IMG/VR virus record: IMGVR_UViG_2671180360_000014
Length of the DNA stretch: 13,050 nucleotides
From: a virus
Lineage: Duplodnaviria > Heunggongvirae > Uroviricota > Caudoviricetes
Strand: one strand, 5' to 3'
The translations under genes were made by a program, and so were the position numbers. The stretch's first letter is position 1. Each line of letters begins with the position of its first letter. This document shows, one piece after another, positions 1 to 13,050 of the stretch. The notes below the pieces were generated by a model that had not been told where the DNA came from, did not search any database, and saw nothing but the letters and a program-made list of their open reading frames with translations.

Positions 1-37
1 ATGCCACTTGCCCGTTATCTTTGCATTTTCATAAACG
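1..37. repeat. Left arm of 37-bp inverted repeat; candidate crossover site for the adjacent serine invertase
   Basis: Positions 1-37 (ATGCCACTTGCCCGTTATCTTTGCATTTTCATAAACG) are the exact reverse complement of 5727-5763. The repeat may continue beyond the window edge. Internal two-fold symmetry is weak (outer TTAT...ATAA only), so the exact core cannot be placed. Confidence 0.6.
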
Positions 38-540
38 AAAAAAAAAAACAACCCTCAGCATTACCTGTTGGGGTGCCTGTTCCATGGCCTTCAGCCACAC
101 CGCCAACAGGCTGGCTGAAATGCAACGGTGCGGCATTTTCTGCTGAAGAATACCCGGAACTGGCAAAGGCTTATCCAACAAATAAATTACCTGATTTACG
201 CGGTGAGTTTATTCGTGGATGGGATGATAGTCGTGGTATCGACAACGGGCGTGCGCTGCTTTCATCTCAAGGCCATTCACTCAGAGACCACTCACATAAC
301 CAGCAGATCTGGACAGGTTCAAATACAACATCGTCAACTATTGGTCAGGCCGGGAGTTATGCTCCGCTAGCAACTGGAGGGGATGGGGGGATTGCCTATA
401 CTGACCGGGAGCCTCAAAGCCTACCTTCAGCAGTAAGAGCTGTCAGCACTCGTGGGGTTGCTTCTGACAATGCAGCGAATATTGGCACTGAAACCCGCCC
501 GCGCAACATTGCATTTAACTACATCGTGAGGGCTGCATAA
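1..540 (+). CDS. Alternative tail-fibre C-terminal (variable) segment, tip A, with phage tail-collar-type motif; 5' end lies in the crossover repeat
   Basis: 179-aa ORF containing GWLKCNGAAFSAEEYPELAKAYPTNKLPDLRGEFIRGWDDSRGIDNGRALLSSQGHSLRDHSHN, the pattern of phage tail-collar domains at fibre C-termini. The first 12 codons are encoded by the inverted repeat, so the ATG at position 1 may not be the true start; the protein may be a fusion to an upstream constant part. Confidence 0.7.
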   Translation: MPLARYLCIFINEKKKQPSALPVGVPVPWPSATPPTGWLKCNGAAFSAEEYPELAKAYPTNKLPDLRGEFIRGWDDSRGIDNGRALLSSQGHSLRDHSHNQQIWTGSNTTSSTIGQAGSYAPLATGGDGGIAYTDREPQSLPSAVRAVSTRGVASDNAANIGTETRPRNIAFNYIVRAA

Positions 541-1142
541 TGACACAGGCAAAATTAAACAGTGAATTTATTGCCACAGTAGCGGGTGATATTACCGTCT
601 ATAACTATGACAACACGACACGGGAATACATTTCATCATCAACAGAATATCTTGCCGTTGGCGTCGGTATCCCGGCATGTTCTTGTTTAGATGCACCAGT
701 TACACATAAAGCTGGTTATGCAATCTGCCGTTCTGCAGATTTTAACTCATGGGAATATGTACCAGACCATCGCGGTGAAATCATCTATAGCACCGAAACA
801 GGAGAATCGAAAGAAATCACAGCTCCGGGTGATTACCCTGAAAATACAACCACTATCGCCCCGTTAACGCCATTCGATAAATGGGATGGTGAGAAATGGG
901 TGACGGATACCGAGGCACAGCATAGCGCCGCACTAGACGCGGCAGAAGCAAAGCGCCAGTCGCTGATTGATGCTGCAATGGCTTCCATCAGTCTGATTCA
1001 GATGAAATTACGGGCCGGGCGGAAGCTGACGCAGGCAGAAACCACCCGACTTAACGCTGTGCTGGATTACATTGACGCGGTGGAGGCAACAGATACCAGC
1101 ACCGCGCCTGATGTCATCTGGCCTGAACTGCCGGAGGCGTAG
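540..1142 (+). CDS. Tail fibre assembly chaperone (Tfa family) paired with fibre tip A
   Basis: 200-aa ORF. Start overlaps the upstream stop (TAATG) with a GAGG ribosome-binding site about 8 nt upstream. The C-terminus DKWDGEKWV...LNAVLDYIDAVEATDTSTAPDVIWPELPEA is a typical Tfa C-terminal domain. It sits directly downstream of a fibre tip, as in Mu U and e14 tfaE. Confidence 0.8.
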   Translation: MTQAKLNSEFIATVAGDITVYNYDNTTREYISSSTEYLAVGVGIPACSCLDAPVTHKAGYAICRSADFNSWEYVPDHRGEIIYSTETGESKEITAPGDYPENTTTIAPLTPFDKWDGEKWVTDTEAQHSAALDAAEAKRQSLIDAAMASISLIQMKLRAGRKLTQAETTRLNAVLDYIDAVEATDTSTAPDVIWPELPEA

Positions 1143-1915
1143 GCCATTCAATATCTGGCGCACCGGAAGTATCGACCAGTTCCAGTGCGTCCAGATAATC
1201 CAGCCACAAATTATATTGCACCAGTTCCTCACCTTTCAGGCGACCAATCGCCGCTTTACCAGGCCATTGCTTACTGTTTATGTATTCGTTGACCTGATTA
1301 ATCAATTGCTGCTTTTTCAGTTCGGCTGCGGCAATTTGTTCCTCATGAGTTGGCGGTGGAATATCAATCCATGCAGGCATTCCGTCGATGACACCTCTGT
1401 ATTTTCCTTCTGGTGCTTCCTTCATAAATTCGGCAGCAACAGTGTCGTCAATTTCGATTCCATCATCGGGCCATTCGCCGGATTCCTGATAAGCGATTTT
1501 AAGCTCCACAGGGAAAAACGCATTTTTATCGGCACTGAAAATATATTTCTGCATTTCTACCGTCCTATCGAAATATAACTGAATCTGTATTGCTGTGAGA
1601 TATCACTGGTTGCCACACGCCACGCTGAATTACTGATATGTTCAAAATTTACAGACAAAACCTGCGGGGCAGGAATCGACGGGTCTGACTGAACGGCATC
1701 AGACATAACACTGACTGAAACCATCGGCTGATTAGGGAATGGTATAGGGAAGTGTCCACTGATAAAGCGGGTCGTGTTTCCTGCAAAAGTGCCAAACTGA
1801 ACAATATATCCACCTGGTAGCCTGAACCATCCCGAACCAGAAGCGAATGCTCCCATATCCGGTATCTGATTATCTCCTGTGCCCACATCCCTTTTCGCCG
1901 CTTCTCCCAAACCAA
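660..1915. repeat. Copy 1 of a 1,256-bp perfect direct repeat (3' part of tfa-A, all of tfa-B, fibre tip B)
   Basis: ORF-track translations in several frames are identical between 660-1915 and 4471-5726 (constant offset 3811), implying near-100% nucleotide identity. Identity ends at 1915/5726 on one side and 660/4471 on the other. Confidence 0.85.
1114..1554 (-). CDS. Tail fibre assembly chaperone (Tfa family) paired with fibre H / tip B
   Basis: 146-aa ORF immediately downstream of H on the - strand (H stop 1557, tfa start 1554). C-terminus NLWLDYLDALELVDTSGAPDIEWPTPP is Tfa-like. Its 3' end overlaps the convergent tfa-A by 29 bp. Confidence 0.8.
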   Translation of the reverse strand: MQKYIFSADKNAFFPVELKIAYQESGEWPDDGIEIDDTVAAEFMKEAPEGKYRGVIDGMPAWIDIPPPTHEEQIAAAELKKQQLINQVNEYINSKQWPGKAAIGRLKGEELVQYNLWLDYLDALELVDTSGAPDIEWPTPPAVQAR

Positions 1916-2741
1916 GGTATGCGAGAAGACCGGCAACATCCTTTCCACTCAAATGAGTCAGCGTATTGTCCAGCGGTTGTTTACCTGCCAGCGCATTGTT
2001 AATGGTGGTGCTGAATTTCGGGTCATTGTTAATGGCCGCGGCAATTTCTTTCAGTGTGTCCAGCGTGTCAGGCGCACCGTTAATCAGAGCGGTAATAGCG
2101 GCCTGTACAAACGCAGTGGTCGCAATCCGCGTGGTGTTATTTCCTGCGGCAGGCGTCGGTGCTTTTGGTTCTCCGGTAAATGTCGGATTATGTTTCTGTG
2201 CATACTGGGTATGAGGGTCCTGTGCGGCAATGTGTTTGCTCATCTGGTCATCCACATACAGCCTTAATTCCAGGACTTCATCATCCACATATTTACGGGT
2301 CGCCAGTACCACCGACGGGTCGATTTTCAGCGTGATAGCTTCGGTATTCGTGACAACCAGAATCATGCGGATAGTCTGGGTACGACCACTGCCTTCCTGC
2401 AACTGCGGTTTGTACGTTTCCGGGCAGTTCGCCACCGCAATGAGTACGCCTTCATCATCATAAAGCCCAATCTCACGGATCCAGAATCCGCCCTCGTTCT
2501 CAGGGATGATTTGCTCCGCAATAATCTGACTCTGGTTGTTCGGGTCAACACTCAGAAGATTCAGCGGCGCGATGCGTTTCTGGTTAATCAGTTTTATCTG
2601 TGCCGGGTCTGGTGTCGGCAAGACACCATTCGCATCACCAACGGCCATTTGCGTCAGATTCAGCTTACTGCCGAGCATCGTCGCGTTAGCCAGCCGTGCT
2701 GCGCCCTGATTAGTCAGAATGGCGTAGTATTTCACTGTCAT
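1557..2741 (-). CDS. H: Tail fibre protein (P2 gpH-like N-terminus, tip B C-terminus)
   Basis: 394-aa ORF. The N-terminus MTVKYYAILTNQGAARLA...MAVGD...GGFWIREIGLYDDEGVLIAVAN...YKPQLQEGSGRTQT matches the conserved P2 H-family N-terminal domain. The start overlaps the stop of I (ATGA). Confidence 0.85.
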   Translation of the reverse strand: MTVKYYAILTNQGAARLANATMLGSKLNLTQMAVGDANGVLPTPDPAQIKLINQKRIAPLNLLSVDPNNQSQIIAEQIIPENEGGFWIREIGLYDDEGVLIAVANCPETYKPQLQEGSGRTQTIRMILVVTNTEAITLKIDPSVVLATRKYVDDEVLELRLYVDDQMSKHIAAQDPHTQYAQKHNPTFTGEPKAPTPAAGNNTTRIATTAFVQAAITALINGAPDTLDTLKEIAAAINNDPKFSTTINNALAGKQPLDNTLTHLSGKDVAGLLAYLGLGEAAKRDVGTGDNQIPDMGAFASGSGWFRLPGGYIVQFGTFAGNTTRFISGHFPIPFPNQPMVSVSVMSDAVQSDPSIPAPQVLSVNFEHISNSAWRVATSDISQQYRFSYISIGR

Positions 2742-3349
2742 GCGTTTACTCTCAGGTTATCAATTAAATGAATGGCCGAGGCCGGGAAATAATCCCCTCC
2801 GACAATAATGGCCTCCGGGGTGTAGGGATAAACCGTCAGGGCGTCGCCGTGATAGCATCCCGCACCGACAAAAATGTTGCCGGTTGTACTTAAACTGATA
2901 GCCAGTCCCGTCAGATGGCGGCTTGCAGGTTTTGCATCAGCAACGAGACGCTCCAGCTCCTGATACATTTCCTCGGTAATACCCTGCTCAAGCACGCCAA
3001 CAACGATGCGGAACGTCCCCGGCTCCTCGTTGAGCTGCCACCACTCCCTCACCTCAATCAGATAGCCGAGCGGCTCCACCACACGGCGAATCGCACCAAT
3101 AGTGCCCTTATGGCAGTGAATGAAATACGCATCGCGGATAACAGCGCGTTTTGTCGCTTCCGGCCACTTATCATCCCAGCGGTCAACCGAAAATGACCAC
3201 GCCAGCCACGGCAGCAGATTTGCCGGACAGGTATCCGGGTTCCACAGCTCACGAATACTGACCGGCGTTTTTTCAATTTCCGCACAGGCTCTTGCGGCGG
3301 CGACTTCAAGCGGTGATGAGCCGGTCGGCAGCAGGCGCGAATCACTCAT
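2738..3349 (-). CDS. I: Baseplate assembly protein gpI
   Basis: 203-aa ORF between J and H with coupled overlaps on both sides, matching the P2 J-I-H arrangement. N-terminus MSDSRLLPTGSSPLEVAAARACAEIEK is as I recall for the gpI family. Confidence 0.8.
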   Translation of the reverse strand: MSDSRLLPTGSSPLEVAAARACAEIEKTPVSIRELWNPDTCPANLLPWLAWSFSVDRWDDKWPEATKRAVIRDAYFIHCHKGTIGAIRRVVEPLGYLIEVREWWQLNEEPGTFRIVVGVLEQGITEEMYQELERLVADAKPASRHLTGLAISLSTTGNIFVGAGCYHGDALTVYPYTPEAIIVGGDYFPASAIHLIDNLRVNA

Positions 3350-4250
3350 CCGAGCCTCCGGTCACGACGCTGTATTCGGTGCAGAAAGACGCCTGCGTAC
3401 TGTTGAGCACAATGTCGGCCAGTGGTGCGGCCAGCTCGACACGCTGCACGCCTTCCACATGCAAAGCGGCATAAATGGCAGACAGACGGATGTCGCGCCC
3501 CAGCCGGTGCTGTGCCGTGATGTACGCTTCCAGTTTTTTCACGGCAGCAGCGCGGATGGGTTCGCTTTCAGGACCAGGGTAAAGGTAAAGCGTGGCGTTT
3601 ATCTGGTATTCAACGATGGCGGCAGACTGCACGGTCACGCGGTCGGCCACCGGCCTGACGTCCTCACCATTAAGGGCGTTGCGCACCACCGCCAGCAGGT
3701 CTTCGGATGCGATACCGTTATTTTCGCGAGACAGCACAGAGATAGTGACACAGGCCGGAGACGGACTGGTGACAGAGATATCCGCGACACGCCCGTCGGC
3801 ACTGCGACCATGATACTGATAGGCTCCCACTGACCCGGCGACGCTTAAACCTTCAAACGCCTGCTGAATACGCAGACGATAATCGGTGTCAGATTCCATC
3901 ACTGCCGGTGTCGGCGGGATAGTCGAATCATCTGCCGGGGTGATAATCAGGCGCGTGGTGTTGTAATTGGCACCAATCACATCAAGGTCATTACCGGCGG
4001 CACAGGCCAGCATTACCGCCCGTGCGGCCTCATTCACACGCTGACGCCAGATAAGCTCACGATAAGCATTTTCCTCCAGCAGTTTGACGAGAGGCTCAGA
4101 TTCCAGCATCAGGGTACGGGCGACCGCCTCCTGCTGGTCTTCCGGGTAAAGGGAAATCAGTGTCGCCTTGCGTTCGGCAAGAATGGTTTCAAAGTCCAGC
4201 TCCTCGACCACATCCGGTGCGGGTAGCTGGTTCAGGTCGATAATCGGCAT
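3342..4250 (-). CDS. J: Baseplate assembly protein gpJ
   Basis: 302-aa ORF, the same length as P2 gpJ, lying between W and I. It overlaps the I start by 8 bp. Confidence 0.85.
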   Translation of the reverse strand: MPIIDLNQLPAPDVVEELDFETILAERKATLISLYPEDQQEAVARTLMLESEPLVKLLEENAYRELIWRQRVNEAARAVMLACAAGNDLDVIGANYNTTRLIITPADDSTIPPTPAVMESDTDYRLRIQQAFEGLSVAGSVGAYQYHGRSADGRVADISVTSPSPACVTISVLSRENNGIASEDLLAVVRNALNGEDVRPVADRVTVQSAAIVEYQINATLYLYPGPESEPIRAAAVKKLEAYITAQHRLGRDIRLSAIYAALHVEGVQRVELAAPLADIVLNSTQASFCTEYSVVTGGSDE

Positions 4251-4254
4251 GGTT

Positions 4255-4497
4255 TCAACTCACAGGGATGGTTAACGAAAGTGGCTGGCCGGTGTCGTTG
4301 TGCTGACCGGTTAACGTGACCGTTATTCGCCCGTCAAAACTGCGCGCCGTGGTGACGGATGACAGGGTGACGCGGGGTTCCCATTTCAGCACCGCCATGT
4401 AACAGGCGACCTTAATCTGCAACTCAAGCGCCGGGGTCTGCGGCTGGTCAATCATTGACGCCAGCAAAAAGGCGTCGGTATCCCGGCATGTTCTTGT
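4255..4497 (-). pseudogene. W: Baseplate protein gpW fragment, N-terminally truncated at the repeat joint
   Basis: The reading frame is open from 4497 to the stop at 4255 but has no ATG; the ORF track starts it at TTG 4467. It is 70-80 codons against about 115 for gpW, and the upstream part runs into repeat copy 2 at 4471. It sits directly upstream of J as in P2. Confidence 0.55.
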
Positions 4498-4953
4498 TTA
4501 GATGCACCAGTTACACATAAAGCTGGTTATGCAATCTGCCGTTCTGCAGATTTTAACTCATGGGAATATGTACCAGACCATCGCGGTGAAATCATCTATA
4601 GCACCGAAACAGGAGAATCGAAAGAAATCACAGCTCCGGGTGATTACCCTGAAAATACAACCACTATCGCCCCGTTAACGCCATTCGATAAATGGGATGG
4701 TGAGAAATGGGTGACGGATACCGAGGCACAGCATAGCGCCGCACTAGACGCGGCAGAAGCAAAGCGCCAGTCGCTGATTGATGCTGCAATGGCTTCCATC
4801 AGTCTGATTCAGATGAAATTACGGGCCGGGCGGAAGCTGACGCAGGCAGAAACCACCCGACTTAACGCTGTGCTGGATTACATTGACGCGGTGGAGGCAA
4901 CAGATACCAGCACCGCGCCTGATGTCATCTGGCCTGAACTGCCGGAGGCGTAG
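4471..4953 (+). pseudogene. 5'-truncated copy of the tail fibre assembly gene tfa-A (3' 483 bp only)
   Basis: Corresponds to 660-1142 of the intact gene at 540-1142. The first 120 bp, the ribosome-binding site and the start codon are missing. The track ORF 4711-4953 is identical to the last 80 aa. Confidence 0.6.
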
Positions 4954-5365
4954 GCCATTCAATATCTGGCGCACCGGAAGTATCGACCAGTTCCAGTGCG
5001 TCCAGATAATCCAGCCACAAATTATATTGCACCAGTTCCTCACCTTTCAGGCGACCAATCGCCGCTTTACCAGGCCATTGCTTACTGTTTATGTATTCGT
5101 TGACCTGATTAATCAATTGCTGCTTTTTCAGTTCGGCTGCGGCAATTTGTTCCTCATGAGTTGGCGGTGGAATATCAATCCATGCAGGCATTCCGTCGAT
5201 GACACCTCTGTATTTTCCTTCTGGTGCTTCCTTCATAAATTCGGCAGCAACAGTGTCGTCAATTTCGATTCCATCATCGGGCCATTCGCCGGATTCCTGA
5301 TAAGCGATTTTAAGCTCCACAGGGAAAAACGCATTTTTATCGGCACTGAAAATATATTTCTGCAT
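4925..5365 (-). CDS. Tail fibre assembly chaperone, second identical copy of tfa-B
   Basis: 146-aa translation identical to that of 1114-1554. Confidence 0.75.
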   Translation of the reverse strand: MQKYIFSADKNAFFPVELKIAYQESGEWPDDGIEIDDTVAAEFMKEAPEGKYRGVIDGMPAWIDIPPPTHEEQIAAAELKKQQLINQVNEYINSKQWPGKAAIGRLKGEELVQYNLWLDYLDALELVDTSGAPDIEWPTPPAVQAR

Positions 5366-5367
5366 TT

Positions 5368-5766
5368 CTACCGTCCTATCGAAATATAACTGAATCTGTA
5401 TTGCTGTGAGATATCACTGGTTGCCACACGCCACGCTGAATTACTGATATGTTCAAAATTTACAGACAAAACCTGCGGGGCAGGAATCGACGGGTCTGAC
5501 TGAACGGCATCAGACATAACACTGACTGAAACCATCGGCTGATTAGGGAATGGTATAGGGAAGTGTCCACTGATAAAGCGGGTCGTGTTTCCTGCAAAAG
5601 TGCCAAACTGAACAATATATCCACCTGGTAGCCTGAACCATCCCGAACCAGAAGCGAATGCTCCCATATCCGGTATCTGATTATCTCCTGTGCCCACATC
5701 CCTTTTCGCCGCTTCTCCCAAACCAACGTTTATGAAAATGCAAAGATAACGGGCAAGTGGCATCAT
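5368..5766 (-). CDS. Tail-fibre C-terminal (variable) segment tip B, cassette copy; 5' end lies in the crossover repeat and it lacks the H constant part in cis
   Basis: 132-aa ORF whose last 119 aa (VGLGEAAKRDVGTGDN...ISIGR) are identical to the C-terminus of H (1557-2741). Its first 13 codons (MMPLARYLCIFIN) are encoded by the inverted repeat. Confidence 0.65.
   Translation of the reverse strand: MMPLARYLCIFINVGLGEAAKRDVGTGDNQIPDMGAFASGSGWFRLPGGYIVQFGTFAGNTTRFISGHFPIPFPNQPMVSVSVMSDAVQSDPSIPAPQVLSVNFEHISNSAWRVATSDISQQYRFSYISIGR
5727..5763. repeat. Right arm of 37-bp inverted repeat; candidate crossover site about 30 bp upstream of the invertase gene
   Basis: Exact reverse complement of 1-37. 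Its position next to the invertase start resembles gixR-gin in Mu and the e14 pin arrangement. Confidence 0.6.
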
Positions 5767-5793
5767 CTCCGGTTTTTATTCAGGGGGATGCTC

Positions 5794-6387
5794 ATGTTTA
5801 TTGGCTATGTACGCGTATCAACAAATGACCAGAACACGGAATTGCAGCGTAACGCGCTGGAATGCGCGGGATGTGAGCGGATTTTTGAGGACAAAATCAG
5901 CGGCACGAAGTCCGACAGGCCGGGGCTGAAAAAACTGCTCAGGACATTATCGGAGGGGGATACACTGGTAGTCTGGAAGCTGGACCGGCTGGGGCGTAGT
6001 ATGCGGCATCTGGTCATTCTGGTTGAGGAACTGCGCGAACGTGGCATTAATTTTCGCAGCCTGACGGATGCTATTGATACCAGCACGCCGATGGGGCGTT
6101 TTTTCTTTCATGTGATGGGTGCCCTGGCTGAAATGGAACGAGAACTCATTGTCGAGCGGACTCGGGCCGGGCTGGAAGCGGCCAGAGCCAAAGGTCGTAT
6201 TGGTGGCAGACGTCCTAAACTCACCACGAGTGAGTGGGAGCAGGCCGGGCGTTTGCTGGCTGCAGGGGAGTCACGTCAACGCGTGGCACTGATTTTTGAT
6301 ATTGGTCTGTCCACGCTCTATAAAAAATTTCCCTCATCAGCGACAAAGAATAAATTGTGTCATCCCTTAGCCAACCGGGACAAATAG
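5794..6387 (+). CDS. Serine DNA invertase, Gin/Pin/Cin/Hin family (resolvase/invertase fold with C-terminal HTH)
   Basis: N-terminus MFIGYVRVSTNDQ carries the catalytic serine motif. TLVVWKLDRLGRS, MGRFFFHVMGALAEMERELIVERT and the C-terminal GLSTLYKKFP helix-turn-helix are hallmark motifs of this family. I prefer the ATG at 5794 (GGGGGA about 5 nt upstream) over the track start at 5788. Confidence 0.9.
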   Translation: MFIGYVRVSTNDQNTELQRNALECAGCERIFEDKISGTKSDRPGLKKLLRTLSEGDTLVVWKLDRLGRSMRHLVILVEELRERGINFRSLTDAIDTSTPMGRFFFHVMGALAEMERELIVERTRAGLEAARAKGRIGGRRPKLTTSEWEQAGRLLAAGESRQRVALIFDIGLSTLYKKFPSSATKNKLCHPLANRDK

Positions 6388-6446
6388 CCTGACATCTCCG
6401 GCACAACTGAAAATATCACTCACCCATTAACCACGGAGTTAAACGG

Positions 6447-7637
6447 ATGAGTGACTATCATCACGGCGTGCAGGTGCTGGAGATTAACGACGGCACCCGC
6501 GTCATTTCCACCGTATCCACTGCCATTGTCGGCATGGTCTGCACGGCCAGCGATGCGGATGCGGAAACCTTCCCCCTCAATAAACCGGTGCTGATTACCA
6601 ATGTGCAGAGTGCAATTGCAAAGGCTGGTAAAAAAGGCACGCTGGCGGCGTCGTTGCAGGCCATCGCTGACCAGTCAAAACCGGTCACCGTTGTCGTGCG
6701 TGTGGAAGACGGCACCGGCGAAGACGAGGAAACGAAACTTGCGCAGACCGTTTCCAATATCATCGGCACCACCGACGAAAACGGCCAGTACACCGGACTG
6801 AAAGCCCTGCTGGCGGCGGAGTCGGTAACCGGTGTTAAACCGCGTATTCTCGGCGTGCCGGGACTGGACACCAAAGAGGTGGCTGTTGCACTGGCATCAG
6901 TCTGTCAGAAGCTGCGCGCTTTCGGGTATATCAGCGCATGGGGCTGTAAAACCATTTCCGAGGTGAAAGCCTACCGTCAGAATTTCAGCCAGCGTGAGCT
7001 GATGGTCATCTGGCCGGATTTCCTCGCATGGGATACGGTCACCAGTACTACCGCCACCGCGTATGCCACCGCCCGTGCGCTGGGTCTGCGTGCCAGAATT
7101 GACCAGGAGCAGGGCTGGCATAAAACGCTGTCCAATGTCGGGGTGAACGGTGTTACCGGCATCAGCGCCTCTGTATTCTGGGATTTGCAGGAGTCCGGCA
7201 CCGATGCTGACTTGCTTAACGAGTCAGGCGTCACAACGCTGATTCGCCGCGACGGTTTCCGCTTCTGGGGTAACCGTACCTGCTCTGATGACCCGCTGTT
7301 CCTCTTTGAAAACTACACCCGCACCGCGCAGGTGCTGGCCGACACGATGGCTGAGGCGCACATGTGGGCGGTGGACAAGCCCATCACCGCAACGCTGATT
7401 CGCGACATCGTTGACGGCATCAATGCCAAATTCCGTGAGCTGAAAACAAACGGCTATATCGTGGATGCGACCTGCTGGTTCAGCGAAGAATCCAACGATG
7501 CGGAAACCCTCAAGGCCGGAAAACTGTATATCGACTACGACTATACACCGGTGCCTCCTCTTGAAAACCTGACCCTGCGCCAGCGTATTACCGATAAATA
7601 CCTGGCAAATCTGGTCACTTCGGTTAACAGCAATTAA
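6447..7637 (+). CDS. FI: Contractile tail sheath protein gpFI
   Basis: 396 aa, the same length as P2 FI, with N-terminus MSDYHHGVQVLEINDGTRVISTV. A GGAG ribosome-binding site lies 8 nt upstream. It is the first gene of an FI-FII-E-T-U-D array. Confidence 0.92.
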   Translation: MSDYHHGVQVLEINDGTRVISTVSTAIVGMVCTASDADAETFPLNKPVLITNVQSAIAKAGKKGTLAASLQAIADQSKPVTVVVRVEDGTGEDEETKLAQTVSNIIGTTDENGQYTGLKALLAAESVTGVKPRILGVPGLDTKEVAVALASVCQKLRAFGYISAWGCKTISEVKAYRQNFSQRELMVIWPDFLAWDTVTSTTATAYATARALGLRARIDQEQGWHKTLSNVGVNGVTGISASVFWDLQESGTDADLLNESGVTTLIRRDGFRFWGNRTCSDDPLFLFENYTRTAQVLADTMAEAHMWAVDKPITATLIRDIVDGINAKFRELKTNGYIVDATCWFSEESNDAETLKAGKLYIDYDYTPVPPLENLTLRQRITDKYLANLVTSVNSN

Positions 7638-7649
7638 GGAGCCTGACCG

Positions 7650-8168
7650 ATGGCAATGCCGCGCAAACTCAAGTTAATGAACGTCTTTCTGAACGGCTAC
7701 AGCTATCAGGGCGTTGCAAAGTCCGTCACGCTGCCAAAACTGACCCGTAAGCTCGAAAACTATCGCGGTGCGGGGATGAACGGCAGCGCACCGGTAGACC
7801 TCGGCCTTGATGACGATGCGCTGTCAATGGAGTGGTCGCTCGGGGGCTTCCCGGATTCGGTTATCTGGGAGCTCTACGCCGCAACCGGTGTGGATGCCGT
7901 ACCGATTCGTTTTGCAGGCTCTTACCAGCGCGACGATACCGGCGAAACGGTGGCCGTCGAGGTGGTCATGCGTGGACGTCAGAAAGAAATCGACACCGGC
8001 GAGGGTAAACAGGGAGAAGACACCGAGTCGAAAATCTCCGTGGTCTGCACCTATTTCCGGTTGACGATGGACGGTAAGGAGCTGGTCGAAATCGACACCA
8101 TCAACATGATTGAGAAGGTGAACGGCGTCGACCGGCTGGAGCAACACCGCCGCAATATCGGCCTGTGA
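7650..8168 (+). CDS. FII: Tail tube protein gpFII
   Basis: 172 aa, the same length as P2 FII, with N-terminus MAMPRKLKLMNVFLNGYSYQGVAKSV. An AAGGAG ribosome-binding site lies 8 nt upstream. Confidence 0.92.
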   Translation: MAMPRKLKLMNVFLNGYSYQGVAKSVTLPKLTRKLENYRGAGMNGSAPVDLGLDDDALSMEWSLGGFPDSVIWELYAATGVDAVPIRFAGSYQRDDTGETVAVEVVMRGRQKEIDTGEGKQGEDTESKISVVCTYFRLTMDGKELVEIDTINMIEKVNGVDRLEQHRRNIGL

Positions 8169-8224
8169 TTTTCATACGGTCAGCCAGGCTGACCGGTTAA
8201 CCCTGATTCAGAAGTGAGAAAACC

Positions 8225-8500
8225 ATGAACAAAGAAAATGTCATTACCCTGGAAAATCCGGTCAAACGTGGTGAGCAGGTTATCGAACAGGTCACGCTGA
8301 TGAAACCCAGTGCCGGGACGCTGCGCGGTGTCAGTCTGGCTGCGGTCGCAAACTCCGAAGTCGATGCACTGATTAAAGTGCTGCCGCGCATGACGGCACC
8401 GATGCTGACCGAGCAGGAAGTCGCCGCGCTGGAACTGCCTGACCTTGTGGCGCTGGCCGGTAAGGTGGTCGGTTTTTTGTCGCCGAACTCGGTGCAGTAA
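8225..8500 (+). CDS. E: Tail assembly chaperone gpE (zero-frame product)
   Basis: 91 aa, the same length as P2 E. It sits between the tube gene and the tape measure gene and ends just after the slippery heptamer. Confidence 0.85.
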   Translation: MNKENVITLENPVKRGEQVIEQVTLMKPSAGTLRGVSLAAVANSEVDALIKVLPRMTAPMLTEQEVAALELPDLVALAGKVVGFLSPNSVQ

Positions 8501-8652
8501 CGTTTCCGAAAAATCTCTCGGTCGATGACCTGATGGCGGATGTGGCAGTGATATTTCACTGGCCGCCATCAGAACTGTATCCCATGAGCCTGACCGAACT
8601 CATCACATGGCGCGAAAGGGCGCTCCGGCGAAGCGGAAACACGAATGAGTAA
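8225..8652 (+). CDS. E': Tail assembly chaperone gpE+E', made by programmed -1 ribosomal frameshift at 8473-8479
   Basis: After slippage at T TTT TTG, the -1 frame reads VAELGAVTFPKNLSVDDLMADVAVIFHWPPSELYPMSLTELITWRERALRRSGNTNE and stops at 8650-8652, overlapping the T start at 8645. Total length is 85+57 = 142 aa, as I recall for P2 E+E'. Confidence 0.75.
8473..8479 (+). promoter_or_regulatory. -1 programmed frameshift slippery heptamer T_TTT_TTG
   Basis: X XXY YYZ heptamer in the E zero frame (GGT TTT TTG) near the 3' end of E, the conserved position for tail-chaperone frameshifts between the tube and tape measure genes. Confidence 0.75.
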
Positions 8653-11092
8653 CAATGTAAAATTACAGGTATTGCTCAGGGCTGTTGACCAGGCATCCCG
8701 CCCGTTTAAATCCATCCGCACAGCGAGCAAGTCGCTGTCGGGGGATATCCGGGAAACACAAAAATCACTGCGCGAGCTGAACGGTCAGGCATCCCGTATT
8801 GAGGGATTTCGCAAGACCAGTGCACAGCTCGCCGTGACTGGTCATGCACTTGAAAAGGCTCGACAGGAGGCCGAAGCCCTTGCCACACAGTTTAAAAACA
8901 CCGAACGTCCGACCCGTGCTCAGGCGAAAGTGCTGGAATCCGCAAAGCGTGCGGCGGAGGACTTACAGGCGAAATATAACCGCCTGACGGATTCCGTTAA
9001 ACGCCAGCAGCGGGAACTGGCCGCTGTGGGAATTAATACCCGCAATCTTGCACATGATGAGCAGGGGCTGATAAACCGTATCAGTGAAACCACCGCACAA
9101 CTTAACCGTCAGCGCGACGCACTGGCGCGTGTCAGTGCACAACAGGCAAAACTTAACGCAGTCAAACAGCGTTATCAGGCCGGAAAGGAACTGGCCGGAA
9201 ATATGGCCTCAGTGGGCGCTGCCGGTGTGGGGATTGCTGCTGCGGGAACGATGGCCGGAGTTAAGTTGCTGATGCCCGGTTATGAGTTTGCGCAGAAAAA
9301 CTCAGAATTGCAGGCCGTGCTAGGTGTGGCAAAAGACTCCGCCGAAATGACCGCACTACGCAAACAGGCGCGCCAGCTCGGCGACAATACCGCCGCCTCG
9401 GCGGATGATGCGGCCGGTGCACAGATAATCATCGCGAAAGCGGGTGGGGATGTTGATGCCATTCAGGCGGCAACGCCGGTCACGCTGAATATGGCGCTGG
9501 CGAACCGCCGCACGATGGAAGAAAACGCCGCCCTGCTGATGGGGATGAAATCCGCCTTTCAGCTTTCAAACGATAAGGTCGCTCATATCGGGGATGTTCT
9601 CTCCATGACGATGAACAAAACCGCCGCCGATTTTGACGGCATGAGCGATGCGCTGACCTATGCCGCACCTGTGGCAAAAAATGCCGGTGTCAGCATTGAA
9701 GAAACCGCCGCAATGGTCGGGGCGCTGCATGATGCAAAAATCACAGGCTCAATGGCGGGGACGGGAAGCCGTGCCGTGTTAAGCCGCCTGCAGGCACCGA
9801 CGGGAAAAGCATGGGATGCACTCAAAGAGCTTGGAGTGAAAACCTCAGACAGCAAGGGAAACACCCGGCCAATATTTACCATTCTGAAAGAAATGCAGGC
9901 CAGTTTTGAGAAAAACCGGCTCGGTACTGCCCAGCAGGCTGAATACATGAAAACTATTTTCGGGGAGGAGGCCAGCTCAGCCGCCGCCGTGCTGATGACT
10001 GCCGCCTCAACCGGAAAGCTGGACAAACTGACCGCTGCGTTTAAAGCCTCAGACGGGAAGACTGCCGAGCTGGTAAATATCATGCAGGACAACCTCGGCG
10101 GTGACTTTAAGGAGTTTCAGTCCGCTTATGAGGCGGTGGGGACAGACCTGTTTGACCAGCAGGAAGGCGCACTGCGTAAGCTCACGCAGACGGCCACAAA
10201 GTATGTGTTAAAACTCGACGGCTGGATCCAGAAAAACAAATCACTGGCGTCAACCATCGGCCTCATTGTCGGTGGCGCGCTGGCGCTTATTGGCATCATC
10301 GGTGCCATTGGTCTTGTAGCCTGGCCGGTTATCACTGGCATCAATGCCATCATCGCGGCAGCAGGCGCAATGGGGGCAGTCTTCACGACGGTTGGCAGTG
10401 CTGTTATGACCGCCATCGGGGCGATTAGCTGGCCGGTTGTGGCCGTGGTGGCCGCCATTGTCGCCGGGGCGTTGCTTATCCGTAAATACTGGGAGCCTGT
10501 CAGCGCATTCTTTGGCGGTGTGGTGGAAGGGCTGAAAGCGGCATTTGCGCCGGTGGGGGAGCTGTTCTCGCCACTTAAGCCGGTGTTCGACTGGCTGGGC
10601 GAAAAGTTACAGGCCGCGTGGCAGTGGTTTAAAAACCTGATTGCCCCGGTCAAAGCCACTCAGGACACCCTGAACAGTTGCCGTGACACGGGGGTCATGT
10701 TCGGGCAGGCACTGGCTGACGCGCTGATGCTGCCGCTTAATGCGTTCAACAAACTGCGCAGCGGTATTGACTGGGTACTGGAAAAACTCGGTGTTATCAA
10801 CAAAGAGTCAGACACACTTGACCAGACCGCCGCCAGAACTCAAGCCGCCACGTATGGCAGCGGTGGTTATATTCCGGCGACCAGCTCTTATGCAGGCTAT
10901 CAGGCTTATCAGCCGGTCACGGCACCGGCTGGCCGCTCTTATGTGGACCAGAGTAAAAACGAATATCACATCAGCCTGACGGGGGGGACTGCGCCGGGGA
11001 CACAGCTCGACCGCCAGTTACAGGATGCGCTCGAAAAATACGAGCGGGATAAACGTGCGCGCGCCCGTGCCAGCATGATGCATGACGGTTAA
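8645..11092 (+). CDS. T: Tail tape measure protein gpT
   Basis: 815 aa, the same length as P2 T. It has a coiled-coil-rich N-terminal half and a hydrophobic glycine/alanine-rich stretch (LIVGGALALIGIIGAIGLVAWPVITGINAIIAAAGAMGAV). Its position after E/E' fits. Confidence 0.92.
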   Translation: MSNNVKLQVLLRAVDQASRPFKSIRTASKSLSGDIRETQKSLRELNGQASRIEGFRKTSAQLAVTGHALEKARQEAEALATQFKNTERPTRAQAKVLESAKRAAEDLQAKYNRLTDSVKRQQRELAAVGINTRNLAHDEQGLINRISETTAQLNRQRDALARVSAQQAKLNAVKQRYQAGKELAGNMASVGAAGVGIAAAGTMAGVKLLMPGYEFAQKNSELQAVLGVAKDSAEMTALRKQARQLGDNTAASADDAAGAQIIIAKAGGDVDAIQAATPVTLNMALANRRTMEENAALLMGMKSAFQLSNDKVAHIGDVLSMTMNKTAADFDGMSDALTYAAPVAKNAGVSIEETAAMVGALHDAKITGSMAGTGSRAVLSRLQAPTGKAWDALKELGVKTSDSKGNTRPIFTILKEMQASFEKNRLGTAQQAEYMKTIFGEEASSAAAVLMTAASTGKLDKLTAAFKASDGKTAELVNIMQDNLGGDFKEFQSAYEAVGTDLFDQQEGALRKLTQTATKYVLKLDGWIQKNKSLASTIGLIVGGALALIGIIGAIGLVAWPVITGINAIIAAAGAMGAVFTTVGSAVMTAIGAISWPVVAVVAAIVAGALLIRKYWEPVSAFFGGVVEGLKAAFAPVGELFSPLKPVFDWLGEKLQAAWQWFKNLIAPVKATQDTLNSCRDTGVMFGQALADALMLPLNAFNKLRSGIDWVLEKLGVINKESDTLDQTAARTQAATYGSGGYIPATSSYAGYQAYQPVTAPAGRSYVDQSKNEYHISLTGGTAPGTQLDRQLQDALEKYERDKRARARASMMHDG

Positions 11093-11106
11093 GGAGGTGA
11101 CGAAAA

Positions 11107-11586
11107 ATGATGCTCGCGTTAGGTATGTTTGTTTTTATGCGCCAGACGCTGCCACACCAGACCATGCAGCGTGAATCAGATTATCGCTGGCCGTCAAATT
11201 CCCGTATCGGCAAACGGGATGCCTTTCAGTTTCTCGGTGTGGGTGAGGAAAACATCACGCTGGCCGGTGTGCTTTATCCCGAACTGACCGGCGGCAAGCT
11301 GACGATGACCACGCTCAGGCTGATGGCAGAGGAAGGCCGGGCGTGGCCGTTGCTGGATGGCACCGGCATGATTTACGGCATGTATGTCATCAGTAAGGTG
11401 AGTGAAACAGGGAGTATTTTCTTTGCAGACGGCACACCCCGAAAAATTGATTTTACGCTGTCGCTCACCCGCGTTGATGAATCACTGGCCGCGCTTTATG
11501 GCGATATCGGTAAACAGGCGGAATCGCTCATCGGTAAGGCTGGCAATATGGCGACTAAATTCACGGGTATGACGGAGGCGGGATAA
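11107..11586 (+). CDS. U: Tail protein gpU
   Basis: 159 aa, the same length as P2 U. An AAGGAGG ribosome-binding site lies 9 nt upstream. Its stop overlaps the D start (TAATG). Confidence 0.88.
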   Translation: MMLALGMFVFMRQTLPHQTMQRESDYRWPSNSRIGKRDAFQFLGVGEENITLAGVLYPELTGGKLTMTTLRLMAEEGRAWPLLDGTGMIYGMYVISKVSETGSIFFADGTPRKIDFTLSLTRVDESLAALYGDIGKQAESLIGKAGNMATKFTGMTEAG

Positions 11587-12750
11587 TGCTGGATGCGCTG
11601 ACATTTGATGCAGGCAGTACGCTGACGCCGGATTACATGCTGATGCTCGACAGCAAGGATATTACCGGCAATATCAGCGACCGTCTGATGAGCATGACCC
11701 TGACGGATAACCGGGGCTTTGAGGCTGACCAGCTTGATATTGAACTGAACGACGCCGACGGGCAGGTCGGGCTACCGATTCGTGGCGCTGTCCTGACGGT
11801 GTATATCGGCTGGAAAGGTTTTGCCCTGGTATGCAAAGGGAAATTTACCGTTGATGAGGTTGAACACCGGGGCGCGCCGGATGTGGTTACCATCCGCGCC
11901 CGGAGTGCAGATTTCCGCGGGACGCTCAATTCCCGCCGTGAAGGCTCCTGGCATGACACCACGCTCGGTGCGATTGTTGAGGCGATAGCCTCCCGTAACA
12001 GGCTGGAAGCCAGTGTCGCTCCGTCACTGGCCGGAATTAAAATCCCGCACATCGACCAGTCGCAGGAGTCTGATGCGAAATTCCTGACCCGTCTTGCAGA
12101 ACGCAACGGCGGTGAGGTGTCGGTAAAAATGGGAAAACTGTTGTTTCTCAAAGCGGGGGCAGGGGGTGACGGCCAGCGGTAAAAAAATCCCGCAGATTAC
12201 CATCACCCGCAGCGACGGCGACCGTCATCATTTTGCGATTGCTGACCGTGGAGCCTATACCGGCGTAACGGCAAAGTGGCTTCACACCAAAGACCCGAAG
12301 CCGCAAAAGCAGAAGGTAAAACTGAAACGCAAAAAGAAAGAAAAACACCTGCGCGCACTGGAGCACCCAAAAGCGAAACCGGTCAGGCAGAAGAAAGCGC
12401 CAAAAGTACCGGAAGCGCGCGAAGGTGAATATATGGCCGGTGAGGCTGACAATGTTTTTGCCCTGACCACGGTATATGCCACGAAAGCGCAGGCCATGCG
12501 CGCCGCTCAGGCGAAGTGGGATAAACTGCAACGGGGCGTTGCGGAGTTCTCCATCAGCCTGGCTACCGGTCGGGCAGATATTTACACGGAAACACCGGTT
12601 AAAGTGTCAGGCTTTAAGCGCGTCATAGACGAGCAGGACTGGACAATCACTAAGGTGACACATTTTCTGAATAATAGCGGCTTCACGACGTCCCTGGAGC
12701 TTGAGGTCAGGCTTTCTGATGTGGAGTACGAAACAGAAGATGATGAGTGA
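11586..12750 (+). pseudogene. D: Tail protein gpD, disrupted by a +1 frame change in a G-run (or a homopolymer sequencing error)
   Basis: Two overlapping ORFs (11586-12182 in frame 0, 12166-12750 in frame +1) span 1165 nt, one more than the 1164 nt needed for 387 aa plus stop. Removing one G from GGGGG at 12155-12159 joins them into a 387-aa protein (...LLFLKAG/QGVTASGKKIPQ...), the length I recall for P2 gpD. Confidence 0.7.
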
Positions 12751-12768
12751 TGTATTTATTTTATCTGT

Positions 12769-12797
12769 TTGTTTTATAAGGATAAATTAACTAAAAT
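12769..12797 (+). promoter_or_regulatory. Candidate sigma70-type promoter for ogr (-35 TTGTTT, 17-bp spacer, -10 TAAAAT)
   Basis: TTGTTT at 12769-12774 and TAAAAT at 12792-12797 with a 17-bp spacer in the AT-rich D-ogr intergenic region. GGAAGAGG follows at 12816-12823 as a ribosome-binding site 8 nt before the ATG at 12832. Confidence 0.35.
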
Positions 12798-12831
12798 GGC
12801 ACCATCAACAAAACCGGAAGAGGTGCTCGCG

Positions 12832-13050
12832 ATGTTTCATTGTCCTTTATGCCAGCATGCCGCACATGCGCGTACAAGTCGCTATATCACTGACACGACA
12901 AAAGAGCGTTATCACCAGTGTCAGAACGTGAATTGCAGCGCCACGTTCATCACTTATGAGTCGGTACAGAGATACATCGTGAAGCCGGGAGAAGTCCACG
13001 CCGTGAGGCCGCACCCGTTGCCGTCAGGGCAGCAAATTATGTGGATGTAA
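12832..13050 (+). CDS. ogr: Late-gene transcriptional activator Ogr (zinc-finger, Ogr/Delta family)
   Basis: 72-aa product MFHCPLCQHAAHARTSRYITDTTKERYHQCQNVNCSATFITYESVQRY... with the Cys-X2-Cys...Cys-X4-Cys arrangement, matching P2 Ogr as I remember it. The track ORF 12769-13050 begins at an upstream TTG that lacks a ribosome-binding site. Confidence 0.9.
   Translation: MFHCPLCQHAAHARTSRYITDTTKERYHQCQNVNCSATFITYESVQRYIVKPGEVHAVRPHPLPSGQQIMWM

Follow-up and report, generated by a model that had tools for sequence, protein, structure and literature searches.

The stretch of DNA analysed here (13,050 nt at its full length, hereafter the window) carries tail genes of the P2 type together with the gene of a DNA invertase, two different tail-fibre tips with their chaperone genes and several repeated sequences. 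The following features were identified, listed by position:

1-37, minus strand: left copy of the invertase-proximal flank (arm 1), reverse complement of 5727-5763
1-540, plus strand: silent tip A cassette with a Collar domain (open reading frame and Pfam; compare the 442-aa H of the relatives L013 and L015)
26-51, plus strand: damaged crossover site at the flank/tip A junction, outer half TTTTCATAAACG intact
38-53, no strand: A-rich patch of 16 nt, AAAAAAAAAAACAACC in place of TTGGTTTGGGAGAAGG, in register, 66-81 nt from the scaffold end
540-1142, plus strand: tfaA, the tail-fibre assembly chaperone of tip A (Caudo_TAP; 88.5% identical to TfaE of e14)
1114-1554, minus strand: tfaB, the tail-fibre assembly chaperone of tip B (Caudo_TAP), converging with tfaA
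1557-2741, minus strand: complete tail-fibre gene H, 394 aa (constant Phage_tail_fib part plus tip B)
1902-1927, plus strand: intact 26-bp crossover site at the junction of the constant part of H and tip B, TTCTCCCAAACC AA GGTATGCGAGAA
2738-3349, minus strand: tail protein, P2 gpI-like (profile match)
3342-4250, minus strand: baseplate protein, P2 gpJ-like (profile match)
4255-4467, minus strand: 3' fragment of a gpW/gp25 baseplate gene (W'), 70 of 115 codons, ending at the scaffold gap
4468-4470, no strand: scaffold gap, NNN in CYDK01000007.1 and shown as AAA in the window
4471-5726, plus strand: second partial copy of the invertible segment, 100% identical, in the context of the other isomer
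5368-5766, minus strand: tip B at the invertase-side junction (Gp53-like_C domain)
5713-5738, plus strand: intact 26-bp crossover site at the tip B/flank junction, TTCTCCCAAACC AA CGTTTATGAAAA
5727-5763, plus strand: right copy of the invertase-proximal flank (arm 2), forming the repeat with arm 1
5794-6387, plus strand: Din-family serine DNA invertase, 197 aa, Ser9 (Pfam, structure match, BLAST)
6447-13050, plus strand: remaining P2-type tail operon with sheath FI, tube FII, E/E', tape measure T, U, D and ogr

The product of the complete gene H consists of a constant part (Hc, about codons 1-276, Phage_tail_fib) followed by tip B with its Gp53-like_C domain. In the open reading frame of tip A the first ~12 codons are read-through from the flank; the sequence that becomes joined to the constant part of H begins at about position 40, after the crossover core. 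The tip A gene call in the public record begins 3 nt before the 179-aa open reading frame of the window, and an exact look-up of the latter returned no record, whereas those of the frameshifted D and truncated W fragments led to the source. The first-pass annotation had described two differing tips and a convergent pair of tfa genes, and both descriptions hold: the tips carry a Collar and a Gp53-like_C domain, and the genes at 540-1142 (+) and 1114-1554 (-) both match Caudo_TAP. At the other end of the window gene D is split by an additional G (+1) at 12155, and a prophage with such a frameshifted D is probably tail-defective. In the public record ogr is followed by the chromosomal pflB.

The invertase assigned to 5794-6387 was confirmed by HMM search, with Resolvase (7e-53) and HTH_7 (8.5e-13) as Pfam domains and the catalytic serine present as Ser9 in the motif YVRVS9TNDQ. 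The structure of Mu Gin (3UJ3/4M6F) aligns with the protein from end to end (1e-94), and the identity amounts to 86% for PinE of e14 (158/184) and 77.5% for Gin of Mu (79.6% by tblastn). The protein is a small serine recombinase with a C-terminal HTH and stands near the founding members of the Din family. An even closer relative is the 97% identical recombinase of Peduovirus S164 (ON239131), which has the fibre genes on one side and the sheath gene on the other. The first 210 nt of the invertase gene, where a Fis-bound recombinational enhancer would be expected, are identical to pinE at 184 and to gin at 147 positions, which is the level expected from protein identity alone. A promoter scan around the invertase gave no signal above background, and a literature search for enhancer and Fis-site sequences returned none that was usable.

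The inverted repeat formed by 1-37 and 5727-5763 is perfect (37/37), as had been stated before, with about 1e-14 occurrences expected by chance in 13 kb according to our own arithmetic. Each arm comprises the outer flank and the outer half of one 26-bp crossover site, and the arms themselves are not recombination sites. Both belong to the same invertase-proximal side and neither is joined to the constant part of H; an inversion between the arms would leave the tip fused to H unchanged. The first-pass interpretation of the arms as the boundaries of the switch had to be given up, as each is a copy of the invertase-side flank, and the 5.7-kb arrangement exists only in a scaffold interrupted by NNN. 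Arm 1 is also not a complete arm, since it is cut by the start of the window and then by the start of the record 28 nt further left.

At the damaged site 26-51, AA AAAAAAAAACAA stands in place of the core and inner half, which are TT GGTTTGGGAGAA in all relatives. The site 5713-5738 is identical in 26 of 26 positions to the pinE-proximal site of e14. Together with the site 1902-1927 it forms the only intact pair in the window, and the two are in direct and not in inverted orientation. A scan of the window for further crossover sites, as expected for a multi-site system, returned these two and one weak chance match at 11458. Thus, the window as given lacks the two inverted sites of 12-2-12 form with matching cores on which an invertase of this family acts, whereas such a pair is present in a sister assembly described below. 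We attribute the missing inverted pair to the scaffold.

The source of the window is positions 29-13078 of CYDK01000007.1 (GCA_001285005.1; L019), which contain it completely apart from the NNN at 4468-4470. The first base of this scaffold lies 28 nt left of the window start. In the record the left flank copy measures 65 nt and extends to base 1, and the right copy of the inverted repeat continues to 5791. The arms are one flank present twice because of the NNN gap inside the scaffold and the record start just outside the window. A perfect direct repeat of 1,256 bp (660-1915 and 4471-5726) is situated between the 37-bp arms and stops exactly at the central AA (1914-1915) of the site 1902-1927. 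Its second copy contains the 3' 483 nt of tfaA, tfaB (4925-5365, minus strand) and tip B (5368-5726, minus strand). The region between the arms also holds the full H with tip B, I, J and the truncated W, all on the minus strand.

The A-rich patch at 38-53 is probably an assembly or gap-filling error. In exact scans the patch and the join of W' to tfaA across the gap were found in 0 of 5,426 complete E. coli genomes, and none was found in IMG/VR, GTDB representative genomes or JGI metagenomes; as the source record may have been withheld from some of these collections, the absence shows that both are not common, and nothing beyond that. Two other origins of the patch were considered and rejected. 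Recombination with a quasi-site does not fit, as exactly 16 bases are substituted and tip A then resumes without any shift of register, and a conversion of N to A does not apply to a position at which the public record itself reads A. A fold-back (palindromic) chimera at the gap was rejected as well, as its two sides map ~3.2 kb apart in the canonical prophage.

The canonical arrangement is found in the sister assembly CYED01000008.1 (L015; GCA_001284965.2), which matches all three blocks of the window with 100% identity, including the D frameshift, and has the region well inside a contig of 158 kb. Its crossover sites (2252-2277 and 4128-4153) are inverted, have the cores TT and AA and are 1,876 bp apart. 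In this assembly and in ~15 other loci the order is W, J, I and H, then the 1,876-bp segment, then the invertase and FI to ogr, and the co-directional P2-like order V W J I H (G) FI FII E E' T U D ogr occurs in L001-L015. In the window W'-J-I-H is opposite in strand to FI-ogr, and this holds only across the NNN gap.

A census of the junctions gave the same picture. The switch is covered across both of its boundaries in 15 natural P2-like loci, and the pair of junctions is legal in every one, with Hc/tip A plus flank/tip B in four loci (isomer 1) and Hc/tip B plus flank/tip A in 11 (isomer 2); Hc/tip B together with flank/tip B was found in the record of the window alone. Both types of junction are common, with 412 and 273 of the 5,426 complete E. 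coli genomes containing them. Prophages with 99.9% identity are known in both orientations, e.g., L013 versus L005 and L014, and H of the relatives measures 394 aa when it ends in a Gp53-like_C tip and 442 aa when the tip is of the Collar type (L013/L015). As in a genuine fibre switch, the alternative C-termini fuse in frame to a constant N-terminus and each has its own chaperone.

Taken together, we consider it highly probable that the locus is a standard host-range switch of the Pin/Gin type in a P2-like prophage (Peduovirus) of E. coli and that the window, a short-read scaffold and not a single DNA molecule, has both isomers joined across the NNN. In the true layout all late genes run in the same direction (V W J I H, the 1,876-bp segment, the invertase, FI FII E E' T U D ogr). 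Site 1 lies within H at about codon 276 and site 2 some 55 bp before the start of the invertase gene; the two are inverted relative to each other and have a common core dinucleotide. If the enzyme acts like Gin and Hin, its dimers at the two sites would synapse, cut the central dinucleotide, rotate by 180 degrees and religate. The inversion would swap the C-terminal cassette that is joined to the constant part of H, so that the isomer with the Collar tip would produce a 442-aa fibre and express tfaA, and the isomer with the Gp53-like tip a 394-aa fibre and tfaB. Read in reverse complement, positions 1-4467 then correspond to isomer 2, with the flank, tip A, tfaA, tfaB, the tip B form of H, I, J and a portion of W, and this left piece terminates at the scaffold end inside the invertase-side flank; 4471-13050 corresponds to isomer 1 from the middle of tfaA on. 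A scaffold built in this way from both isomers accounts for the inverted repeat of 37 bp (in fact 65 bp) as well as for the direct repeat of 1,256 bp. Beside the gap the two pieces end at arbitrary unique positions inside W and tfaA, and as a guess these ends could stem from a gap-filler advancing from both sides. The first-pass proposal of a Gin/Pin-type tip switch with one Tfa per tip in a P2-type tail module is therefore retained, and its anatomy is not.

Tip B stands at both junction types in this scaffold alone, which suggests that both isomers existed in the sequenced culture. Judging from the assembly, the culture most likely held both orientations of the segment and, if so, the switch was flipping there.

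The system closest to this switch is the P segment of e14 with PinE. Apart from the invertase and the proximal site, the two share the inner half and the TT core of the other site, as well as the layout of fibre gene, tfa, convergent tfa', silent tip and pin. Besides the similarity of TfaA and TfaE, tip A is 58% identical to StfE and TfaB 56% to TfaP. In contrast, e14 is a lambdoid remnant, whereas the switch described here lies in a P2-type myovirus tail module and has a tip B with Gp53-like_C. The segment measures 1,876 bp compared to 1,797 bp reported for e14 (PMC12529663). The P segment of e14 is also acted on in trans by PinQ, another enzyme of the Pin family. The G segment of Mu with Gin has the same architecture (Sc/Sv U, opposite-strand U' S'v, gin), with gin co-directional with the fibre gene, and the sites of this S-U-U'-S'-gin region have the same 12-2-12 form (TTnTCnnAAACC). 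It differs in the length of the segment (~3 kb versus 1.9 kb), the tip domains and the phage backbone. The C segment of P1 with Cin belongs beside the Mu system. For the P2-like prophages of EPEC E2348/69, sequencing and PCR have shown that both orientations coexist in clonal cultures (Goldberg et al., 2014, PMC4272514). These invertible tail-fibre loci agree with the present one both in the type of element and in the type of prophage, with no difference of substance; one of them has three inverted repeats and four variants, and the prophage described here is the simple two-site version.

The both-isomer scaffold was weighed against several other explanations. The scaffold could be an artefact in which the extra junction was contributed by a second, nearly identical P2-like prophage that is fixed in the other orientation in the same isolate, and not by inversion within a single prophage. 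Several P2-like copies are indeed frequent in E. coli genomes that match the window (median 2 places per genome, maximum 10-13). However, copies identical over many kb should have broken the assembly throughout the tail operon, and the right piece runs unbroken from tfaA over ogr to pflB, with the sister assembly having the whole region mid-contig. Therefore, we regard a second prophage as unlikely.

Explanations that take the deposited order at face value fare worse. We see little probability in a rearranged, D-defective prophage with three Pin crossover sites and an inverted boundary duplication of at least 65 bp around H-I-J-W'. Slightly less probable still is that the deposited layout is a real inverted partial duplication, with the invertase-side boundary present twice around a 5.7-kb block of H, I, J and part of W. 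The deposited sequence has exactly that order, and decayed or deleted versions of the prophage exist, e.g., L004/L012 and L020. Against this, the key junction is the NNN gap and the other end is the scaffold terminus, the combination of junctions occurs in no other locus, the sister assembly shows the canonical order in a prophage of 100% identity, and the W'/tfaA join and the A-rich patch are beyond the reach of conservative site-specific recombination.

The first-pass model, in which the invertase would recombine the 37-bp repeats and so flip a host-range segment of 5.7 kb, is practically negligible. The repeat is perfect and only 30 bp away from the invertase gene, but its arms are one and the same outer flank, so that in neither of them a tip meets the constant part of H. 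Core and inner half are missing from the left site, the intact pair is in direct orientation, and the interval includes the scaffold gap and the 1,256-bp duplication; the sites of the relatives are 1,876 bp apart.

We therefore return to the two-site switch in a both-isomer scaffold, which has consequences for the reading of similar records. Segments that flip in culture lead short-read assemblers and scaffolders to chimeras of both isomers, and these mimic large segments with long inverted repeats. The change of N to A during preparation of the window conceals scaffold gaps, and an inverted repeat that reaches the end of a window or contig should not be read as a complete arm. If the deposited order were true, the invertase or homologous recombination could invert or delete a baseplate and fibre block of 3.8-5.7 kb, and the locus would be a multi-site system instead of a simple two-state switch.

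The type of switch is already known from e14 Pin, Mu Gin and the P2-like prophages of EPEC, and biologically it is nothing new. It had been regarded as unusual, P2 itself having no invertase. This view is untenable: 592 of the 5,426 complete E. coli genomes contain at least 80% of window positions 4300-13050, an interval in which the recombinase gene lies, and inversion in P2-like prophages has been demonstrated experimentally (PMC4272514). It is possible that the cassette, being e14-like in TfaA and tip A, also serves the host in the manner of PinQ/StfE2, a system reported to stop adsorption of phage T2 (PMC12529663). Fibre switches of the Pin/Gin type are widespread among P2-like prophages of E. 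coli and experimentally shown, and the scaffold chimera described here indirectly indicates activity of the switch in the sequenced culture, despite the frameshifted D.

The genes of the window, as read from the ORF map and Pfam, are those of a P2-type tail region, with two intact crossover sites in its left half.

1-540, +, tip A, Collar domain
540-1142, +, tfaA (chaperone gene)
1114-1554, -, tfaB (chaperone gene)
1557-2741, -, complete fibre gene H, Phage_tail_fib N-terminus and Gp53-like_C tip
1902-1927, crossover site inside H, junction of the constant part (Hc) and tip B, TTCTCCCAAACC AA GGTATGCGAGAA
2738-3349, -, gpI
3342-4250, -, gpJ
4255-4467, -, gpW 3' fragment (W')
from 4471, tfaA (3' part), second copy
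4925-5365, -, tfaB, second copy
5368-5766, -, tip B, second copy
5713-5738, crossover site, junction of tip B and the invertase-side boundary (flank), TTCTCCCAAACC AA CGTTTATGAAAA
5794-6387, +, serine invertase, Resolvase and HTH_7 (Pfam)
6447-7637, +, sheath FI
7650-8168, +, tube FII
next in order, +, E/E'
8645-11092, +, tape measure T
next in order, +, U
11586-12750, +, D, two ORFs with a break at 12155
12769-13050, +, ogr, mechanical ORF

The invertase, assigned to the Gin/Pin family in the first-pass annotation, is genuine, with Resolvase and HTH_7 domains and the motif YVRVS9TNDQ. It matches the Mu Gin structures 3UJ3 and 4M6F at 1e-94; its identity with PinE of e14 is 86%, and with Gin 77.5%. 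The first 210 nt of the gene agree with pinE at 184 positions, a level that follows from the protein similarity, and a scan for a promoter upstream gave no convincing candidate. To the left of the invertase the arrangement is less simple than first described; H, I, J, W and a perfect direct repeat of 1,256 bp (660-1915 = 4471-5726) had gone unmentioned. At the other end, the ogr ORF begins with TTG and encodes 93 aa; annotated relatives mostly use an internal ATG (window 12832), giving 72 aa. D is split into ORFs of 198 and 194 aa by one extra G in GCGGGGGCAGGGGG, compared with 387 aa in the related locus L013. As the frameshift is common to the assemblies L015, L016 and L019, it is not a private error; the prophage probably cannot make tails, although its invertase is intact.

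The inverted repeat at 1-37 and 5727-5763 is perfect and far beyond chance, but its 37-bp arms had been mistaken for the crossover sites. The real sites are of the 26-bp Din type (12-2-12), and the one at 5713-5738 agrees at 26/26 positions with the site next to pinE in e14. In both sites the central AA is the exact end of the 1,256-bp repeat, which is what exchange at the core would produce. Each 37-bp "arm" thus consists of an outer half-site and the spacer that leads to the invertase gene. The two intact sites are direct repeats. The site at the left arm (26-51) retains its outer half, but for core and inner half it has AA AAAAAAAAACAA, against TT GGTTTGGGAGAA in every relative. Core and inner half are replaced in register by a 16-nt A-rich patch (window 38-53, AAAAAAAAAAACAACC), which is seen in this record only, 66-81 nt in from the end of the scaffold.

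In complete E. coli genomes the close relatives (L001, L002) show a simple co-directional layout, in the order V W J I H tfa, opposite-strand tfa' and tip', then recombinase, FI to D and ogr. The sister assembly L015 (CYED01000008.1), in which the locus lies mid-contig (158 kb), reads J, I, H (442 aa, Collar tip), tfaA, tfaB (-), tip B (132-aa ORF, -) and invertase, followed by FI to D (frameshifted as in the window), ogr and pflB. Its crossover sites at 2252-2277 (TTCTCGCATACC TT GGTTTGGGAGAA) and 4128-4153 are inverted with matching cores, 1,876 bp apart from centre to centre. Three blocks of the window match L015 at 100%.

Window 54-1915, L015 2280-4141
Window 1901-4178, reverse complement of L015 1-2278
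Window 4471-13050, L015 2886-11465

In the window, then, isomer 2 (Hc on tip B) appears as its reverse complement, from W' to the flank; a gap follows, and after it comes isomer 1 (Hc on tip A) from the middle of tfaA onward.

The source was found by exact-protein look-ups. They placed the frameshifted D fragment in L015 and a Logan contig, and truncated W together with truncated TfaA in CYDK01000007.1 of GCA_001285005.1 (L017/L019). The window equals L019 29-13078, the sole difference being NNN in the record for AAA at 4468-4470; this rendering of N as A had hidden the scaffold gap from the first reading. The record begins 28 nt left of the window, and in it the inverted repeat measures 65 nt and reaches base 1. 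What joins W' to tfaA is therefore a scaffold gap, and the left arm marks a scaffold terminus. The proposed 5.7-kb geometry with 37-bp arms is an assembly artefact.

All fetched loci were sorted by the four possible junctions. Every natural P2-like locus spanning both boundaries has a legal pair, either Hc|tipA with flank|tipB (L002, L010, L013, L015) or Hc|tipB with flank|tipA (L001, L003-L009, L011, L012, L014); among the fetched loci, Hc|tipB together with flank|tipB occurs in the window's record only. Prophages 99.9% identical to the window exist in both orientations (e.g., L013 versus L005/L014), and Hc|tipA is spanned in 412 and Hc|tipB in 273 of 5,426 complete E. coli genomes.

Near-identical prophages lie at two chromosomal places, on the side of pflB-focA-ycaO or of a U32 peptidase gene (region after ogr; L003, L007, L009, L011 versus L002, L005, L013, L015, L019). 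In GCA_012702095.1 (L004/L012; locus 2200-5400, 13400-14700) the same prophage has large internal deletions, with the sheath truncated and tube, T, U and D gone, and a gene trio with CTD9, MC5 and AAA_23 domains, possibly defence cargo in a P2 hotspot, adjoins replication gene A. A decayed relative (L020, Logan SRR9160196_21, 3178-4466) carries a fragment of the capsid-scaffold gene O fused to the 3' part of tfaA; it lacks the tip B ORF and keeps the invertase.

The most economical explanation is that both isomers were present in the culture when it was sequenced. In that case the assembly graph would fork at either crossover site, and pieces of different isomers may have been joined during scaffolding or gap-filling. 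Base 1 of the Logan contig ERR178186_372 (L016), an independent contig of unitig style, is window 5713, exactly at a crossover site; this is the branch expected from both orientations in the reads and hints at a mixed culture. An extra junction from a second prophage copy is a minor alternative. Both flank copies (window 5743 and 21) share one base, in the context CTTTGC, that differs from L013 and L014 (CTCTGC), which is consistent with a single prophage in one sample as the source of both. A real rearrangement is likewise a minor alternative. The W'|tfaA join and the A-rich patch occur in 0 of 5,426 complete E. coli genomes and were not found in IMG/VR, GTDB representative genomes or JGI metagenomes; as some of these collections may lack the source itself, this means only that they are not common.

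The switch system itself is already known. As had been proposed, the layout matches the Mu G segment and the e14 P segment; the cassette is partly homologous to that of e14 (TfaA and TfaE 88.5% identical, tip A and StfE 58%, TfaB and TfaP 56%). The deposited Peduovirus S164 has, at the corresponding position, a recombinase with 97% identity, and at least 80% of window 4300-13050, including the recombinase gene, is present in 592 of 5,426 E. coli genomes. Invertible fibre loci have been described in P2-like prophages, and flipping in clonal cultures has been shown (PMC4272514). Here we see the invertase family, two sites with their geometry, two converging chaperone genes, alternative in-frame forms of H (394 or 442 aa), and both orientations in nature. 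By analogy with Hin and Gin, invertase dimers on the two sites would form a synapse with an enhancer, bound by Fis, towards the 5' end of the invertase gene, and would then cut at the central dinucleotide, rotate and religate. With an exchange point at about codon 276 of H, inversion would replace 118 C-terminal residues (the Gp53-like tip, expressed together with tfaB) by 166 others (the Collar tip, expressed together with tfaA).

Follow-up and report, generated by a model that had tools for sequence, protein, structure and literature searches.

The apparent duplication in the window analysed here, a stretch of 13,050 nucleotides carrying the tail module of a P2-like prophage, is very probably a scaffolding or gap-filling artefact in which the invertible segment of one prophage was assembled once in each orientation, and corresponds to no duplication or rearrangement of the DNA. 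The window is bases 29-13078 of the E. coli draft contig CYDK01000007.1 (GCA_001285005.1), and comparison of the two records found mismatches at only 3 of the 13,050 bases, all at positions 4468-4470, where the public record has NNN and the window has AAA.

The repeat and the scaffold gap

The first-pass annotation of the window had described a perfect direct repeat of 1,256 bp, and this is present in the sequence as given, positions 660-1915 being identical to 4471-5726 over 1,256 nt with the identity extending no further on either side. The genes in and around the two copies are as follows.

54-540, + strand: Hv-A, an alternative C-terminal part of the tail fibre (Pfam Collar)
540-1142, + strand: tfa-A, encoding the chaperone for tail-fibre assembly that goes with Hv-A (Pfam Caudo_TAP)
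1114-1554, - strand: tfa-B, the chaperone paired with Hv-B (Pfam Caudo_TAP)
1557-2741, - strand: H, the tail-fibre gene, in its 'flop' state, with the constant part (Hc, 1916-2741) in frame with Hv-B (1557-1915)
2738-3349, - strand: P2 I baseplate gene (Pfam Tail_P2_I)
3342-4250, - strand: J baseplate gene (Pfam Baseplate_J)
4255-4467, - strand: the C-terminal 70 codons of W (gp25-like), the gene being cut where the contig piece ends
4468-4470 (contig positions 4496-4498), no strand: scaffold gap, NNN in the public record and AAA in the window
4471-5726, + strand: copy 2 of the repeat, made up of the 1,256 nt at the distal end of the invertible segment, in the 'flip' state adjoining the invertase
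up to 4953, + strand: 3' part of tfa-A in copy 2
4925-5365, - strand: tfa-B in copy 2
5368-5726, - strand: orphan Hv-B in copy 2
6447-13050, + strand: remaining P2-like tail module (FI, FII, E/E', T, U, D, ogr)

The genes W-J-I-H lie in the opposite orientation to FI-FII-E-T-U-D, and D is split by a frameshift. This opposition had escaped the first-pass annotation, as had a 37-nt inverted repeat, the serine invertase gene at 5794-6387 and the crossover sites on which the two repeat copies end at the right.

From this arrangement a novel joint at 4470/4471 had been read, truncating both W and a tfa gene. Copy 2 does open inside tfa-A and does abut the W fragment on the - strand (4255-4467), but the joint falls within what the public record gives as NNN. 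The W fragment agrees with intact W genes to 4467 only (it ends ...CAGCAA, where intact genes go on CGAGCC), and the Ns of the record begin directly after that base. The joint is therefore not a sequenced one, and what look like two truncated genes are the ends of contigs. The 70-aa W product occurs in one contig only among about 15 billion proteins. The contig is 161,721 nt long and the odd part is its opening 4,495 nt, which begin 65 nt inside the invertase flank, the left contig end being 28 nt beyond window position 1. An N-run at the joint and a structure at a contig end are what is expected of an assembly artefact, and the sequenced novel junction expected of a genuine rearrangement is not found.

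It could be argued that the NNN hides a short true junction between W and tfa-A in a real inverted partial duplication, with head-to-head copies of the tail module of which one is locked in 'flop' and one is in 'flip', and such a structure could have originated by replication template switching or an illegitimate join. The scaffolder did set the two pieces side by side and estimated the gap between them at just 3 nt, and destruction of the left crossover site of copy 1 would lock that copy and explain a stable coexistence of both junction types. Against this, not one base of the junction has been sequenced, and the structure stands at the extreme end of a contig, 65 nt into the flank, as would be the case at a branch of the assembly graph. 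We regard a duplication of this kind as highly improbable.

The invertible segment and its invertase

The segment is bounded by the following features.

1-37, - strand: the flank next to the invertase (R), present here a second time and inverted (reverse complement of 5727-5763)
38-53, no strand: A-rich 16-nt block AAAAAAAAAAACAACC, where all relatives have the crossover core and half-site TTGGTTTGGGAGAAGG
1902-1927, + strand: crossover site between Hv-B and Hc, TTCTCCCAAACC AA GGTATGCGAGAA, with copy 1 of the repeat ending on the central AA (1915)
5713-5738, + strand: crossover site by the invertase, TTCTCCCAAACC AA CGTTTATGAAAA, with copy 2 ending on the central AA (5726)
5794-6387, + strand: serine DNA invertase of the Pin/Gin/Cin/Hin (Din) family (Pfam Resolvase and HTH_7)

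The predicted invertase matches Pfam Resolvase (7.6e-53) and HTH_7 (8.7e-13), as well as the Gin structures 3UJ3/4M6F with E = 1e-94 over residues 1-182. As in other members of the Din family, a small serine recombinase adjoins the segment and the 26-bp sites are made up of imperfect 12-bp inverted half-sites and a 2-bp core. Site 5713-5738 has exactly the sequence of pixR of e14, the reference sequences for pixL and pixR being those of Table 3 of PMC3241671. The right edges of both repeat copies fall on the central AA of these sites (1915 and 5726), and the right boundary of the repeat is an invertase crossover site, not the end-point of a homologous recombination or duplication, whilst the left edge is simply the start of the second assembled piece. 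The partial tandem duplication that had been offered as one origin of the repeat is unsupported, there being no sequenced junction and the right boundary being a crossover site. The invertase itself was also considered as the maker of the left joint and rejected because no pix-like half-site was found near 660 or 4467; the same absence speaks against the inverted duplication.

In the 'flop' state H is a 394-aa ORF with a Phage_tail_fib N-terminus and Gp53-like_C, arranged as in E. coli E-93, and Hv-A is silent in the orientation seen in the window. In genomes of the 'flip' state (L004 and others) it is Hv-A that is fused to the constant part, giving a 442-aa H with Collar. Both orientations give an in-frame full-length fibre, as expected in the Din family, and both junction types are found in one contig. 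Since the junctions of both orientations were assembled, both orientations were present in the DNA that was sequenced.

At the left end of the window a 37-nt inverted repeat pairs 1-37 with 5727-5763, and this copy of the R flank, which holds the R half-site TTTTCATAAACG at 26-37, extends 28 nt beyond the window to where the contig ends, making 65 nt altogether. Within the complete copy of the segment, the site at 26-51 retains the flank half alone, its core and inner half being the A-rich block, and in the relatives L003, L004 and L010 both crossover sites are intact and in inverted orientation. In the block 13 of the 16 nt are substituted, and the sequence on either side is perfectly conserved. 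Among 5,426 complete E. coli genomes none gave a match above 90% over the full length, and the 180-aa protein with the motif EKKKQP is known from this contig alone, the normal allele VGLGEG occurring in 42 contigs. The block is probably another mistake of assembly or gap closure, and so dense a cluster of changes resembles an error and not mutation, which again counts against the inverted duplication. If the block were real, inversion would be blocked and two physical copies would be favoured. Ambiguity codes, a mixture consensus and a bit-encoding error were each considered as its source, and each is inconsistent with it. The gene called over the left edge of the window begins 3 nt upstream of it.

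The most likely origin of the artefact is the following. The strain would carry one ordinary P2-like prophage beside focA-pflB, in which H would consist of the constant part and the alternative C-termini Hv-A and Hv-B, with tfa-A and tfa-B respectively, on a segment of about 1.9 kb that the adjacent Pin/Gin-type serine invertase would flip between two 26-bp crossover sites. The assembler would have built one piece per orientation, the first being window 1-4467 together with 28 nt leftward (W'-J-I-Hc, then Hv-B tfa-B tfa-A Hv-A, then 65 nt of invertase flank, in reverse complement) and the second being window 4471-13050 (tfa-A' tfa-B Hv-B, then the invertase and FI...ogr pflB, forward). A 3-N gap would then join the pieces so that the shared segment is collinear, giving an apparent perfect 'direct repeat'. 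That this strain has a single copy and a population of mixed orientation is our inference, and so is the precise step taken by the assembler, which may have been, for example, the extension of a gap-filler into the segment. This account gives no reason for a paired-end scaffolder to set the end of W beside the segment. Mis-joining by the assembler across a repeat had been among the origins first suggested, and it is upheld in a sharper form, with an NNN gap joining contigs that hold alternative orientations of one invertible segment; the zero divergence between the copies was correctly taken as a pointer to an artefact.

Related prophages and the search for the joint

In the closest relative, the 3.6-Mb contig L010, an intact prophage occupies the same focA-pflB site, and each piece is there once and in the canonical order, with an identity of 100% from W to Hc, 100% over the whole segment and 99.92% over the right arm. 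The content of the window is thus explained by a single-copy arrangement, as would be expected of an artefact, and the occurrence of all pieces as single copies in near-identical relatives is a further argument against the inverted duplication. A normal flop-state prophage, that of E-93, is collinear with window 1-4470, and normal flip-state prophages are collinear with window 4471-13050. Homologous recombination between two P2-like elements together with an illegitimate join, another of the origins first put forward, gains no support, as in the closest relatives one intact prophage accounts for all the unique content, each part of it mapping once. Beyond ogr the contig runs on into chromosomal pflB, and the run from the invertase through ogr to pflB is free of Ns, an argument for a right arm in single copy and against the second right arm of an inverted duplication.

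When an 800-nt query spanning the joint was compared with 5,426 complete E. coli genomes, none covered at least 80% of it. The joint was also absent from the phage records searched, and was not found by wildcard-gap scans (N{0,30}) of metagenome_contigs and genome_contigs. Exact-pattern scans of genome_contigs and viral_contigs gave no match and are uninformative, because the pattern held the artificial AAA. The recovery of the junction in an independent assembly, which would be expected of a genuine rearrangement, did not occur, and its absence from every other assembly searched weighs against the inverted duplication. Only one complete genome, GPEC673, has W/J beside a tfa gene, and it was rejected as a sharer of the joint as its J'/tfa deletion is a different one. 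An 80-aa fragment of tfa-A in other assemblies was likewise rejected as the same breakpoint, SRR9160196 having an O'/tfa-A joint with the break at window-equivalent 580 and UARY01 being an assembly full of frameshifts. That other P2-like prophages have end-points in or beside tfa-A (J'/tfa in GPEC673, O'/tfa-A in SRR9160196) is a point in favour of the inverted duplication.

A double lysogen might also be envisaged, with two near-identical P2-like prophages whose switches are opposed and whose remaining parts were collapsed by the assembler, so that the scaffold mixes both. The assembly graph would be equal to that of a mixed population, and as the invertible segment is 100% identical in several unrelated strains, identity alone fails to exclude two elements. 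However, the right arm runs uninterrupted into a single flank, pflB, where an arm in two copies would be expected to break at attR, and both flank copies in the window carry one variant (A at 5743, T at 21) that L010 and L007, the two closest relatives compared, are without, having G at 5743. Two such prophages are very doubtful, and even if they were present 4470/4471 would stay an unsequenced scaffold gap, as it is under the preferred reading of one prophage assembled in both orientations.

Comparison with known systems and significance

The switch resembles the Pin/P-segment switch of e14 in E. coli K-12 and the wider Din family (Gin/G segment of Mu, Cin/C segment of P1, Hin of Salmonella) in that a serine invertase adjoins the segment, and as in e14 the 26-bp sites have a central AA, one being identical to pixR and the other close to pixL. 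Also as in Din switches, the constant part of the fibre is in frame with either C-terminus, each with its own Caudo_TAP chaperone, and both orientations are found in natural genomes. Unlike those of e14, Mu and P1, this switch belongs to a P2-like prophage of the Peduovirus type, where it is placed between H and FI, and unlike in the e14 Pin and Din systems one of its sites is corrupted in this contig (38-53).

Within clonal E. coli cultures, the tail-fibre segments of P2-like prophages have been found in both orientations together (Goldberg et al. 2014, PMC4272514), which favours the reading preferred here. Those prophages likewise have an invertase and inverted repeats, and their coexisting orientations are detectable in short-read data; there the variants were quantified from read pairs, whereas the mixture here is deduced from an assembly that holds both junction types. 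In its short N-run, its position at a contig end, its zero divergence and a single-copy reference that accounts for its content, the structure is like scaffolding or gap-filling duplications in short-read drafts. It differs from them in that the repeat is direct and not inverted, as the reverse-complemented piece holds the inverted segment and so mimics a tandem-like duplication.

Were the inverted duplication true, it would preserve the trace of an aberrant event at a locus under invertase control. A Pin-type tail-fibre switch of host range in a P2-like prophage is already well-known biology, and the case is a cautionary one, in that invertible segments present both ways can enter draft assemblies twice, and where Ns are silently made into bases (NNN to AAA) a scaffold gap passes for a new joint made by recombination, with a truncated gene on either side. 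The truncated products are already in protein databases as real, the W fragment as WP_149004354.1 (70-aa) and the fibre fragment as WP_053885506.1 (180-aa, EKKKQP).

Gene content of the window

The genes identified with Pfam were as follows.

Pfam assignments across the window (coordinates, strand, feature)
1-540, +, tail-fibre variable part, Collar domain
540-1142, +, Caudo_TAP chaperone
1114-1554, -, Caudo_TAP chaperone
1557-4467, -, P2 H, I and J with a C-terminal fragment of W
C-terminus of 1557-2741, -, tail-fibre variable part, gp53-like C
5788/5794-6387, +, serine recombinase
after the recombinase, +, P2 FI onwards

For the recombinase there is a match to two structures of the Gin invertase, 3UJ3 and 4M6F (E = 1e-94). 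As seen in intact relatives, W-J-I-H and FI-FII-E-T-U-D share one strand in P2-like phages, but in the window these two blocks are oriented towards each other. The late control gene D is cut into ORFs of 198 aa and 194 aa (11586-12182 and 12166-12750), the split lying at ~12150-12160 where the G-run GCGGGGGCAGGGGG has one added G compared with the closest relatives (L010 and L007), a difference due either to a sequencing error in the homopolymer or to a genuine frameshift that inactivates the gene. At 8225-8652 lies the tail-chaperone pair, made up of E with 91 aa and a short ORF for GpE, 39 aa long according to the gene calls of the source contig; this P2 E/E' arrangement is usual and is associated with programmed frameshifting.

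The repeat as part of an invertible segment

The first-pass annotation had reported a perfect direct repeat, and self-comparison bears this out, with 660-1915 and 4471-5726 identical over 1,256 nt without extension on either side. The same comparison revealed a further match that had been missed, window 1-37 matching 5727-5763 exactly in reverse complement, a stretch that directly follows copy 2. Both copies of the repeat terminate in TTCTCCCAAACCAA (1902-1915 and 5713-5726), followed directly by GGTATGCGAGAA, from the constant part of the tail-fibre gene H (Hc), after copy 1 and by CGTTTATGAAAA, from the invertase flank, after copy 2. The stretches 1902-1927 and 5713-5738 are 26-bp crossover sites of the Din family. 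Compared with the pixL and pixR sequences tabulated in PMC3241671, the site at 5713-5738 has exactly the sequence of e14 pixR and that at 1902-1927 is similar to pixL. Both right repeat edges therefore lie at the central AA, the point of cleavage and strand exchange by Din-family invertases. What looks like a repeat is an invertible tail-fibre segment, of which it comprises the distal 1,256 nt.

The two halves of the window correspond to the two states of such a segment. E. coli E-93 has a normal prophage with the gene order of window 1-4470, where the variable part Hv-B is joined to H (flop) and the invertase, FI and the rest are on the left. The order in window 4471-13050 is that of normal prophages having H joined to Hv-A (flip), in which Hv-B is silent and adjoins the invertase. 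Therefore, the window is a reverse-complemented flop, from mid-W to the invertase flank, then a flip from mid-tfa-A (the chaperone gene of Hv-A) onwards. The shared segment looks direct-repeated because one of the halves is in reverse complement and contains the segment in inverted form.

The variable part that is silent, whichever it is, keeps an open frame: it begins with ATGATG within the flank of the invertase (MMPLARYLCIFIN...) and continues in frame through the crossover site (window 5727-5766, - strand; window 1-37 with 3 nt upstream). For this reason many genomes list the orphan copy as a 'phage tail protein' of 132 or 180 aa.

The joint as a scaffold gap

Among ~15 billion proteins the product of the 70-aa W fragment occurs in one contig only, and exact look-up gave a single source, CYDK01000007.1 of GCA_001285005.1 (161,721 nt), of which position 29 is the window start. 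Window and record differ only at the three positions 4468-4470, AAA in the window and NNN in the record, and the NNN was reproduced by a second, independent retrieval of the contig. Intact W genes match the window to 4467 and then read CGAGCC..., therefore the joint is a gap left by scaffolding where two contig pieces were put together. The novel joint proposed at 4470/4471 is no real sequence feature, and what was taken for truncation of W and tfa-A is the end of a contig in each case. The first piece makes up the terminal 4,495 nt of the scaffold and includes 65 nt of the invertase flank before it stops, at the sort of position where the two orientations make an assembly graph branch.

The joint was found in none of 5,426 complete E. 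coli genomes (at least 80% coverage of an 800-nt query spanning it), was absent from the phage records searched and was not found in genome and metagenome collections scanned with 0-30 arbitrary bases at the gap. A P2-like prophage of E. coli GPEC673 (NZ_CM142805.1; L001 9266-9616 / 8689-9309) is built differently: a truncated J adjoins a tfa gene, so that I, Hc, Hv-B and tfa-B are absent, and ISEc12 is inserted at another place in this prophage. In the Logan contig SRR9160196_21 (L016 3178-4054) a capsid-scaffold (GPO) fragment adjoins tfa-A at window-equivalent 580, implying either a large deletion or a further mis-assembly, with one end within the invertible segment.

One prophage or two copies

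The relative L010 (GCA_026614445.1) carries a single intact prophage on a 3.6-Mb contig, likewise located at focA-pflB, with W to Hc, the invertible segment and the right arm each present once and in canonical order.

Identity of L010 to the window
W to Hc, 100%
whole invertible segment, 100%
right arm, 99.92%

On this comparison a single prophage explains all the window content. Both copies of the invertase flank carry the same variant (A at 5743, T at 21), where L010, L007 and E-93 have G at 5743, and its sharing, when the two closest relatives compared (L010 and L007) lack it, supports a single copy. Further support comes from the source contig, which is free of Ns from the invertase via ogr into pflB and so speaks against a second right arm.

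It could be supposed that a real inverted partial duplication is present, and here the complete copy is relevant for its crossover site on the left. At 38-53 this site reads AAAAAAAAAAACAACC, an A-rich 16 nt in place of TTGGTTTGGGAGAAGG, the crossover core and half-site present in all relatives and found as expected between Hc and Hv-A in L010. If real, this block would lock its copy and two physical copies would be required for both junction types. It has 13 substitutions in 16 nt with the expected length and perfectly conserved flanks, is confined to this contig, and changes VGLGEG to EKKKQP in the database protein WP_053885506.1. The block is probably a second assembly error, from gap closure or consensus, and its position is exactly the element common to all four junctions. 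A real inverted partial duplication is very improbable. A double lysogen is equally improbable, and even with two prophages no sequence would have been read across the joint. Of the origins first put forward, namely recombination, tandem duplication and mis-joining by the assembler, the last is the one supported: both the duplication and the joint most probably arose during assembly, scaffolding or gap filling.

The switch in the sequenced strain

The Hc-Hv-B and Hv-B-invertase flank junctions occur in one assembly, implying that the DNA sequenced contained the segment in both orientations and suggesting an active switch. Coexistence of both orientations is known from clonal E. coli cultures, including for P2-like prophages (PMC4272514). 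The system is already known: the locus represents an ordinary host-range switch of the Pin type, acting on the tail fibre of a P2-like prophage.

Follow-up and report, generated by a model that had tools for sequence, protein, structure and literature searches.

An extra G splits the baseplate hub gene D of a P2-like Escherichia coli prophage, probably leaving the prophage tail-defective

The DNA stretch analysed here, hereafter the window, is 13,050 nt long and comes from a P2-like (Peduovirus) prophage of E. coli, of which it represents the tail region. The prophage adjoins pflB. Following an invertible tail-fibre segment, the window carries these genes:

5794-6387 (+): serine recombinase (PF00239 and PF02796)
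6447-7637 (+): FI, sheath, wild-type length
7650-8168 (+): FII, tube, wild-type length
8225-8500 (+): E, wild-type length
8533-8652 (+): E′, wild-type length
8645-11092 (+): T, tape measure, wild-type length
11107-11586 (+): U, tube initiator (PF06995), 159 aa, intact; its stop overlaps the start of D
11586-12750 (+): D, baseplate hub (PF05954, Phage_GPD), 1165 nt, frameshifted pseudogene
12832-13050 (+): ogr, late transcription activator (PF04606), 72 aa, intact; equals 11247-11465 of locus L005

The lengths and the order of FI, FII, E, E′, T, U, and ogr match those of intact relatives, such as E. coli BUCT2930 and phage P2. This agrees with an earlier note on the same DNA, which had been made from the sequence alone and had described the tail operon as intact apart from D. 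The position of D is also that of the P2 tail operon, the order being FI-FII-E-E′-T-U-D-ogr. Near the end of E, the sequence GGTTTTTTG is found intact at 8471-8479. We take it to be the slippery site of the −1 programmed frameshift of P2 that gives E/E+E′, the tail assembly chaperone.

The left part of the window needs to be read together with its assembly history. The source of the window is the draft assembly GCA_001285005.1, in which it is located at the end of the record CYDK01000007.1 (161,721 nt). The window differs from this record only at 4468-4470, where it has AAA and the record has NNN. Positions 1-4467 are the reverse complement of W′-J-I-H plus the invertible tail-fibre segment in the flipped state, and the unflipped segment continues to the right of the join at 4468-4470. 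An exact duplicate of 1,256 bp is found at 660-1915 and 4471-5726. A sister assembly, GCA_001284965.2, has the normal gene order. Since the junction is NNN in the record and the order in the sister assembly is normal, the inverted left half results from scaffolding and does not reflect a rearrangement of the prophage. The reversed W-J-I-H and the 1,256-bp duplication had been considered as signs of a scrambled prophage that would support its being a remnant, and were rejected as such on the same two grounds.

The invertible segment itself (1-5790) is of the Gin/Cin/Hin type and provides alternative C-termini of H. It contains two tail-fibre assembly genes on opposite strands, and 37-bp inverted repeats are located at 1-37 and 5727-5763. 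At 38-53, both the window and the NCBI record have AAAAAAAAAAACAACC in place of the 16-nt crossover sequence TTGGTTTGGGAGAAGG, which is expected from the other copy (5764-5779, reversed) and from locus L005. The presence of AAAAAAAAAAACAACC at this invertase site is probably an artefact of gap filling or assembly. Both orientations of the segment occur in one scaffold, and the Logan contig of run ERR178186 has a break at 5713. The two states were therefore probably mixed in the culture that was sequenced, with the switch active.

In intact relatives, D has 1164 nt and encodes 387 aa, versus 1165 nt in the window, where it is read as two overlapping ORFs with two G-runs at their overlap:

11586-12182 (+): N-terminal ORF, 198 aa, stop TAA
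12166-12750 (+): C-terminal ORF, GTG start at 12166, 194 codons, +1 frame
12155-12159 (+): first G-run, five G, with the extra G and the frameshift site by alignment; four G in wild type
12162-12166 (+): second G-run, five G, of wild-type length here; other strains have alleles with one G fewer (four G) or with GGGGAA

The two ORFs share 17 nt. Their starts are offset by 580 nt (3 × 193 + 1), which places the C-terminal ORF in the +1 frame. The N-terminal ORF encodes wild-type residues 1-191 (ending in FLKAG) and seven out-of-frame residues, AGGDGQR, before it terminates at TAA, and the C-terminal ORF encodes wild-type residues 193-387. Direct reading of 12153-12168 gives GCGGGGGCAGGGGGTG. In phages P2, pro147, and R18C, D is a single CDS of 1164 nt encoding 387 aa; alignment of the window with these phages has exactly one gap, which falls in the first G-run, with five G in the window versus four in the phages. 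Across about 100 phage records and the top 60 E. coli genomes, the 1165 nt of the window are matched by 1164 nt in each. Hence, the earlier note had both ORFs right in coordinates and frames, and its observation holds that removal of one G from 12155-12159 yields a protein of 387 aa, a length that agrees with P2-type D.

The identity of the gene is supported by several comparisons. The repaired product scores 93.5 bits against PF05954 (Phage_GPD, 'phage tail baseplate hub'; cut-off 30.1), and the N- and C-terminal halves score 47.1 and 36 bits, respectively. PF05954 is a single model of 305 positions, of which the N-terminal ORF covers 11-146 and the C-terminal ORF 168-304. The window DNA is 97.6% identical over the whole gene to that of P2 gpD ('late control gene D protein'), which likewise lies after U and before ogr and has the same 387 residues as the repaired product. 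The repaired protein aligns with the hub of R2 pyocin (6u5h_C) at E = 8e-46, ungapped across the break site. Homologues at 45-80% identity keep the segment G-K/N-L-L-F-L/I-K/R-A/Q-G-x-G-x-T-A-S-G-K as one chain. The gp27-like hubs (R2 pyocin 6u5h chain C, Mu gp44 1wru, T4 gp27 1k28, and T6SS VgrG) are all single polypeptides, whereas the chain encoded by the window is broken midway through the fold. At 12155-12159, where intact P2-like phages and prophages carry four G, the extra G breaks the frame of the window after residue 191, and no uninterrupted frame spans the whole hub fold. With its frame split at this position, D of the window is a pseudogene of the Phage_GPD family and most likely not a functional member. 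The earlier note had also considered that D proteins might naturally end near residue 198 and be followed by a separate downstream gene. We rejected such a natural two-gene D, as the gene is in one frame in the phages and in 119 viral contigs, and 6u5h_C and the homologues are single chains; the split is abnormal.

The structural context of the break was viewed in an AlphaFold model of only moderate confidence (mean pLDDT 66.7, pTM 0.34), which was made on the complete homologue P0141 and not on the window protein. The break maps to the start of a low-confidence loop after a β-strand in this model. A Foldseek search with the model retrieved the hub proteins of pyocin R2, Mu, P1, T4, T6SS VgrG, and eCIS, with E values of 1e-13 to 1e-6 and TM scores of about 0.3. 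In the virion, the hub is present in three copies and nucleates the baseplate and the tail; the spike gpV is located below it, and six gpU link it to the tube (bioRxiv 10.64898/2026.09.14.750843).

Among the homologues, a search with the N-terminal fragment gave mostly truncated or frameshifted cluster representatives, none of them of 387 aa, and is of no use for a length distribution. Many D homologues (P0113, P0120, P0126, P0130, P0145, P0147, and others) have out-of-frame tails from a Lys-rich region rich in A-runs, and these tails begin at about window residues 236-275. Public assemblies often contain D genes that are broken, or mis-called at homopolymers.

The distribution of the allele with five G in the first run, hereafter the 5-G allele, was surveyed with a 46-nt query able to seed only on this allele, and a 45-nt wild-type query served as the control. 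The 46-nt query had no match in 5,426 complete E. coli genomes, and the control matched 1,614 places in 1,421 of them. Exact-pattern scans found no 5-G allele in the genomes of 185,579 species, in IMG/VR, or in JGI metagenome contigs, and it is absent from the approximately 100 phage records. A length-tolerant pattern retrieved 120 viral contigs; the motif is present in 119, every one of which is in frame with four G in the first run. Since the genome, viral, and metagenome contig scans returned nothing, the 5-G allele appears from these comparisons to be private to the small E. coli lineage of its source, represented by the two draft assemblies.

Other lesions are found at the same motif. The exact product of the C-terminal ORF occurs on 15 contigs, more than the N-terminal product does. 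One further allele, which we call the −1 allele, has lost a G from the second run (GGGGCAGGGG); its D has 1163 nt and is read as 192 + 194 aa with a GTGA stop/start overlap. It is carried by GCA_050525625.1, three Logan runs, and the complete genome RM8082. At least five D haplotypes, differing from one another by 11-24 SNPs, carry the −1 allele, and its chromosomal sites differ as well; hence, it has arisen, or has been mis-called, more than once. Its frequency in complete genomes is one in about 1,700 places. A G-to-AA change (GGGGAA) occurs in one low-coverage ENA assembly, and one metagenome scaffold has an N-gap exactly at the motif. The loci with such other lesions are L007, L010, L013, L014, L135 (RM8082), L009, and L012. 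In RM8082 (NZ_CP043825.1, F1745_RS22485), PGAP annotates D as 'frameshifted', and the gene, the 13-nt G-rich motif, and the start of the C-terminal ORF are the same as in the window. The two cases differ in that RM8082 has lost a G from the second run, in a D of another haplotype located at fieF-pfkA, whereas the window has an insertion in the first run. The GGGGCAGGGGG motif is a weak, minor site of recurrent indels, be they mutational or technical, and not a high-frequency switch.

These observations bear on whether the fifth G is real. The earlier note had held a homopolymer error to be equally plausible. In such a case, D of the strain would be intact, with four G, and the fifth would be an artefact of the homopolymer or of its G-rich context. 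The site is indeed a G-rich double homopolymer; the indels and the N-gap at exactly this motif in other assemblies could partly reflect a sequence-specific technical problem, and a homopolymer deletion from long-read sequencing could account for the −1 allele of the complete genome RM8082. The source scaffold also has artefacts elsewhere, namely the NNN join and the A11 filler at the recombination site. Against this stands the recovery of the same five G from separate data. The 5-G allele is present in two separately deposited NCBI drafts with different contig structures, GCA_001285005.1 and GCA_001284965.2, as well as in an independent Logan assembly of run ERR178186. The sister contig CYED01000008.1 of GCA_001284965.2 (158,241 nt) is 100% identical to the window over 4471-13050, and the Logan contig is 100% identical over 5713-13050 with no break at the G-run site. 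Exact look-up of the 198-aa product found only a few contigs, from the two NCBI assemblies and the Logan assembly; the accessions of the truncated protein are CTV47005.1 and CTX26725.1. Our view of the sequencing platform and of the independence of the two isolates comes from accession numbers and contig sizes only, and a literature search found no paper describing ERR178186, CYED01, or GCA_001284965. The window data are otherwise free of indels. When 8,580 bases are aligned with E. coli BUCT2930, the nearest intact relative, the extra G accounts for the single gap, and the remaining 4.4 kb of the window have none. Of the 129 homopolymer runs of at least four bases in 4471-13050, among them one G7 and several G5, only the run at 12155-12159 has an indel; the other 128 have none. 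The G7 run in T (10981-10987) has the length found in relatives and serves as an internal control against a general G-homopolymer error. This pattern of gaps is not that of a data set prone to homopolymer errors. Besides, the same context never has five G at the 1,614 complete-genome places, so that a systematic error would have to be specific to one project. With the allele recovered in two assemblies and by Logan, and no other indel among the 129 runs in 8.6 kb, an error is much less likely than the earlier note supposed. We regard the extra G as very likely to be a genuine mutation and an artefact as unlikely; that the strain actually carries four G and an intact D has a small chance.

If the insertion is genuine, part of the function might still be retained, either by occasional +1 slippage of the ribosome or by production and assembly of both halves. 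Perfect +1 re-pairing could occur at two GGG-G sites (12156-12159 and 12162-12165). At the former, tRNA-Gly would re-pair from GGG 12156-12158 to 12157-12159, and the product would be identical to the wild type; after a slip at 12162-12164, it would be a Q-to-A variant. Since the +1 frame is open from position 12127 onward, a shift anywhere between 12127 and 12182 would be productive. Three copies of the hub suffice per virion, and the homologue model suggests that the break falls in a low-confidence loop after a β-strand. The halves could also be made separately, given that the putative start GTG 12166 of the C-terminal ORF has GGGGG 6 nt upstream as a Shine-Dalgarno-like element and that re-initiation there could be coupled to termination at 12180-12182, the stop being 14 nt downstream of the GTG. 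In the −1 allele of other strains, residues 1-192 and 193-387 are divided at a clean GTGA stop/start overlap, and no residue is lost. However, the A-site codon at the shift is GCA, which is neither slow nor a stop, no Shine-Dalgarno-like element lies upstream of the shift codon, and the structure of the downstream RNA is not unusual (z = −0.62). A natural two-gene D is not seen among phages, and the split alleles are extremely rare (0 and 1 of about 1,600-1,700 places), as expected if they are deleterious rather than tolerated. We consider such retention of function in the window improbable. The wider proposal, that split alleles at GGGGCAGGGGG are in general not dead, is very improbable. The halves would then be translationally coupled and co-assembled, the +1 allele by way of the G-rich Shine-Dalgarno-like run 6 nt before the GTG and the −1 allele by way of the GTGA overlap, or rare +1 slippage on GGG-G would supply the three hubs. 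If this were true, lysogens would release few but viable phages, and the motif would act as a reversible dimmer on tail production. An evolved feature, i.e., programmed recoding or a phase-variable switch in which the G-tract was selected to regulate tail production, is scarcely credible. The recurrence of +1 G, −1 G, and G-to-AA alleles at the motif on D haplotypes 11-24 SNPs apart speaks for it. Nevertheless, the shifted arrangement is found in none of the approximately 100 phage records, 119 IMG/VR contigs, and 1,614 complete-genome places, and the 5-G allele in none of the genomes of 185,579 species and none of the metagenome contigs. A contingency locus has a long and often polymorphic tract; tracts of four to five G are shorter than is typical, and length polymorphism here is below 0.1%, with no +1 and one −1 allele among about 1,600-1,700 complete-genome places. 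Runs of five G are probably also too short for transcriptional slippage. As to programmed +1 frameshifting, the window has a P-site codon capable of re-pairing, but neither a conserved arrangement nor stimulators, the A-site codon being GCA, the upstream sequence CTCAAAGCG, and the downstream fold at z = −0.62. The window resembles prfB (RF2) of E. coli in that the full-length product would be recovered by a +1 shift with perfect re-pairing in the P site. It lacks the other features of prfB, namely the conserved in-frame UGA in the A site, the Shine-Dalgarno-like stimulator located 3 nt upstream, and the conservation of the arrangement across bacteria. Because the allele is private to its lineage and the shifted arrangement is conserved in none of the collections searched, we reject evolved recoding, and the recoding site offered by the earlier note as one reading of the split finds no support as an evolved feature.

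The reading we favour is that a genuine one-base insertion frameshifts D of this P2-like prophage, which would probably leave it with no hub, baseplate, or tail; taken as a whole, we hold this to be likely. Replication slippage in the G-tract most likely converted four G to five within the motif GCGGGGCAGGGGG. The other tail genes are kept intact, which points to a recent insertion. The product of frame 0 would consist of residues 1-191 and the seven wrong residues, and would lack the second half of the single Phage_GPD fold. Without the hub, the baseplate and the tail would not be assembled. Infectious particles would then be expected on induction only after reversion of the G-run, with D supplied by another P2-like prophage, or where rare +1 slippage on GGG-G yields a little full-length protein. 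The tail-defective remnant suggested by the earlier note is accordingly the best-supported reading as far as the intact remaining tail genes and the single-chain homologues are concerned, and its loss-of-function part is what we infer rather than observe.

Most likely, what the window shows is a P2 hub gene D that a frameshift has made an ordinary prophage pseudogene, and not a recoding signal. D of this prophage should be annotated as a frameshifted pseudogene of the P2 hub gene, and the finding has little significance beyond that. The GGGGCAGGGGG motif in D is a useful checkpoint for the intactness of P2-like prophages or for assembly polishing. When inducible prophages or helpers of P4-like satellites are inferred from this genome, the prophage should count as probably tail-defective.
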